Shown: positions 1 through 64,000 of the stretch, one piece after another
Layout: each line of letters opens with the position of its first letter
How positions within the stretch are numbered: position 1 is the stretch's first letter
Source of the DNA: an uncultured Spirochaetota bacterium
GTDB taxonomy: Bacteria; Spirochaetota; UBA4802; UBA5550
Reading direction: 5' to 3'
DNA: 64,000 nucleotides
NCBI GenBank assembly: GCA_963827275.1
Contig: CAWHAA010000009.1
Location: 96,001-160,000 of the forward strand
Notes under the pieces: generated by a model
Databases searched by the model: none
What the model saw: only the letters and a program-made list of their open reading frames with translations
Told to the model about the DNA's origin: nothing
Program-made: the position numbers and the translations under genes

Positions 1-1035
1 CGTGATCAGGGTCGCGTAGCGGCCTGATTTTGCCTTCGCCATCGACGCTTCGGTATTGTTGAATTCCCCGTTGTCCATCATCCACGCGGCGCGCCAGGTC
101 AAAAGGCGCATCGCTTCATGGTTGGCTTCCATAAGGTAGAATTCTTTTTCAAGACTGCTACTATTGTTCGGATTCGCGTTATAATCAAGCGTTATTCCGC
201 TCTCCTCGATTTTTTCTCTGGTGAAATCGAGCGCGGCCCGCGACACACCGAGCGCCATCGAGGCGACCAGCGGCCGGGTGTTGTCAAAGGTCTTCATGAC
301 GCCCTTGAACCCTTCCCCGGACTCCTTGATTTCGGCGCTTCCAAGTATGTTGTTCTTCGGTATGCGGCAATCCTGAAGGACATAGGTGCCCGTGTCGCTG
401 GCGCGAATCCCCAGCTTGTGCTCGAGCTTGTCAAGTTTGAAGCCGGGAGTGCCCTTCTCAACGATGAAGGACTTGATGCCGGCTTTACCCGCTTTCTTGT
501 CGACCGTCGCCCATACCACCGCGATGTCGCAGCGCTCGGCGCAGGTGACGAATATCTTCTCGCCGTTCAGCACCCATTCGTCGCCGTCAAGCTTTGCGGT
601 CGCCGTAATGGACCCGGAATCGGAGCCGGACCCCGGCTCGGTGATGGCCATTGAAGCCCATTTGCCCCCGAAGCGCTCGAACTGATCGTCCGTCGCGACC
701 GCCATGATCGCCGCGTTGCCGAGACCGGCATTGGGCAGCGACAGGAGCAGGCCCAGGTCCCCCCAGCACATCTCCTCGATCGTGATGACCATTGCCAGGT
801 TTGCCCCCAGTTTTTTCCCGCCCGGCGCATCGGCCTTCTTTTCTTCTCCCTCTTTTTTCTTCTTTGGCCTGTTCATTATCTTTATCGAGCGGAACATGTC
901 GAGTTCTTTCGGGTTTTCATGCTCGTGCTCGTCATACTTGCGTGCGATCGGCCGCAGCATTCCTTTGGCCATGCCGTTCATGCTGCCTCTTACCTGGCTC
1001 ATCTTAGTGGTTACTTCAAGATTTATCATTGTCAT
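1..1035 (-). CDS. Acyl-CoA dehydrogenase (FadE23-like partner subunit), 3' end runs off the window
   Basis: Manual translation from ATG at 1035: MTMINLEVTTK...LRPIARKYDEHEH...MAITEPGSGSD...YLMEANHEAMRLLTWRAAWMMDNG..EASMAKAK. These are typical ACAD motifs; GGAGGA-type RBS upstream. Not in the ORF track because it is truncated. Confidence 0.9.
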   Translation of the reverse strand, partial: MTMINLEVTTKMSQVRGSMNGMAKGMLRPIARKYDEHEHENPKELDMFRSIKIMNRPKKKKEGEEKKADAPGGKKLGANLAMVITIEEMCWGDLGLLLSLPNAGLGNAAIMAVATDDQFERFGGKWASMAITEPGSGSDSGSITATAKLDGDEWVLNGEKIFVTCAERCDIAVVWATVDKKAGKAGIKSFIVEKGTPGFKLDKLEHKLGIRASDTGTYVLQDCRIPKNNILGSAEIKESGEGFKGVMKTFDNTRPLVASMALGVSRAALDFTREKIEESGITLDYNANPNNSSSLEKEFYLMEANHEAMRLLTWRAAWMMDNGEFNNTEASMAKAKSGRYATLIT

Positions 1036-1047
1036 TCCTCCGTTTAA

Positions 1048-2154
1048 TTATACCGTGGCCATGCCTTCAAGTACGGCGATGCCCCTGCCGTTCCGGTAAT
1101 ACCGCTCCACCGGATGGTCCCGTACGAACCCGTGACCGCCGAGTATCTGTACGCCGTAATCGGTGATCTTCATGGTCATCTCGCCGGCATAGAGCTTGCC
1201 CAGGTAGGCATCGCGCTTCGCGTCCTTCCCGGCTTCGAGCGTGGACGCCGCCTTCCAGGTCATGAGGCGCATCGCGTCCACCTCGTACGCCATCTCGGCG
1301 ACCATGAAGGCGACCGCCTGCCTGTGGGCGATCGGCTCCCCGAACTGCAGGCGTTCTTTTGAATAGTCGCGCGCGTATTCGAAGGAGGCGCGGGAGATGC
1401 CGGTCCCGATCGCCGATAGCGCGGTCCTCGTTTTCTGCAAAAATTTTGCGTAGTCGCAACCCTGCTCGCCGCCGAGCCGGTCGGATGCCGGTACCTCGCA
1501 GTTTTCCAGGGTGACCCCGTATGTTTCAAGGGCGTACATGCCGATGTTCTTCTCGCGGTCGCCGATTTTCAGGCCCGGGTTGTCTTTCGATACGATGAAA
1601 AGGTTCATCGCACCGTCCAGGTTTGCGGCAACGAGCATGTGGCCCGCCTCTTTTGCCATCGGCACGAAGCATTTTTTACCGTTCAGCACGTAGGCGCTGC
1701 CTTTCCTGGCGGCCGTTGTTGCAAGCGAAACAGCGTCGAACTTGAACCGCGGCTCGTTGATCGCGGCCGTGCACGGCTTGTACGCCGCGTCGCAGTAGGC
1801 CGGGATATATTTTTTCTTCTGCTCGTCCGTGCCCATTTCAAGGACGGGGAACATGAATGTTGACGGCAGTGTCGCCGCGATGGCAAGGGACATGTCGCAG
1901 TAGGCGAGCTCTTCAAGTATTATGCTGTTCATTATCGGGGAATACTCCATCCCGTATCCCCCGTATTCTTCGGGTATCGCCGATATCGTGGCACCCAGGT
2001 CCCAGACCTTCTGGATAAATTCCGCCGGTATGGCTCTCTTTTCATCCATATCATGTGTGCTGTCCGATACGACGCTCTTGACCAGGCGGCCCACCGTTTC
2101 TTTCATTGTCCTCTGTTCTTCGGACATGCCGAAACTGAAATCTTTTTCTTCCAT
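1048..2154 (-). CDS. Acyl-CoA dehydrogenase (FadE24-like)
   Basis: IPEEYGGYG, LNGKKCF, R.QFGEPIAHRQ and VQILGGHGF motifs; tandem with the second ACAD. Confidence 0.93.
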   Translation of the reverse strand: MEEKDFSFGMSEEQRTMKETVGRLVKSVVSDSTHDMDEKRAIPAEFIQKVWDLGATISAIPEEYGGYGMEYSPIMNSIILEELAYCDMSLAIAATLPSTFMFPVLEMGTDEQKKKYIPAYCDAAYKPCTAAINEPRFKFDAVSLATTAARKGSAYVLNGKKCFVPMAKEAGHMLVAANLDGAMNLFIVSKDNPGLKIGDREKNIGMYALETYGVTLENCEVPASDRLGGEQGCDYAKFLQKTRTALSAIGTGISRASFEYARDYSKERLQFGEPIAHRQAVAFMVAEMAYEVDAMRLMTWKAASTLEAGKDAKRDAYLGKLYAGEMTMKITDYGVQILGGHGFVRDHPVERYYRNGRGIAVLEGMATV

Positions 2155-2191
2155 GGCGTTCTCCTCGCATGTGGATCATAAAATTAGGAAA

Positions 2192-2209
2192 TAGACTGAC
2201 GTGTCAGTT
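2192..2209. promoter_or_regulatory. Putative TetR operator 1 (TAGACTGACGTGTCAGTT)
   Basis: Near-perfect palindrome ACTGAC-NN-GTCAGT upstream of the ACAD pair; same motif at 3011 and 3124. Confidence 0.75.
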
Positions 2210-2236
2210 CTTGTAATGCAGCACGCCGGCCGTCAA

Positions 2237-2845
2237 CTATTTTTTTATAAAAATCGCCGGAGCGAAAATGGCGATGATTTCCCTTGTCATGGTGTCAATC
2301 TCCAGGGCGTCTTTTTTGTTCTTTCTGTTGCCGAAAAAGGTGAGGGCTGTTTTCAAAAGCGCGCCGGTGATCAGGTGCGACGTCATGTCGACGTTCAGGT
2401 CCTTGCGGATATTGTGGTTCCGGATCCCGAGCATCAGGTCGTTCACGATAAGATTGTGTATTTTTTTCTCAAAGCGCTTGGTGGAGTTCTCCAGCTCGCC
2501 GCTCAGCCCGATACCCATCCTGAGCACGATGTTGCAGAGATCCGGATCGCTTGAAAGGAACTGGAGCGTGTTTTTGACCCTGAAAGACATGTATTCGACG
2601 GGGGATATGGTCCTCAGGTCTAGTTTATTCATCTCGATGGAGATGTATTTTTCCCAGTCGTTGTAGAAGTCCCGGATGAGGGTGATGAAAATATCGTCCT
2701 TGTTATTGAAATACTGGTACACGGTGCCGCGGGCGATCTTCGCTTCATCGACGATATCGGATATCTGGGTGTCGTAATATCCCTTCCTGGAAAAAAGGCG
2801 CTTCGCGTATTCCAGTATTAATTTTTTTCGTTCATCGGCTTTCAT
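2237..2845 (-). CDS. TetR/AcrR family transcriptional regulator
   Basis: N-terminal HTH: AKRLFSRKGYYDTQISDIVDEAKIARGTVYQYFNNKDDI. Confidence 0.95.
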   Translation of the reverse strand: MKADERKKLILEYAKRLFSRKGYYDTQISDIVDEAKIARGTVYQYFNNKDDIFITLIRDFYNDWEKYISIEMNKLDLRTISPVEYMSFRVKNTLQFLSSDPDLCNIVLRMGIGLSGELENSTKRFEKKIHNLIVNDLMLGIRNHNIRKDLNVDMTSHLITGALLKTALTFFGNRKNKKDALEIDTMTREIIAIFAPAIFIKK

Positions 2846-2984
2846 AGAACCTGCTTTCCTTGAAGGAATATATTTTGTTTACACCGTGGTTGGCGAAAAA
2901 AGCACCGCCGGGAGACGTTTTTGCGGCGCCATCGGATCGCCCGCGATTAATTCGCGTTTTCCCCGCCACAAGGCAAAAATACTG

Positions 2985-3030
2985 TTGACATAAATTAAAG
3001 GCCGTCTAAAACTGACATGTCAGTCTAAAT
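2985..3030 (+). promoter_or_regulatory. TTGACA -35 element with operator 2 (ACTGACATGTCAGT, 3011-3024) overlapping the -10 region
   Basis: TTGACA at 2985-2990; perfect 14-bp palindrome at 3011-3024. Confidence 0.7.
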
Positions 3031-3097
3031 AAAATGTCACGGTCCGATTTTGTCAATGGAATTTTCTTTTTTTTATAACGGCGAAAAAATAATTTCA

Positions 3098-3143
3098 TTG
3101 ACGCGGTCCGTCCGTATAATAAAACTGACACGTCAGTCTAAAT
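3098..3143 (+). promoter_or_regulatory. TTGACG -35 element with operator 3 (ACTGACACGTCAGT, 3124-3137)
   Basis: Same geometry as the 2985 site; lies ~50 nt upstream of the SCP2 start. Confidence 0.7.
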
Positions 3144-3186
3144 TATACCATCACACACGTGAAAAAGTTAGAAAGGAGGATTCTCT

Positions 3187-3759
3187 ATGGCCGCATTACC
3201 AACTGTACCCGCTGACACCAGCGTAGATAAGCTCTTATCGGAACACATGCCGAAAATAGCAAAGGACCAGCTTGCAAGCAATCCCGCCGCCGCTGACCTG
3301 GCGGGGACCGAGATCACCATGGTTGTGGAAGTGTCGGGTGACAAGCACAGCTTCACGCTGAAAGACGGCAAAGATGTCGTCTACAGCAAAGGCGATATCG
3401 CGTCACCGAAGCTCCGGCTCATGCTTGATAAAGGCGAGCTCGAGAAGATGATCAAGTCCCAGAACCTCGACATGATCCTCGGGATCACGAACGATCTGAA
3501 CAAGGCGAAGGTCAACGCGCTGAATTCGCTCAAGGGCAGCTTCGTGGCCGAGATTACCGATGATGACGGGAGCATTGTAAAGGTCAAGGCGATCCTGAAC
3601 GGCGCCAATGATCCCGCTTCGGTATTTAAAATGAGCGCGAAAGACACCAGCGCGTTGATGCGGAAAGACACCAATCCGGTCAACCTGTTCATGTCAGGCG
3701 CCATGAAGATTGAAGGCGACATGGCTTTCGCAATGGGCACGCAGCCGCTTTTCAGCTAG
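3187..3759 (+). CDS. SCP2 sterol/lipid carrier domain protein (apparently two SCP2-like halves)
   Basis: C-terminal NPVNLFMSGAMKIEGDMAFAM is the SCP2 signature; strong RBS AGGAGG. Confidence 0.8.
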   Translation: MAALPTVPADTSVDKLLSEHMPKIAKDQLASNPAAADLAGTEITMVVEVSGDKHSFTLKDGKDVVYSKGDIASPKLRLMLDKGELEKMIKSQNLDMILGITNDLNKAKVNALNSLKGSFVAEITDDDGSIVKVKAILNGANDPASVFKMSAKDTSALMRKDTNPVNLFMSGAMKIEGDMAFAMGTQPLFS

Positions 3760-3945
3760 AGGCATGAATGCCGCGCGTCGAAAGCGCGGAGGTTGCGGAA
3801 AGATTTAATTTTTGCACCTTCAAAAAAACTGTTTAAGTCGCACTGTTGCCGGGGGATCAGGAGCGCACGGTCGAAACAGCATGTTTCAGGCGCGCGTTAC
3901 TGATCTCCCGGTTGATTTTTTTAAATTATTTATGGGGGTTTGATC

Positions 3946-5859
3946 ATGGCAAACGAACTGCTTCCCTGGCACAAGGAATATAAAATAACAGGAATTCCGA
4001 TCACCTTGAAACCGTATCCCGATGAACCGGTATACAATTTGCTCTATGAAACGGCAAAAAAATATAAAAAGAACGGACTCATACAATACAATTATAAAAT
4101 GACGTATCCGGTCCTGAGAGATAAGGTTGACCGCCTGGCTACGGCGCTCTACAACCTCGGCCTGCGCAAGGGTGACCGCGTTGCCGCCATACTCCCCACG
4201 TCGATACAGTTTATCCTGACCGATTACGCGATTTCAAGGGCGGGCCTGGTGCATATTCCGAGCAGCTCGCTCGATTCGGTCACCTCCCTCGAGCATAAAT
4301 TCAATGAAGGAAAACCGCGGGCGCTTGTGACGCTGGCGGAGCATCTGGATGTCGCGGTGCAGGTCGTCAAAAAATGCAAGATTGAATTTTTAATTCTCTG
4401 CGATTTAAACGATTTCCCCGGGGGTGGCGCGCACGACAGGGGTAAAAATATACCGAAAGACGCGCTGTGGATGACCGACCTGATCGATACAACTCCTCCG
4501 TCTCCGCCCGACCTCACATTCGATGTGGAGAAGGACATAGAGACCCTCATGTTCACCGGCGGTACGACCGGTCTGGCGAAGGGATGCATGCTGACGCACC
4601 GGAACATCTATGCGAACAGCATGCAGGGCCTGTACGCGTTCGGCTTGCAGGGCATGCTCCTCAAGGGGGCCGTAACGGTCCTCATGGGGCTGCCGTTCTT
4701 CCACACCTACGGGCACTCGGTCATGCATAATATGACCTACCTCGGCTTCAGCCAGATCCTGATCCCCGATCCCCGTGACACGGATGGCATGATCAAGATG
4801 ATCAAGGAGCACTGCCCGCTCATGCAGTTCGGGGTGCCGACCCAGTTCATGAAGCTGTCCGAGGAGCTGGAAGGGTATGCGATGCTCGGCGTCTCGGGCT
4901 CGGCCGCGCTTCCGACCAACGTGCAGGACAAGTTTGAAAGCAAGGCGGGCGGCGGCATTCTCGAGGGATACGGCCTGTCCGAGATGTCTCCGACCACGCA
5001 CCTGAATACATCGTTTCTCACCCGGCTCTTCGGGGGCCGCGTTGCCATGAGGATCAATACCATCATGATGAGCTTCCCGGGCGTTCTGCCGCTTCTGAAT
5101 TTATTGCTGCGGCTGGCAGGAACGCGGAACGTGGGTTTCGTGATTACGAAGGCTTTTGCCGTCATGGCGAAAATGACCAGCAAAAAGCCCGCTCCTGATA
5201 AAAACAAGGCGGTTAAAAAAGTCGAGAAGCGGGGGACCATCGGCGTCCCGTATCCGGATGTCGAAGTGAAGTTCCTTTCGGTTGAGACCCAGGAAGAGGT
5301 CCCCGTATCACAGATGCTGAAGGGCGAGAGGGGAGAGATGCTCCTTCGCGGGCCGAACAGGATGCTGGGGTACTGGCCGGAGCCGGGCAGCGGCATTGAT
5401 GAAGACGGCTATATCCACACGAGCGACGTGGTCAGGATCGATGAAAACGGGTTCTTCTATATCGTCGACCGTACCAAGGACATGATCATCGTATCGGGAT
5501 ACAAGGTCTATTCACGCGAGGTGGACGATCTCCTGTACCACCATCCCAAGGTGGAGATGGCGGCGACCGTCGGCATTCCCGATCCGGAGCGGGAAGGGAG
5601 CGAGCGGGTTGCGGTATATATCCAGCCGAGGGAAAAATTCAAGAACAGCATCACTCCGGAGGAGATTATCGATTACCTGAAGCAGAAGGTGGCGAAATAC
5701 GCCGTGCCGAGAGTCGTGCACATTATCGACACGATGCCCCTGACCGAGGTCCACAAGGTCAACAAGAAGCTTCTCAGGGAGATGGCGGCAAAGGATGATG
5801 CGTCCCCGAAGCCGGCTGCGGATAAAGCGGCAAAGAAAAAGCAGAAGGCCAACGCGTAG
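3946..5859 (+). CDS. fadD: Long-chain fatty-acid--CoA ligase (AMP-binding)
   Basis: MFTGGTTGLAKG (A3), EGYGLSE, IVDRTKDMIIVSGYKVY and KYAVPR motifs. Confidence 0.88.
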   Translation: MANELLPWHKEYKITGIPITLKPYPDEPVYNLLYETAKKYKKNGLIQYNYKMTYPVLRDKVDRLATALYNLGLRKGDRVAAILPTSIQFILTDYAISRAGLVHIPSSSLDSVTSLEHKFNEGKPRALVTLAEHLDVAVQVVKKCKIEFLILCDLNDFPGGGAHDRGKNIPKDALWMTDLIDTTPPSPPDLTFDVEKDIETLMFTGGTTGLAKGCMLTHRNIYANSMQGLYAFGLQGMLLKGAVTVLMGLPFFHTYGHSVMHNMTYLGFSQILIPDPRDTDGMIKMIKEHCPLMQFGVPTQFMKLSEELEGYAMLGVSGSAALPTNVQDKFESKAGGGILEGYGLSEMSPTTHLNTSFLTRLFGGRVAMRINTIMMSFPGVLPLLNLLLRLAGTRNVGFVITKAFAVMAKMTSKKPAPDKNKAVKKVEKRGTIGVPYPDVEVKFLSVETQEEVPVSQMLKGERGEMLLRGPNRMLGYWPEPGSGIDEDGYIHTSDVVRIDENGFFYIVDRTKDMIIVSGYKVYSREVDDLLYHHPKVEMAATVGIPDPEREGSERVAVYIQPREKFKNSITPEEIIDYLKQKVAKYAVPRVVHIIDTMPLTEVHKVNKKLLREMAAKDDASPKPAADKAAKKKQKANA

Positions 5860-5995
5860 TGCGCAGCGCCACGGCGCGTCGGATGACACGAAGAGCACGC
5901 ATTTCGATTATTATGATCGATTTACAACAGCGCGTTTCCGCCCTCCACGGCGGGGACGCGCAGCATAAAACTTAATCTGTAACAGGAGAGCATCT

Positions 5996-7183
5996 ATGCA
6001 AATGGAAGAAGCGGTATTTATTGACGGCGTTCGCACCCCGAACGGCAGGGCCCACAAGGACAAGGGCTGGTTCAGAAATGTCAGACCCGATGAGCTGCTG
6101 ACCTACGTCTACCAGGGCATTTTTGAAAGAAACAAGAAAGTTAAACCCGAAGATCTTGACGGGGTATTGGTGGGATGCGCGAACATATCCGGCATGCAGA
6201 ACGATATCGGACGGCTCGGATGGCTCGCTTCCGGGATGCCGGTATCCGTGGGGACCAACACGATAACCAACCAGTGCCCCTCCGGCATGTCCGCCACCAT
6301 GCACGCGGCCCGCGCGATCATGACCGGCCAGGCCGACATCATGCTTGCCGCCGGGGTCGAGGACATGGAAAAGGTCCCGATGGGCGCGAACATGAACTTC
6401 CCGCCGAGGATCCTCAAGTACTGGAACGGCGCCGACCTCCCCATGGGCCCGACGGCCGAGAAAGTCGCGGAAGTGTATAAAGTTGCCCGTGAAGATATGG
6501 AAAACATGGCCATCTGGTCGAATAAAAAGGCGTACGAGGCCCAGCAGGCCGGCAAGTTTAAAAACGAGATCATCCCGGTCAAGGGCCTCGATGATAACGG
6601 CAACGAAATGATGGTGGACAAGGACCAGTGGGTCCGGTCAAAGAGCGAGCCGGAAAAGATGAAGGCGATGACGTCTTCCTTCAGGCCGAACGGCGGCGTG
6701 GTGACCGCGGCGACCTCTTCGCCACTCACACAGGGCGCGGCCTGCCTCCTCCTGATGAGCCGCAAGAAGGCGGACCAGCTCGGACTCGAGTACCACTACA
6801 AGTTCAGCTACGGCGTACTCGCCGGCTGCGATCCGACGGTCATGGGCATCGGCCCCGTACCGGCGTGCCAGAAGCTGTTCGAGAAGACGGGCCTGAAACC
6901 GGCTGATATCGGCGCCATCGAGCTGAACGAGGCCTTCGCGAGCCAGTCACTCGCCTGCATCCGCGAGCTGAAGCTGGACAACGATAACGCCCCCTTCAAA
7001 AAGGTCAACGTATGGGGCGGCGCGCTCGCCCTCGGACACCCGCTGGGACAGTCCGGCGCGCGGATCATCGTCACGCTGCTCAACGTCATGAAGACCGAGT
7101 TCCCGAACGAGAAATACGGCCTCGCGTCCCTGTGCGGAGCCTTCGGCAATGCCGGCGCGCTGCTGGTTGAGAAAGTCAAATAG
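5996..7183 (+). CDS. Acetyl-CoA C-acyltransferase (thiolase)
   Basis: NQCPSG catalytic Cys, [25 protein letters not shown]. Confidence 0.95.
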
Positions 7184-7207
7184 AAAGAGCTGCACATGCA
7201 GGACAAC

Positions 7208-7242
7208 GACGGCGCGGTCTTTCACCGCGCCGTCTTTTTTTT
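7208..7242 (+). terminator. Rho-independent terminator after thiolase
   Basis: GACGGCGCGGT-CTTTC-ACCGCGCCGTC followed by T8. Confidence 0.9.
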
Positions 7243-7261
7243 GGCGCGCCGGAAGGGATCT

Positions 7262-7294
7262 AAAAAAAAGCGGGATCACGTGATCCCGCTTTTT
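7262..7294 (-). terminator. Terminator (probably bidirectional) for the minus-strand ligase gene
   Basis: A8-GCGGGATCACGTGATCCCGC-T5 palindrome. Confidence 0.8.
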
Positions 7295-7328
7295 ACTCCT
7301 TGCGTTTCTGTCGTTCAGGTATGCTGCG

Positions 7329-9152
7329 TCAGTCGCTGCCGCCGGCCGGGTACATCCCCTCGATGGCATCCTTGTATTTTTCCTCCACGACCCTTCTCTT
7401 GACTTTCAGCGACGGCGTGATCTCGCCGGTGTCCTGCGTCCATTCGGCGTTCAGGAGCGTGAACTTCCTGATCTGCTCGACGCGGGCATAATTCTTCATG
7501 AGATTGCTTATCTCGTCCTGCATCATCTTGTTCACTTCCTTGTTGGTGACAAGGTCGTTGACGTCCGTGAACGCGATCCCCTTGCCCTTCGCCCATTTTT
7601 GCAGGGTCTCGAAGGCGGGAATGATGAGCGCGGAGAGGTATTTGCGGCGGTCGCCGATGATCGCCACCTGCTCGATGAACTTGGATGCCTTCAGCGTGTT
7701 CTCGATGTTCTGCGGCGAGATGTTCTTTCCGCCGGCGGTCACGATGATGTCCTTGATGCGCCCGGTGATGGCAACAAAGCCGTCGTCGTCGATGCGCGCC
7801 AGGTCGCCGGTCTTGAACCAGCCGTCTTTTGTGAAGACCTCGGCGGTCGCCTTCGGGTTCTTGTAGTATCCCTTCATGACCTGCGGGCCCTTGATGAGGA
7901 GCTCGCCTTCATCTGAAATTTTGACCTTGGTCTCGGACAGGGGAGGGCCCACCGTACCCGGCTTGACGTTCCACGGAAGGTTGACGTTCGTGACCGGCGT
8001 CGTCTCGGTCAGCCCGAAGCCCTCGAGTATCCGTATCCCCATGCCGATAAAGAACTCGGCGTCGGATACGGAAAGGGGGGCGCCGCCTGAAACGGCGAAC
8101 TCCATCCGGTTCATGCCCAGCCCCTGCTTGAACTTTGAAAACACCAGCTTGTCGAATATCTTTACGCGGAGCCCGAGCAGGCCCGTGGCCTTCTTTTCGG
8201 TGCACACGTACGGGAGGTTCTTCTTCGCCGTGTCCATGGCGAGCTTGAACATCAGGCGCTTGACCGCGGAGGCTTCCGGCAGGCGGGAGAGGATCACCGA
8301 GTGGATCTTCTCGTACAGGCGCGGCACGCTGATGATGAACGTCGGCCGCACCTCGTTCATGTTCTCCACCACCTTGCCGAAGTCTTCGGCGAAGGCCACC
8401 TTGCATCCCGCCATCAGGGGGAAGTAGAATCCCGCGGTCCGCTCGAGCGAATGGGAGAGGGGCAGGAAGGAGAGGAGGACATGGCCATCGTGAATATAGT
8501 CTTTGAAGTCATTGTTGATCTGACGGGCGTCTGATATGAAGTTGTCATGCGTGAGCATGACGCCCTTCGGGTCGCCGGTAGTGCCCGAGGTATAGATGAT
8601 GGTCGCGAGGTCGTGCGGCTTGAGGGCCTTGATCCTTTTGTCAAGATCGCCCTTTTTCTTGTAGGCCTCTCCTTTCTTCATCGCGTCGTTCATGGTGATA
8701 ACGGATTTGTTCGACGACTTGACATCATCTATGACAATTATATTCTTCAGGCCGGGCAGCTTTTTCTTCGCTTCGATGATCCTGTTAAGATGGTCTTCGG
8801 TACCCGCGATGCATATCTTCGAGCCGGAGTTGGCCAGTATGTAACGGCTCTCTTCGGCCGAGTTGGTGGCGTATATGGGAACGTCCACCGCTCCGATTGA
8901 AAGAATGGCGAGATCGGCGATCCACCATTCAGGCCTGTTGGGCGAAAAAAGACCGACCCGATCGCCTTTTTTTACGCCTGCAGACAAAAGGAAATACGCG
9001 AGATTTTTAACTTTTTTATCCATCTCGTTCCAGGAGATGTCGACATACTGGCCCTTGATCTTGTCGCGATATGCGACGCAGGCGCGGTCGCCGTATTTTG
9101 CGACCTGCTCCTGGAATACAGCGGGTATTGTCGTGTTGGTTAGCGTGCTCAT
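7329..9152 (-). CDS. Long-chain fatty-acid--CoA ligase (FadD15/ACSL-like)
   Basis: YTSGTTGDPKGV, FLPLSHSLER, EGFGLTET, GWFKTGD, ITGRIKDII, TPSLKVKR. Confidence 0.93.
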   Translation of the reverse strand: MSTLTNTTIPAVFQEQVAKYGDRACVAYRDKIKGQYVDISWNEMDKKVKNLAYFLLSAGVKKGDRVGLFSPNRPEWWIADLAILSIGAVDVPIYATNSAEESRYILANSGSKICIAGTEDHLNRIIEAKKKLPGLKNIIVIDDVKSSNKSVITMNDAMKKGEAYKKKGDLDKRIKALKPHDLATIIYTSGTTGDPKGVMLTHDNFISDARQINNDFKDYIHDGHVLLSFLPLSHSLERTAGFYFPLMAGCKVAFAEDFGKVVENMNEVRPTFIISVPRLYEKIHSVILSRLPEASAVKRLMFKLAMDTAKKNLPYVCTEKKATGLLGLRVKIFDKLVFSKFKQGLGMNRMEFAVSGGAPLSVSDAEFFIGMGIRILEGFGLTETTPVTNVNLPWNVKPGTVGPPLSETKVKISDEGELLIKGPQVMKGYYKNPKATAEVFTKDGWFKTGDLARIDDDGFVAITGRIKDIIVTAGGKNISPQNIENTLKASKFIEQVAIIGDRRKYLSALIIPAFETLQKWAKGKGIAFTDVNDLVTNKEVNKMMQDEISNLMKNYARVEQIRKFTLLNAEWTQDTGEITPSLKVKRRVVEEKYKDAIEGMYPAGGSD

Positions 9153-9280
9153 GGGACCTCCCTATTATATGTGTTATATAGTTACTAACATTACCGTATG
9201 CCGATTGCAGGGCATGCGGTAAAATCAGAATCAAAATAGTGGTGTTCCGCGGGCAATCATGCCGCGCCCGCAGCAGGCGG

Positions 9281-10429
9281 TCAGCGCTCCAATCCCGGCA
9301 ATGCCTTTTCGATAAAGCCGAATCCCGCTTCCCGTATCTGCGACTCATTTGTCTCAATGATGACGATGTCCCTGGAAAGGACGTCGCGTTCCCAGTTGAC
9401 CCCGTCCCTGTCGATCATGCCCTTGCGCTTGCCCGGATATGAGTAATCAGTGTTGAAGTAGTAATAAAAATTTATCCGTGAGCAGGTGTTGTTCATGTCA
9501 AGATAGTACAACATGTTCCAGCAGAAGCTGGACCCGACGAGCAGGATGTCGGGCCGGTAGGCCCCGCTCCCCGAATCGGGGCCGGTGACGGGGTACCGGT
9601 ACTCGGTGAAGAGTGACCTGGTGAAGAGGATGTTGCCGAGCCGCGCGACGTCCTTGTCGAGCTCAATGGGCTCGCCGCTTACGATCGTCTGCTTTGACTC
9701 GATGCGCACCAGCCTCCTGCCGAGAGCCTGCTCCATGCGGCCGATGAGCGCGGTTGCAAAGCGGTATCCCCCGTACAGGCTCCAGTGGGTCCCGCTGGAG
9801 GGGAAGAGGCCGGTTACCCCCTGCTTTTTCAGGTCGAGGAACTGCGCCCTCCCGTCAACGACATTGACGCCGTACCGCTTGAGTATCGGCATGATGAGCT
9901 GGTAGATGTCCTTTTTGGCAAGGTTGCCGCGGAGGATGTATTTTTCAGGTATGTATTCCGGGTAAACGGTGGCCTTGCTCGGCGTGAGCACCAGCAGGAA
10001 TTCGACATTGCGGCGCTTCAGGAGGTCCTGGAGCTTTTTTATTCCGGCCACCTTGTCCTCGAGGACACGCACGGGGGGCACGTCAAGCCTGTTGTAGACG
10101 TCGATATACTGCTCCTCGAACAGCTGCTTGTTTTTCCCGAGGATGATTTTACGGGGATGGCTCCGCGAAAATTCGTTGAACACAGAATAGTTGATCTGGT
10201 TGTCGGTCTTCACGAAGTAGCCCCTGAACCCGATGTTCTGCTTCAGCCATGTTTCGACCTTGTCCTGGAAGCGGCCGGTGACCAGGTCCCGGGGCGATGA
10301 AATTTCAGGCTGGGCTTTCTTCTCGGCGCCGCTCAGTATCATGTCCGGAAAGGGACGCAGATACGACTGGACCAGGACGATCGCGATGAAGATGTTTGCG
10401 GCTATGATGTATATGCGTTTGAGGTCCAT
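9281..10429 (-). CDS. AlgJ/AlgX-like SGNH O-acetyltransferase, periplasmic
   Basis: N-terminal TM helix, PSKATVYPE, GTHWS (DxHW variant), VGSSF; directly downstream of the MBOAT gene. Confidence 0.78.
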   Translation of the reverse strand: MDLKRIYIIAANIFIAIVLVQSYLRPFPDMILSGAEKKAQPEISSPRDLVTGRFQDKVETWLKQNIGFRGYFVKTDNQINYSVFNEFSRSHPRKIILGKNKQLFEEQYIDVYNRLDVPPVRVLEDKVAGIKKLQDLLKRRNVEFLLVLTPSKATVYPEYIPEKYILRGNLAKKDIYQLIMPILKRYGVNVVDGRAQFLDLKKQGVTGLFPSSGTHWSLYGGYRFATALIGRMEQALGRRLVRIESKQTIVSGEPIELDKDVARLGNILFTRSLFTEYRYPVTGPDSGSGAYRPDILLVGSSFCWNMLYYLDMNNTCSRINFYYYFNTDYSYPGKRKGMIDRDGVNWERDVLSRDIVIIETNESQIREAGFGFIEKALPGLER

Positions 10430-10431
10430 TG

Positions 10432-11868
10432 TCAAAACCTGAAATAGATAAATGGGCTGAAGCTGTTATTTATCAGCGATATGAGCGACAGCACGAACAG
10501 CAGGCACGCCGCCGAAATTTTCAGCCTGGACATGCCGCGATCGCTGAGGCGCGATTTCAGCGCGGCGCCGAGCCTGTCCGCCGCCGGCTGCGGGAAGAAG
10601 CTGATAAGGCCGCACACCATCAGGACGAAAAGCTCCCTGTTGCCGATGAGGTCAGACCAGAGCACCGTTGACGGTATCGCGCCGATTGCGGTGACATCGA
10701 ACATGCGGTGGATGTACAGCACGGCGCCCGTCAGCGTTTCGGAACGGAAGAACACGTACCCGACCATCAGGAGGACAAAGAACAGCGCCATGTTGACGGC
10801 TGCCGGGAGCCGCTTCATTTTTTCAACCAGGAAGAGCCTGTCGAGGAACATGAACAGGCCGTTATATATGCCCCATACGATAAAGGTCCAGTTCGCGCCG
10901 TGCCAGAGGCCTGACACGATGAAAACGATCCAGAGGTTGCGGTATGTTTTTAAATTGCCGGCCCTGTTGCCCCCGAGCGGGATGTACAGGTATTCCCGGA
11001 ACCAGTTGACCAGGGTGATGTGCCAGCGCTTCCAGTGCTCGGTGAAATTCAACGAATAGAAGGGCCGGTTGAAGTTTTCGGGAATGGTAAAGCCCAGCAT
11101 GCGGCCTATGCCTATCGCCATGTCGGAATACCCCGAAAAATCGAAATAGAGCTGGAAGCTGTAGCAGGCGATCCCGAGCCAGGCGTATCCGACGGTAAGT
11201 GAGGATAGCTCCATGCTGAAGATCGGGTTCGCCACGGCGCTCATCGGGTCGGCGAGGAGCACTTTTTTTGCCAGGCCGGTGAAGAAACGGATACTCCCCT
11301 CGTAAATGTCGTCAAGGGTGAAGGACGGTTTCGTGATCTGCTCCGCAATGGTATGGTAGCGGACGATCGGGCCCTGGGTCAGCTTGGGGAACATCGCGAG
11401 GTAGAGCGCATATTCGGTGAAGCTCCTGGCGGGCTCCACGCGGCCGTAGTAGATGTCCACCAGGTAGCTTATCTTGTGAAACGTGATAAACGAGATCCCC
11501 ACGGGAAAGATCACCGAGGTCCAGGGGATCGCCGCGAGGTCGAAGAATGTCAGCGTCCTGTTCAGCTCCCCGATGAAGAAGTTCATGTACTTGAAATAAA
11601 AGAGCACGGCGATATTCACGATGACCGAAGCGGCGAGCAGCGCTTGCCTGGCCCTCTGCCGGTCCGCGCCGTGGATCGCCTTCCCCAGGAGGAAGTCGAA
11701 GATGGTCCCGAGGAGAAGGACCGTCGCGCCGGTCGGGGATCCCCACAAATAAAAAGCGTAACTTGACGCCAGGAGGACCGGCACCCTGGCCTTCCCCGGG
11801 GCCAGGTAGAAAAGAATAAGCGCCAGCGGGAAGAAGTAGAAAAGGAATGTAATCGTACTGAAGCCCAT
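10432..11868 (-). CDS. MBOAT family O-acyltransferase (AlgI/PatA-like)
   Basis: PVGISFITF, GPIVRY, YFDFSGYSDMAIG, PENFNRPF, W.RWHITL, SGLWHGA, C-terminal PFIYFRF. Confidence 0.95.
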   Translation of the reverse strand: MGFSTITFLFYFFPLALILFYLAPGKARVPVLLASSYAFYLWGSPTGATVLLLGTIFDFLLGKAIHGADRQRARQALLAASVIVNIAVLFYFKYMNFFIGELNRTLTFFDLAAIPWTSVIFPVGISFITFHKISYLVDIYYGRVEPARSFTEYALYLAMFPKLTQGPIVRYHTIAEQITKPSFTLDDIYEGSIRFFTGLAKKVLLADPMSAVANPIFSMELSSLTVGYAWLGIACYSFQLYFDFSGYSDMAIGIGRMLGFTIPENFNRPFYSLNFTEHWKRWHITLVNWFREYLYIPLGGNRAGNLKTYRNLWIVFIVSGLWHGANWTFIVWGIYNGLFMFLDRLFLVEKMKRLPAAVNMALFFVLLMVGYVFFRSETLTGAVLYIHRMFDVTAIGAIPSTVLWSDLIGNRELFVLMVCGLISFFPQPAADRLGAALKSRLSDRGMSRLKISAACLLFVLSLISLINNSFSPFIYFRF

Positions 11869-11898
11869 GTTCTCTGGTGTCCCCTCTCCGCGGTCGCG

Positions 11899-12570
11899 CT
11901 ATGCTTCGTTCTTCTTCTTTTCGATATTGCCGCTTATGTGCTCCACGAGGGAATCGATGCCTTCTCCCGTCTTTGCGCTCACGTGGAACACCCTGATCTT
12001 CGGGTTGACCTTCTTTAAATTGGCCATCATCTCCTCTACGCTGTAGTCGAGGTGCGGCAGGAGGTCGATCTTGTTCAGCACCATGGTGTCGGAGGTGTTG
12101 AACATGAGCGGGTATTTCGCCGGCTTGTCCTCGCCCTCGGTGACGCTGAGCACCACGATGCGCTCGTCGTCGCCCAGCTGGAATTCGGCGGGGCATACCA
12201 GGTTCCCGATGTTCTCGATGATGACCAGGTCAAGCGTGTCCAGGTCGAACTGCTCGAGGCATCGCTTGATCCAGGAGCTTTCGAGGTGGCAGTCGCCGCC
12301 GAAACGGTCGGTCTCGATCTGGAAGATGGGTATGTTGTGCTTCGCAAGGCGCTCGGCGTCCTTGGTGGTCTTGATGTCGCCTTCTATGACCGCGATCCGG
12401 TATTTTTTCTTGAGTGCCCCGATCAGCCGGTCGCTCAGCGCGGTCTTGCCGGACCCGGGCGAGCTCATCATGTCGATCATGTATATTTTTTTTTCCCTGA
12501 GGAGCGACCTGACTTCGGCGGCGGCATTTTTATTCAATTCAAGTATGTCTTTCAGTATCTTGATTTCCAT
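11899..12570 (-). CDS. hypB: Hydrogenase nickel incorporation GTPase HypB
   Basis: SSPGSGKT, IEGD, CHL, ENIGNLVCPA, EGEDKPAKYP, NKIDL. Confidence 0.96.
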   Translation of the reverse strand: MEIKILKDILELNKNAAAEVRSLLREKKIYMIDMMSSPGSGKTALSDRLIGALKKKYRIAVIEGDIKTTKDAERLAKHNIPIFQIETDRFGGDCHLESSWIKRCLEQFDLDTLDLVIIENIGNLVCPAEFQLGDDERIVVLSVTEGEDKPAKYPLMFNTSDTMVLNKIDLLPHLDYSVEEMMANLKKVNPKIRVFHVSAKTGEGIDSLVEHISGNIEKKKNEA

Positions 12571-12750
12571 GTAGAGGCTCCTGTTGCATCCGGACGCTTG
12601 ATCGTATCATTTGTATAAATGCGTGCAAAACTGTCCATAATTTTTTTAATCCGCACCCCTTCCCGGCGGGCTGAACCCCCTGTAAAAATGTATTGACGAA
12701 ATATCAATCACGCGGAGTACCATTTGTTACTTTAACATCGGAAAGCCTGC

Positions 12751-13668
12751 ATGAAAAAACTGATAGTGACCTCCCTCCTCGTATCCGGCGCAGTATTTTA
12801 CAGCGCCGGGGCCGGATATGCCGCCTCGAAAGCTGCCGGGCCGGAGCGCGCCGCCCAGCCTGCGGCCGGCGCCCGGGCGGAGAAGACGGGACCGGCCGAC
12901 CAGGGGCCGGCGACCGGGGATGATGCCGCGGAGTGGATGGACCCCGACAGCGAAAAGAGCGCCGGCCTGGAGAGGAAGAGTGACGGCGAGGCCGACCCGG
13001 CGCCCTCCCGGAAGGAATACGTCTCAATCAGAAAAAAACGGAAGCCGTTTGAATTCCACATGGGCTTCAGCCTCGGTGCGCAGGGATACGGGGCCTTCGG
13101 TCCCCGGCGCGCGGTCACCGAACGGTACCGGTACCGCTATGAAAAAGGCTCGTTCAACCTGGGGTTCCGCGGCGGGGTAGAGGCGTATTTTTTCATCATG
13201 AAGCGGCATTGCCTCTCGGCCGGCTTCTTTTATGAACAGCGGAAAATCCAGGTCAAGATCGTCGACCTTGCGCTGATGGCCGCTGTCCTGAACGGGGTGC
13301 CGCCGGCGCTCCTCTACTTCATGCCGCTGGAGCAGCGGATCGACAAATCGAACATCGATACGAATTACTTCGCGTTTCCGATTGCGTACCGCTTTTATAT
13401 CCTGGACGAATTTTATACCGGCCTGAGCCTTGATCTTGCCGTCCCGTTCCAGGCGCGGGCGCGCTACGGCATCACCTTTTACGGCAGGAAGATGGATTTC
13501 AGGAAGGTGCTGCGGCCGGTGGATTTCGGGGGCAGGCTGCTGTTCGGCTTCACCATGAACCGCGTTTTTCTCGAGATCGGCATCGGCTGCGGATTTATTG
13601 ACCTTGACCGGATTGAAGGCGAACGTCATCCCCTCAGTCTCACCGGCATGATGGGATACAGGATTTGA
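12751..13668 (+). CDS. Secreted/outer-membrane beta-barrel protein (PorT-like)
   Basis: Signal peptide, Ala/Pro-rich linker, alternating aromatic beta-strands, terminal MGYRI. Confidence 0.6.
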   Translation: MKKLIVTSLLVSGAVFYSAGAGYAASKAAGPERAAQPAAGARAEKTGPADQGPATGDDAAEWMDPDSEKSAGLERKSDGEADPAPSRKEYVSIRKKRKPFEFHMGFSLGAQGYGAFGPRRAVTERYRYRYEKGSFNLGFRGGVEAYFFIMKRHCLSAGFFYEQRKIQVKIVDLALMAAVLNGVPPALLYFMPLEQRIDKSNIDTNYFAFPIAYRFYILDEFYTGLSLDLAVPFQARARYGITFYGRKMDFRKVLRPVDFGGRLLFGFTMNRVFLEIGIGCGFIDLDRIEGERHPLSLTGMMGYRI

Positions 13669-13759
13669 GCGCCCGTTTTCATGCCGTCATGATAATCTTC
13701 ATCTGCGGGCGGGACACGGGCCGGCTGACCATCTCCCGGCCGCCGCATTCGTAACAACA

Positions 13760-16042
13760 ATGAAAAAGTCGATTGATATCAGGATAAAAGGCATTGTGCA
13801 GGGGGTCGGGTTCCGCCCCTTCGTGTATAACCATGCCCTGGCCCACAAGATACGCGGGAGCGTGCTCAACGACACGGAGGGGGTTATTATCCATGCCGAG
13901 GGGGAGCCGGCGGACGCTGGAGCGTTTCCTGGAAACTCTGCCGCAGGCGGCGCCGCCGCTGGCGATGATCATGTCGGTCCGGGAGACCGAATCGGCCGTC
14001 ACCGGATGCGACGGCTTTTCCATCGGGCCGAGCAGGATATCCGCGCGAGCGTCTCGCGTTCTACTCGCCCGATGTGGCCGTGTGCGACAGCTGCCTGGCG
14101 GAGTTCTTTGACCCGGCGGACCGCAGGCACCATTATCCCTTCATTACCTGCATCAACTGCGGGCCGCGCTTCAGCATCGTGCGCGATATCCCCTATGACC
14201 GGGCCAACACCTCGATGGACCCGTTTCCGATGTGCGACCGGTGCAGGGCGGAATACGGCGACCACGCGGACCGGCGCTTTCATTCCCAGCCCAACGCCTG
14301 CCCGGTGTGCGGGCCCCGCATATCGCTCTATACCGCCGCGGGGGACCCGGTCACCTCGGATTCCGAGTACCGCGGCGCGGATGACCGTTGACCTTCTGAA
14401 ACAGGGGGCCATCATTGCCATCAAGGGTATCGGCGGGTACCACCTTGCCGTGGACGCGCGGAATGACGCGCGCCGTCATTGAGCTCCGGAAGAGGAAAAC
14501 GGCGGCCTTTCAAGCCCTTCGCCGTCATGGCCGGGAGCATCGACGAGGCGGAGCGCTTCCTCGAAATCGGCCCTGCCGAGCGCGACCTCCTTCTCTCGCA
14601 AGGAGCGGCCCATCGTGCTCATGAGAGAGACGCGCGCCGGCCCTGAGCCGGCAGGTGGCGCCGGGCCTGACCTACACCGGGCTGATGCTGCCCTGTACGC
14701 CCGTTCCAGCACCACCTCTTTTCACTTGATCCCGCCATGGTGCTGGTCATGACCAGCGGCAACGTGTCGGATGAGCCGATCGAGTACCGCGACGACACCG
14801 TGTTCGAGCGGCTCGGACGCATCGCCGATTACTTCGTCACCTATAACCGGGAGATCATAGGGCAGGGCGACGACAGCGTCCTGTACGTGGTGGACGAACA
14901 GCCGTTTTTCATCCGCCGGTCGCGCGGGCTACATCCCGGTCCCCTTCCTCTCCGGCGAAACGCGCCCGCCCATCCTCGCCGCGGGCGGCGATCTGAAGAA
15001 CAGCTTCGCCGTGGCGCGCGCGGAGCTTCATCATCATGAGCCAGTACCTGGGCGACATGGCTGACCCGCTCACCTACGAGGTTTTCAGCGAAGACGGTGG
15101 ACCACTTTATCAGAATGTTCGACGCGGACCCGGAGGTGGTCGTGTCGGACATGCACCCGGCGTACCTCACCCGGCAGTACGCGGAGGAGCTGGCGGCGGG
15201 GGGCAAGCGCCTGATCGAGGTCCAGCACCATCACGCGCACATCGCCTCGGTCATGGAGGAGCACGGCCTGGACGGCCCGGTCATCGGCATCGCCTTTGAC
15301 GGCACCGGCTACGGCACGGACGGGACCCTCTGGGGGAGCGAATTCCTGGTCGCCGGCCGCGGCGGGTTCGAGCGGGCCGCCCACTTCTCGGATTTTCCCC
15401 TCCCCGGCGGCGAGAGCGCCATACAGGACGTGTGGAAGATCGGCCTCTCGCTGCTGTATCAGCGATACGGCGAAGCACTACCCGGTCATGGAGCGTGACG
15501 ACGCGTCCGCCGGCGTTATCGAGATTATAAAGAAGAAGATCAACTCCCCCTTGACCTGCAGTATCGGGCGGATATTCGACGGCGTTGCGGCCATCCTTGG
15601 CCTGTCCCGCTCCGTAAGCGCGGAGGCGGAGGCGGCCCAGCTCCTGGAGGAGGCGGCCATGCGGGGCAGGGCCCCGGAGCGCACGTATATCATCCCCTTT
15701 GCCGATGACGGGCACGATAGTTATCGGTACCGAGGACCTGGTCGGGTACGTCGTGTCCCTGCGTGAACGGGGCGTGCAGCGTCGAGGATGTCGCCGCGGC
15801 GTTTCACCAGGCGATCATCCATACCTCCGTGGCGGTGGCCCGCCGCTTAAGGGATAAAGACCGGCATTACGTCTGTTGCGCTGAGCGGCGGGGTATTTCA
15901 TAACAGGCTCCTTCTGTCGGGCATGATGCGCCTCCTCGGTGAGGCCGGTTTTACTGTTTATACCCATCGGGCCGTTCCCTGCAATGACGGCTGCATCGCC
16001 CTCGGGCAGGTCGTGGTGGCTAAAGATCTCTTAAATAGATAG
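13760..16042 (+). pseudogene. hypF: Carbamoyltransferase HypF, broken by many frameshifts (probably sequencing error)
   Basis: Fragments in successive frames: GIVQGVGFRPF (acylphosphatase), [28 protein letters not shown] zinc fingers, KGIGGYHL, VMTSGN, QHHHAH, FDGTGYG, LSGGVF, PCNDGCIALGQ. Confidence 0.9.
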
Positions 16043-16360
16043 AATTATGATATGATGATCTGCTCTGACCCTATACCTGATAAATTATTCAATTATTAAA
16101 ATTTGTAGATATATTTGTTGCTTTATCCGGGTGTTCATCCTGTAAAATTTTGATTATGATTAAAAAATTATCTTGTTTTTTTATGGTCTTCATTTGAAAT
16201 ATCCCAAAAAACAGTGATGAATAATAACAATATTTAGTATAACAAAATATACTATAGCAATAAATAGTTATTCATTAAAACTGCTTAAAATTATACCAAT
16301 ATCTCAAGTGAATACTTTTTAAACTAACAAAGAATAGTTTATAAACCAAGGAGTAAGCCA

Positions 16361-19063
16361 ATGGATGAAATCCAGCTAACCATTGACGGTAAGCAGGTGA
16401 CCGGCAAAAAGGGCCAAACCATACTGGAGATTGCCAGAGAAAATAATATCGATATTCCATACCTGTGTTATCATCCGAGAATCAGCAAGACCGGCGCCTG
16501 CCGTATCTGCATAGTGCGTATAAACGAAGCGGCGCTCAAGACTTCCTGCACGGAACCTGCAACCAACGGTATGATCGTCGACACTGATGATGAAGAAATC
16601 CGGGACTTGCGCAGGAGTCTTCTCGGAATGCTTCTTGCCGAAGGTGATCACAATTGCCTCTATTGCGAGTGGAACGGTGAGTGCGAGTTACAGCGCCTGT
16701 GCCACCGCTATGATGTGCCCGAGCCGGCCGGGAACGTGCCGCGCAGGCAGCGGGCCGTCGATACGGTAACCAGCAAGGGCCTCCGCCGGAATGAAAACAG
16801 ATGTGTCCTCTGCGGACGCTGCGTTAAGGCGTGCGGTGAAATCCAGATGAACAGCGTGTGGAACTTTACGGGCAGGGGATCGACGACCACGCTGACATCG
16901 GACATGTTCGCGAACCTCGGCGATTCCAGCTGTGTCATGTGCGGCACCTGCGTACAGCTCTGCCCCACGGGCGCGCTTTCCTTCCAGCCCGTTCTGGGGA
17001 GGGGGCAGGCATGGGAATTGAAGAAAGAAACGAGCGTGTGCATCTACTGCGGCGTCGGGTGCCAGATCGACTTCTATACCAACAAGGAAGGGCAGCTCGT
17101 AAAGGCGATCGGCAATGAAAATGGCCCCAATAAAGGGCATCTTTGCATCAAGGGCCGCTTCGGCTTTGATTTCGTGCAGAGCGACAAGCGTCTCACAAAG
17201 CCGCTGATAAAGAAAAACGGAACATTCGAGGAGGCGAGCTGGGACGAAGCGCTCGGCCTGGTCGCCTCGAAACTTTCAGAGATAAAATCGAAGAGCGGCC
17301 CCGATTCAATCATGGCCTTCTCTTCAGCGAAGTGTACCAATGAAGAAAACTACCTGATGCAGAAATTCATGAGGGCGGTGATCGGGACAAACAACGTCGA
17401 TCACTGCGCCCGATTGTGACACAGCTCCACTGTCGCCGGTCTGGCGGCCACGCTCGGTTCAGGAGCAATGACGAATTCAATCAGGGAAATCCCGGTTTCT
17501 GAAGCGTTCCTCGTCATCGGGTCCAATACAACGGAAAACCATCCGGTGATAGGGTCCATGATAAAGAGGGAAGTCATCCTCAACAAGAAGAAGCTTGTTG
17601 TCGTTGATCCGAGAAAAATTGAATTGGCAAAATACGCCGATGTATTCCTGCAGATCAAGCCGGGAACCAATATAGCCATCCTTAACGGGCTGGCGCATGT
17701 GATCCTTAAAGAAAACCTTTACGACGCGGAATATGTCGCGGGCCGGTGCGAGGGTTTCGAGGATCTGAAAAAGACGCTTGAGAAATATACCCCCGAGCAC
17801 GTTGCCGGGATCTGCGGCATCGATGATCCCTCGCTGATCGTAAAGGCCGCGAGGATCCTCGCGGCAGCGAAGCCGATGGCCCTCTACTACTGCATGGGGA
17901 TAACGCAGTTTAAATCCGGCGTCAACGGCGTCAAATGCTGCGCCAACCTCCAGATGCTCCTCGGGAACATCGGTGTCGCGGGAGGCGGCGTCAACCCGCT
18001 CCGCGGCCAGAGCAACGTGCAGGGCGCCTGCGACATGGGCGCGCTCAACGCGGTGTACCCCGCCTACCAGCCGGTAGGGAACGCGGACAACATGGCAAAA
18101 TTCAAGAATGCGTGGAAGGCCGCCTTCGACCTGTCCATGAAGCCCGGCCTTACCATCGTCGAGTCGCTGAACGGCGCCATCGCCGGTGACGTGAAGGCCC
18201 TTTACGTGCTGGGTGAAAATCCGGTCATGTCCGATCCGAACCAGCACCATGTGATCGAAGCGCTTGAAAAGCTGGATTTCGTGGTGGTGCAGGACATCGT
18301 GATGACCGAAACCGCCCAGTACGCCGACGTGGTCCTTCCCGGTTTTGCGTTCCTGGAAAAGGAAGGGACGGTCAGCAATACCGAGCGGCGCGTGCAGATG
18401 ATGCACCGGGTGGTCGCGCCGGCGGGCGATTCGCGCGATGACTGGTGGATACTGACGGAGATCGCGAAAAAAATGGGCGCGCCGTGGGACTACAAGTCCG
18501 CCAGGGAAATATTCGAGGAGGTGCGCGCCGTGACGCCGTCGTACGCGGGCATCACCTACGAGCGCCTGGAAAAGGAGCTCATACAGTGGCCCTGCCCCAA
18601 CGAGAGCCACCCGGGTACGCAGTTCCTCCACAGGGAGAAATTCTCCCGCGGGCTCGGCCTGATGAGCCCCATAGAATACACTCCGCCTGCCGAGGAAGTC
18701 GATCCCGATTATCCCGTGATACTGACCACGGGCCGGATCCTGGAGCATTTCCACACCGGCACCATGAGCAGGAACTCGCGCATACTGGTTGAGACCGTGA
18801 ACGAGAACTACGTCGAGCTCAACCCGAACGACGCGAGCAATTACAACATCAAGGACGGTGAGCTTGTAGCGGTATCAACACGGAGGGGCAGCATACGGGT
18901 CAAGGCACGGGTAAGCGACCGGCCGAAGGCCAATGTGGCGTTTGTTCCCTTCCATTTTGTCGAGGCAGCGGCAAACAAGCTGACGATTGACGCCCTCGAT
19001 CCGACATGCAAGATACCTGAATACAAGGTCTGTGCGTGTAAAATCGAAAAGGTCACCATCTAG
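16361..19063 (+). CDS. fdhF: Selenocysteine-containing formate dehydrogenase alpha subunit, cytoplasmic (900 aa by UGA read-through)
   Basis: ORFs 16361-17419 and 17468-19063 are in the same frame, joined through DHCARL-TGA-HSSTVAGL. N-terminal 2Fe-2S and 4Fe-4S motifs, CIYCGVGC, PLRGQSNVQG, C-terminal molybdopterin-binding domain; no Tat signal. Confidence 0.95.
17417..17452 (+). promoter_or_regulatory. Sec UGA codon plus bacterial SECIS hairpin
   Basis: TGA at 17417-17419; stem GTCGCC(17432-37)/GGCGGC(17443-48) with GGTCT loop, resembling the E. coli fdhF SECIS apical loop. Confidence 0.85.
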
Positions 19064-19076
19064 GCGGGGTAATGAA

Positions 19077-20906
19077 ATGAAACAGGAAACAATCAATAAA
19101 ACAATACAGAAATACAATGCCGCGTCAGAGCATATGATGCTTATCCTGCGTGACCTGGAAGTCCAGTCCGGCAAGAACGTGCTGGACGTTCAGACGCTGC
19201 GATCAGTCGCGGAACAGATGAATGTCCCCGAAAGCGCGGTCGCCGGGTTTGTCGGGTTCTACACCATGTTTAAAACGGAACCGCGCGCGAAGTTCGTCAT
19301 CCGGGTGTGCAAGTCGGGCCCCTGCCATGTCATGGGTTCCACCACGGTATTCGACGCCATACAGAAGCACCTCGGCATCGGTATCGGCGAGGCGACGAAA
19401 GACGGGCTGTTCTTTCTTGAAAAATGCGAGTGCCTCGGGGTCTGCTCCGTGGCGCCGGCGATGATGGTCAATTACGATATCCACGGAAACCTCACCCCGA
19501 AGAAAATCGTTTCACTGCTGAATACCTACAAAAAAATGAAGCCCTCTCTGCTGGAATCTTGCGGAGACGAGGTCGAGGGGAAGAACTGCATCATCGAAGA
19601 ACCGAAGCAGACGAAGCGCCTGCTCGCGGACATCGGGAAGGTCGATCCCCTTGCGATAGACAGCTATATCTCGGCGGGAGGATACGGTCCGCTCAAAAAA
19701 TCATTATCGATGGACCCCGGAACGGTCGTGGGCCTGGTCAAGGACTCCGGCCTCCGCGGCAGGGGCGGCGCGGGGTTCCCGGCCGGAATGAAATGGTCGT
19801 TTGTCGGGAAGGGCCCGATGCAGAAATATGTGATATGCAACGCTGACGAGGGGGAGCCCGGCACCTTCAAAGACCGGATCCTCATGGAAGAAAACCCGCA
19901 CCTGCTGCTCGAGGGGATGGCCATCTGCGGTCATGCGATCGGCGCGACCGTGGGCTATATCTATATCAGGGGAGAGTACCGGCGTTCGATCGAACGGCTC
20001 CAGAGGGCCATTGATCAGGCGCGCGAAAAGGGTGTCCTCGGGAAAAACATATACGGGTCCGGGTTTGATTTCGATGTGTATATAAAAGAAGGGGGCGGGG
20101 CCTACGTATGCGGCGAGGAGACCTCCCTCATCAATTCAATGGAAGGGAAGAGGGGGTATCCCCGCTTCAAGCCGCCGTTCCCGGGCGGGGCCGGCTTCAA
20201 TAATCTTCCTTCAAACGTCAATAACGTTGAGACGCTCATGTCGGTACCCATGATCATCGATAAGGGCCCCGAGTGGTATAAATCCGTCGGTCCGACGAAC
20301 TGCTCCGGCACCAAGCTGTACTGCCTTTCCGGACAGCTTAACCGGACGGGCCTGGTGGAGCTGCCCATGGGCGCGACCCTGAAAGAGATCATCAACGTAT
20401 ACGGGAAGGGGATGCCGAAGGGAAAGAAATTCAAGTTCGCGCAGGTAGGCGGAAGCGCCGGCGGCATTCTCGGCAAGGACCTTATGGACCTGCCGCTTGA
20501 CATCGACCAGCCGATAAAGCAGGGGGTAACCCTTGGCTCCGGCGTCGTCCTGGTGTGCGACGACAAAACGTGCGCGGTCGATTTTCTTCTGCAGATAATG
20601 AGCTTCTTCGAGCACGAGTCGTGCGGGCAGTGCGTCCCCTGCCGCGTGGGCACGTCGCACCTCCACCATCTGGTAAAGAAATTCGCCTCGCGGACCGCGG
20701 TCCCGGCGGATATCGATCTTCTGGTGGAAAAGGCGACGGTCATGAAAAAGGCGTCGCTGTGCGCGCTCGGCCAGTCGCCAATCATGCCCATTACCACGAC
20801 GCTGAAATACTTCAGGAAAGAGTTCCTGGAGCACTGTGATCCGAAACACAAATGCCCGCAATGCGACAGGTCGCTAAGCCGGTATTATGCCGGCGGCGGG
20901 CATTGA
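19077..20906 (+). CDS. NuoE-NuoF fused NAD(H)/FMN-binding subunit of the FDH
   Basis: CKSGPC...CLGVC (2Fe-2S), GLRGRGGAGF, NADEGEPGTFKDR, GAYVCGEET, SCGQCVPCR...C; ATG at 19077 just after the FDH stop. Confidence 0.9.
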   Translation: MKQETINKTIQKYNAASEHMMLILRDLEVQSGKNVLDVQTLRSVAEQMNVPESAVAGFVGFYTMFKTEPRAKFVIRVCKSGPCHVMGSTTVFDAIQKHLGIGIGEATKDGLFFLEKCECLGVCSVAPAMMVNYDIHGNLTPKKIVSLLNTYKKMKPSLLESCGDEVEGKNCIIEEPKQTKRLLADIGKVDPLAIDSYISAGGYGPLKKSLSMDPGTVVGLVKDSGLRGRGGAGFPAGMKWSFVGKGPMQKYVICNADEGEPGTFKDRILMEENPHLLLEGMAICGHAIGATVGYIYIRGEYRRSIERLQRAIDQAREKGVLGKNIYGSGFDFDVYIKEGGGAYVCGEETSLINSMEGKRGYPRFKPPFPGGAGFNNLPSNVNNVETLMSVPMIIDKGPEWYKSVGPTNCSGTKLYCLSGQLNRTGLVELPMGATLKEIINVYGKGMPKGKKFKFAQVGGSAGGILGKDLMDLPLDIDQPIKQGVTLGSGVVLVCDDKTCAVDFLLQIMSFFEHESCGQCVPCRVGTSHLHHLVKKFASRTAVPADIDLLVEKATVMKKASLCALGQSPIMPITTTLKYFRKEFLEHCDPKHKCPQCDRSLSRYYAGGGH

Positions 20907-20965
20907 TGTTATAAACATTAATAACACTTATACTAATAGGTGATCAGAAAAAATTTGGAGGAAAT

Positions 20966-22243
20966 ATGAGTAACGAGAACCTGGAATCAAAAAGATGGCT
21001 GATTGCCATCGCGGCTGTTGTCATACAGCTCTGCCTCGGTACCGTGTACGCATGGTCTGTTTTTAAACTGCCATTGATGGACATGTGGGGCTGGGACGGA
21101 AAGACGGTGCAGTATACTTTCATGCTGCTGATGCTCATCATTGGTCTTGCAGCCGCCTTCGGCGGAACGCTGGTGCTTAAAAAAGGCCCCCGTTTCGTGG
21201 CTACCATCGGCGGTATTCTCTTCGGTATTGGAACCCTGGTCGCAGGTTATGCTGCCCAGACAGGAAACATTGCTCTTCTCTATCTCGGCTTTGGCGTAAT
21301 CGCGGCCCTCGGTAATGGTTTCGGATATGTTACTCCTATCGCGACGCTGATCCAATGGTTCCCTGACAAGCGCGGCCTGGTTACCGGCCTTGCCGTTATG
21401 GGTTTCGGCGCCGGCGCATTTTTCATGGGAAAAATTGCACCTGCCATGATCAAAGCGTACAATGTGGTTGATGAAGCCGGCAAGGTCACTTCTACCGGTG
21501 TGGCCATGACCTGGTATATCTGGGGCATTATTTTTCTTGTTCTTGTTGTGGGCGCGGCCCAGATGTTCAAGAACCCGCCAAAGGGATGGCTGCCTGCCGG
21601 ATTTACACCTGCCAAGACATCCGTTTCCGCCGCTGATTCCTTCCAGTTCGGCGAAGCGGTGAAAAGGCCCCAGTGGTGGATGCTGTGGGCAATGCTCTGC
21701 CTCAACGTCTCAGCCGGTCTTGGACTTATTTCCCAGCACTCTCCGCTGGCGCAAAAAATGTTTACTTTTTCAAACCCGGATGTAGTCGATGCGGCGGTTA
21801 TAGCAGCTGCCGGCGGGACCGTTGTGGCTGTTGCCGCCATATTTAACGGTCTTGGAAGGCTCTTCTGGGCAAAACTTTCAGACAATATCGGCCGCAAGAT
21901 GGTCTTCATGATCATGTTCGCAACCCAGGCCGTTTTGTATCTGCTCGTTGCCCTGGGCTATGTACCGAGTTACACGCTCTTCCTCGTGGTGTCCTGCTAC
22001 CTGCTCGCATGCTACGGCGGCGGATTCGCCACCATGCCTGCGTTTGCGGCTGACTCCTTCGGCCCGGCCTATATCGGCAAGGTCTATGGATTCATGCTCA
22101 CTGCCTGGAGCGCTGCCGGTATTATCGGTCCCCTTGTTTTCGAGGCATTTAAACCCCAGGCGCTGTATATTGCAGCCGGTCTTTTAACTGTTGGTTTTCT
22201 GATTGCCCTGGTCTACAAGGCACCTAAAGGTAAAAACGCATAA
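20966..22243 (+). CDS. OFA family MFS transporter (oxalate/formate antiporter-like)
   Basis: LGTVYAWSVF, WFPDKRGLVTGL, FNGLGRLFW, YGGGFATMPA; many TM helices. Confidence 0.88.
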   Translation: MSNENLESKRWLIAIAAVVIQLCLGTVYAWSVFKLPLMDMWGWDGKTVQYTFMLLMLIIGLAAAFGGTLVLKKGPRFVATIGGILFGIGTLVAGYAAQTGNIALLYLGFGVIAALGNGFGYVTPIATLIQWFPDKRGLVTGLAVMGFGAGAFFMGKIAPAMIKAYNVVDEAGKVTSTGVAMTWYIWGIIFLVLVVGAAQMFKNPPKGWLPAGFTPAKTSVSAADSFQFGEAVKRPQWWMLWAMLCLNVSAGLGLISQHSPLAQKMFTFSNPDVVDAAVIAAAGGTVVAVAAIFNGLGRLFWAKLSDNIGRKMVFMIMFATQAVLYLLVALGYVPSYTLFLVVSCYLLACYGGGFATMPAFAADSFGPAYIGKVYGFMLTAWSAAGIIGPLVFEAFKPQALYIAAGLLTVGFLIALVYKAPKGKNA

Positions 22244-22256
22244 TCAGTAACATGGA

Positions 22257-22299
22257 CGCCAGGATCCCGGGATAGCCCGGGGTCCTGGCGCTTTTCTTT
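22257..22299 (+). terminator. Rho-independent terminator after the OFA transporter
   Basis: CGCCAGGATCCCGGG-ATAG-CCCGGGGTCCTGGCG followed by CTTTTCTTT. Confidence 0.8.
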
Positions 22300-22345
22300 C
22301 TCCGCATGCTGATGCGGATACTGTGAGCAAAAGGGGACGGTGCAT

Positions 22346-22813
22346 ATGGAAAATGTAACACTTGAGAATCTTATTGATAAGGCTATATTGAGAGAGGAAG
22401 AGGCTTTCGATTTTTATGCGAAGCTGGGAAACACCGTCGCCGACCCAATGGCAAAAGACGCGTTAAAGTTTCTCGCCGATCAGGAGAAAAAGCACAAGGA
22501 ATTTCTCGTGTCATATAAAAGCGGGAAAACCGGCTCCGGCGCGCTGAGAATGACGGATGTCATCGATTATAAAGTCGCACAGCACCTCGATAAGCCGGAC
22601 ATTGAGAAAAATCTTGATTCGAAGGATGTCTACCTCGTGGCCGCCCACCGTGAGATGAATTCATACAACTTTTACAAGGGACTGGCTGATATTCAGCCCG
22701 AGGGTGAGGTAAAAGAGATGCTTCTCAAAATGGCCAATGAAGAGATGAAGCACAAGGAAAAAGTCGAATACCTGTATTCGAACACGGCATTTACCCAGAC
22801 CCAGGGCGGCTGA
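22346..22813 (+). CDS. Ferritin-like / rubrerythrin family di-iron protein
   Basis: AILREEEAFDFY...QEKKH and REMNSYNFY...EEMKH repeats. Confidence 0.85.
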   Translation: MENVTLENLIDKAILREEEAFDFYAKLGNTVADPMAKDALKFLADQEKKHKEFLVSYKSGKTGSGALRMTDVIDYKVAQHLDKPDIEKNLDSKDVYLVAAHREMNSYNFYKGLADIQPEGEVKEMLLKMANEEMKHKEKVEYLYSNTAFTQTQGG

Positions 22814-22880
22814 TTTTCGGCGAACGATATACGGGTGAGCAATTATACGGATAGTTTATTACGTCACTGGAGGAGTATGT

Positions 22881-23255
22881 ATGTCTGAAAAAAAACTGAT
22901 ATTGGTAATTGACGATGATATCGATATCGTCGATTCAATCAAGGTTGTTCTTGAAAAAAACGGCTTTGATGTGGCCACGGCAATGAGCGGACATGAAGGA
23001 ATAGACGCAGCAATACAAAAAAAACCTGATTTAATCCTCTGCGACATGATGATGGAACGGATCGACGAGGGCTCGAAGGTGGCGGAGGAGCTTAAAAAAA
23101 AGGGCGTACCCGCTCCCATTTTCCTGCTCAGCAGCATCGGTGATGCGACCGCGGCAAATATTGATGTAGATAATCTTGGTTTCAAGGGTGTTTTCCAGAA
23201 ACCGGTAAAATCAGACTATCTGGTATGGGCCATTAAGAAGACACTCAATATGTGA
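22881..23255 (+). CDS. Stand-alone response regulator receiver
   Basis: ILVIDDD, PDLILCDMMM, FQKPV. Confidence 0.92.
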   Translation: MSEKKLILVIDDDIDIVDSIKVVLEKNGFDVATAMSGHEGIDAAIQKKPDLILCDMMMERIDEGSKVAEELKKKGVPAPIFLLSSIGDATAANIDVDNLGFKGVFQKPVKSDYLVWAIKKTLNM

Positions 23256-23417
23256 GTATGGCATCATGAGCAGAAGCGGTTATACGACGGGTGTTGCGTA
23301 AATTATTTTTCGATGTTTACACGCCATATGTTATCATACCGATAATCCCGAAAATATCTATCTTGTTGTCTTTACCTCATTATTGAAAAGCATACAAAAA
23401 ATTCAAAAAGAGGAACT

Positions 23418-25229
23418 ATGGATGGCATGGGCAATGTAGTCGAAAGAGCTGTAAAAAAACATGGCGCGCATGCCTCCGCATTGATTGATATTTTACGAGA
23501 TGTACAGGGCGAATTGGGATACATTCCGGATGAGGCATCGGCACTGGTTGCGGAGAGTCTTTCTATCTCAAAAATCGATGTCGATGGCGTTGTCTCCTTC
23601 TATCATTTATTTTCCCGTGACCACCGCGGGAAGTATACAGTCTACCTGAACAACAGTGCCGTGGCCGTCATGAAGGGGAGGGAGGCCGTGGCGCGGGCCT
23701 TCGAAAAAGCGGCAGGGTGCTCGTTCGGCACAACAACATTTGATGCCCAGATCGGCCTCTATGACACGTCAGATATCGGCATGAACGACCAGGAACCCGC
23801 GGCGCTGATAAACGGAATCGTGTTTACCAACCTTACCCCCGAAAAGGCGAAAGACCTCGTGTTCCAGATGAAGGCCGGCAAGAATGTCGCGTCCATGGTC
23901 AAGGAGAGCGGTGAGGGCCGGAACAGGTCCGATCTTATCCGCGCCATGGTGAAGAACAATATCCGGAAGCATGGCCAGGTGGTCTTTGTCCCGTATGAAG
24001 CCGGCTCCGGCATAAGAAAAGCGCTCGCCATGACGCCGGAAGAAGTGATTGATGAGGTGAAAAAATCAAACCTCCGCGGACGCGGCGGTGCGGGATTCCC
24101 CACCGGGATGAAATGGGACTTCACGCGCAACGCAAAGGGCAAGAAAGCCTATATTATCTGCAACGGTGACGAGGGTGAACCGGGGACCTTCAAGGACCGC
24201 GTGATTTTAACCGAAAGAACTGAAATGCTTTTTGACGGGATGGCGGTAGCGGGATATGCGATCGGCGCCGCCGAGGGAATCCTCTACCTCCGGGCGGAGT
24301 ACGAATACTTATTGAAGCACCTTGAAAGCGTGCGTGACTCTATGCGGAAAAACAACTTGCTGGGGAAGCACATCGCGGGCAGGAGGGGCTTCAATTTTGA
24401 TATAACAATCAAGCTCGGCGCCGGCGCCTATATATGCGGCGAAGAGTCGGCGCTCATAGCGTCTGCGGAGGGCAAGCGCGGCGAGCCCCGCAACCGGCCG
24501 CCGTTCCCGCCGCAGAGCGGGTACTTCGGACACCCGACTTCCGTGAATAATGTGGAGAGCCTCTGCGCGGTCGCGCGGATCATGGTGCAGAGCGCCGTGT
24601 GGTTCACCAAGATGGGCACCTCCCAGTCGTTCGGCACCAAGGTGCTGTCGCTCTCCGGCGACTGTGCCAGGCCGGGCATCTACGAGGTCGAGTTCGGCGC
24701 CACGCTGCAGAGCCTTCTTGACGAGGCGGGCGGCTCGGACGCCGTGGCCGTTCAGGTGGGCGGCCCGTCCGGTACGTGCGTGGGGCGGAAGGATTTCGGG
24801 AAGCAGATATCCTTCGAGGAGCTCGCCACCGGCGGCTCGATCATCATCATCGGTCCGGACCGCGATCTTCTCGATATCGTGCATAATTTCATGGAATTTT
24901 TTGTCGAGGAATCATGCGGCTGGTGCACGCCCTGCCGCGCCGGCAACATGATCCTGAAAAAGAAGCTCGAGAAAATAATGGCGGGCAAGGGGACCGGAAC
25001 CGACCTGAATGAAATGGAGCAATGGTGCCGGCTCGTCAAGGCGACGAGCCGCTGCGGGCTCGGGCAGACATCGCCCAATCCGATAGCGTCCACCATCGAA
25101 AATTTCCGGGAAGTCTACGAGGCGAAATTGCAGAAGGGCGTTGACTTTGCGACCGAGTTCGACCTGGGCAAGGCGGTGCAGGAGTACTGCAGGGCGGCGG
25201 GAAGAAAACCAGGCATCGAGATATATTAA
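23418..25229 (+). CDS. hoxF: NAD-reducing hydrogenase diaphorase subunit HoxF
   Basis: Degenerate NuoE-like N-terminus (SDIGMNDQEPA), LRGRGGAGFPTG, DEGEPGTFKDR, SCGWCTPCR. Confidence 0.92.
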   Translation: MDGMGNVVERAVKKHGAHASALIDILRDVQGELGYIPDEASALVAESLSISKIDVDGVVSFYHLFSRDHRGKYTVYLNNSAVAVMKGREAVARAFEKAAGCSFGTTTFDAQIGLYDTSDIGMNDQEPAALINGIVFTNLTPEKAKDLVFQMKAGKNVASMVKESGEGRNRSDLIRAMVKNNIRKHGQVVFVPYEAGSGIRKALAMTPEEVIDEVKKSNLRGRGGAGFPTGMKWDFTRNAKGKKAYIICNGDEGEPGTFKDRVILTERTEMLFDGMAVAGYAIGAAEGILYLRAEYEYLLKHLESVRDSMRKNNLLGKHIAGRRGFNFDITIKLGAGAYICGEESALIASAEGKRGEPRNRPPFPPQSGYFGHPTSVNNVESLCAVARIMVQSAVWFTKMGTSQSFGTKVLSLSGDCARPGIYEVEFGATLQSLLDEAGGSDAVAVQVGGPSGTCVGRKDFGKQISFEELATGGSIIIIGPDRDLLDIVHNFMEFFVEESCGWCTPCRAGNMILKKKLEKIMAGKGTGTDLNEMEQWCRLVKATSRCGLGQTSPNPIASTIENFREVYEAKLQKGVDFATEFDLGKAVQEYCRAAGRKPGIEIY

Positions 25230-25237
25230 ATACCGCT

Positions 25238-25933
25238 ATGAGTAAAATAACGTTCGAAATAGACGGAAAAGAATGCACCGGCAAGGCGGGCCAGACGATC
25301 GTCGAGGCTGCCCGCGTAAACGGTATATATATTCCTGTGCTCTGCTGGTACGAGGGGCTGAAGCCTGCCGGGGCCTGCCGCATCTGCACGGTGAAGGTCG
25401 GGGGCCGGAACATGGCCGCCTGCACCACGCCGGTGGCGGAGGGGATGATCGTTGAGAACGCGGTTCCCGAGCTGGAAGACATGCGCAAGGCGATCGTCGA
25501 AATGCTGTTCGTAGAGGGCAACCACATGTGCCCCGCCTGCGAAAAGAGCGGCAATTGCGAGCTGCAGGCATTGGGGTACCGGTACCAGCTCCTTGCGCCC
25601 CGGTTTCCCTATCTCTTTCCGAAGCGCACAATGGATGCGGCATACACGAAGATCATGATCGACAACAACCGGTGCGTCCAGTGCCGGCGGTGCGTGCGAG
25701 GTATCGTTACGAAGGATGGGAAACACATTTTCTCGATGATGAACAGGTCGGGTCGTTCGACGATTGTTGCCGATCCGGTGCTTGAAGCGGTCATGTCCGA
25801 AGAAATGGCGCGCAAAGCAATGGACCAGTGTCCGGTTGGCGCGATCTTGAAGAAAGAAGTCGGCTTCGAGGTGCCCATCGGCAGGCGCAGGTTCGACAGG
25901 GCGCCTATCGGCAGCGAAATCCCGGCAAAATAG
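25238..25933 (+). CDS. hoxU: NAD-reducing hydrogenase subunit HoxU
   Basis: 2Fe-2S (C..GACRIC..C), HMCPACEKSGNC, CVQCRRC, CPVGA. Confidence 0.93.
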   Translation: MSKITFEIDGKECTGKAGQTIVEAARVNGIYIPVLCWYEGLKPAGACRICTVKVGGRNMAACTTPVAEGMIVENAVPELEDMRKAIVEMLFVEGNHMCPACEKSGNCELQALGYRYQLLAPRFPYLFPKRTMDAAYTKIMIDNNRCVQCRRCVRGIVTKDGKHIFSMMNRSGRSTIVADPVLEAVMSEEMARKAMDQCPVGAILKKEVGFEVPIGRRRFDRAPIGSEIPAK

Positions 25934-25946
25934 GAAGGGAGGTAAC

Positions 25947-26489
25947 ATGGCGGGCAAACCAGTTGTGGCCACAGCATCCCTGGCCGGTTGTTTCGGATGC
26001 CACATGTCCTTGCTGGACATAGATGAGAGGATACTGCAGCTCATCGAACTTGTCGAATTCAACAAGTCGCCGATTGATGATATAAAGAGATTCACGAAGC
26101 CGGTGGATGTCGGCATCATCGAAGGTGGGTGCTGCAACAGCGAGAACGTGGAGAACCTTGTCGGGTTCCGCAAGAATTGCAAGGTGCTGATTTCCCTGGG
26201 AGAATGCGCCATAATGGGGGGGCTGCCCGCAATGCGGAACGGCATTGCCATCAGGGAGTGTCTCGAGGAGTCATATCTCAACTGCCTTACCGTGGACGAC
26301 AAGATCATCCCCAATGATCCTGAAATCCCCATGATACTGGACAGGGTATATCCCCTGCATGAAATTGTGAAGATCGACTATTACCTTCCCGGTTGCCCTC
26401 CGCGCGCGGACCTGATATGGGAAGCGCTGACGGCGCTCCTTTCCGGAAGGCCCCTCAGTATCCCGCATGATGCGTTACGGTACGATTAA
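25947..26489 (+). CDS. hoxY: NAD-reducing hydrogenase small subunit HoxY
   Basis: GCFGCHMS, GECA, PGCPP. Confidence 0.93.
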   Translation: MAGKPVVATASLAGCFGCHMSLLDIDERILQLIELVEFNKSPIDDIKRFTKPVDVGIIEGGCCNSENVENLVGFRKNCKVLISLGECAIMGGLPAMRNGIAIRECLEESYLNCLTVDDKIIPNDPEIPMILDRVYPLHEIVKIDYYLPGCPPRADLIWEALTALLSGRPLSIPHDALRYD

Positions 26490-26500
26490 GTGAGACGATC

Positions 26501-27952
26501 ATGACGAGAAAGATAACGATTGATCCGGTGACACGGGTCGAGGGACACGGGAAGGTGACCATACAGCTCGACGATGACAACAACGTGGTCCAATCGCGTC
26601 TCCATATCGTTGAGTTCCGCGGTTTTGAGCGCTTTGTCCAGGGCCGGCCCTACTGGGAGGCCCCGGTGCTGGTGCAGCGGCTGTGCGGTATCTGCCCGGT
26701 GAGCCATCACCTGGCCGCGGCCAAGGCGATGGATGTGATCGTGGGCGCGGGGACCGGCGATGGCCTCACGCCTACCGGTGAGAAGATGCGGCGGCTCATG
26801 CATTACGGCCAGACCTTTCAGTCCCATACCCTCCATTTTTTCCACCTTGCGTCGCCCGATCTCCTCTTCGGGGTCGATGCCGACCCCGCGATACGCAATA
26901 TCATCGGGATTGCCCTTGAGCACAAGGAGCTTGCCGTCCAGGCGGTGCTGATGCGCAAGTTCGGCCAGGAGATCATCAGGGCAACCGCGGGCAAGAAGAT
27001 CCATGGCACCGGCGCGATACCGGGCGGCATCAACAAGAGCCTGAGCCCTGAAGAGCGGGACGAGTTCCTGAAGGGCGCCGACCCGCTCAACGCCGACAAG
27101 ATGATTTCCTGGGCGCAGGCGGCGGTGGCCTTCTTCAAGGACTTCCATTCGAAGCATAAAGACATGATCGACAACTTCGCGGTCTTCCCGTCGAACCACC
27201 TCAGCCTGGTCCGGAAGGACGGGGCGCTCGACCTTTACCACGGGGTGCTGCGCGCTGTCGATCCCGTGGGAAAGAAGATCCTGAACGATGTTGATTACCA
27301 GGATTATTACAACCATATCGGCGAGGAGGTCAGGAGCTGGAGCTACATGAAGTTCCCCTACCTCAAGTCGATCGGCAAGAGCGACGGGTGGTACACGGTG
27401 GGTCCGCTGGCGCGGCTCAACACATGCGACTTCATCCCGACACCGCTCGCGCAGAAGGAGTTCGAGGAGTTCAAGGCCTACACGAACGGCAGGCCGAACA
27501 ACATGTCGATGCACATGCACTGGGCGCGGCTCATCGAGAACCTGCACGCGGCCGAGATGATCAAGCAGCTGCTCCTTGACAAGGACCTCCAGGGCAGGGA
27601 TCTGGTGGTAAAAGGGAATAAGGCGCATGAGGGCGTCGGCCTTATCGAGGCGCCGCGGGGCACCCTGTTCCACCATTACAGGATCAACGAGCAGGACCAG
27701 ATCGTAATGGCGAACCTGATCGTGTCCACCACTAACAACAACGAGCCCATGAACCGGGCCGTATCGCACGTGGCGAAGAGCCTGTTCACCGGCAGGGCGG
27801 AGATTACCGAGGGCATGATGAACAGCGTTGAGGTGGCCATCAGGGCGTACGACCCGTGCCTTTCATGCGCGACCCATGCGCTGGGTAAAATGCCCCTCGA
27901 GGTGGCCATGTATGACGCACGGGGCGATATCATCGACATGAAGAGTAAATAG
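26501..27952 (+). CDS. hoxH: Group 3d [NiFe]-hydrogenase large subunit HoxH
   Basis: TRVEGH; L1 RLCGICPVSH; EAPRGTLFHHY; L2 DPCLSCATH plus cleavable C-terminal tail. Confidence 0.96.
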   Translation: MTRKITIDPVTRVEGHGKVTIQLDDDNNVVQSRLHIVEFRGFERFVQGRPYWEAPVLVQRLCGICPVSHHLAAAKAMDVIVGAGTGDGLTPTGEKMRRLMHYGQTFQSHTLHFFHLASPDLLFGVDADPAIRNIIGIALEHKELAVQAVLMRKFGQEIIRATAGKKIHGTGAIPGGINKSLSPEERDEFLKGADPLNADKMISWAQAAVAFFKDFHSKHKDMIDNFAVFPSNHLSLVRKDGALDLYHGVLRAVDPVGKKILNDVDYQDYYNHIGEEVRSWSYMKFPYLKSIGKSDGWYTVGPLARLNTCDFIPTPLAQKEFEEFKAYTNGRPNNMSMHMHWARLIENLHAAEMIKQLLLDKDLQGRDLVVKGNKAHEGVGLIEAPRGTLFHHYRINEQDQIVMANLIVSTTNNNEPMNRAVSHVAKSLFTGRAEITEGMMNSVEVAIRAYDPCLSCATHALGKMPLEVAMYDARGDIIDMKSK

Positions 27953-27957
27953 GAGCT

Positions 27958-28428
27958 ATGCGAAACAAGGTACTGGTGTACGGATACGGCAACCCGGGCC
28001 GCCAGGATGACGGCCTGGGGCCCGCCCTCGTGGAGCGCCTTGCCGCGGAGCGTCTTTCGGGCGTCGCCACGGACAGCAATTACCAGCTGCAGGTGGAGGA
28101 CGCGCTGTCGGTGTCAGAGAGCGACACGGTGATATTCGTCGACGCGGCGGTAAGCGGGGAGGAGCCTTTCTCGTTCACGGAGCTGGAACCGGCGGATGAA
28201 ATCACCTTCACCACGCACTCCGTCTCCCCCGGCTCCGTCCTGGCCCTCTGCAATGAGATGTATGGTCGGGCGGTCCGGGCCTATGTCCTCGCCATACGGG
28301 GGTACGGGTGGGAGTTCCTTGAGGAGTTGACGCCCGTGGCGCAACAGAATCTCGATCAGGCGCTCTGTTTTATAAAGAAAAAAATCGATGACATTATTAA
28401 TGCGCCCGATACTATGACATTTAATTAA
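27958..28428 (+). CDS. hoxW: Hydrogenase maturation protease
   Basis: GYGNPGRQDDGLG, FVDA, TTH; follows hoxH. Confidence 0.9.
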   Translation: MRNKVLVYGYGNPGRQDDGLGPALVERLAAERLSGVATDSNYQLQVEDALSVSESDTVIFVDAAVSGEEPFSFTELEPADEITFTTHSVSPGSVLALCNEMYGRAVRAYVLAIRGYGWEFLEELTPVAQQNLDQALCFIKKKIDDIINAPDTMTFN

Positions 28429-28446
28429 CATCAAAGGAGTTATCAA

Positions 28447-28824
28447 ATGGCAGAAAAGAAAAAGATACTCGTTATCGATGACGATATTGACATTACCGAA
28501 TCGATCAAGGCGGTCCTCGCGGCACACGGTTTTGAAGCGTTCGCGGCGACCAACAGCAGGGACGGGGTCGATGCGGTCGATAAGGTAAAGCCGGACCTGG
28601 TTCTCTGCGACATGATGATGGAGCAGGTTGACGCCGGCTCCAGGGTCGCCCATGATATCAGGAAAAAGGACAAAAAGCTGCCCATATTTCTCTTGAGCAG
28701 CATCGGCGCGGCGACCGCGCAGAACATCGAGCTTGACAAGCTCGGCTTCAACGGGGTGTTCCAGAAGCCGGTGTCGCCCGACCAGATGATCAAGACCATA
28801 AAGAAAGCGCTTCACATGCAATGA
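28447..28824 (+). CDS. Stand-alone response regulator receiver, paralog of 22881
   Basis: ILVIDDD, PDLVLCDMMM, PIFLLSSIG, FQKPV. Confidence 0.92.
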   Translation: MAEKKKILVIDDDIDITESIKAVLAAHGFEAFAATNSRDGVDAVDKVKPDLVLCDMMMEQVDAGSRVAHDIRKKDKKLPIFLLSSIGAATAQNIELDKLGFNGVFQKPVSPDQMIKTIKKALHMQ

Positions 28825-28914
28825 CATGCGCTGACCCGGAGGCGGGCCATGAACACTGCGGGCCCGTTTTCGGGTCATCTCGAGACGGGTCAATGCCGCC
28901 CCCGGCCGCTGCCG

Positions 28915-30448
28915 TTAGAATATATTCTTGAAGATCAGGGGCGTCCCTTTTTCGGCGAACTCCCGGAGCAGGACCTCTCCCTGCTCAACATCGCGGGGAT
29001 CGACTATGCGGGAGAGCCGGATCATGCTGCAGTCCCTGTTGTTCCCGAAATCAGTGAGCATGGCATGCTGCAGGTCCATATACCCGCCCAGATCCTTCCC
29101 GTTATACCTGTACCAGTAATACACCAGCAGGCCTTTTTCTCCATATATGAACAGCATTCTTGTCACTGTTCTTCCGGAAGGTAAGGCGAGCACACTCTGG
29201 CTTAGAAGATTGTATCCCTCATTTTTAAGGCAGAGTTCCGGTCTGTGCAGGAACGGGGTGCGGTCTCCCCGTGCGTGAATGAAATACAGATAGACGCTCA
29301 TTTCTTCCGGAGGTGTCGTCTGCTTTATAATATTCCCGCATCAGGACATCGTCCGTTTTCAACATCGAAAAGTAGATTTCCTCGAGCTTTTCATCGCGTG
29401 ATTTCCAGCCCGGGGCTTCTGTGCCGATAGAATTAATGAGAAGCGGGTATTTCACTTCTTTTGACCCGATGCTTTTCAGTTGAATGGCCAGTGATCCGGC
29501 GGCCATCAGTGCCATGATTATGATGAGCGGCACCATGTTGTTTTTCTTTTTTTCAGATGAGGGTGTGCCATCCGCTGTTTTTTCATCACCGACGGTTTTA
29601 AAATTTGGCACATCGTTAATGAGGGTGATTAAGACAAAAATAATAATAAATACTATGGTCCCTATGACCTCGTGAAATGCGCCCAGGGCATATTTCCCGT
29701 ACCCGTGTACGGTCAGTATCGTAACAATTATTATTCGCAATATATTGGACAGGAGCGCCGCGGGTATGGCTATCAGGTAATCCACTGCCGCTATCAGATT
29801 TCGCTTTTGAAAAAGCGCGAGGCACCAGAGAAGGGACGCCATGCCGAATATATTTTGCATCCCGCTGCATGCGGGGGTTATCTCGATAATATAATTGTTT
29901 ATGTTCAATGTAGTCCCATGGAGGCTCGTCGAGGGATACATCAGTGAAAGAAAAAATCCGGATATGCCGGCGGCCGCGAGTTTTAAATAGAATGTCGCAT
30001 GGTCGAGTAAAAAAGCGGGCAGGGGAATGGCCAGCAGAAGATATACAAAAAGCCCTTTATTGCGGTTAACAAAATATTTTCCCAGGAATAAAAAAGAGCA
30101 TCCCAGGATAAATAGATATATGGCAAAAAACCGAGAGGTTACTATTGCAGCGTATCGCCCGAAGACCTCGGCGGCCAATGCAATTGATAATAACGAGAAG
30201 CCCGCTACAGGGGAATCCCCGGTGTTCCTGTTGAAGGTCCCGTATCTTTTTTTGAGGATCCAGAGGAAAATCGCGAAAACAAAAGGCCCTTGTGAATAAT
30301 ATGAGCCTGATGCAAACCAGCGGAGAAGAAGCTCCCTGAGTGAGCCGAAAAAAAACAGGACTGAAAAAACAAATAACAATACCCGGAAAATCCAGATATT
30401 GTTATTTGTTTTTAAAAAGCCCTTTATTCCAGATATGGCTGGATACAA
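28915..30448 (-). CDS. Exosortase fused to EpsI domain, split by one frameshift near 29300-29320
   Basis: Catalytic triad motifs ITPACSG, SNILRI, AFHEVIG. EpsI-like L.TDDVLMREY continues in another frame as SVYLYF...HRPELC...VYYWY. Confidence 0.88.
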
Positions 30449-30456
30449 AATAATGC

Positions 30457-30693
30457 TTATTTTTTATCCAGGAACTTCTTTTTTACCGCAAAGGCAGCGC
30501 CCGCGCCGCCAAGGATTAAAAGTATTGTCGCAGGCTCAGGCACTCCGCCGCCCCCGGCATGGGGAGGATTATACCCCTGGAAAGGAGGTGTGGAAGGGTT
30601 GTTGTATTGCCAGATATTAGATATCCATGACATGCTAAAAGCCGTAGTAGAGCAGAGTAAGGTAAGAAAAAGTATAATCACAGTTTTTTTCAT
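30457..30693 (-). CDS. Very small PEP-CTERM sorting-domain protein (78 aa)
   Basis: Signal peptide MKKTVIILFLTLLCSTTAFS, 30-aa core, then VPEP-ATILLILGGAGAAFAV-KKKFLDKK; immediately upstream of the exosortase. Confidence 0.9.
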   Translation of the reverse strand: MKKTVIILFLTLLCSTTAFSMSWISNIWQYNNPSTPPFQGYNPPHAGGGGVPEPATILLILGGAGAAFAVKKKFLDKK

Positions 30694-31136
30694 ACAAAAC
30701 CTCATTAAAAATTATTCCTTAAATTCTTCATATAGCCTGATACAAAATAGCCCAATCGGGCTTTTTTGTATTCATGAATTAGTAAGCACTGTCCAGATTG
30801 TCCGATTACTTCCTTAATTGATAAAAATTAGTACTCTTTTACAGGTACTGAAATGGAAAGATTCTCTTAACTATTTTGTATAGGATGAAACTATCTTTTG
30901 TTTATATAATAAACCATAAATTGGTATTAGGCAAAAAAAACAAGATATTTTTTGTTTTTTTGAAATTTTACACCTGACTTTATCGGGAAATATATATGAA
31001 TTCATATCAATTTCGTGCAAAGTGTCTTTTTATTTAATAATAATTGACAGATTGCCTGAAAACCTGTCCAGTGCGTGCTGCTGCGGCCGTGAACGACCGG
31101 CCCCGCGCGTTACTGTCGTGTCCCGGGGGTGATGAA

Positions 31137-31400
31137 ATGAGCGCGTTTGAAATCGTGATGCTGGTATGCTTCGGCTCGGCCTGGCCGTTTTCTATTTACC
31201 GGTCATGGAAATCGAAAACGGTGAAGGGGAAGAGCCTGGTGTTTCTGCTTATCGTGCTGGCGGGCTACCTCTCGGGGATATTGCACAAGCTGTTTTTTAA
31301 CTACGACATGGTGATATACCTTTACTGCGTGAATTTCGCCCTCGTCATGGCCGATACTGCGCTGTACCTCCGCTACCGGAAGTCCGATGCGCGTCCGTAG
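31137..31400 (+). CDS. Small 3-TM membrane protein (PQ-loop/SemiSWEET-like)
   Basis: FEIVMLVCFGSAWPFSIYRSWKSKTVKGKS; three hydrophobic helices. Confidence 0.7.
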   Translation: MSAFEIVMLVCFGSAWPFSIYRSWKSKTVKGKSLVFLLIVLAGYLSGILHKLFFNYDMVIYLYCVNFALVMADTALYLRYRKSDARP

Positions 31401-31403
31401 GGC

Positions 31404-31742
31404 CTATCCCCTGATCCCCAGCTCGTAGAGCTTGCCGACGATTTCGAAGGCGGTCATGCGGGTCGACAGGAGGGGGATGTTTTCCTCGTTCGCTTTTTTC
31501 AGCGTGTCCTCGTCGGGCAGGCGGCCGTTGATCAGGACCACCGCGGCGAACGATTTCAATGACGCGACGGAAACGATGTTTCGGTGGGTCTGGAGGGTGA
31601 CCCAGATGCTCCCCTCCTTCGCGTGCGACATCACGTCGCTCAGGATGTCGCCGGCATACGCGTCCCGCACGTCGGCGTCAAGGGCCGTTGAATCGCTCTT
31701 CAGCTCGAGGCCGAGTTTTTCCATCAGCTCTTTAAGTTTCAT
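31404..31742 (-). CDS. DRTGG domain protein
   Basis: YAGDILSDVM, IWVTLQTH.NIVSVA, ANEENIPLL. Confidence 0.85.
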   Translation of the reverse strand: MKLKELMEKLGLELKSDSTALDADVRDAYAGDILSDVMSHAKEGSIWVTLQTHRNIVSVASLKSFAAVVLINGRLPDEDTLKKANEENIPLLSTRMTAFEIVGKLYELGIRG

Positions 31743-32655
31743 TGTCGGCTCCTATGAGGATTTCGATCTTTAACGTTGTCCCCTTTCCCGGGGCGGACTG
31801 TATCTCCATCGTATCAGAACATTTTTTGATATTGGGAAGGCCCATGCCGGCCCCGAAGCCGAGCTCCCGGACCCACGGCTCGGCGGTGGTATAGCCTTCC
31901 TGCATCGCCAGCTCGATGTTCTCGATGCCGGGACCGTTGTCTTCGGCGACGATTGTCAGCGCCTCCCTGCTGATATTGAACGTCATCGTTCCCCCGTCCG
32001 TGTAGATGACCATGTTCATCTCCGCCTCGTAGGACGCGATGGCCGTGCGACGGATGATTTCGGGCCGTAGCCCAAGGCGCTTCAGGTTTTTCTTCATGGT
32101 GGTCGATGCGTTGCCTGCCCGGTCGAAGTCCTTCCCCGCGATGGTGAAGGTGAGCGAGAGGTCCACGTGGTCCGCGTTGATGTCCTGAAAGAAGTGGCTT
32201 GCCCGGTATTGCCTCACTTCCTCTTCGCTATATTCATGCTCAAGCTTCCGCAGCGTACCCAGGATGATGTCGCCGTTGGTTATGATGCCCACCAGCTTCC
32301 CGCTTTCGCGGTCGAGTACGGGGAAGCGCCCGAAGCGAAGCTGGTCAAACCGCTTGATGGCGTGGATGAGGGGCTGGTCGGAATAGAGGCACTGCGGTTC
32401 CTTCACCATCCAGTCCTTCACCGCGGAGTCCTTCCCGCCCGCCATGAGCCATGCGATCAGGTCTGATATGCTGATGATGCCCACCAGCCTGGTATCCTCA
32501 ACCACGGGAACGCCGCTGAGACGGTGCGAGCTCATCGCCTCGTTAAGCATTGACATGGAGTCGGCGGGGCCCACGGTGACGACGTCCTTTTTCATGGCGT
32601 CTCCCACCTTGAGCTCGAAAAGAATTTCCGCTGTTTTATCGAATCGTGTTTCCAT
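31732..32655 (-). CDS. CBS-pair plus HATPase (RsbT/anti-sigma-like Ser/Thr kinase)
   Basis: Two CBS repeats, then YEAEMN, D.GPGI, GAGMGLPN, GKGTT. Confidence 0.88.
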   Translation of the reverse strand: METRFDKTAEILFELKVGDAMKKDVVTVGPADSMSMLNEAMSSHRLSGVPVVEDTRLVGIISISDLIAWLMAGGKDSAVKDWMVKEPQCLYSDQPLIHAIKRFDQLRFGRFPVLDRESGKLVGIITNGDIILGTLRKLEHEYSEEEVRQYRASHFFQDINADHVDLSLTFTIAGKDFDRAGNASTTMKKNLKRLGLRPEIIRRTAIASYEAEMNMVIYTDGGTMTFNISREALTIVAEDNGPGIENIELAMQEGYTTAEPWVRELGFGAGMGLPNIKKCSDTMEIQSAPGKGTTLKIEILIGADNET

Positions 32656-32681
32656 CGGCGATCAATTCCGAATGCCTGCCA

Positions 32682-33035
32682 TTATTTTTCACTGGCCCCG
32701 CGTATGCCCCGGCCGTAGAGCCTGCCGCATGACGTAAACAGGCTTAAATTGGTGCTCATGACGACGACATTTTCCTGGCAGGCGAGATCGATCATCTGGC
32801 GGCTTGCCAGCTTCCCCCTGACGAAAATCACCGCCTTTATGCCGAACACGGACGCGGTGCGTATCACCTGCGCGTTGCACAGGCCCGTGAGGAGCAGGTC
32901 CGGCACCCCGTCCTCGACCAGGACTTCGCTCATAAAATCGCTGGCGCGGGCGGTCCTGACGGTCTCCTCCAGCTGGTTCGGCCTGGTGAAGTGGACGTCC
33001 GCTTCGATAAGTTCTATGGTTTCCCGCAATATCAT
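32682..33035 (-). CDS. DRTGG domain protein
   Basis: ASDFMSEVL, LLTGLCNAQVIRTA, IFVRGK. Confidence 0.85.
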   Translation of the reverse strand: MILRETIELIEADVHFTRPNQLEETVRTARASDFMSEVLVEDGVPDLLLTGLCNAQVIRTASVFGIKAVIFVRGKLASRQMIDLACQENVVVMSTNLSLFTSCGRLYGRGIRGASEK

Positions 33036-33240
33036 GGCATCGAAATGTAATCCGGGCCCTCATGGTAAGCCGGCGGGACCGGATAAAAATAATTTCTTAT
33101 CTATAAAGAGAAAAAAAATTATGTCAAGGATAAAAATATTTCATGCCATGTGCTGTCGGATCAAAATTATTTATTGTAAAATTATGGATTGGTGCTACAT
33201 TAGTGGATAACTATAGCTACTGACTCACGGGGAGAATGTT

Positions 33241-34488
33241 GTGGGAAAAACCGGACATGCACAGGAAGAGCAACGGATTCTTGAATTGATCGCCGGAAAG
33301 GTGTCGGCGGGGGCCGGGCTGAAGGAGATTTGTGACACGGTTTTCCCCGAAGTCTTCCGCATAATGCCCTGTGACAGAATCGATGTCGGCATGGTCGAGG
33401 AGGCGGGCAAGCGTATCGTCTTGAAGTTTGTCAGGGCCGCGTACAGCCCGGTCCGCGCCGAGGAGGGATATGCCGGTGATGTCCCGAAAAGCTTTTATCA
33501 GCGCGCCATCGAACTCCGGGCGCCGTTTGCTTTCGATCCTGCGGTTCAGGGGGGTGAATTCGAGGAACATGAGCTCTCGGACCTGCTCGCCGAAGAGGGG
33601 ATCCGTTCCATGATCGTAGTGCCGATCGGGGGGGGCGGATCAATCATCGCTGTTCTCGTGTGCGGTTCGCGTTTACCCGGGGTCATGTCTGAAGGCCGGA
33701 TAAGATTTTTGTCCGGGGCGGCGGACCTTCTCCGTTACCCGGTTGAGCGGGCGCGCCAGGACGATATGATCGAGAAGAACTACCGGTCGTACATGGAGAT
33801 GCTCGGGTTTGTGTCGCACGAGCTGAGGAGCCCCCTTTCGTCAATCATCACGCTGACGGAGACCCTTTCCGAAGGATATTACGGCAGGCTGGAGGACCGG
33901 CAGCGGGAGATACTGGGGAAGATACTCGTCAAGGCCGAATACCTGCATACGATGAGCAGCCAGTATCTCAACCTGTCTCGGTTCGAGAGCGACCTGATGG
34001 AGCTCCGGCCGCGGCTCGTGGATTTCATCGATGACATCATCGAGCCCGCCATCGGGATACTGGAGCCGCAGATTGAAGAGCGGGGCGTGAAGATCGAGCG
34101 TGACTACCATATGTCCGTCTTTCCTGTCCAGTGCGACCCGGACCAGATCAGGATCGTCGTTATCAACCTCCTGGGAAACGGCATAAAATACGGGAACCGG
34201 GAGGGGCGGTTGCGGCTGACCATCGAAAAGGGGTTTAAAAAGTTTTCTGTCGCGGTATGGAATGAAGGCCCCGGCTTCAGCGAACATGAAAAGCACCTGC
34301 TTTTCAAGAAATTTTCGCGGCTTCAGGCGCCGGAGCTTGTCGATCGGAAGGGCAGCGGCATCGGCCTGTACGTGTCATGGAAGATCGTTAATCTTCACTG
34401 CGGACGCATATTCGCGGAATCGGAGCAGGGGTCCTGGGCCCGGTTCACCGTGGAGCTGCCGCAGTACCAGGACCTCTGCATCATCTGA
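33241..34488 (+). CDS. GAF-domain sensor histidine kinase (cytoplasmic)
   Basis: GAF-like N-terminus, SHELRSPL H-box, NLLGNGIKY, NEGPG, GSGIGL. Confidence 0.92.
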   Translation: MGKTGHAQEEQRILELIAGKVSAGAGLKEICDTVFPEVFRIMPCDRIDVGMVEEAGKRIVLKFVRAAYSPVRAEEGYAGDVPKSFYQRAIELRAPFAFDPAVQGGEFEEHELSDLLAEEGIRSMIVVPIGGGGSIIAVLVCGSRLPGVMSEGRIRFLSGAADLLRYPVERARQDDMIEKNYRSYMEMLGFVSHELRSPLSSIITLTETLSEGYYGRLEDRQREILGKILVKAEYLHTMSSQYLNLSRFESDLMELRPRLVDFIDDIIEPAIGILEPQIEERGVKIERDYHMSVFPVQCDPDQIRIVVINLLGNGIKYGNREGRLRLTIEKGFKKFSVAVWNEGPGFSEHEKHLLFKKFSRLQAPELVDRKGSGIGLYVSWKIVNLHCGRIFAESEQGSWARFTVELPQYQDLCII

Positions 34489-34738
34489 TGTTTTTTGGGG
34501 GGCCGGGCTCCTCCTCCTTGTCGAGCAGCGCCAGGTACTGGTCCCAGACCTTGTCAATCTCGGCGGCCTCCTTTTCGTCGAGCCGCTCTATTATGAACCC
34601 CGCATGGACAATCACCTTGTCGCCCTTTTTCACCTCGGGCATGAAGGTGATATCGACGGTCTTCTCCACCCCGCGGGACTCGGCCACGGCGCGGTTTCCC
34701 TCTATTCGTATTATGCTCATCGGTACTGCGAGACACAT
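34481..34738 (-). CDS. hypC: Hydrogenase maturation chaperone HypC
   Basis: MCLAVP start; GDKVIVHAGF. Confidence 0.95.
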   Translation of the reverse strand: MCLAVPMSIIRIEGNRAVAESRGVEKTVDITFMPEVKKGDKVIVHAGFIIERLDEKEAAEIDKVWDQYLALLDKEEEPGPPKNIR

Positions 34739-34874
34739 GGTAGTGCACCTCTGGTATATAAGTCTTGGATAAAAATGCTTGTTACAATAAAATACCCTCA
34801 CCCGCGCTGCCGCGCACCCTCTCCCATTACATCATGAAGAAAGGAGAGGGTTTCTGCAGCATGGAGCCTTCGGT

Positions 34875-35879
34875 TCAGCAGATCCTCGGCAGCTGCTCCT
34901 CGGTCAGAAGCGGCAGTATCCGTCTCCCGCCGATGGCGGTCTCGAGGTACGCCTTGCCCGGGAATTCCATGTTTATCTCGCCGATAACCGCCGCGTCTGT
35001 TCCTTCCGGCGACTGCTTCAGGACGGAGACGACACCCTCCGCGTCTTCGGCCTTCACTATCAAAATGACTTTTCCCTCGTTGGCCGCGTACAGCGCGTCG
35101 ATGCCGAGGATGCCGCACACGCCCTTCACCTCGTCCCTGACGGGAAGCGATTCCTCCACGAGCTTCGCGCTGAATCCCTTGCCCTTCACGATCTCGTTCA
35201 GGACCGAGGCGACGCCGCCCCTGGTCGGGTCCCGCATGAATTTCACGCTGTCAGGGAACGCGTCAGTTACCTTCCGTATCATGTGGTTCAGGTGGGCGCA
35301 GTCCGACGAGAGCCCCTTTGAAAACGAGAGGTTGTTGCGCAGCGCCATCACCGCCATGCCGTGGTCGCCGATGGTGCCGCTCGTTATGATGCGGTCGCCC
35401 GGAACGATCTCCTCCCGCGCGGTCTTTCGCTCGATCAGGCCGATGCCGGAGGTGTTGATGAACATCCGGTCCGCCTTGCCGGAGGGCACCACCTTGGTGT
35501 CGCCGGTCACGATCTTCACGCCTGCCGCGTCCGCCTCGGATCTCATGGAATCAAGGACGCGCTCCAGGTCCCCGAAGTCGAGGCCCTCTTCGAGGACAAG
35601 GGCGCAGGAAATGTAGAGCGGCGTCGCGCCCATGACCGCGAGGTCGTTCACCGTCCCGTTCACCGCGAGCGTGCCGATGTCGCCGCCCGGGAAGAAGAGC
35701 GGCGTTATGGTGAAGGTGTCGGTGGTGAAGGCGATGGTGGCGCCGCCGATGGAGAGCACGGCGGAATCATCGAGCTGGACGCTGTCGCCGCCGAAGCGCT
35801 TCCTGATGACCGTGTCGATCATATCGTTCATCAGCTTGCCGCCGCTGCCGTGGCCCGGTAGTATCTTTTTTGTCATCAT
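34875..35879 (-). CDS. hypE: HypE
   Basis: HGSGG, FPGGDIG.LAVNGTVNDL, RDPTRGG, C-terminal LPRIC. Confidence 0.97.
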   Translation of the reverse strand: MMTKKILPGHGSGGKLMNDMIDTVIRKRFGGDSVQLDDSAVLSIGGATIAFTTDTFTITPLFFPGGDIGTLAVNGTVNDLAVMGATPLYISCALVLEEGLDFGDLERVLDSMRSEADAAGVKIVTGDTKVVPSGKADRMFINTSGIGLIERKTAREEIVPGDRIITSGTIGDHGMAVMALRNNLSFSKGLSSDCAHLNHMIRKVTDAFPDSVKFMRDPTRGGVASVLNEIVKGKGFSAKLVEESLPVRDEVKGVCGILGIDALYAANEGKVILIVKAEDAEGVVSVLKQSPEGTDAAVIGEINMEFPGKAYLETAIGGRRILPLLTEEQLPRIC

Positions 35880-36943
35880 CTGCTCCAGTACCGATAGTAC
35901 GCCGCGCAGGGACCTTCAAGCGAAACCATGCAGGGGCCCACCGGCTCCTCGGGGGTGCAGGCCTTCCCGTACAGCGGGCAGGAAGGCGGGGAGATGAGGC
36001 CGCGGAGCAGCTCGCCGCACCGGCAGCCCTTCGCCTCTCGGACCGGCGGCGGGACGACCGGGAACTTGCGTGCCGCGTCGAAGTCCGCGTATTCGTCCCG
36101 GACCTCGAGGCCGCTTCCCGGTATCACGCCGATGCCGCGCCACTGCGCGTCGGATGTTTTGAAGACGCGGTCCATTATCTCGACGGCCTTCACGTTCCCT
36201 TCTTCCCTGACAACGCGGGTATACTGGTTTATGGTTTCGATCTTTTCCCTGATGACCATGTCGGCAAGCGCTATCATGCCCATCATGAGATCGGGTGCGT
36301 CGAAGCCGGATACCACGCACGGCTTTCCGTAGCGCTCCGCGATGAAGCGCCACGGCGCGACGCCGATGACCGCGCTCACGTGGCCCGGGAGGATGAACCC
36401 GTCGATCTTCACCTCCCGCGCGGCAAGGAGCGCGTCCACCGCCGGCGGGGTGAGCTTGTTCCCGGCAAGGAGCGAGAAGTTTTTCACGTTGCGCTGCTTC
36501 GCCTCGATGACGGTGGCCGCTTCCGCCGGGGCCGTGGTCTCGAAGCCCACGCTCAGGAAGATGACCTCCCTGCCGGCGTCCGCGGCGGCCATCTCCAGCG
36601 CGTCCACCGGCGAGTACACGATGCGCACGTCCATCCCCTCCGCCTTTTCCTTCGCGAGGGAGCTGTAGGACGAGGGGACCTTTATCATGTCGCCGAAGGT
36701 GGCGATGACGGGGCGGTGCTTCCTGCCGATCTCGATCGCGCGGTCCAGAAAATCGTTGGGCGTCACGCACACGGGGCACCCGGGCCCGTCAATGAGCTCC
36801 AGGTTTTCCGGGAACAGGTCCTTCACGCCGGTGCGGAAGAACTCGGTGGTGTGCGTGCCGCACACCTCCATGATCCGGACCGCCCGGTCCAGGCGGAGGC
36901 CCTTCAGGCGCGCCGCGAGTTTTTTATTCAGCTCGGTCGTCAT
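35876..36943 (-). CDS. hypD: HypD
   Basis: MEVCGTH, GPGCPVC, GFETTAP, PGHVS, GPCMVS.EG.C. Confidence 0.97.
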   Translation of the reverse strand: MTTELNKKLAARLKGLRLDRAVRIMEVCGTHTTEFFRTGVKDLFPENLELIDGPGCPVCVTPNDFLDRAIEIGRKHRPVIATFGDMIKVPSSYSSLAKEKAEGMDVRIVYSPVDALEMAAADAGREVIFLSVGFETTAPAEAATVIEAKQRNVKNFSLLAGNKLTPPAVDALLAAREVKIDGFILPGHVSAVIGVAPWRFIAERYGKPCVVSGFDAPDLMMGMIALADMVIREKIETINQYTRVVREEGNVKAVEIMDRVFKTSDAQWRGIGVIPGSGLEVRDEYADFDAARKFPVVPPPVREAKGCRCGELLRGLISPPSCPLYGKACTPEEPVGPCMVSLEGPCAAYYRYWSR

Positions 36944-37290
36944 TACGTTATTTCTATGCTTATGATCGAAAATTCCCGCCCTTCAAGGAGCTCAATGTCG
37001 TTCTCGTTGCATTTCAGGCAGGTGAAGCCCCATTCGCCGTCCGAGAAGGTGTGCTCGTTTCCACAAGATCTGCAGCGTACCTTGACCGGCACCCGCTCGA
37101 TGTCCAGGACCGCCCCGTTCGCGATGGTGTCCTTGCAGAGCATGTCGAAGTAGCTCTGCGCCCATTCCGGGATGATATCGGAGAGGCGGCCGATGCGCAG
37201 GTTAACTTTCGTGACCCTTTTCGCGTTGTTCCGGTTCGCGTGGTCCAGGACGATGTCCAGGATGTTGCCCATTATTGAGAGTTCGTGCAA
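36943..37290 (-). CDS. hypA: HypA (TTG start)
   Basis: MHELS, CRSC...CLKC, GREF. Confidence 0.95.
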   Translation of the reverse strand: MHELSIMGNILDIVLDHANRNNAKRVTKVNLRIGRLSDIIPEWAQSYFDMLCKDTIANGAVLDIERVPVKVRCRSCGNEHTFSDGEWGFTCLKCNENDIELLEGREFSIISIEIT

Positions 37291-37483
37291 TTGCGCTCCT
37301 GTGCTGACGGCGTTTTCTCTTTATAACCATCATAATCATAACGGGAAGGCGTTGATATATGTCAACTATTAATGGGCGGCTTGGACCGGCGTCCGGTTCC
37401 GGCGGGTCTGTCCGGTATTCAGGGCGGAGGCGTCTGATTAATCGGCGGCACCGTCGCATGACGGCGCAATTAGTACCGTGCAT

Positions 37484-37531
37484 CACAGGGGTGTCATACA
37501 ATCCGTTCCGGATTCAGTATAACTCCCCGTG
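37484..37531. other. Long imperfect hairpin between micro-peptide 1 and hypA
   Basis: CACAGGGGTGTCATAC...ATCCG/CGGAT...GTATAACTCCCCGTG inverted repeat. Confidence 0.55.
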
Positions 37532-37561
37532 TGCAGTAAACGGCAGGTTTACATGTTGAAA

Positions 37562-37633
37562 TTAAAATGGTAAAAGCGCGATTAACGCGATCGCGGTAAA
37601 TACCATTGCGAGCACCATCAATGTCTGCTTCAT
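37562..37633 (-). CDS. 23-aa hydrophobic micro-peptide 1 (MKQTLMVLAMVFTAIALIALLPF)
   Basis: AAGGGGG RBS 7 nt upstream; paralog of identical length at 39715-39786 with synonymous codon changes. Confidence 0.8.
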   Translation of the reverse strand: MKQTLMVLAMVFTAIALIALLPF

Positions 37634-37880
37634 GTCATATCCCCCTTAAGACCAGTGAGATCTATTTTTTTTGTGTAAACAAAATTCCGCCCAAGTGGGC
37701 TTTAATATTGTTATAGGAATTATTAATATATATTTAATTATATGTCTCGTTAATTTCTGATTAATCAGATATTGGTATAAATAAATAATTATTCTTGTAA
37801 TTATATAGCTTCCTGATGGCATATTTCATAGAAATTGTATTGAAAACCGCATATTGGATGTTTTCTTGAGGAGGCCCCCC

Positions 37881-39483
37881 ATGTCACAGCCGGACCGCAA
37901 CAATCCCTACAGTTTCAACGAATTCCTCGAATGGCGAAAGAATGTCGATTACTACGCCGACGATCCCTTCATCCAGAAGGTCGTGAAGCATTTCTGCGGA
38001 CCGGACAGGAAAAAGGTCGATGCGCGGGCGCGCGTGATATCCGCGAAGGCATCGTTCCGGTGGCGCGACATGGCGGAGGCCATCGCCTGGCCGGAAAAGC
38101 GGCCCTACATGATGCACTACGACGGCCATCACAACCGGATCGACCGGATCGTGCGGCCCCACGAGACGGAGATCATGGAACGGGAGGTGTTCGGCGAGCG
38201 CCTCTTTTCGGACGCCGTCACCCCCTGGGAGAAGCTCATCGGCATGTACATCATCTACCAGAACAGCGAGGCCTGTATCGCCTGCCCCCTGACCTGCACC
38301 GAGGGCCTGGTGAAGCTGCTGGAGAAATATGCGGACACGCCGGAGACGCGGCGCATCCTCGTGCACTGCAAGAACGGGATCGACGGCGAGGTGGCCATCG
38401 GCGCGCAGTACCTCTCGGAGATACAGGGCGGCTCCGACGTGCCGGCGAACCTGCTCGAGGCGGTGGAGGAGGAGGGGCGCGTGGCGGCTGTACGGGACCA
38501 AGTTCTTCTGCTCTGCCACCCACGCGGATTACGCCGTGGTGACGGCGAAGCCGCGCGGCTCGGAGAAGGTGGCGCTCTTCGTGGTGCCCTCCTGGCTGCC
38601 GGGAGACAGGGAGAAGGAGATACGCAACGGGTACACCATCGACCGGATCAAGTGGAAGATGGGAACCAGCGAGCTGACCACGGCCGAGCTCACCTTCAAC
38701 GGCGCGGTCGCCTACCCGGTGGGGCCCCTGGACCGGGGCCTGGCAAATGTCGTGGGGATCGTGCTGACCTATTCGCGCCTGACCGTGGGCCTGGCCGCGG
38801 GCGCGAGCATGGCCCGCTGCTGCCGCGAGGCGAAAAAGTACAGCGAGTTCCGCGAGGCCTTCGGCCTGCGGATCGGCGGCTTCCCGCTGGTGAAGCTGCA
38901 GCTGCGCGGAGATGGAGCGGTCTCGCGCGGCGGACCACCGCCGGCTCGTTCAAGCTCTACAGCGAGTTCCTGGGGCTCGAGGGCGGACTGAAGGGCGGCC
39001 TGGTCGGCCGACGAGCCGCCTGCAATGCGGCGGAAGCGCTTTGACGTGCGCGAGCTCATCATGCTGCAGAAGATCACGGCGGCGGCCGACTCGACAGACA
39101 TCGTGCGCACGGCGATGTCGATCTTCGGCGGCCACGGCGTGATGGAGGACTTCTCCTCCCTGCCGCGCTTCTACCGCGACGCCGCCATCAACGAGCTGTG
39201 GGAGGGGCCGCGGAACGTGCTCCTCACCCAGATGCATAACGACATGAAGAGGGCGGCCGACTGGTACGGCCCGGCTGACTTCGTCGGGTCTGTGCTGCGC
39301 GGGGCGGACACCGCGCATATCAATGCCTGTGCGGAGGAGATGGCGGAGCTCACCGCGCATCCGAACCTCTTCAGCGGCGATGAGAAGACGCTCGAGGTGT
39401 GCGGCAGGTGGGACCGGTTCTGCACCGATCTCTTTCATTCTTATCAGGATCTGGCCATGGCCGAGGTGGAGGGGGGCGCATAG
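37881..39483 (+). pseudogene. AidB-like acyl-CoA dehydrogenase with several frameshifts (probably sequencing error)
   Basis: CPLTCTEG and QYLSEIQGGSD; then LYGTKFFCSA, K.KMGT...TAE and SRL in a second frame; then FGGHGVMED and INELWEGPRNV. Confidence 0.85.
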
Positions 39484-39714
39484 TGCGCGATCGCGCTGTG
39501 ATGTTGATTCAGAGTAATCTTTTCTGATAAAATTACATTTTAGAATATACAAAAATAAATATATATTATTAGAAAATAACTATTATTTTATTCTTAAAAA
39601 ATTCCACGGTATTCATGAAATTAATTGACTAATTATAACGAAAACAATAGTTATGTTTTAAATAAAGCCCATATAGGCGGAATATAAATATATAAATTTT
39701 TCAGGGGATGAACA

Positions 39715-39786
39715 ATGAAACAGACCTTGTTTGTTGTGGGCATGGTAATCACGGCAATCGCGTTAATTGCTTTAATGCCGTTTTAA
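39715..39786 (+). CDS. 23-aa hydrophobic micro-peptide 2 (MKQTLFVVGMVITAIALIALMPF)
   Basis: AGGGGA RBS; paralog of 37562-37633; followed by a terminator. Confidence 0.8.
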   Translation: MKQTLFVVGMVITAIALIALMPF

Positions 39787-39825
39787 GTTTTTCAAGCTGA
39801 TTTTACTTAACATGCGATTGTTGTT

Positions 39826-39861
39826 AAAAGGGATAGGTATTTTGATACTATCCCTTTTTTT
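39826..39861 (+). terminator. Terminator after micro-peptide 2 (possibly bidirectional)
   Basis: AAAAGGGATAGGTAT-TTTG-ATACTATCCC-T7. Confidence 0.8.
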
Positions 39862-39901
39862 GTTTATGGCCCTGTCTTTTGTTTATGCGCAATATACGCA
39901 A

Positions 39902-39996
39902 GGGGTCAGAGCAACTTTGACGGGGTCAGAGCAACTTTGACGGGGTCAGAGCAACTTTGACGGGGTCAGAGCAACTTTGACGGGGTCAGAGTAACT
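39902..39996. repeat. 20-bp tandem repeat GGGGTCAGAGCAACTTTGAC x4 plus a partial fifth copy
   Basis: Read directly; exact copies start at 39902, 39922, 39942 and 39962; degenerate copy at 39982. Confidence 0.95.
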
Positions 39997-40462
39997 GCTC
40001 TTCAATACCGGCGTAGCCGATAACCCACTACCAGCTCTTAGCAGTATAATCACTTAAACAAAATAAAATACCCACTTATATATTTGAAACATAGAATTCT
40101 GGATTACCCGCCTGCATTGTTGCCCTGGTATAACTATTCCCGTTTTATTTTGACTTTTTCTAAATCAATGAGCTATTATAAAATAAGAATATTCATTCAG
40201 TTACGCGTAATCCATGCACAACACGTAGGATACTATCATGAAAAAAAAATCATACTATGGCTATCGTTTCTTTGTGTATTCGTCATGGATCTGTCATCTG
40301 GCCTTTATTGAGTGCAGGGGGATAGTTTATAAACAGGGATGGGGGGATCGCAGGTAATGATGCGGTCCGGGTGCCATAAAAAGCATAAAATCCAGATAAA
40401 GAATTGATTTATTATCACCCCGGGCCTACAGTGTGATCATTCAATACAACTGCGGGGCATGT

Positions 40463-41698
40463 ATGAAACAGGTCAGGGGCGTTGAGCTTATTGTCGGTAT
40501 CCCGTCTTACATGGAGGCGGACACGATCGGATTCGTGACCCGCCAGGTGGACCTCGGGATCCAGCGGTATTTCGGCTCCATGGTTTCGGTCATCATCAAC
40601 CTGGACAACAAGAGCGAGGACGATACCCGGGGCGCGTTCCTCGGCGTTGAGACCGCCACGCCGAAGCTCTATTTCTCCACGCCGGAGGGCGTGAGGGGGA
40701 AGGGGAACAACCTGATGAACCTGTTCAGGTATGTCAGGGCGCACATGGGCACCGTGAAGGCGGTCGTGGTGCTTGACGCGGACCTCCGGTCAATCACGCC
40801 GGAGTGGATCAGGCACTTTCTGGAGCCGATCCTGAAGGGGTACGATTACGCGCTGCCGCGGTACAGCCGCCACCAGTTCGACGGCACCATCACCAACCAC
40901 ATCTGCTATCCGCTCCTGTACGGGCTCATGGGGGAGAACGTGCGGCAGCCGATCGGGGGCGATTTTTCATTTTCCCCGCGCCTGGCGGCCCACTGGCTCG
41001 AGCAGCGATGGCTGCCGACCACCCGGCTCTACGGCATCGACATCTTCATGACGCTGAACGCGATCATCGGCGGGTTCAAGATCTGCGAGGTGGGCCTGGG
41101 GGCCAAGGTCCACAAGGCGAGCGCCCCGAAGCTGGGGCCCATGTTCACGCAGGTGGTCACCACCTTCTTCGACCAGATCCTCTCGAAAAAGAGCGAGTGG
41201 ATCGGCATACCGGGAGAGCAGCTGAAGCCGAAGCCGCTCTTCGGCATCAGGAAGCTCGACCCGCCGCAGGAGCTCTCCATCGACATACGCGATTTAAAGG
41301 ACAAGCTGCGGCAGGAGTTCGTCACCCGCGAGAAGCTGCTGAAGAAATATTTAAGCCCCTACCTGTACCTGAACATCAGGCACATGATAGACCGGGACCA
41401 CTACGACATGGACACCCTGATGTGGACGCAGTCGGTGTACCAGACCCTGTTCACCTACGACATCGGCACCCCGAAGATGAAGAGGGACATCATCGAGGCG
41501 CTCAAGCCGCTCTACTTCGCCCGCTCGGTCACCTTCGACTACGAGACGTGGAAATACCGCATCGATTACGCGGAGGAGCTGATCCTCCACCAGGCCATGG
41601 CCTTCGCGTCGCAGAAGCCCTATTTCTACGGCCTCTACCTGAAGATGGCGCAGGACAATGACATGAAGAAAAAATCAAGATCCCGGAGATCAACGTAG
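40463..41698 (+). CDS. Family 2 glycosyltransferase, glucosyl/mannosylglycerate synthase-like
   Basis: VGIPSY, GKGNN, LDADL, YSRHQFDGTITN, RQPIGGDF, YGIDIFMT, KVH. Confidence 0.8.
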   Translation: MKQVRGVELIVGIPSYMEADTIGFVTRQVDLGIQRYFGSMVSVIINLDNKSEDDTRGAFLGVETATPKLYFSTPEGVRGKGNNLMNLFRYVRAHMGTVKAVVVLDADLRSITPEWIRHFLEPILKGYDYALPRYSRHQFDGTITNHICYPLLYGLMGENVRQPIGGDFSFSPRLAAHWLEQRWLPTTRLYGIDIFMTLNAIIGGFKICEVGLGAKVHKASAPKLGPMFTQVVTTFFDQILSKKSEWIGIPGEQLKPKPLFGIRKLDPPQELSIDIRDLKDKLRQEFVTREKLLKKYLSPYLYLNIRHMIDRDHYDMDTLMWTQSVYQTLFTYDIGTPKMKRDIIEALKPLYFARSVTFDYETWKYRIDYAEELILHQAMAFASQKPYFYGLYLKMAQDNDMKKKSRSRRST

Positions 41699-41705
41699 GA
41701 CCGGC

Positions 41706-43154
41706 ATGAAGGTGCTGCTGACAGGGGCGACCGGGTATATCGGCCGGCGCCTGAAGGTGAGGCTGCTCGAGGACGGGGACGTTGACCTCAGGCTCTTCGT
41801 GCGCAACGCGAGGAAGGTACGCGATGCGTCGCGGTCGCGGGCCGATATCGTCGAGGGCTCGTCCTTCGACAGGGACTCGCTCCGGAGGGCGCTGGACGGG
41901 ATCGAGGTGGCGTATTACCTGATCCATTCCATGGGCGCGCGGGGCGATTTCCGCGCGCTCGACCGGGTGAGCGCGGAGAACTTCAGGGAGGCGTGCATCG
42001 GGGCCGGCGTAAAGAGGGTCATCTACCTCGGCGGCCTGGGGCGGAAGGAGTGCGCGAGCAGGCACCTGCTGAGCCGCATCGAGACCGGGGAGGTCCTCTC
42101 CGCCCGCCCCGACAGGATACAGACCATCTGGCTCCGCGCCGGCATCATCATCGGGTCGGGGAGCGCGAGCTTCGAGATACTCTGGAACTACGTGGAAAAG
42201 ACCCCTTTGATGATTCTCCCCCGGTCGGTCGCGACCAGGACCCAGCCGATCGGCATCGATGACGTGCTCTCCTACCTGTCGCGCGCCCGGCATATCCGCG
42301 TCGATGGCGACCTGGTGGTGGATATCGGCGCGGACGTGATGAGCTATCAGGAGATCCTCATGCAGACGGCCCGCGTCATCGGTGTGAAGCGGCGCATCGT
42401 CACGATACCGCTCCGTCGGCTCCGGGCGACCTCCTACCTGATGGGGCTCGTCTTTCCGGTCCCCCGGCGCATCACCGCGTCGCTGCTCCAGGGCCTGAAC
42501 TGCGAGACGGTCATGGGCAATGATGCCGCGCGCCGGTATTTTCCGGAACTATCGCCCGTGCCCTTCGAAGAGGCGATGCGGCGCGCGGTCGCCGACATCG
42601 AGAAGAACCAGGTGCTGAGCCGGTGGAGCGACAGCAGCGGCGGCGAGGCCTGTGACGTGAAGGGGCGCGACGAGATCGCCCATGAGGTGCTGGTTGACAC
42701 GCGGTCGGTGGCGTGCCGCGGCGTGCCGCCTGCCGCGATCTTCCGCTCCATCATGTCGATCGGGGGCGAGAACGGCTGGTTCACCTACCATTTCCTCTGG
42801 GAGGTCCGCGGCTTTTTCGACAAGCTGGCAGGGGGATACGGCATCAACCGGGGCAGGAGGCACCCGGAAGAGCTCCGCGTCGGGGACAGCCTCGACTTCT
42901 GGAAGGTCGCCGACATACGGGAGGACCGGCGGCTCCTCCTCTTCGCGCAGATGAAGCTCCCCGGCAGGGCGTGGCTTGAGTTCGTCATCGAGGGCGGGGC
43001 GCTCCGCCAGACCGCCTACTTCCTGCCCCACGGCCTGTGGGGGTATATCTACTGGTACCTGATGAAGCCGGCCCACCTCCTGATTTTCCATGACATGGCG
43101 AAGAACATTATCAGGCGGGCCGCGGAAATCGACGCCCGGGGGACGGAAGGGTGA
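41706..43154 (+). CDS. SDR family NAD(P)-binding protein with C-terminal DUF2867 (YbjT-like)
   Basis: TGATGYIG, YYLIHSM, IIGSGSASFE, IGGENGW, GDSLDFWKV, MKLPGRAWLEF. Confidence 0.88.
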   Translation: MKVLLTGATGYIGRRLKVRLLEDGDVDLRLFVRNARKVRDASRSRADIVEGSSFDRDSLRRALDGIEVAYYLIHSMGARGDFRALDRVSAENFREACIGAGVKRVIYLGGLGRKECASRHLLSRIETGEVLSARPDRIQTIWLRAGIIIGSGSASFEILWNYVEKTPLMILPRSVATRTQPIGIDDVLSYLSRARHIRVDGDLVVDIGADVMSYQEILMQTARVIGVKRRIVTIPLRRLRATSYLMGLVFPVPRRITASLLQGLNCETVMGNDAARRYFPELSPVPFEEAMRRAVADIEKNQVLSRWSDSSGGEACDVKGRDEIAHEVLVDTRSVACRGVPPAAIFRSIMSIGGENGWFTYHFLWEVRGFFDKLAGGYGINRGRRHPEELRVGDSLDFWKVADIREDRRLLLFAQMKLPGRAWLEFVIEGGALRQTAYFLPHGLWGYIYWYLMKPAHLLIFHDMAKNIIRRAAEIDARGTEG

Positions 43155-43199
43155 ATTATTTCCTTGCCGAACGCGTCTTTCTGTAGTACCCTTACTACT

Positions 43200-43591
43200 G
43201 GAGAGGGCCAAGCGGCAGCGCTGGCCCGCCGCAAGGCGGGCGGTGAGGAAAGTCCGAACACCACAGGGCAGGGTGCCGGGTAACACCCGGGCGCCGCGAG
43301 GCGATGGAAAGTGCAACAGAAAGGATACCGCCCCTCGGCTTCGCTCGGGGCAGCGCCCGAAAGGGCGTCGCTCCGAGCGGAGTCGAGGAGCAAGGGTGAA
43401 ATGGTGAGGTAAGAGCTCACCGCGTCCGCGGTAACGCGGGCGGCAAGGTAAACCCCACCTGGTGCAAGGCCAAGTAAGCAGCCGCATCGAACTGCCCGTT
43501 CGTGGCTGCGGGTAGGCCGCAAGGATGCGCGCGGCGACGCGCGCACAAGATAGATTGCCGCATAAACAGAATTCGGCTTATGTCCCCCTCC
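43200..43591 (+). ncRNA. rnpB: RNase P RNA (bacterial type A)
   Basis: GAGGAAAGTCCG, GAAAGTGCAACAGA, GGGTGAAA..GGTAAGAGC, GGTAAACCCCAC and ACAGAATTCGGCTTA; compensatory P4 pairing (CCGAA/TTCGG); terminal P1 GGAGAGGGC/GTCCCCCTCC. Confidence 0.97.
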
Positions 43592-43755
43592 GTTTATCAC
43601 GGGCCCGGGGGTCCCGCGTCGTGCGGGGCGCCCCGGCCCGTGGTAAATTAATCCTTGATTTTTCTTTCGGCCCGCGTAGAGTACTGTTGCGGGCACGGAG
43701 TGCGGGCGGCGGGGCGCAACGGGAGGCGCCCCCAATTCATGCAGGGAGGTATGTC

Positions 43756-44052
43756 ATGAAACGATTGCTGACGGTTGCGGCTGCTGTTGTCCTCTTTCTT
43801 TCCGCGGGGGCGCTGTACAGCTCCCGGATGAGCGCGTACCAGGTCGTGGAAGTGTATATCTGCGAGGAGGAGCTGATCCTGGCGGAGATGATCGCGAAGT
43901 CGAGCCTGAACAGGCAGGAGCTGACCACGGTGAGCTACTGCACCTGCGAGGGGGTCGATTCGAGCATGAAGCCGCTGGTGAAAAAGACGGCGTGCGACCC
44001 GCCGAAAGACATGGTCTACGCCTGCACCTGCATCGGCAGATCGCGTTATTAA
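43756..44052 (+). CDS. Small secreted Cys-rich protein
   Basis: GGAGG RBS, signal peptide, six Cys including two CTC motifs. Confidence 0.7.
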   Translation: MKRLLTVAAAVVLFLSAGALYSSRMSAYQVVEVYICEEELILAEMIAKSSLNRQELTTVSYCTCEGVDSSMKPLVKKTACDPPKDMVYACTCIGRSRY

Positions 44053-44106
44053 ACCGCGCACCGGTCCCCCCGCGCGCGAACCTCACATTTCAGGAAGGCG
44101 ATACAC

Positions 44107-45066
44107 ATGGATCGTAACAGGAAAATACTCATATCCATACTGGCGCTGCTGGTCCTCTCTTCGGTCATCGCCATAGTCGAGATCAGCATGAACATGCAGC
44201 AGAAGCGCGGCACCGGGATCTCGCTTTCGGGCCCGTCGATCGGTCCCGGCGTCGGCATCGTGCGGGTCGAGGGGCCCATCGACATGAGCGGCTCGGCCTC
44301 GCCCATGCTCATGTCGCGCGGGGCGGAAGGCATCATCAGCCGCCTTGACGAGATGGAGAAGAACGGCGACATCCGGGCGGTGGTCGTGCGGATCAACTCG
44401 CCGGGCGGCACCGTGGGCGCCTCGCAGGAGATATACCAGAAGCTCTGGCGGCTCAGGAAGAAGAACATACCGCTCATCGCCTCCATGGGGGAGGTCGCCG
44501 CGTCGGGCGGGTACTACGTCGCCTCGGCCTGCGATTACATCGTGGCGAACCACGGCACCATTACCGGCTCCATCGGCGTGATCGCGATGTCCCCTAATTT
44601 AAAAAGGCTCTTCGAGAAGATCGGGATCGACATGCGGGTGATCAAGAGCGGCAGGTACAAGGACATGCTCTCGGCCTTCCGCGACATCAGCCCGGAGGAG
44701 CGCCAGCTCGTGCAGGAGATCATCGACTCGTCGTACCGCAAGTTCCTGAAAGACGTGGCCCTGGGAAGGAACATGAACGAATCCGACATCGCGCCGATCG
44801 CTGACGGCCGCGTGATGAGCGGCGAGACCGCCCTGAAGAACAAGCTGGTCGACATGCTGGGCACCTTCGAGGACGCGGTGGACAAGGCGCGGAAGCTGGG
44901 CAAGCTCCCCGAGGACGCGCCGGTATACGACGAGGCCAGGATGCCGCTCGAACAGCTCCTGATGCGCATGGAGATGATATTCGGCGGCCGCGCCCTGATG
45001 GAACGCGAGCTTCGCCTCCAGCACTTCGAGAACAACTACATGCTTGAATACAGGTACCTGCCATGA
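44107..45066 (+). CDS. sppA: Signal peptide peptidase SppA (36K type)
   Basis: RINSPGG, AASGGYY, TGSIGV, KSGRYKD. Confidence 0.95.
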   Translation: MDRNRKILISILALLVLSSVIAIVEISMNMQQKRGTGISLSGPSIGPGVGIVRVEGPIDMSGSASPMLMSRGAEGIISRLDEMEKNGDIRAVVVRINSPGGTVGASQEIYQKLWRLRKKNIPLIASMGEVAASGGYYVASACDYIVANHGTITGSIGVIAMSPNLKRLFEKIGIDMRVIKSGRYKDMLSAFRDISPEERQLVQEIIDSSYRKFLKDVALGRNMNESDIAPIADGRVMSGETALKNKLVDMLGTFEDAVDKARKLGKLPEDAPVYDEARMPLEQLLMRMEMIFGGRALMERELRLQHFENNYMLEYRYLP

Positions 45067-45668
45067 TACTGACCGAGATCAAGTCCCTCAGGTGGGCCGA
45101 CCTGTTCCTTTCCGCGCTGCTCGACCCGCGCGCGCTCTACCGGCAGATTGACCGCGGGGAGCCCCGCGCGCTCCTGCTGAGCTTCGCGCTCCCGGCCGCG
45201 GTGGCGGTGATCGACATCATCACCCTGTCCCTGCTGGGCAGGCAGACGCCGTTTTTCTATTACAAGGTCACCTACGGCTGGATCCTGCTCTTCCTGTGGC
45301 AGGCGCTCGCGGTCGTGCTGGCGGCCGCGCTCATGGACACGGCCTCGCAGTTCTTCGGGCACGGCGGCGCCGTCCGCCGCCTCATTATACTGGTAAACTT
45401 TTCGCTCTTCCCGAAGGTGTTCATTCTGCCGCTGGTCTATATCTTCCACGTGTTCAATTTCGCCCCGATATTCTTCTACTTCTTCTTCTCGATGGGGCTC
45501 TTCATCTGGTCCGCGATGGTCGCGGTCCAGGGTGTCTCGGAGATGCATGCCGTCAGCCTGGGCAGGGCGGCGGTGATCTATCTCTTTCCCGCGATACTGC
45601 TCTGGACCTCGGTCTTCTTCATGTTCATCCTGCTGGTGATCTGCGGGGTCGGGTTTGTCGCGGGGTAG
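45063..45668 (+). CDS. Yip1-like multi-pass membrane protein
   Basis: About five TM helices; ATGA overlap with sppA. Confidence 0.65.
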   Translation: MILTEIKSLRWADLFLSALLDPRALYRQIDRGEPRALLLSFALPAAVAVIDIITLSLLGRQTPFFYYKVTYGWILLFLWQALAVVLAAALMDTASQFFGHGGAVRRLIILVNFSLFPKVFILPLVYIFHVFNFAPIFFYFFFSMGLFIWSAMVAVQGVSEMHAVSLGRAAVIYLFPAILLWTSVFFMFILLVICGVGFVAG

Positions 45669-45670
45669 GT

Positions 45671-46483
45671 CTACCGGCCGGGAAGCGCTTTTTTAAACAG
45701 GAGAAGCGACAGGAAATAGAGGAGCGTGCCGGCCGTCACCATGGTGGCGCCTGCCGGCGTATCGAGCAGGTACGAGAGGAAGAGCCCGCCGATCATCACC
45801 GCGGCGGTGAAGAGTATCCCCGCGGCGATGACCTTCCGGTAGTCACGCGAGACGAGCAGGCCGAAGCTCGCCGGGAGCACCACGAGCGCCGACACCAGTA
45901 TTATCCCCACGATCTTTATGCTGATGACTATGATCCCGGCGAGGAACACCAGGAGGACCGTGTCCAGGAGCCCGGTGCGCACGCCGCTGACCGAGGCCAC
46001 CTCCTCGTCCATTGTCATGAAGAGGATCCGGTGGACGAATATGAAGATGAAGGGGGCGAAGGCCGCCAGCGCCGCGAGGGCGATGAGCGCGTCGGTCCGC
46101 GTCACCGCCAGGATGTTGCCGAAGAGGTAGCTCATCAGGTCGAAGGTGTACCCTTTCTTCAGCGAGAGGAAGATGGCGCCCAGTGCCATGGAGAACGAGA
46201 AGAAGATGCCGATACCCGTGTCGTACGATATCCTGCCGTGGCGCGCCATCGTGCCGAGGAGCACGGCCGCCGCGGTGCAGAACACGAGCGAGGTGAGGAA
46301 CGGGTCGAGCCCGACCAGCACGCCGAGGGCCACGCCGCCGAACGCGGTGTGGGCGACCCCCGCGCCCAGGAAGGACATCTTGCGCATCACCACGAAGAAC
46401 GAGAGCATGCCGAAGAGCGCCGCCAGGATGCAGCTCATGACAAACGCGTTCATGAAAAAATCGAGGCGGAAGAGCTCCATCAT
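45671..46483 (-). CDS. znuB: Zn/Mn ABC transporter permease
   Basis: GVAHTAFGG, YLFGNIL, KIVGIILVSALVVLPA. Confidence 0.85.
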   Translation of the reverse strand: MMELFRLDFFMNAFVMSCILAALFGMLSFFVVMRKMSFLGAGVAHTAFGGVALGVLVGLDPFLTSLVFCTAAAVLLGTMARHGRISYDTGIGIFFSFSMALGAIFLSLKKGYTFDLMSYLFGNILAVTRTDALIALAALAAFAPFIFIFVHRILFMTMDEEVASVSGVRTGLLDTVLLVFLAGIIVISIKIVGIILVSALVVLPASFGLLVSRDYRKVIAAGILFTAAVMIGGLFLSYLLDTPAGATMVTAGTLLYFLSLLLFKKALPGR

Positions 46484-47256
46484 GACCGGTCCCCGTCCCC
46501 GCCGCAGCCGCTGCCGTGGTTGTGGTTGATGTAGTACATGTTCTTGCCGAACACGTCGGCAAGCGCCTTGTTGGCAAAGCAGTCGGCGGGTGTCCCGTGG
46601 AAGTGGAGCCGCGTCTTCAGGCAGGCCAGCCGGTCGACGATGCTGGAGACCGCGCCGATGTCATGCGAAACCATGACGATCGACAGGCCCATCGAGTCGC
46701 GGAGCGAGAGGAGCATCTGGTAGAAGTTGTCCTGGGCCAGGGTGTCGAGGCCGGTCGACGGCTCGTCGAGGAGGAGGATCCGCGGCCGGACCGCGATGGC
46801 CCGGGCGATCAGGGCCCGCTGCTTCTGGCCCCCGGACAGGCTCCCGAAGTGGCGGTCCCGGAGCCCGGCGATCTCGACCGCCTCGAGCGCGCTGTCGATG
46901 AGGGCGCGGTCGTCGGCGTTCAGGCGCTCGAACATGCCCTTGCCGGCGTAGCGCGCCATGGCCACGACGTCGAAGACGCTGACGGGCATGGCGATATCGA
47001 CCGCGCTCTTCTGCGGAAGATACCCGATGGAGCCGCGCGGCGCGTTCCGCGGCGCGTTTCCCAGCACCGTCACCGAGCCGCGGTAGGGCTCCTTGAAGCC
47101 CATGATGGTGCGGAGGAGGGTGCTCTTGCCGCTCCCGTTGGGCCCCACGATCGACAGGATCTCCCCGGGGCCGACGGCGAGGCTCACGTCCTCGAGTATC
47201 ACGGACCCGTTGTACCGGACCCATACGTTCTGCAGCGCTATGACCGCGTTGTCCAC
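46480..47256 (-). CDS. znuC: Zn/Mn ABC transporter ATPase
   Basis: GPNGSGKST, LSGGQKQR, LLDEP, VSHD; His/Cys tail. Confidence 0.88.
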   Translation of the reverse strand: MDNAVIALQNVWVRYNGSVILEDVSLAVGPGEILSIVGPNGSGKSTLLRTIMGFKEPYRGSVTVLGNAPRNAPRGSIGYLPQKSAVDIAMPVSVFDVVAMARYAGKGMFERLNADDRALIDSALEAVEIAGLRDRHFGSLSGGQKQRALIARAIAVRPRILLLDEPSTGLDTLAQDNFYQMLLSLRDSMGLSIVMVSHDIGAVSSIVDRLACLKTRLHFHGTPADCFANKALADVFGKNMYYINHNHGSGCGGDGDRS

Positions 47257-47270
47257 GGCGACTCCTTGTG

Positions 47271-48131
47271 TTAACGCAACGCGTCCGCCAGGGCTTTCGC
47301 GTTGTAGTGCATGAGCTTCAGGTAATCCGACCGGTCGGCGGAGGCGGGATCGCCGATGGCGTCAAGCCCGGTCACCCTGCCGCGTATCTCGCCCGCGAGG
47401 ACCTGCGCGGCCCTGTTCTCGGCGTTCAGGCTCACGGCCACGACCGTGACCCCGTCGCGGCGGGCGCGGGCCACGATTTCGCTGACCGAGCGGACCGACG
47501 AGCGGTCGCTCCCCTCGCGCTGGACCGTGCCGGCTATCGTGAGCCCGTAGTCGGCGGCGAAGTAGTCCCACGCCTCGTGCCACTGGATGAACGACCGCTT
47601 CGTAGTGCCCATGAAAAGTCGGGCGATGGTTTTGTCAAGCCGATTCAATTTTTCCAGGTACGCGGACAGGTTCCCGCGGTAGCTGGCGCACTGCCCGGGA
47701 TCGTTGTCGCACAGCAGGCGCGCGACGGACGCGGCGATTGTTTTCGCCTCCCTGACGCTGAGCCACACGTGCGGGTTCCGTGCCGGCGCGCCGGGCCGCG
47801 GCGCGTCCATGAGGTAGCCGCGTGCGCAGGCCGGCGCGAGGTACCGCTCGACCCAGCCGTCCAGCTCCGGCGTGATGCCGATGAAGAGGTCCGCGGCGGC
47901 GAGCTCGCGCGCGAGCGACGGCCGGGGCTCGAAGGTATGGGGGTCCGCGCCGGCGGGGACCGCGAAGAAGATATCGGCCCTGTCGCCGCAGATGTTTCTC
48001 GCAATGTCATAGACGGGGAAAATGGATACCGCGACCCGCAGCCTGCCGGGCGCCGCCGCGTCCTTCTTCCCGCATCCGGCCAGCGCGAGCATCGGCAGGA
48101 TGATGATTGCGCAAAGTATTGTTTTTTTCAT
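47271..48131 (-). CDS. znuA: Metal ABC transporter substrate-binding lipoprotein
   Basis: LAGC lipobox; DPHTFEP, NPHVWLS, HEAWDYF. Confidence 0.85.
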   Translation of the reverse strand: MKKTILCAIIILPMLALAGCGKKDAAAPGRLRVAVSIFPVYDIARNICGDRADIFFAVPAGADPHTFEPRPSLARELAAADLFIGITPELDGWVERYLAPACARGYLMDAPRPGAPARNPHVWLSVREAKTIAASVARLLCDNDPGQCASYRGNLSAYLEKLNRLDKTIARLFMGTTKRSFIQWHEAWDYFAADYGLTIAGTVQREGSDRSSVRSVSEIVARARRDGVTVVAVSLNAENRAAQVLAGEIRGRVTGLDAIGDPASADRSDYLKLMHYNAKALADALR

Positions 48132-48181
48132 GTCAACTACACTCTATCCCCCGGAAACTATACGCATGGCCAGATCACCGA

Positions 48182-48319
48182 CCCCCTGTCCCCCGGAGGG
48201 GGCAATTAAGAGAACTGTTGAATTACATCACAAACAGAACTCGTACCCCCGTCTCTCCCACAGGGGGGCTTATTCACCAGGTAGCGCTTAAAGTCCCCCC
48301 TCCGGGGGACTTAGGGGGG
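48182..48319. repeat. Inverted pair of REP-like elements CCCCCT(AA)GTCCCCCGGAGGGGG
   Basis: Copy at 48182-48204 and inverted copy at ~48295-48319; a third copy at 62781-62803. Confidence 0.75.
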
Positions 48320-48355
48320 ATTTTAGGGGACGGCCTCGCATGAGGGAGACTGCTG

Positions 48356-48652
48356 TTATTTTTTCTTGAATAGCGATTTTGCTTTGTCGAACGCCTGGGA
48401 AAGGTCATTGACGGCCTGCTCGACGCCCTTTTTCATCTCTTTCCAGCCTTCACTGCTGGCCGACTTCACTTCTTTGAGCTTTTGCTCGGCCTCGGCTTTC
48501 TTTGTCTTGAGGTCGGCCGCCATCCTGGTGTAGTCTTCTTTCATGACCGACGTGGTTTCGCTGCCCTGCTTTTTCAGCTCTTCGATTTTCTTGTCCAGCT
48601 CCAGTATTTTATCTGACAGCTTTTGCATGTAGGATTTCTGGTCATTGTCCAT
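48356..48652 (-). CDS. Small coiled-coil protein (stress/CsbD-like)
   Basis: Lys/Glu-rich helix with WKEMKKGVEQA; GGAGG RBS before the ATG at 48652. Confidence 0.7.
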   Translation of the reverse strand: MDNDQKSYMQKLSDKILELDKKIEELKKQGSETTSVMKEDYTRMAADLKTKKAEAEQKLKEVKSASSEGWKEMKKGVEQAVNDLSQAFDKAKSLFKKK

Positions 48653-48977
48653 GGTGTCCTCCCCGTGTTTGTTGTATGGCGCGCCCCGCAGCCGGCGCCT
48701 CTCTCCGCATGTCATGCGTATATTCATACTATATAAAGACGGCCCCTTTTGTTCAACTAAAAATCCGGTGCGTGGTCTTTTTTGTGTTTCAAGCGTCCCG
48801 CCGTCCTGAAATAGCCCGAAAAAATACCGGTCCACCGACCCCCCGGGAAGTAATATTTTTGTTCCACTTCCGCGATAACCGGGGTCTAATAAAATAACGG
48901 ATATTGGGGAAAGCGTCCGGATTATATTTGACAGAAGTCAATAATGATATACAGATTAAAGCAGAGAGGAGTTGACA

Positions 48978-49355
48978 ATGAAAAGGGTGAAATTGACGGT
49001 ATCGGCGGCACTTGTCGCGTGTCTGGTCATCGCCGGGCAGGCGTACGCGGGGCCCCTCGAGCATTTCGAGAGCGCCCTGGTCTTCCTCCAGAAGGCGCGT
49101 ATCACCACGGCGGTGCAGGCCAGGAGCGATGACCTCAGGAAGGCGAAGGAGCAGCTCCTGCTGGCGAACTATGACAGGGGCGGGAACACGGTCGCGGCGC
49201 TGGGGTTCACCATGCAGGCAATCGCGAGCGTCAGCGAATTCAGGACCGACCAGGCGAACCGGCAGATCGACATGGCCATCGTCAAGGTGAAGCACACGGT
49301 CCTTGCGCTGAAGCAGGAGGCCGCCGTGAAAAGCAAGAGCGGCTCGGCCAGGTGA
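48978..49355 (+). CDS. Secreted helical hypothetical protein
   Basis: AGGAG RBS; signal peptide ending in AYA. Confidence 0.7.
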   Translation: MKRVKLTVSAALVACLVIAGQAYAGPLEHFESALVFLQKARITTAVQARSDDLRKAKEQLLLANYDRGGNTVAALGFTMQAIASVSEFRTDQANRQIDMAIVKVKHTVLALKQEAAVKSKSGSAR

Positions 49356-49371
49356 AGGGTGGTGACATGAC

Positions 49372-50094
49372 ATGAAAGCGGTCAAGATATTCATTGTTTT
49401 CACGGTAGTCGCGGTAACGGTGCTCCTGACGGCGAAGTACCTGAATTGCGGGTTCGTGAGGGATTACGCCGACGACAGGGACAGGAAGATACAGGAGATC
49501 AGGGACACGATCGCCGACCTCGAAAAGGACAGTATAAAAGACGAGAAGGCCCTGAACACCCTGGCCAGCCAGTACAGCCGCCTCGGCACGATCTATATAG
49601 AGAAGGGGCTCTGGGACCTGGCCATAGAGTACTATGAAAAGGCCATCAAGTACGGGAGGAACACCCCGGGCATCTACTATTCAGCGGGCCTGGCCTACGC
49701 GAACCGCGGCGCTGAAAAAAACAGCGGCGACGACTTCGAGCGGGCCGAGTCCCTGTACCGGAAGGCGGTGTCGCTCCAGGAGAGCTACTACGACGCGCAG
49801 AACGCCCTGGCGATACTCCTCTTCTATCACAGGGACGGGCAGGCTGAAGCCACCGGGATAATGGAAAAGGTGGTCTCGCGCAACAAGAAGAACTACATCG
49901 CGCGGTTCACCCTGGGGCGCTTTTACTACGAGCTGGGGAAGCTGCCCCAGGCCCTCTCCATCTACGAGGACCTGAACACCGATTTCGACAGGCTGCCGCC
50001 TTCGGAGATCATAAATGATTACAGGAAGAACGCGAGGGAAAACATACAGCGGATCATGTCAGAGATGAGGAAGGAGAAGGCGAAGGCCGAGTGA
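49372..50094 (+). CDS. Membrane-anchored TPR protein
   Basis: Repeated LG..Y...G....A...Y.KA patterns. Confidence 0.85.
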   Translation: MKAVKIFIVFTVVAVTVLLTAKYLNCGFVRDYADDRDRKIQEIRDTIADLEKDSIKDEKALNTLASQYSRLGTIYIEKGLWDLAIEYYEKAIKYGRNTPGIYYSAGLAYANRGAEKNSGDDFERAESLYRKAVSLQESYYDAQNALAILLFYHRDGQAEATGIMEKVVSRNKKNYIARFTLGRFYYELGKLPQALSIYEDLNTDFDRLPPSEIINDYRKNARENIQRIMSEMRKEKAKAE

Positions 50095-50100
50095 CCCGGC

Positions 50101-50886
50101 CTACCGCCATTCCTCGTCCGGAAGCGGCCGCGGGATCCTGCCGTCCTTCGATTTCTGCACAAAGTGCTCTTTCAGTATGACGATGTCGACCCGGCGGTTG
50201 TACGCCCTGCCCTGCGGGGTGGCGTTTACGTCGATGGGCCGGTATTCGCCGAAGGCCACGGATGAGAGCTGGGCGGGATTCACGTTCTCGTCATCCGCGA
50301 GGAAGTGGAGCACGTTCAGCGCCCGCGCGGAAGAGAGCTCCCAGTTCGTCCTGTAGAATTCCTTCGACTTCGGGACCGTCACCGGCGAGTTGTCGGTATG
50401 GCCCTCGATCCGTACGAAATTGTCCACGTTCTTCACTATCCTGGCGATCTTGCGCACCACCGGGCGCACCTCGCCCTTCAGCCGCGCCGATCCCGGATCG
50501 AAGAAGACGTCGCTGCTCAGGGTGATCACGAGCCCGCGCTCGTCCTCCATCACCCGCACCTCGCGCGCTTCGATCTCCGGCTTGAAGGCCTCGACCGCGC
50601 GCTTCAGCATCTGCGACATGTACTGCTGCTTCTGGCTGCTCGGCAGGGCGGTGATATTGTGCCCGAGCTCCATCATGTTCCCCTTGGAGATCGACTTGCC
50701 GCCCGCCATGATGCCGATGCTCCCCTTGAACGAGGAAAGCACGTACAGGAACTCATGCCCCCGCACCACGGTCTCATCGCCCATGAGGACGATGAAGAAG
50801 CAGAGGAGGAGCATGTTCATGTCCCCCAGCGTCTGCATCCACGGAGGTGACGGCCTCGGTTTTGATTTTTCCCTTTTACGGGCCAT
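50101..50886 (-). CDS. motB: Flagellar stator MotB (OmpA domain)
   Basis: WMQTLGDMNMLLLCFF (conserved Asp), EGHTD, NWELSSARA, NRRVDI. Confidence 0.93.
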   Translation of the reverse strand: MARKREKSKPRPSPPWMQTLGDMNMLLLCFFIVLMGDETVVRGHEFLYVLSSFKGSIGIMAGGKSISKGNMMELGHNITALPSSQKQQYMSQMLKRAVEAFKPEIEAREVRVMEDERGLVITLSSDVFFDPGSARLKGEVRPVVRKIARIVKNVDNFVRIEGHTDNSPVTVPKSKEFYRTNWELSSARALNVLHFLADDENVNPAQLSSVAFGEYRPIDVNATPQGRAYNRRVDIVILKEHFVQKSKDGRIPRPLPDEEWR

Positions 50887-50889
50887 GGG

Positions 50890-51669
50890 CTAGTCGCTCA
50901 CTTCCTCGCTGATCGCTTCCCGCATGTTCGGGGCAAGGAAGGATATCAGCTTGTCCTTGACGATGCGCGGGTTGTCCCCGGACTGTATGGAGAGGACGCC
51001 CATGAGGATGATAGACCGCATGAGCACCTCGTTGTTGGTCATGATGTCGAGGCGCGACGCCATCGGCTGGAACACCAGGTAACACATGATGGCGCCGTAC
51101 ATGGTGGTGATGATGGCCACGGCCAGGTAGGGGCCGATTGAGGCGCGGTCGCTCAGGTTGACCAGCATCATGACCAGGCCCATCAGGGTGCCGATCATAC
51201 CGAAGGCGGGCGCGAAGCCGGCCCAGTCGTCGAACATGCGCTTGTTGTCGTCATGGCGCATCACCATCTGGTCGATCTCGGTCTCCATGATGTTTTTCAC
51301 GAGCTCGGGGTCGGTGCCGTCCACGACGAGCTGGAGCCCTTTCTTCATGTAGGGGTCGTCCAGCTCCTCCAGGTCGTCTTCAAGCGCCAGGAGGCCCTCG
51401 CGGCGGGCCTTTTCGGAAAAGGACACGATCGTCACGATCAGTTCGCTCAGGTTATAGTTGGGGGGAAACAGGGCCACCCTGAACAGGGTCGGGATGTTCA
51501 AGAGCTGGGGCAAGGTGTAGCCGACCATCATGGCCGCGGCGCTGCCCCCGACGGTAATCATAACCGATGGGAGGTCATAGAATAGAAGGACGCTGCTTTT
51601 TGCGAATATAACACCGAGGATGAGGAATGTTAAACCCGCCACCATCCCGATAATCATCGTTATCTGCAT
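50890..51669 (-). CDS. motA: Flagellar stator MotA
   Basis: ARREGLLALE, GLQLVVDG, APAFGMIGTL, IQSGDNP. Confidence 0.95.
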   Translation of the reverse strand: MQITMIIGMVAGLTFLILGVIFAKSSVLLFYDLPSVMITVGGSAAAMMVGYTLPQLLNIPTLFRVALFPPNYNLSELIVTIVSFSEKARREGLLALEDDLEELDDPYMKKGLQLVVDGTDPELVKNIMETEIDQMVMRHDDNKRMFDDWAGFAPAFGMIGTLMGLVMMLVNLSDRASIGPYLAVAIITTMYGAIMCYLVFQPMASRLDIMTNNEVLMRSIILMGVLSIQSGDNPRIVKDKLISFLAPNMREAISEEVSD

Positions 51670-51802
51670 ATGATACCCCTGATACGAATGTCTATTTTAC
51701 TATTTCGGTATTTTTTATTCATTTAACGAATAATTTTTCCTGATACCGAAAACTGGACGAATTTATCCGTCAGATGAGCCGGCTCCCGCAACAATTTCCC
51801 AG

Positions 51803-51830
51803 ATTGTAGTATTTGGCGGGAAAATGTCAA
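51803..51830 (-). promoter_or_regulatory. Sigma70-type promoter for motAB
   Basis: TTGACA-N16-TACAAT on the minus strand, ~135 nt upstream of motA. Confidence 0.55.
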
Positions 51831-51924
51831 CAAATTCCCCTTTTTTGCACGATACCCGGCGCGCGCGGCTGTTTTCGCGGCCCGGGGATCGCATTCCGCT
51901 GGCGTGAGTGAGGAGCGTCGCGGC

Positions 51925-52809
51925 TCATCTGCCCTGATGCCGCTGTTCATCACCCACGATCAGCTGCAGCTTTGTAATCACCGTGTGCCTGACGGGATCG
52001 TCGGTGGACTGCTTCACGATGGTCATCGATTCCTCGACGCCCTTGATCAGGTGATCGATGCTGTCCGGTATGGAAAGATAGGTGATGGCGGCGGTGGTGA
52101 CCGTTATGGGCCACTTTTTGCCCGCCAGGACGCCGGTGACCGCCGACTGGAGCCTGCGGATGACGGTGGTGGACTGGCTGTAGTCCCCGCCGGGGAGCAG
52201 GATGGCGAACTCGTCGCCGCCGATCCTGGCCACGATGTCGGTGATACGAAGCGAGTCCTTCAGTGTCGCCGCGACCGACTGGAGCGCGCGGTCCCCGACC
52301 CTGTGGCCGAGCGCGTCGTTGAGCGATTCCAGGTCATCGATGTCCATGTACACGATGGTGAGGGGGACGCGGGCCCGGCGGCACCGCTCCATCTCCAGGA
52401 CGCCGTCCTCGTAGAAGGACCGGATGTTGTCGATGCCGGTCAGGTAGTCCTTTCGTATGAGGTCCCGCTCGGCTTCAATGTGCCGCCGGGTGTAGAAGAC
52501 CAGGCGCGCCACCGCAACGCAGACGATCAGGATGGTGAGGACGTCCCACGCGAGTGAAAGCGGGGCATCCGTGCCCGCCGCGGCCCGTACAGCGAGCTCA
52601 ACAGCGGCGGCGACGGCGCCCGTGGCCGTCCCCCATTTTTTCCCGATGGACCAGGAGGCGGCGGCGGTGACCGTGACATAGAACAGGAGCATGGAGACGC
52701 CGGGCGCGGCAAAATACTCAAATACGCCGATGCCGGCCAGTATGACGACATGCACGGGAAAGAGGATGGGAGCACGGCTCGTGGTTTCTTTGTGTATGGA
52801 TCGTCTCAT
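51925..52809 (-). CDS. Membrane-bound diguanylate cyclase
   Basis: N-terminal TMs; DYLTG, ND.LGH.VGD, RIGGDEF. Confidence 0.92.
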   Translation of the reverse strand: MRRSIHKETTSRAPILFPVHVVILAGIGVFEYFAAPGVSMLLFYVTVTAAASWSIGKKWGTATGAVAAAVELAVRAAAGTDAPLSLAWDVLTILIVCVAVARLVFYTRRHIEAERDLIRKDYLTGIDNIRSFYEDGVLEMERCRRARVPLTIVYMDIDDLESLNDALGHRVGDRALQSVAATLKDSLRITDIVARIGGDEFAILLPGGDYSQSTTVIRRLQSAVTGVLAGKKWPITVTTAAITYLSIPDSIDHLIKGVEESMTIVKQSTDDPVRHTVITKLQLIVGDEQRHQGR

Positions 52810-53031
52810 TGTTTTATCGCTGCCGGCGATACGGATTGTCCTCTATTGTATTCAATACAGGAAATGTTTCAATAACAAAAATACCTTTGTTATGAAATTA
52901 TTCACGGGTGGTGCGCCGCGCCGGTGCTCCGGTATATGCACCGGCAGGCCCGCAATCCGGAGGTTTGTAAATCCCTTGACAGTCTGAGCGGGATGCATAT
53001 AAATCCCATGAATACCGCAAATGAGCTCTAA

Positions 53032-53418
53032 ATGCTGAAATTCAAATCCGTATATGATCCGATTGCGCCTTCGGACGGCCTGCGCATACTGGCGACGCGC
53101 TTCCGCGGGCACGGGATGAAGGCCGACCGCTACGACATCTGGATGCCCAGCCTGGGGCCGTCGGAGGAGCTTTTAAGAAACATGCTCGGCGGGACGATCG
53201 CCTGGAAGGATTTCGCGAAAGCGTACAGGGAAGAGGTGCTGGCGTCCGAGGCCATTGACAAAAAGAACAGGACCATACTGAACCACGGGCAGAAGTTTAC
53301 GCTGCGGCTCGTTAAAAAACTCGCGGAGAAGCGGAACGTGACCATCATGTGCCACTGCGCGACCGGCGAGGAACATTGCCACCTGCGGGTGATGGAAAAG
53401 ATCATCAGGGGGATATGA
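53032..53418 (+). CDS. DUF488 family protein
   Basis: KSVYD...DGLRIL, W...LGPS.EL, F...Y..E, C-terminal C..HCH. Confidence 0.8.
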   Translation: MLKFKSVYDPIAPSDGLRILATRFRGHGMKADRYDIWMPSLGPSEELLRNMLGGTIAWKDFAKAYREEVLASEAIDKKNRTILNHGQKFTLRLVKKLAEKRNVTIMCHCATGEEHCHLRVMEKIIRGI

Positions 53419-53627
53419 ACGCGGGGAGCGGGTTCGCGGCGCGCCTCCCCATCAAGTCATATCCAATGTATCCATGCGCCGGCAGATCGAACAACGCATG
53501 ATATGCGCTGCCGCATGAAATCCACATGCGGATGACGGGGAGAAGGGACCGGCCTCCGGGCGGGGGAGGCCGGCGCCGTCCTCCACCCGGGGTCCTCAAG
53601 CAATCGATACGCGATAGTGTCCCCGGA

Positions 53628-56553
53628 CTACCAGCATACAAGAAAGCACGTTGACTGGACCTTTGACTCCACCGAATAGCCGTAGGAGTTTTCCGCCACG
53701 ACGATTATCTTGTAGGATACCCCGCCGGCCAGGCTGTTGAATTGATAGCTGCCCGTGGATACGTCCTTCGGGCCCTGCAGGGCGTTGTACACGTTCCCTC
53801 CTGACGCGTAGATGACGCCGTTGAGGCCGATATACGCCCGCACCGTCGGCGCGGGGTTGCCGGCCGTGGAGAAGGTCGGCCGCGCGACTGTTATCGAATT
53901 GGTATCGTAATCGGATATGGACAGGCCGTTTAATACCGGCGCCACGCCCGTGGTGCTCTGGACTATCTGCTGTACCGAATACCCGGCGCCGTTTTCCGCC
54001 ACGACGATTATCTTGTACGCCGTATTGGTACTCAACCCGCTGAACTGGTACCCGCCCGTGGAGACGTCCCTCGGGCCCTGCGTGTACCCGTACACTATGC
54101 CGGACAACACCCCGATGATGCCGTCGATGCCGATGTACGCCCGCACCGTCGGCGCGGGGTTGCCGGCCGTGGATAATGTCGGCCGCGCGATGGTTATCGA
54201 GCCTGAGTCAAATGCCGATACCGACAGGCTGTTCAGCACCGGGGCTATGCCCGCCGTGCCCTGGATGATCTGCTGCGTCGAATACCCGGCGCTGTTCTGC
54301 GCCACGACGATTATTTTGTACGTGGTGCCGGTGCCCAGGCCGCTGAACTGGTATCCGCCCGCGGACACGTCGACCGGGCCCTGGAGCGCGCCGCTCACCG
54401 CCGCGCCGGTAAGCGTGATGGTGCCATTGAGCCCGATGTACGCCTGTACCGTCGGCGTCGGGTTGCCTGCCGTGGAGAAGGTCGGCTGCGCGACGGTTAT
54501 CGAACCCGTATCGAAGCTGGATACGGAGAGGCTGTTCAACACCGGCGCCGCCGGCGCGTGCGCCGTGCCCTGGTTTATCAGCTGCACGGAATAGCCGATG
54601 CTGTTTTTCGCGACAACGATGATCGTGTATGATGTCGCGTCGTTCAGGCCGCTGAACTGGTATCCGCCGGCGGATACGTCTGCCGGTTCCTGCAGGTAGC
54701 CGTACACCGTTCCGCTTAACACCGTGATGAGGCCGTTGTACCCTATGAAGGCCCGCACCGTCGGCGCCGGGTTGCCGGCGGTGGAGAAGGTCGGCTGCGC
54801 GATGGTTATCGAATCGTCGTCAAAGCCGGAGATGGACAGGCTGTTCATTACCGGCGCCATGCCCGTGGTGCCCTGGATGATCTGCTGCACTGAATACCCG
54901 GCGTTGTTCTGCGCCACGATGATTATTTTATACGTCGTATCGGCGCGCCAGGCCGCTGAACTGGTAGCCGCCCGAGGAGACGTCGACCGGGCCCTGGAGC
55001 GCGCCGCTCACCGCCGCGCCTGACGCCACGATGGTGTCATTGAGCCCGATGTAGGCCTGTACCGACGGCGCCGGGTTGCCGGCGGTGGAGAAGGCCGGCT
55101 GCGCGACGCTTATCGAACCCGTATCGAAACCGGAGATGGAGAGGCTGTTCAACACCGGCGCCATGCCCGCCGTGCCCTGGACTATCTGCTGCACGGAATA
55201 GCCGGAGCTGTTTATCGCCGTGACGATTATTTTATACGCCGTATTGGTGCTCAACCCGCTGAACTGAAACCCGCCCTGGGACACGTCTATCGGACCCTGG
55301 ATCGCGCCGCTCACGGCCGAGCCGGAAACCGAGATGATGTCATTGAGCCCGATGTACGCCTGTACCGCCGGCGTCGGGGTGCCGGCCGTGGAGAAGGCCG
55401 GCTGCGCGAGCGTTATCGAGCCGGTATCAAAGGCGGATACGGACAGGCTGCTCAGCACCGGCGCTGCCGGCGCGCCCTCCGTGCTCTGGGCTATCTGGCG
55501 CGTTGAATACCCGATGCTGTTTTTCGCGACGACAACGACCATGTACGATGTCCCCACGTCCAGGCCGCTGAACTGGTAGCCGCCCGTGGACACGTCGATC
55601 GGGCCCTGGAGCGCGCCGTTCACCGTCTGGCCGAACACCGACATGGAGCCGTTACGCCCGATGTACGCCTCTACCGTCGGCGCGGGGTTGCCGGCGGTGG
55701 AGAAGGTCGGCTGCGCGATGCTTATCGAACCCGTATCGAAGCCGGTTACGGAGAGGCTGTTTAAGAGCGGCGCTATGCCCGCCGTGCCCTGGATGATCTG
55801 CTGCACCGAATACCCGGCGTTATTTTCCGCCACGACAATTATCTTGTAGGTGTTATTGGGCGTCAGGCCCCAGAAAGAGCCGTCGTACGCGGACACGTCC
55901 AGCGGGCCCTGGAGCGCGCCGCTCACCGTTGAACCCGACACCGAGATGGTGTCGCTGAGCCCGATGTACGCCTGTACCGCGGGCGCCGGCTTGCCGGCCG
56001 TGGAGAAGGTCGGCTGCGCGACGGTTATCGAATACGCGTCGGAATATGATATCGACAGGCTGTTCATTACCGGCGCTATCTCGCTCGTGCGCTGCATGAT
56101 CTGCCGTATCGAGTACCCGGCGGTGTTATGCGCCTCGACGAGTATCGTGTAGGTCGTTCCCTCGGTGAGCCCCTTGAATTCACATCCGGACATGGATACG
56201 TCGACCGGGCCCTGCAGGGTGTCGTAGATAAACGAGCCGATGACCCACACGGAATTGCTGAGCCCGATATACGCGTGCAGCGTGGGCTCGGGATCGCCGG
56301 CGGTCGAGAGGGTCGGCCGCGCGATCGTGATTGAATTCGATCCTGAACCCGTGATCACCAGGTTGTTCAGGACGGGCGCGGTGCCGGCGCCGAAAATGAC
56401 CTCGACGAGGCGATCAACATACGACATGAGCAATAATGTCGACATCGTGGAACCGGAATCTTCCTGAGGCTTGGTCGTGTTAGGGTTGTTGCATGCAAGC
56501 GAGAATGCCAGCATGACAGCGGCAATAATAAAAAGAGTGCGTTGTCTTTTCAT
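53628..56553 (-). CDS. Large surface lipoprotein with nine ~100-aa Fn3/Ig-like repeats, split by a frameshift near 54940
   Basis: LAC lipobox; repeat unit APVLNSLS...PTFSTAGNPAPTV.AYIG...GPVDVS.GGYQFSGL...Y.IIVVA.N..GYS continues across the two ORFs. Confidence 0.85.
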
Positions 56554-56872
56554 GGTGTGTGCTCCAGGGCTGTAATGAATTGCAATGCGAACGTATGGCG
56601 CAATATCAGATATTAAAATTTAAAATAGAGGCGCCATGGTAGCACACTATGCGTTGTATATCTTGCACCAATGTGATATATCAGGAAATGGCCGGTATTA
56701 ATGTTGTTTCAGGGATTGGAACAGGCCGCCGGGGAGAGAGAACTATACATTCGAAGATATTCTATATATTTTATATTTACCTGTCAGCGCGCCTGCCAAT
56801 TCCCTGCATGGCCGCGCCCGGCCGCAGGCTTCACGGGGTGCCGTCGTGGAACGGTCACCGGTGTATGGTATA

Positions 56873-58039
56873 TCAGTACCAGAGCACGCGGTTGTTCCCG
56901 GCGTCAACGATATAGAGCCCGCTTGAATCGACCGCCAGCCCCATCGGTCCGCTGAGGCTTGTGGCGCTCGGAAACAGCGGCGTGCCGTTGTTGAGGTAAT
57001 TCGTGGTAAAATCGCCGGATTGACCGTACACGCGCGCTGCAGTCGTGCCGGCGCCCGGATAGAAGAGCACGCGGTTGTTGGCGAAATCGGAGATATAGAG
57101 GCCGTTTGCGGCAAGCGCCAGCCCGCTGGGCCGGTTCAGGCTGTCCGCGCTGATCCCGCCGTTGTTGGGTGTGCTCGCCAGGAAGCTGCCGAACTGGCCG
57201 TACACGCGCGACGCGGTCGTGCCGGCGCCGGAATAGAAGAGCACGCGATGGTTTCCGTAATCCGAGATGTAAATGCCGTCCGCGGCAACGGCGATTGAGT
57301 TGGGATGGCTCAGGCTGTCGGCGCTGACCCCGCCGTTGTTCTCGCCGTTCGTGGTGTAGCCGCCTGCCTGTCCGTACACGCGCGAGGCGGTCGTGCTCGT
57401 GCCGGCATAGTACAACACGCGGTTGTTGTCCGCGTCGGCGATATAGACGCCGCCCGCGTCAACAGCGACGCCGACGGGCCCGCTCAGGCTGGCAGCGCCG
57501 AGACCGCCGTTGTTCTCGTCGTTCGTGGTGAAGCCGCCTGCCTGTCCGTACACGCGCGAGGCGGTCGTGCTCGTGCCGGCATAATACAGGACGCGGTTGT
57601 TGTCCGCGTCAGCGATATAGACGCCGCCCGCGCTGACAGCGACCCCGGCAGGCGAATTCAGGCTGTTCGCGCTGATGCCGCCGTTATTGGCCAGCATTGA
57701 AGTGAAGCTGCCAGACTGCCCGTACACGCGCGACGCGGACGTGCTGCCGCCCTCGTAAAACAGGACGCGGTTGTTGGACCTGTCAACGATATACACCCCG
57801 TCAGCGCTGACCGCCGTGTCACAGGGCAGGAACAGGCTGTTTGTTCCCGGGAGGAGATTGCCGTTGTTTATGTAATTCGTGGCGAAGCTGCCCATCTGTC
57901 CGTACACGCGGCGGGCGGTCGTGGACGGGAAGAGGGACGGGGCTACCGGGACGATCTGCCGGTCGATTACATCCGTATAGATATCGCCGCATCCCAGCGC
58001 GGCAAAGGCCAGCAGTATGATTCTGATTGCCTGTTTCAT
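56873..58039 (-). CDS. NHL-repeat beta-propeller lipoprotein
   Basis: ALGC lipobox; six repeats of SL..P.GVAV...GVYIAD..NNRVL.Y......A.RVYGQ. Confidence 0.9.
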   Translation of the reverse strand: MKQAIRIILLAFAALGCGDIYTDVIDRQIVPVAPSLFPSTTARRVYGQMGSFATNYINNGNLLPGTNSLFLPCDTAVSADGVYIVDRSNNRVLFYEGGSTSASRVYGQSGSFTSMLANNGGISANSLNSPAGVAVSAGGVYIADADNNRVLYYAGTSTTASRVYGQAGGFTTNDENNGGLGAASLSGPVGVAVDAGGVYIADADNNRVLYYAGTSTTASRVYGQAGGYTTNGENNGGVSADSLSHPNSIAVAADGIYISDYGNHRVLFYSGAGTTASRVYGQFGSFLASTPNNGGISADSLNRPSGLALAANGLYISDFANNRVLFYPGAGTTAARVYGQSGDFTTNYLNNGTPLFPSATSLSGPMGLAVDSSGLYIVDAGNNRVLWY

Positions 58040-58068
58040 GAGATATGCCCTGTAAAAACGGTCTCCTG

Positions 58069-59058
58069 TCACAATCTGACGCCAGCGGCGAAGTATATCG
58101 AGATGAGGCTCATCACCCCCGTTGTTTCCGCGATCCCGGCATAGTCCGCTTCCATGCCCGCGAACACGAGGCTGTTGATGCGATAGGAAACGCCGGCCCC
58201 GAACGCGAACATGAACTCGACGCCGCGTTCTGTCGTATAGCGGGGCTTGAAGTAGAGCGCTGCCGGCCCGGCCCTTTTCACCGCATGGTAGCTCCCTCCC
58301 AGACGGACCCTCGGCTCAATCACGAAATTGTCCCGCACCGTAAATCGATAGGTCATGCCTGCCATGAACGGAACGATGTCCGCGTACCGCGATTTGTTCG
58401 TGCTCCCGTGCAGCCAGGCGTATCCGGACTCGATGCCCAGGCCGATGCCGGGGTAAAAACAATTGTCAATAGAGACGCGGACAGTGACGCCCGCGCCGCA
58501 ATCGTAGATGCGCGCTAATTTACCCACCGGGATGAGGACGCCCGCGCCTGCTGTAATGACCAGGTATCGCGTGAGCCCGGTGTGGGGCAGGAAGCCGTTG
58601 CCGCGGAGCGGTATGCCGTATGCCCCCTCGTGCGGGACTCTTCCCCCTGGACCGGCGGATTTTTCCCGTGCGATGTATGACACGTCGGTACGCCTGATCG
58701 TGAACTCTTTGGGCTTTCTGATGTCCGCGCGTACCGTGTAATTTTCCTGGTCTTCCTCCACTACGTGGCCCTCGAGAATCGTGCCGTCGGTCTTATAAAT
58801 ATACACCCTGCCGAGGTATAATTTTGTATAGAGAACGCGCATGATGTTTTTTCTGAAGAAAATTTTTTCCCCGCCGCCTTCCAGGCGCACGGTGTATGCT
58901 TCGGGGGTCTCGTCCACTATTTTGCATTTGACGATTGAGCCGTCTTTGAGGAAGACATGCTCGGCGGATAATTGCCCGCACGGGGCCAGCACAATAAACA
59001 GAGCCACTAGTAAAGCATAGCGAGGCATCGCACCCTTCACAATTTCCATAACTGGCAA
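58069..59058 (-). CDS. Outer-membrane beta-barrel protein with two small N-terminal beta domains
   Basis: Signal peptide; VFLKDGSIVKCKI and IYKTDGTILEGHV repeats; amphipathic strands ending AGVRL. Confidence 0.7.
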   Translation of the reverse strand: MPVMEIVKGAMPRYALLVALFIVLAPCGQLSAEHVFLKDGSIVKCKIVDETPEAYTVRLEGGGEKIFFRKNIMRVLYTKLYLGRVYIYKTDGTILEGHVVEEDQENYTVRADIRKPKEFTIRRTDVSYIAREKSAGPGGRVPHEGAYGIPLRGNGFLPHTGLTRYLVITAGAGVLIPVGKLARIYDCGAGVTVRVSIDNCFYPGIGLGIESGYAWLHGSTNKSRYADIVPFMAGMTYRFTVRDNFVIEPRVRLGGSYHAVKRAGPAALYFKPRYTTERGVEFMFAFGAGVSYRINSLVFAGMEADYAGIAETTGVMSLISIYFAAGVRL

Positions 59059-59078
59059 TAATCAGCTGTAATAATTTG

Positions 59079-60353
59079 TCACTTTGAAGAATTTCGAACG
59101 TATCGCGCCCGTGTGGCGCGGATCTGTCGTTCAGGGACACTTATTGTACCCTTCGGGGTTAGTATACTATAATTTTTTCCCCTGTGGAGAATAATGCCCT
59201 CTATCACCTTGCCGTTATACAGGCTCACGGTATGGATGTGGCCGTACCGCGCCTTCATCTGTTCCAGCGTCGTCCCGGGCTTTGTCATGGCGCCCATGTG
59301 AGGCTCAAGGAGGTCAAGCAGTTCCGCTTCGCTTCTGGTTCCTATGCCTTGTACGATGGGAATTTTTGAGACAGCGCCAAGCGCGCGGGTTTCCGCGTCG
59401 CTTATCTTTCTTCTCTTTTCACTGCCGGTAAAGACCGCAGTCGTGCCGGCGCGCACCAGGGTCTCTTTTCCTTCCCCGGCCGCCGTGGCGCCGACAGCGC
59501 CCCTGCGCACCGCCAGGACCGCGCTCCCCGGCGTATACCTCACGCTGAACTCGGTGCCCTTCACCGCGGCTACAATGGTGGGCGTCGCGATCGTATATGA
59601 GGCGTCCCCGGCAAGCTTTTCCACCTTCGAAAGGATTGTTCCCCTGCCGATGAAAAGCTCGCGTTTTGTCCTGTCCAGGACCGACGTCATGGTGACCGCG
59701 GAATTCTCGGCGATCTTGATGACGATCGTTTCATCGACCTGCACCGTGACAAGCGAATTCGCCCCTGTTGTAATGGTGTCCGCGTCATTGAGCGCGAGTT
59801 TGACGGCGGGGGCGGCAGGCTTCCCGTTGTGGACCACTGTGATGCTGCCCGCGAAGAACGTTATGTACGCGGCGCCGGGGTGCGGTTTGAGCGCCTGGTA
59901 GAGGAGGCCGGAAAGGACGATGGCGGCGGCAGCCGCTGCGGCGAGCGGGAAGAGCATGCGCCTGCCTGGCGCGGGCTTCCGCCCTGCTGTCAGGGCCCGC
60001 GCTTCGTCAAAGGCCCGGGCGATCACGTCCGACGGGGGCCGTGATTTTTCTGCCGCCCTGTCCGGCAGGAGAAGCGCGGTCAGTTCGGCCGCCCTGGCGC
60101 GGCACGTCGCGCATTCGGCCATATGGCGGAGGGCGCGATCATATCCCCGGGAGTCTTTTTTCAGCTCGATAAAGGCGGCCATCTCATTGTCCGTGAGACA
60201 GCGTGCGGTGCGGCCCCGGACCGCGTCCGCCGCCCTGGCCTGGTCCGCGCGCCGGGCGAGGGCCCTGACCGCGATCCGGTCAACCGGTCCGCCGGCCCCG
60301 GCCGGTTTCCGTTTTCTGTCGAGGAGCGCGTTAATATAGCTGTCAATTCCCAT
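59079..60353 (-). CDS. Anti-sigma factor: zinc finger (HxxxCxxC), TM helix, FecR domain
   Basis: HMAECATC; TM helix; D.ITTGANS and TPTIVAAVKGTEF (FecR). Confidence 0.85.
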   Translation of the reverse strand: MGIDSYINALLDRKRKPAGAGGPVDRIAVRALARRADQARAADAVRGRTARCLTDNEMAAFIELKKDSRGYDRALRHMAECATCRARAAELTALLLPDRAAEKSRPPSDVIARAFDEARALTAGRKPAPGRRMLFPLAAAAAAAIVLSGLLYQALKPHPGAAYITFFAGSITVVHNGKPAAPAVKLALNDADTITTGANSLVTVQVDETIVIKIAENSAVTMTSVLDRTKRELFIGRGTILSKVEKLAGDASYTIATPTIVAAVKGTEFSVRYTPGSAVLAVRRGAVGATAAGEGKETLVRAGTTAVFTGSEKRRKISDAETRALGAVSKIPIVQGIGTRSEAELLDLLEPHMGAMTKPGTTLEQMKARYGHIHTVSLYNGKVIEGIILHRGKNYSILTPKGTISVPERQIRATRARYVRNSSK

Positions 60354-61029
60354 GGCGCGTCTCCTCCAGCAGCTCTTCAATGTTCCTGCGGACCGGGGTG
60401 TCGATAGAGCTCCTGATTGTATTAAGGATTTTTGAGAACAGGTACTTTGAATTATCGATGCCGAGGGTTTTGTCGATCTCGCGGAAGCTCCTGCCGTCCT
60501 CGATCCTGAGCCGGAAGATGCAATGGTCCAGGACGTCCAGCCTGCCGACCTCCCGGGAAATCATGTCCGCCGCCTGGGCGACGAGCGCCTCCTCTTCGTT
60601 CCGTATGAGCTGGAGCGCAGGATCGCCGGCGAACAGGTCCGGCCCCAAATCCTCGGAGGAAAGGCCCCGGAGCCTGTCCGTGTCGTCGATTGTGGTGGTC
60701 AAACGCTTCTTTCGTATCTCGGAACGCAGGTAGTCGATGGTCGCGTTGCCGCACAGTACCGTCAGGTATGTCTTGAAGGAAGACCCTCCCCTGAACTGGC
60801 GCACCTTTTTGCAGTTGTTCTCCGCGAGCTTCATAATGACATACCCGTAGCAATCGTTCGTGTCGTCTTCGGAAAAACCTGCTGATTCCATTTTGGTCCG
60901 AACGATTGTATAGATGTATTCGCCATAGGCGCGGTATATGCGGTCAAGGACCTCGGTGTCAGAGAGTGATCCGATCTCTTCCGGGCTGTCAAGGGACCCG
61001 GGATCTGTATGGGAAGGGTTCTGTCGCAT
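60343..61029 (-). CDS. ECF-type RNA polymerase sigma factor
   Basis: F.GGSSFKTYLTVL...IDYLR (region 2); G.SFREI...LG (region 4); overlaps the anti-sigma start. Confidence 0.88.
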   Translation of the reverse strand: MRQNPSHTDPGSLDSPEEIGSLSDTEVLDRIYRAYGEYIYTIVRTKMESAGFSEDDTNDCYGYVIMKLAENNCKKVRQFRGGSSFKTYLTVLCGNATIDYLRSEIRKKRLTTTIDDTDRLRGLSSEDLGPDLFAGDPALQLIRNEEEALVAQAADMISREVGRLDVLDHCIFRLRIEDGRSFREIDKTLGIDNSKYLFSKILNTIRSSIDTPVRRNIEELLEETRHGN

Positions 61030-61635
61030 GGCCTGGTAAATACTGATGAATTGCTAATGAATGATAGTATCGCACTCTTGAAAATTACAGGCCCCCTGTC
61101 AAGATATAATTTGCGGTGGGACCATGACACGGCTGCCGGATGGCTCCGATGCTGGCGTTTTTTAGCGCGGGCGAGGGACGCGCGTCCCGGGCTGTTATGA
61201 TTTGCACAGGTACAGGTTTGCATTGCCGCGACCCTGGCGTATGGTAGTGTTTATGGTGTTCGACGGATGCCGTCTCTGCCTGCCGGCCGGAACCCTGGCA
61301 ATCCGGATGAGCTGTTTCATTGCGTGGCCGATAATCAGCACCAGCATAATAGTGCTGCTGGCCAGCGTCAGCATACTCCGTTCCAGGTACCGGGTCCCCG
61401 CGCCGCGCTTTTTCCTCCTGGCGGGCGTATGCCCGGGCGCCGCGTTGCCGGAATCGCAGCAGAGCCGGAGACTGTTTTGCCGCGTTTTCGCCTCTGCGTC
61501 GGCCCACATCGAAAACGGGGCGCTTCCCTTCGCGTGATCCGTATTAATCAGTATCAGCGACATATCGGTTGTACCCCCACTGGCATTCAGATCCGGTCGT
61601 GGTGGCGATGACCGGCGGGGCAAACGGCCCCGTAT

Positions 61636-61673
61636 ATACTATTAGACGACGCTGCGGGCGTAATGGGAAAATT
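61636..61673 (-). promoter_or_regulatory. Candidate ECF promoter TTTTCCCA-N13-GTCGTCTAATAGTAT
   Basis: Second copy with identical spacing at 62710-62745. Confidence 0.65.
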
Positions 61674-61804
61674 ATTCTTTAGAGTGCGTCCCAAAACCCG
61701 GGGCGCGTTCTTATTGAAATCGACTGGCATGAGAAAGAAACGGCCGGTCTGCTCACTGCAAACCGGCCGTTGATTAAGGCAGGATACAATGCGGTTTATG
61801 CGCA

Positions 61805-62593
61805 TCAATTGTTAAAGAGAATCGGGGATATGTTCACGGATACGATCGGCAATTCAAAAGCGAACGTATCCAGCACCGTTATCCCGTTTGCAGCATACAC
61901 GGTCACGTTCGATTGAAGCGTGGTCGGTCCGACCGCCGTTGCGACAATGTCCAGTGACTGATGATAATCCACCACCGTGCCGCTGAAGACATCGACATCC
62001 CATTCAAAGTTAAACGTTCCGGCTCCCGTTGCGGGGCTCCAGTCCGAGAAATCGAATTTCCAGTCGACCTCCTGCACCGGGACATTGAACTCGCTGTTCT
62101 TTTCATTCATATAATAGTAGCCGCTTACCAGCCCGTTTTCGTCCATGGCGATATACAGGTGGTCCTGGTACGAAAAGTCGGTCACCATGTCTTTATAGGT
62201 GATGGTCAGCTGATACTCAAACGCGTTCGCCGGCACATCCCTGCGGATCTTCAGTGTCATGCTGAACCCGTGCACATCGACATAGTGGTTGGTCCACCAT
62301 CCTTCCAGGTCCGGACCGCGCCATACGCCCCGGTAGGGGTTAAACAGTATGGCGCCCGGCGCCAGCGGTTCCTCAATCTCTCCCTGTACCACGGCCCTGC
62401 CGCCTATGCCGAGCAGCGACGACTGGACGACCTGGGCTTCCGAAGCCATTGCCGCGGCGTTCTGGCTCATGCTCGCCATCAATAATGCCATGTTCGTGGC
62501 TTCCTCGTCGCTGTATATGTTGTTCTCACAACCGGCGAGCGCGCCCGCCATGATAACGGCTGAAAGGTAAATGAGTATTCTGTTTTTTTTCAT
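61805..62593 (-). CDS. Hypothetical lipoprotein
   Basis: LAGC lipobox; GGGAGGG RBS; beta-rich body. Confidence 0.8.
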   Translation of the reverse strand: MKKNRILIYLSAVIMAGALAGCENNIYSDEEATNMALLMASMSQNAAAMASEAQVVQSSLLGIGGRAVVQGEIEEPLAPGAILFNPYRGVWRGPDLEGWWTNHYVDVHGFSMTLKIRRDVPANAFEYQLTITYKDMVTDFSYQDHLYIAMDENGLVSGYYYMNEKNSEFNVPVQEVDWKFDFSDWSPATGAGTFNFEWDVDVFSGTVVDYHQSLDIVATAVGPTTLQSNVTVYAANGITVLDTFAFELPIVSVNISPILFNN

Positions 62594-62709
62594 GAACAGA
62601 CCCTCCCTGAAAAATTTAATTTATAAGACCCTTTAACCCTCATTCTCCATCAAACGGACCGAAAACTCCCATTTGATAACGTGAAGATCGCCTTTTCCTG
62701 GCCTTCAAC

Positions 62710-62745
62710 ATACTCTTAGACGACATGAGGATTGATTTGGGAAAA
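62710..62745 (-). promoter_or_regulatory. Candidate ECF promoter TTTTCCCA-N13-GTCGTCTAAGAGTAT
   Basis: Matches 61636-61673; ~115 nt upstream of the lipoprotein start. Confidence 0.65.
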
Positions 62746-62780
62746 AATTTTACTCTGACACCCTCCCGGCCGCCGAACTC

Positions 62781-62803
62781 CCCCCTGTCCCCCGAAGGGG
62801 GCA
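62781..62803. repeat. REP-like element CCCCCTGTCCCCCGAAGGGGGCA
   Basis: 22/23 identical to 48182-48204; sits 28 nt upstream of the DUF559 gene. Confidence 0.75.
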
Positions 62804-62831
62804 CGAATGAAGAAACTTTTTGTAGGGTAAT

Positions 62832-63323
62832 ATGAATAAAGGTATTAAAACGCCTGACTATGTTGTGCAGCTGGCAAGAGACATGAGGAATAATCTAACC
62901 GCCAGTGAACATTTATTATGGGAGAGGTTGAAGAGAAAACAGCTTGAAGGATATACATACAGATGCCAGCATCCGATATATCGCTACATCCTTGATTTTT
63001 ACTCTGATGAAAAGCTTCTGGCGATTGAATTGGATGGCGATATTCATAATGAAAGATAAGACTATGATGAGTATCGTGATGAATTTATGAAGAGTCTTGG
63101 GATAAAAAGATTGCGATTTGACAATGATGAAGTCGTGAAAAACATCAATTCAGTTATAGATAAAATTATGTTAGAACTGATCCTGCAGCTCAATTGCCAT
63201 CTAAAATTCCTCGATTTAAAGCGTTTTGATGAAGAACGGAACAAGCTGTTGTGGGTTTCGGCGTGGTATGAGGTCAAAAGGAATACTGTATCAATTTCTG
63301 GATTGAATGCCTTTTTTGAATGA
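62832..63323 (+). pseudogene. DUF559 (Vsr-like) endonuclease with in-frame TAA at 63057-63059
   Basis: ARDMRNNLTASE..LW..L, RCQHPI..YILDFY, IELDGDIH*; continues in frame as DEYRDEF..LGI..LRFDN. Confidence 0.82.
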
Positions 63324-63372
63324 TTTGAAAGTCGGGCAAATGTATGGACCAGTTGCCCGACATGTTGTCAAT

Positions 63373-63705
63373 TTAATCTTTTTCGTTGCTTATTACCCGA
63401 TCAGCCTTGCCTGTTTTCAACGGTATGATTTTACGATATTCGCTCTCCCTGGCCTTCATCGCGTCCCACAGCTGAACATCGGTCTGGAGTCCCATCCAGA
63501 ATTCAACTGTTGTGTGGAAGAGCCGGGAAAGGCGTATCGCGGTGTCCGGAGTGATGGCGCGTTTCCCGGAGATGATCTCATTGACCCGGACCCTGGTTAT
63601 GCCGAGACGCTCCGCCAGCTGCTGCTGGGTAAGTCCGAGCGGCTCTATGAATTCATATTTCAGGATTTCTCCCGGAGGTGTGGGTCTTCTATTCTTTGGT
63701 AACAT
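63373..63705 (-). CDS. higA: HigA family antitoxin (HTH)
   Basis: PPGEIL..EF, LTQQQLA, RAITPDTAIRL, FWMGLQ. Confidence 0.93.
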   Translation of the reverse strand: MLPKNRRPTPPGEILKYEFIEPLGLTQQQLAERLGITRVRVNEIISGKRAITPDTAIRLSRLFHTTVEFWMGLQTDVQLWDAMKARESEYRKIIPLKTGKADRVISNEKD

Positions 63706-63721
63706 AGTTGTGCTCCTTTGC

Positions 63722-64000
63722 TCAATGATATTGAACGAGCTCGACATTATAGGCATCGTGTTCCCTGAATTCAAAACAGAGGCGCCATGGTCCGTTTATC
63801 GATATGGCCCACTGTCCCTGCCGGTCGCCAGAAAGGGGATGAAGCCTGTTCGATGGTGGCGCACTAAGGTCAATCAGGTCGTATGCCCTGTTAAGCATGT
63901 CGAGCTTCCTTGAATAAGGCGATCGGCAATTTCAGACGGCACCTTTTTGTTGCGGCCGTTGTTCCAGAATTCCTCCAGCCATTTATGCTTGAAATGCCGT
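63722..64000 (-). CDS. higB: HigB (RelE-type) toxin; 5' end off the window; one frameshift near 63912
   Basis: Manual translation: FKHKWLEEFW...RL / RKLDMLNRA..LIDLSAPPSNRLHPLSGDRQGQWAISINGPWRLCFEF...VELVQYH*. Confidence 0.88.

Follow-up and report, generated by a model that had tools for sequence, protein, structure and literature searches.

AcrZ and MgtS are regulon-encoded modulators of membrane proteins that consist of a single helix. Another precedent of this kind is MgrB, a regulon-encoded single-helix modulator acting with PhoQ, as described in the cited part of PMC12648545. Type I toxins constitute a different group of small hydrophobic peptides, whose genes typically occur in a patchy manner, scattered or in tandem, within long intergenic stretches rich in A+T (PMC2887945, section cited), and streptococcal SHP precursors are encoded in several copies per genome (PMC3679016, section cited).

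The window analysed here is a stretch of 64,000 nucleotides of spirochaetal DNA. The host spirochaetes are uncultured and have been found in bioreactor and sediment samples. An earlier note had placed two short ORFs at 37562-37633 (minus strand) and 39715-39786 (plus strand) of the window, and both were located there. The features of the region are the following:

36943 to 37290, minus strand: neighbouring gene hypA, with a promoter-like element at about 37335-37375
37470 to 37545, minus strand: strong hairpin 3' of copy 1, without U-tract (-33.4 kcal/mol, z -5.2)
37562 to 37633, minus strand: peptide gene copy 1, 23 aa, one predicted hydrophobic helix
37641 to 37647, minus strand: G-rich ribosome-binding site of copy 1, read from the sequence
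37682 to 37703, unstranded: palindromic operator-like site ahead of copy 1, CCR-N6-YGG frame with A+T-rich flanks (score 8.8, peptide-free matrix)
37719 to 37753, minus strand: weak, putative sigma-70-like promoter matches of copy 1, not above chance across copies
37756 to 37769, unstranded: second palindromic box of 14 bp, further upstream of copy 1 and common to several locus-A copies
37881 to 39483, plus strand: acyl-CoA dehydrogenase-like gene between the copies, with four single-base insertions in this assembly
39664 to 39685, unstranded: palindromic operator-like site ahead of copy 2 (score 10.4, peptide-free matrix)
39703 to 39708, plus strand: G-rich ribosome-binding site of copy 2, read from the sequence
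39715 to 39786, plus strand: peptide gene copy 2, 23 aa
39800 to 39827, minus strand: antisense sigma-70-like match behind copy 2 (10 of 12), at a position not conserved in other copies
39826 to 39861, plus strand: terminator-like hairpin with U-tract, 3' of copy 2 (-14.2 kcal/mol, z -3.2)

As the earlier note had described, a G-rich ribosome-binding site stands before each ORF and the 200 nt upstream are A+T-rich (74% and 80%). Both copies also have the downstream hairpin attributed to them, but the two hairpins differ, the U-tract being present in copy 2 only, and that of copy 1 (37470-37545) was not found in the printed flanks of any other copy. The hairpin at 39826-39861 would close copy 2 as a separate transcript, and the 14-bp box at 37756-37769 is possibly a second regulator site.

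Both peptides have 23 aa, of which 18 are identical, and their 23 sense codons comprise nine identical, nine synonymous and five replaced ones. This likeness exceeds chance, since the four family members in the source genome (G000) score 70-108 whereas the next of its 127,899 stop-bounded segments reaches 47. Regarding the pair as twins is correct in that both ORFs are real, but they are two among four copies of that genome. A profile search revealed 19 copies in 10 of the 17 genomes of the genus, with a maximum of four per genome, and no member in other genera among 122 genomes of the class and 401 of the phylum. Any partner of the peptide must therefore work without it in the seven genus genomes that gave no match. 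Eight weak matches from outside the genus (G021, G096, G111, G116, G130, G142, G235 and G270; E 8e-4 to 0.05) were rejected and left out of the counts: they are partial and lie inside open frames of 87-427 aa, and the only one inspected (G021) corresponds to a signal-peptide-like start. Distant homologs were also sought by synteny, but among the short hydrophobic ORFs at 30 lipoprotein and 29 phoH2 loci only known members scored (63-78 for the family, at most 21 for other ORFs).

All 19 copies begin with ATG and have exactly 23 aa, length and stop position being fixed while all three stop codons are in use. Selection on the peptide, which had been deduced from the two window copies, extends to the whole family: pN is lower than pS in all 171 pairs compared (0.25 and 0.76 on average), these pairs not being independent of each other, and G007a and G001b are separated by 15 synonymous and no replacement changes. 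Besides, the 69 sense bases of copy 2 are unchanged in spanning contigs from three other runs (X3, X6 and X12), in which the flanks carry substitutions and indels and one stop codon is exchanged from TAA to TGA. Copies, pN/pS values, other-run contigs and helix features all support the proposal of a small single-TM peptide family under selection. Judged from their sequences, both window ORFs are copies of a conserved, genus-restricted 23-aa hydrophobic peptide.

No known small-protein family was recovered from Pfam or NCBIfam at cut-off. The NCBIfam model NF040918 ('LPFR motif small protein') matches 3 of the 19 members weakly over model positions 4-23 (17.7-18.6 bits against a cut-off of 40; best E 0.0012), but this model has 35 positions whereas the peptide stops at 23, and none of the members has Arg after Pro-Phe. 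The best PHROGs match, again in three of the 19 members, has an E of 0.004, and there was no match in phages, plasmids or viral contigs (plasmids by tblastn with a 23-aa query, of low sensitivity). In a protein search none of 145 candidates reached E 0.01 or better, which says little because the peptides are not in that collection; none of the five members tested occurs among about 15 billion predicted proteins. No literature was found on hydrophobic type I toxin small proteins in spirochetes, nor on LPFR small proteins. Thus, as far as the library searches go, this is a small-protein family without a name that gene callers have missed.

The peptide has a mean hydropathy of about 1.9 and is not amphipathic (hydrophobic moment 0.078). 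One charged residue is present in 17 of the 19 copies, none of the 19 has a charged residue at positions 10-23, and the single Glu of the set is at position 9 of one copy. Conservation over residues 5-21 (17 positions) is periodic with a peak at 100-110 degrees, a value given without significance test; M10, T13, A14, L17 and L20 are near-invariant and positions 9, 12, 19 and 23 variable, so that the conserved residues fall on one face of the predicted helix. The Pro-Phe ending noted in the window pair does not hold for the family as a whole: Pro is at position 22 in 18 of the 19 copies, and the last residue is F (6), V (6), A (3), M (2) or I (2).

The upstream element that the two window copies share (a 21-nt match, 86% alike) had been taken as a feature of the pair; the match stands, but the element, a palindrome, reads best as belonging to a genus-wide motif class and not as private to the pair. 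It precedes 15 of the 19 copies, including every tandem copy and copy 2; as there is no divergent gene at copy 2, its palindrome can serve there only the peptide gene or some RNA. On a matrix built from intergenic DNA of the source genome with all peptide loci excluded, 14 of these 15 sites score 8.8-13.9 and that of G014a only 4.6, and the four motif-less copies score -1.7 to 4.0. The seed dyad of this matrix was enriched de novo (24 against 7.2 in shuffles), and 2 of 54 sites are located between convergent genes as compared with 256 of 2163 regions. With the pattern derived from the peptide sites there were 267 matches, the reversed control giving 116, and the excess over control held in 17 of 17 genomes. 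Within the class the peptide sites are weak members, ranking 45-141 among 2163 intergenic best scores. Similar operator-like sites stand throughout the genus in front of genes for lipid use and the envelope; in the ORFs behind look-alike sites, which were the analyst's own selection, the genes are mixed (cyclases, EAL/GGDEF proteins, peptidases, LeuB and many without family). In 9 of 16 genomes the best sites of the matrix are upstream of one TetR ortholog, and the source genome contains 26 TetR-domain matches; the peptide sites look nearer to a second motif variant than to the TetR-linked one. A strain variant at 39675 makes the palindrome of copy 2 more symmetric. An antisense-RNA terminator was also considered for the palindrome and rejected, the hairpins being weak (z -1.7 and -1.2). 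The element reads best as a palindromic operator-like site. The TetR regulator PaaR operates through an inverted repeat whose outer frame is identical (PMC2770484, section cited).

The main reading, to which we give a probability of roughly 45%, is that the peptide is a single-helix modulator of a putative membrane-protein partner, controlled by a transcription factor. The ORF would be translated. The 23-aa product would insert into the membrane as one predicted helix with its single Lys/Arg inside, and the conserved helix face would contact a protein partner, likely tuning a membrane protein. A transcription factor bound to the upstream palindrome, possibly a TetR-type repressor, would probably turn synthesis on and off, and the peptide may be part of a programme for lipid use or the cell envelope. 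Against this reading, promoter matches in sense orientation do not exceed chance (8 of 19 copies, 9.7 expected). As each locus has different neighbours, the partner is not encoded beside the peptide gene. What the family itself displays is a conserved frame, length and stop position, purifying selection, multiple copies, a stand-alone position and a palindrome that travels with 15 of the 19 copies. Among the three functions offered by the earlier note, that of membrane-complex regulator fits best, its protein partner being a presumed one. The loci illustrate how a small, predicted membrane peptide arises within one genus, inserts into an operon-like gene run and, along with its putative control element, spreads by copying to further sites; should the peptide be a modulator, it provides a lead to how uncultured spirochaetes regulate lipid uptake or the building of their envelope.

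A second, unlikely though serious reading is that of a membrane-active stress or dormancy peptide, either type I toxin-like (Ibs, Ldr, ZorO) or antitoxin-free and YohP-like, which would oligomerise and lower the membrane potential, the conserved face being a self-association surface. Short length and hydrophobicity agree with it (23 aa, within the 70 aa or less of such toxins, and one predicted membrane helix), as does the arrangement of the copies, which are in tandem in 2 of the 10 genomes (G004 and G010), dispersed in two others, and placed within long gaps that are absent from peptide-free relatives, all of this matching features used in searches for such toxins (PMC2887945, section cited). 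Antisense promoter-like matches 3' of the ORF (7 of 19 copies where 3.5 would be expected, window copy 2 among them) and reverse promoter-like matches in the leader (10 of 19 against 1.8, at an identical offset in five copies of one clade) point in the same direction; from the latter it follows that the palindrome there may control the divergent gene or else an RNA in antisense. However, the 3' antisense offsets are scattered, the 3' flanks of the copies do not align, and Rfam gave no match near either window copy. The C-terminus lacks charged or polar residues, and amphipathy is missing. The SD is not sequestered when compared with 60 synonymous recodings per copy (window -45 to stop+25), its mean pairing quantile being 0.55 over the 19 copies with 2 of 19 below 0.05; pairing with the Pro-22 codon region appears in some single folds, but not above recoded controls. 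Over leader plus ORF the mRNA does not come out as structured (z -2.4 to +1.5), and at synonymous sites, which are unconstrained, the peptide gene diverges about as much as its neighbour does (0.69 and 0.78). Three hallmarks of the type I toxin-like option of the earlier note, SD sequestration, a conserved 3' antisense promoter and a charged C-terminus, were looked for and not found.

It is improbable that the peptide is a signal precursor from which an intramembrane protease frees the C-terminal residues, with lineage-specific tails acting as pherotypes on a receptor outside the Rgg/RNPP group, perhaps the palindrome-binding factor. The typical length of SHP precursors is similar to that of the 23-aa peptide, whose layout (basic start, hydrophobic body) resembles theirs too, and its C-terminal five residues sort into lineage- and locus-specific types. 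On the other hand, conservation peaks in mid-helix and is low at the last residue, no regulator gene is found among the listed neighbouring ORFs of the 19 copies, and the source genome, 92% complete, contains no match to Rgg (TIGR01716) or RNPP_C (PF18768), which weakens the earlier suggestion of a pheromone precursor. Also lacking is the conserved acidic residue (Asp/Glu) with which mature SHPs begin (PMC3679016, section cited). A fuller version, still harder to credit, is a diderm-spirochaete signal system in which cleavage of the 23-mer takes place in the membrane and the regulator that binds the gene's own upstream palindrome, and a regulon of envelope, exopolysaccharide and lipid-scavenging genes, senses the lineage-specific tail with its Pro; if true, it would represent peptide quorum sensing without any Rgg/RNPP receptor.

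It is quite improbable, too, that the ORF is part of a hitchhiking A+T-rich cassette of little host benefit or what is left of an exported protein after truncation, namely its signal peptide. In the sister genome G009 the corresponding junctions have neither window copy, the peptide resembles a signal peptide without mature part, and look-alike palindromes also precede exported proteins. Nevertheless, fixed length and stop position and the strong selection speak against both versions, the cassettes of the source genome have only the ORF and promoter region in common, with no repeated ends, and a parent protein was not found in that genome. The best match there, the membrane helix of a vWA-domain protein (C5:323332-324333, E 0.023), is not kept across orthologs and was rejected as a case of mimicry: of 14 ortholog segments only 2 fall below E 0.05, and the match is therefore taken as chance. 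The acyl-CoA dehydrogenase-like gene between the copies was also considered as a pseudogene and rejected: its insertions are absent in contigs of 2-3 other DNA runs and the G009 ortholog is intact (533 aa), so the four single-base insertions are most likely assembly errors.

Least probable of all is a cis-acting leader or partner of the neighbours (hypADEC, glpD or phoH2): hypA runs in the same direction as copy 1, phoH2 in the same direction as four copies, and several copies diverge from genes of lipid metabolism (glpD in 6 genomes, also an acyltransferase and the acyl-CoA dehydrogenase), but the main locus, with 12 of the 19 copies, has a convergent gene downstream, phoH2 and hypA retain promoter-like elements of their own in relatives without the peptide there (four relatives for hypA), and in 4 of 10 genomes an rluA-like gene replaces glpD while peptide and palindrome stay. 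The link to hypADEC implied by the earlier note is incidental, since in G009 hypA has its own promoter-like element and no peptide gene is present at that junction.

With regard to known systems, the operator of PaaR in Burkholderia cenocepacia likewise combines this outer frame with a short, GC-rich inverted repeat and lies close to promoters of catabolic genes (PMC2770484, section cited), whereas the peptide sites are degenerate and asymmetric in comparison with TetR operators, and the candidate binder would be one of the 26 TetR proteins or another factor. SHP/Rgg systems share a short hydrophobic peptide with basic start and several copies per genome (PMC3679016, section cited), but the spirochaete peptide belongs to a diderm host and comes without an adjacent or genomic Rgg/RNPP match and without the conserved acidic residue. 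Ibs/Sib, Ldr/Rdl, Fst and ZorO/OrzO have in common with it a short hydrophobic ORF of fixed length in tandem and dispersed, patchy copies within long intergenic regions (PMC2887945 and PMC8594479, sections cited); unlike them, the family has an operator-like palindrome and lacks the charged C-terminus, SD/anti-SD structure, structured mRNA and conserved antisense promoter or terminator. Modulators of the type of MgrB (PMC12648545, section cited) share with the spirochaete peptide a length under 50 aa, one hydrophobic helix, omission from annotation and a promoter region of their own containing a regulator-like site; the peptide differs from them in having no sequence match, in being shorter (23 aa) and without soluble extension, and in being multicopy and restricted to one spirochaete genus. 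By analogy, single-helix membrane-protein modulators are what the peptide most likely works like.

The two divergent frames that the earlier note had pointed out, each coding for a 23-aa hydrophobic peptide, were confirmed, and their products are identical at 18 of 23 residues; of the codons, 9 are the same, 9 differ synonymously and 5 are replacements. Both are real, but the "twin" pair is only two of four copies in the host genome, where the tails of 127,899 stop-bounded segments were scored against both peptides and four members were obtained (108, 106, 89 and 70; the next segment scored 47). These copies, and the gene between the first two, are the following:

Window 37562-37633, minus strand: copy 1 of the peptide gene
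Window 39715-39786, plus strand: copy 2 of the peptide gene
Host contig C2, 32931-33002: third copy, from segment scoring
Host contig C5, 541829-541900: fourth copy, from segment scoring
Window 37881-39483: acyl-CoA dehydrogenase-like gene, broken in this assembly by one-base insertions at four places, near 38473, 38910, 38923 and 39004

A profile of the four copies gave 19 full-length matches in 10 of the 64 genomes of the host's family. The resulting 19-row profile recovered the same 19 copies, and searches of 122 genomes from the order and class, and of 401 sampled from the phylum, gave no further full-length match; eight weak partial matches inside long frames were left out of the family counts. 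Carriers are confined to the genus of the host (10 of 17 genomes). All 19 copies start with ATG and are exactly 23 aa long; the stop codon, which is TAA, TGA or TAG, always falls at the same position. Besides, four metagenome loci were found by a degenerate pattern, and the peptide type is identical in all of them. No Pfam or NCBIfam model reached its cut-off (best NF040918, 18.6 bits against 40), and the family was not found in literature searches. Five members tested were absent from about 15 billion predicted proteins, and for this reason blank protein searches say little. The peptides are a real small-protein family of a known general kind, apparently undescribed.

In 171 of 171 pairs, which are not independent, pN is lower than pS (means 0.25 and 0.76), and one ortholog pair differs by 15 synonymous and 0 replacement changes. 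In contigs of three other DNA runs the 69 sense bases of copy 2 are unchanged, with one stop-to-stop exchange, and its flanks carry substitutions and indels. Copies 1 and 2 are near saturation at synonymous sites (pS 0.81) and the promoter region of each is 74-76% alike to that of the C2 copy; therefore, the two did not arise by recent duplication of one another.

A single charged residue, at position 2, is found in 17 of 19 copies, charge after position 9 in none, and the hydrophobic moment is 0.078. The peptide is predicted to be one membrane helix, with its N-terminus inside by the positive-inside rule. Conservation over residues 5-21 is periodic at 100-110 degrees (a value without significance test); M10, T13, A14, L17 and L20 are near-invariant, positions 9, 12, 19 and 23 are variable, and Pro22 is present in 18 of 19. 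From this pattern we infer that one helix face is under a constraint that hydrophobicity does not explain, which would suit a surface for binding or self-association. A likeness to a helix of a vWA-domain protein failed across orthologs. The upstream tandem copy of the relative G004 (L029:303-371) has lost Pro22, has gained a Glu mid-helix and may be decaying.

Twelve copies, from all ten carrier genomes, occupy a main locus, in tandem in two genomes. Here the divergent neighbour is glpD in 6 genomes and an rluA-like gene in the other 4, and the peptide gene is convergent with two small lipoproteins and a TonB-dependent receptor, although the G004 contig stops short of the lipoproteins. Genes adjoining the peptide copies match Leptospira-type lipoprotein models below cut-off, in line with the host being an uncultured spirochaete. 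In five peptide-free members of the genus the lipoprotein runs almost directly into glpD, so it looks as if an operon-like run had been interrupted by insertion of the peptide gene together with its A+T-rich promoter zone. In the host locus L001 (G000:C2:27000-39000) the peptide gene lies in antisense orientation within a run of genes for a TonB receptor, two lipoproteins, glpD and a FAD oxidase; in the five relatives compared (L053-L057) this run is unbroken, and the arrangement is a possible noncontiguous operon. A distinct subtype, set apart by a 99/99 branch, accounts for the four copies that precede phoH2; the remaining three, the window copies and one of G014, are dispersed. Carriers cluster on a TetR marker tree (2 changes against 5.5 for shuffles), which is compatible with one origin.

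Fifteen of the 19 copies have a palindrome with the frame CCR-N6-YGG, one per tandem copy, which begins 45-93 nt ahead of the ATG and is absent from all four phoH2-linked copies; a second palindrome, of 14 bp, lies about 60 nt further upstream in several copies. Host intergenic DNA from which the peptide loci were excluded is enriched in a dyad of this kind (24 against 7.2 in shuffles), and the matrix grown from it gave 54 sites; 2 of these lie between convergent genes, as do 256 of the 2163 regions. On this matrix 14 of the 15 peptide sites score 8.8-13.9 and the four motif-free copies -1.7 to 4.0; the ranks of the peptide sites are modest (45-141 of 2163). Genes downstream of the strongest sites code for a carboxylesterase, lipase-like hydrolases, a CoA-ligase-like protein, very large proteins that start like lipoproteins and a TetR regulator. 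The operator-like motif stands ahead of genes for lipase-like, esterase and very large exported proteins at host loci such as L128 (C5:619183-622013), L107, L126, L112, L113 and L117. One site lies between the TetR gene and a 510-aa protein without Pfam match, whose N-terminus resembles that of FadL-type transporters. Of 16 genomes, 9 retain the site by the TetR gene, and in two of the others the flanks are short.

A pattern derived from the sites of the peptide genes gave 267 matches against 116 for its reversed control, palindromes being partly counted twice, and was higher in 17 of 17 genomes. Thirty of its loci were read and 15 hand-chosen proteins scanned: an LruC domain, an exosortase signature and LeuB passed the cut-off, and four LA_0442/LA_0875-type, one OmpA-like, one TafC-like and one anti-sigma antagonist match were below it. 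Qualitatively, the peptide sites look nearer to a variant frequently found ahead of genes for exported and envelope proteins. This look-alike variant occurs genus-wide (L175-L204) before LA_0442/LA_0875-type, LruC-domain, OmpA-like, TafC-like and exosortase genes, possibly as a second, envelope regulon. Host intergenic DNA also has a very abundant short dyad (177 against 9 in shuffles), which suggests dispersed repeats of REP-like type.

The favoured reading of the whole, with a probability of roughly 0.45, is that some condition of the lipids or the envelope would make a regulator leave the palindrome, a short transcript would then be made, copy 2 carrying a terminator-like hairpin, and the peptide helix would bind and tune a membrane protein encoded elsewhere. 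Past a conserved coding ORF with a travelling palindrome, we infer every step of this mechanism.

A toxin-like or dormancy peptide is unlikely. In PMC2887945 type I toxins are characterised by ORFs that are short and hydrophobic, by tandem copies, by long gaps and by charged C-termini; the peptide family shares the first three, whereas its C-terminus is uncharged. Promoter-like matches are also in favour, both 3' antisense ones (7 of 19 copies against 3.5 expected; scattered, one behind copy 2) and reverse ones in the leader (10 of 19 against 1.8; at one offset in five related copies, in neither window copy); the reverse matches may serve the divergent gene or give an antisense RNA. However, SD/anti-SD sequestration and terminators are treated as key to type I toxins in PMC8594479, and pairing of the SD does not exceed that in synonymous recodings (mean quantile 0.55). 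The mRNA region has no unusual structure, synonymous divergence is like that of the neighbouring gene (0.69 against 0.78), the 3' flanks of the copies do not align and Rfam gave no match near copy 1 or copy 2. In the leaders of L023, L019, L024, L029 and L020 an opposite-strand sigma-70-like match has its -35 beside the peptide SD and its start at the palindrome; it is perfect in G004b.

A signal precursor is distinctly improbable, since two hallmarks of SHP-type pheromones (PMC3679016) are missing, the Rgg receptor from the 92% complete host genome and the conserved acidic residue from the peptides. A hitchhiker or remnant has slightly poorer prospects still, and a cis-acting leader the poorest, as the promoter-like elements of hypA and phoH2 are kept in relatives without the peptide there.

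Related to this, the element upstream of hypA (window 37335-37375), in which -35-like and -10-like hexamers about 19 nt apart were read by eye, is conserved in G009, G010, G016 and G014. In the sister genome G009, whose proteins are about 90% identical, the genes for HypA, the acyl-CoA dehydrogenase and a glycosyltransferase follow one another in unchanged order, separated by short gaps that hold no peptide gene. The hyp neighbourhood of copy 1, which had implied a link to hypADEC, is therefore incidental. The G009 ortholog of the acyl-CoA dehydrogenase-like gene is intact (533 aa) and the four insertions, among the indels listed, are absent from contigs of two or three other runs; thus they are probably long-read assembly errors rather than marks of a pseudogene. 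Beyond the terminator-like hairpin of copy 2, about 4.5 exact copies of a 20-bp unit (window 39902-39991) are 40 bases shorter in one other run and absent in G009. Elsewhere in the window of this spirochaete, an exosortase-family gene (29225-30705) stands directly behind an 82-aa PEP-CTERM protein, and a class A RNase P RNA is found at 43200-43595 (Rfam RF00010, 277 bits).

For the favoured reading, of a released palindrome and a tuning helix, known systems offer two comparisons. The TetR regulator PaaR acts via an inverted repeat, according to PMC2770484, and this repeat has the same outer frame as the peptide palindrome. MgrB binds and tunes PhoQ, as described in PMC12648545, and this pair is the model for the helix-binding step, in which a membrane protein would be bound and tuned.
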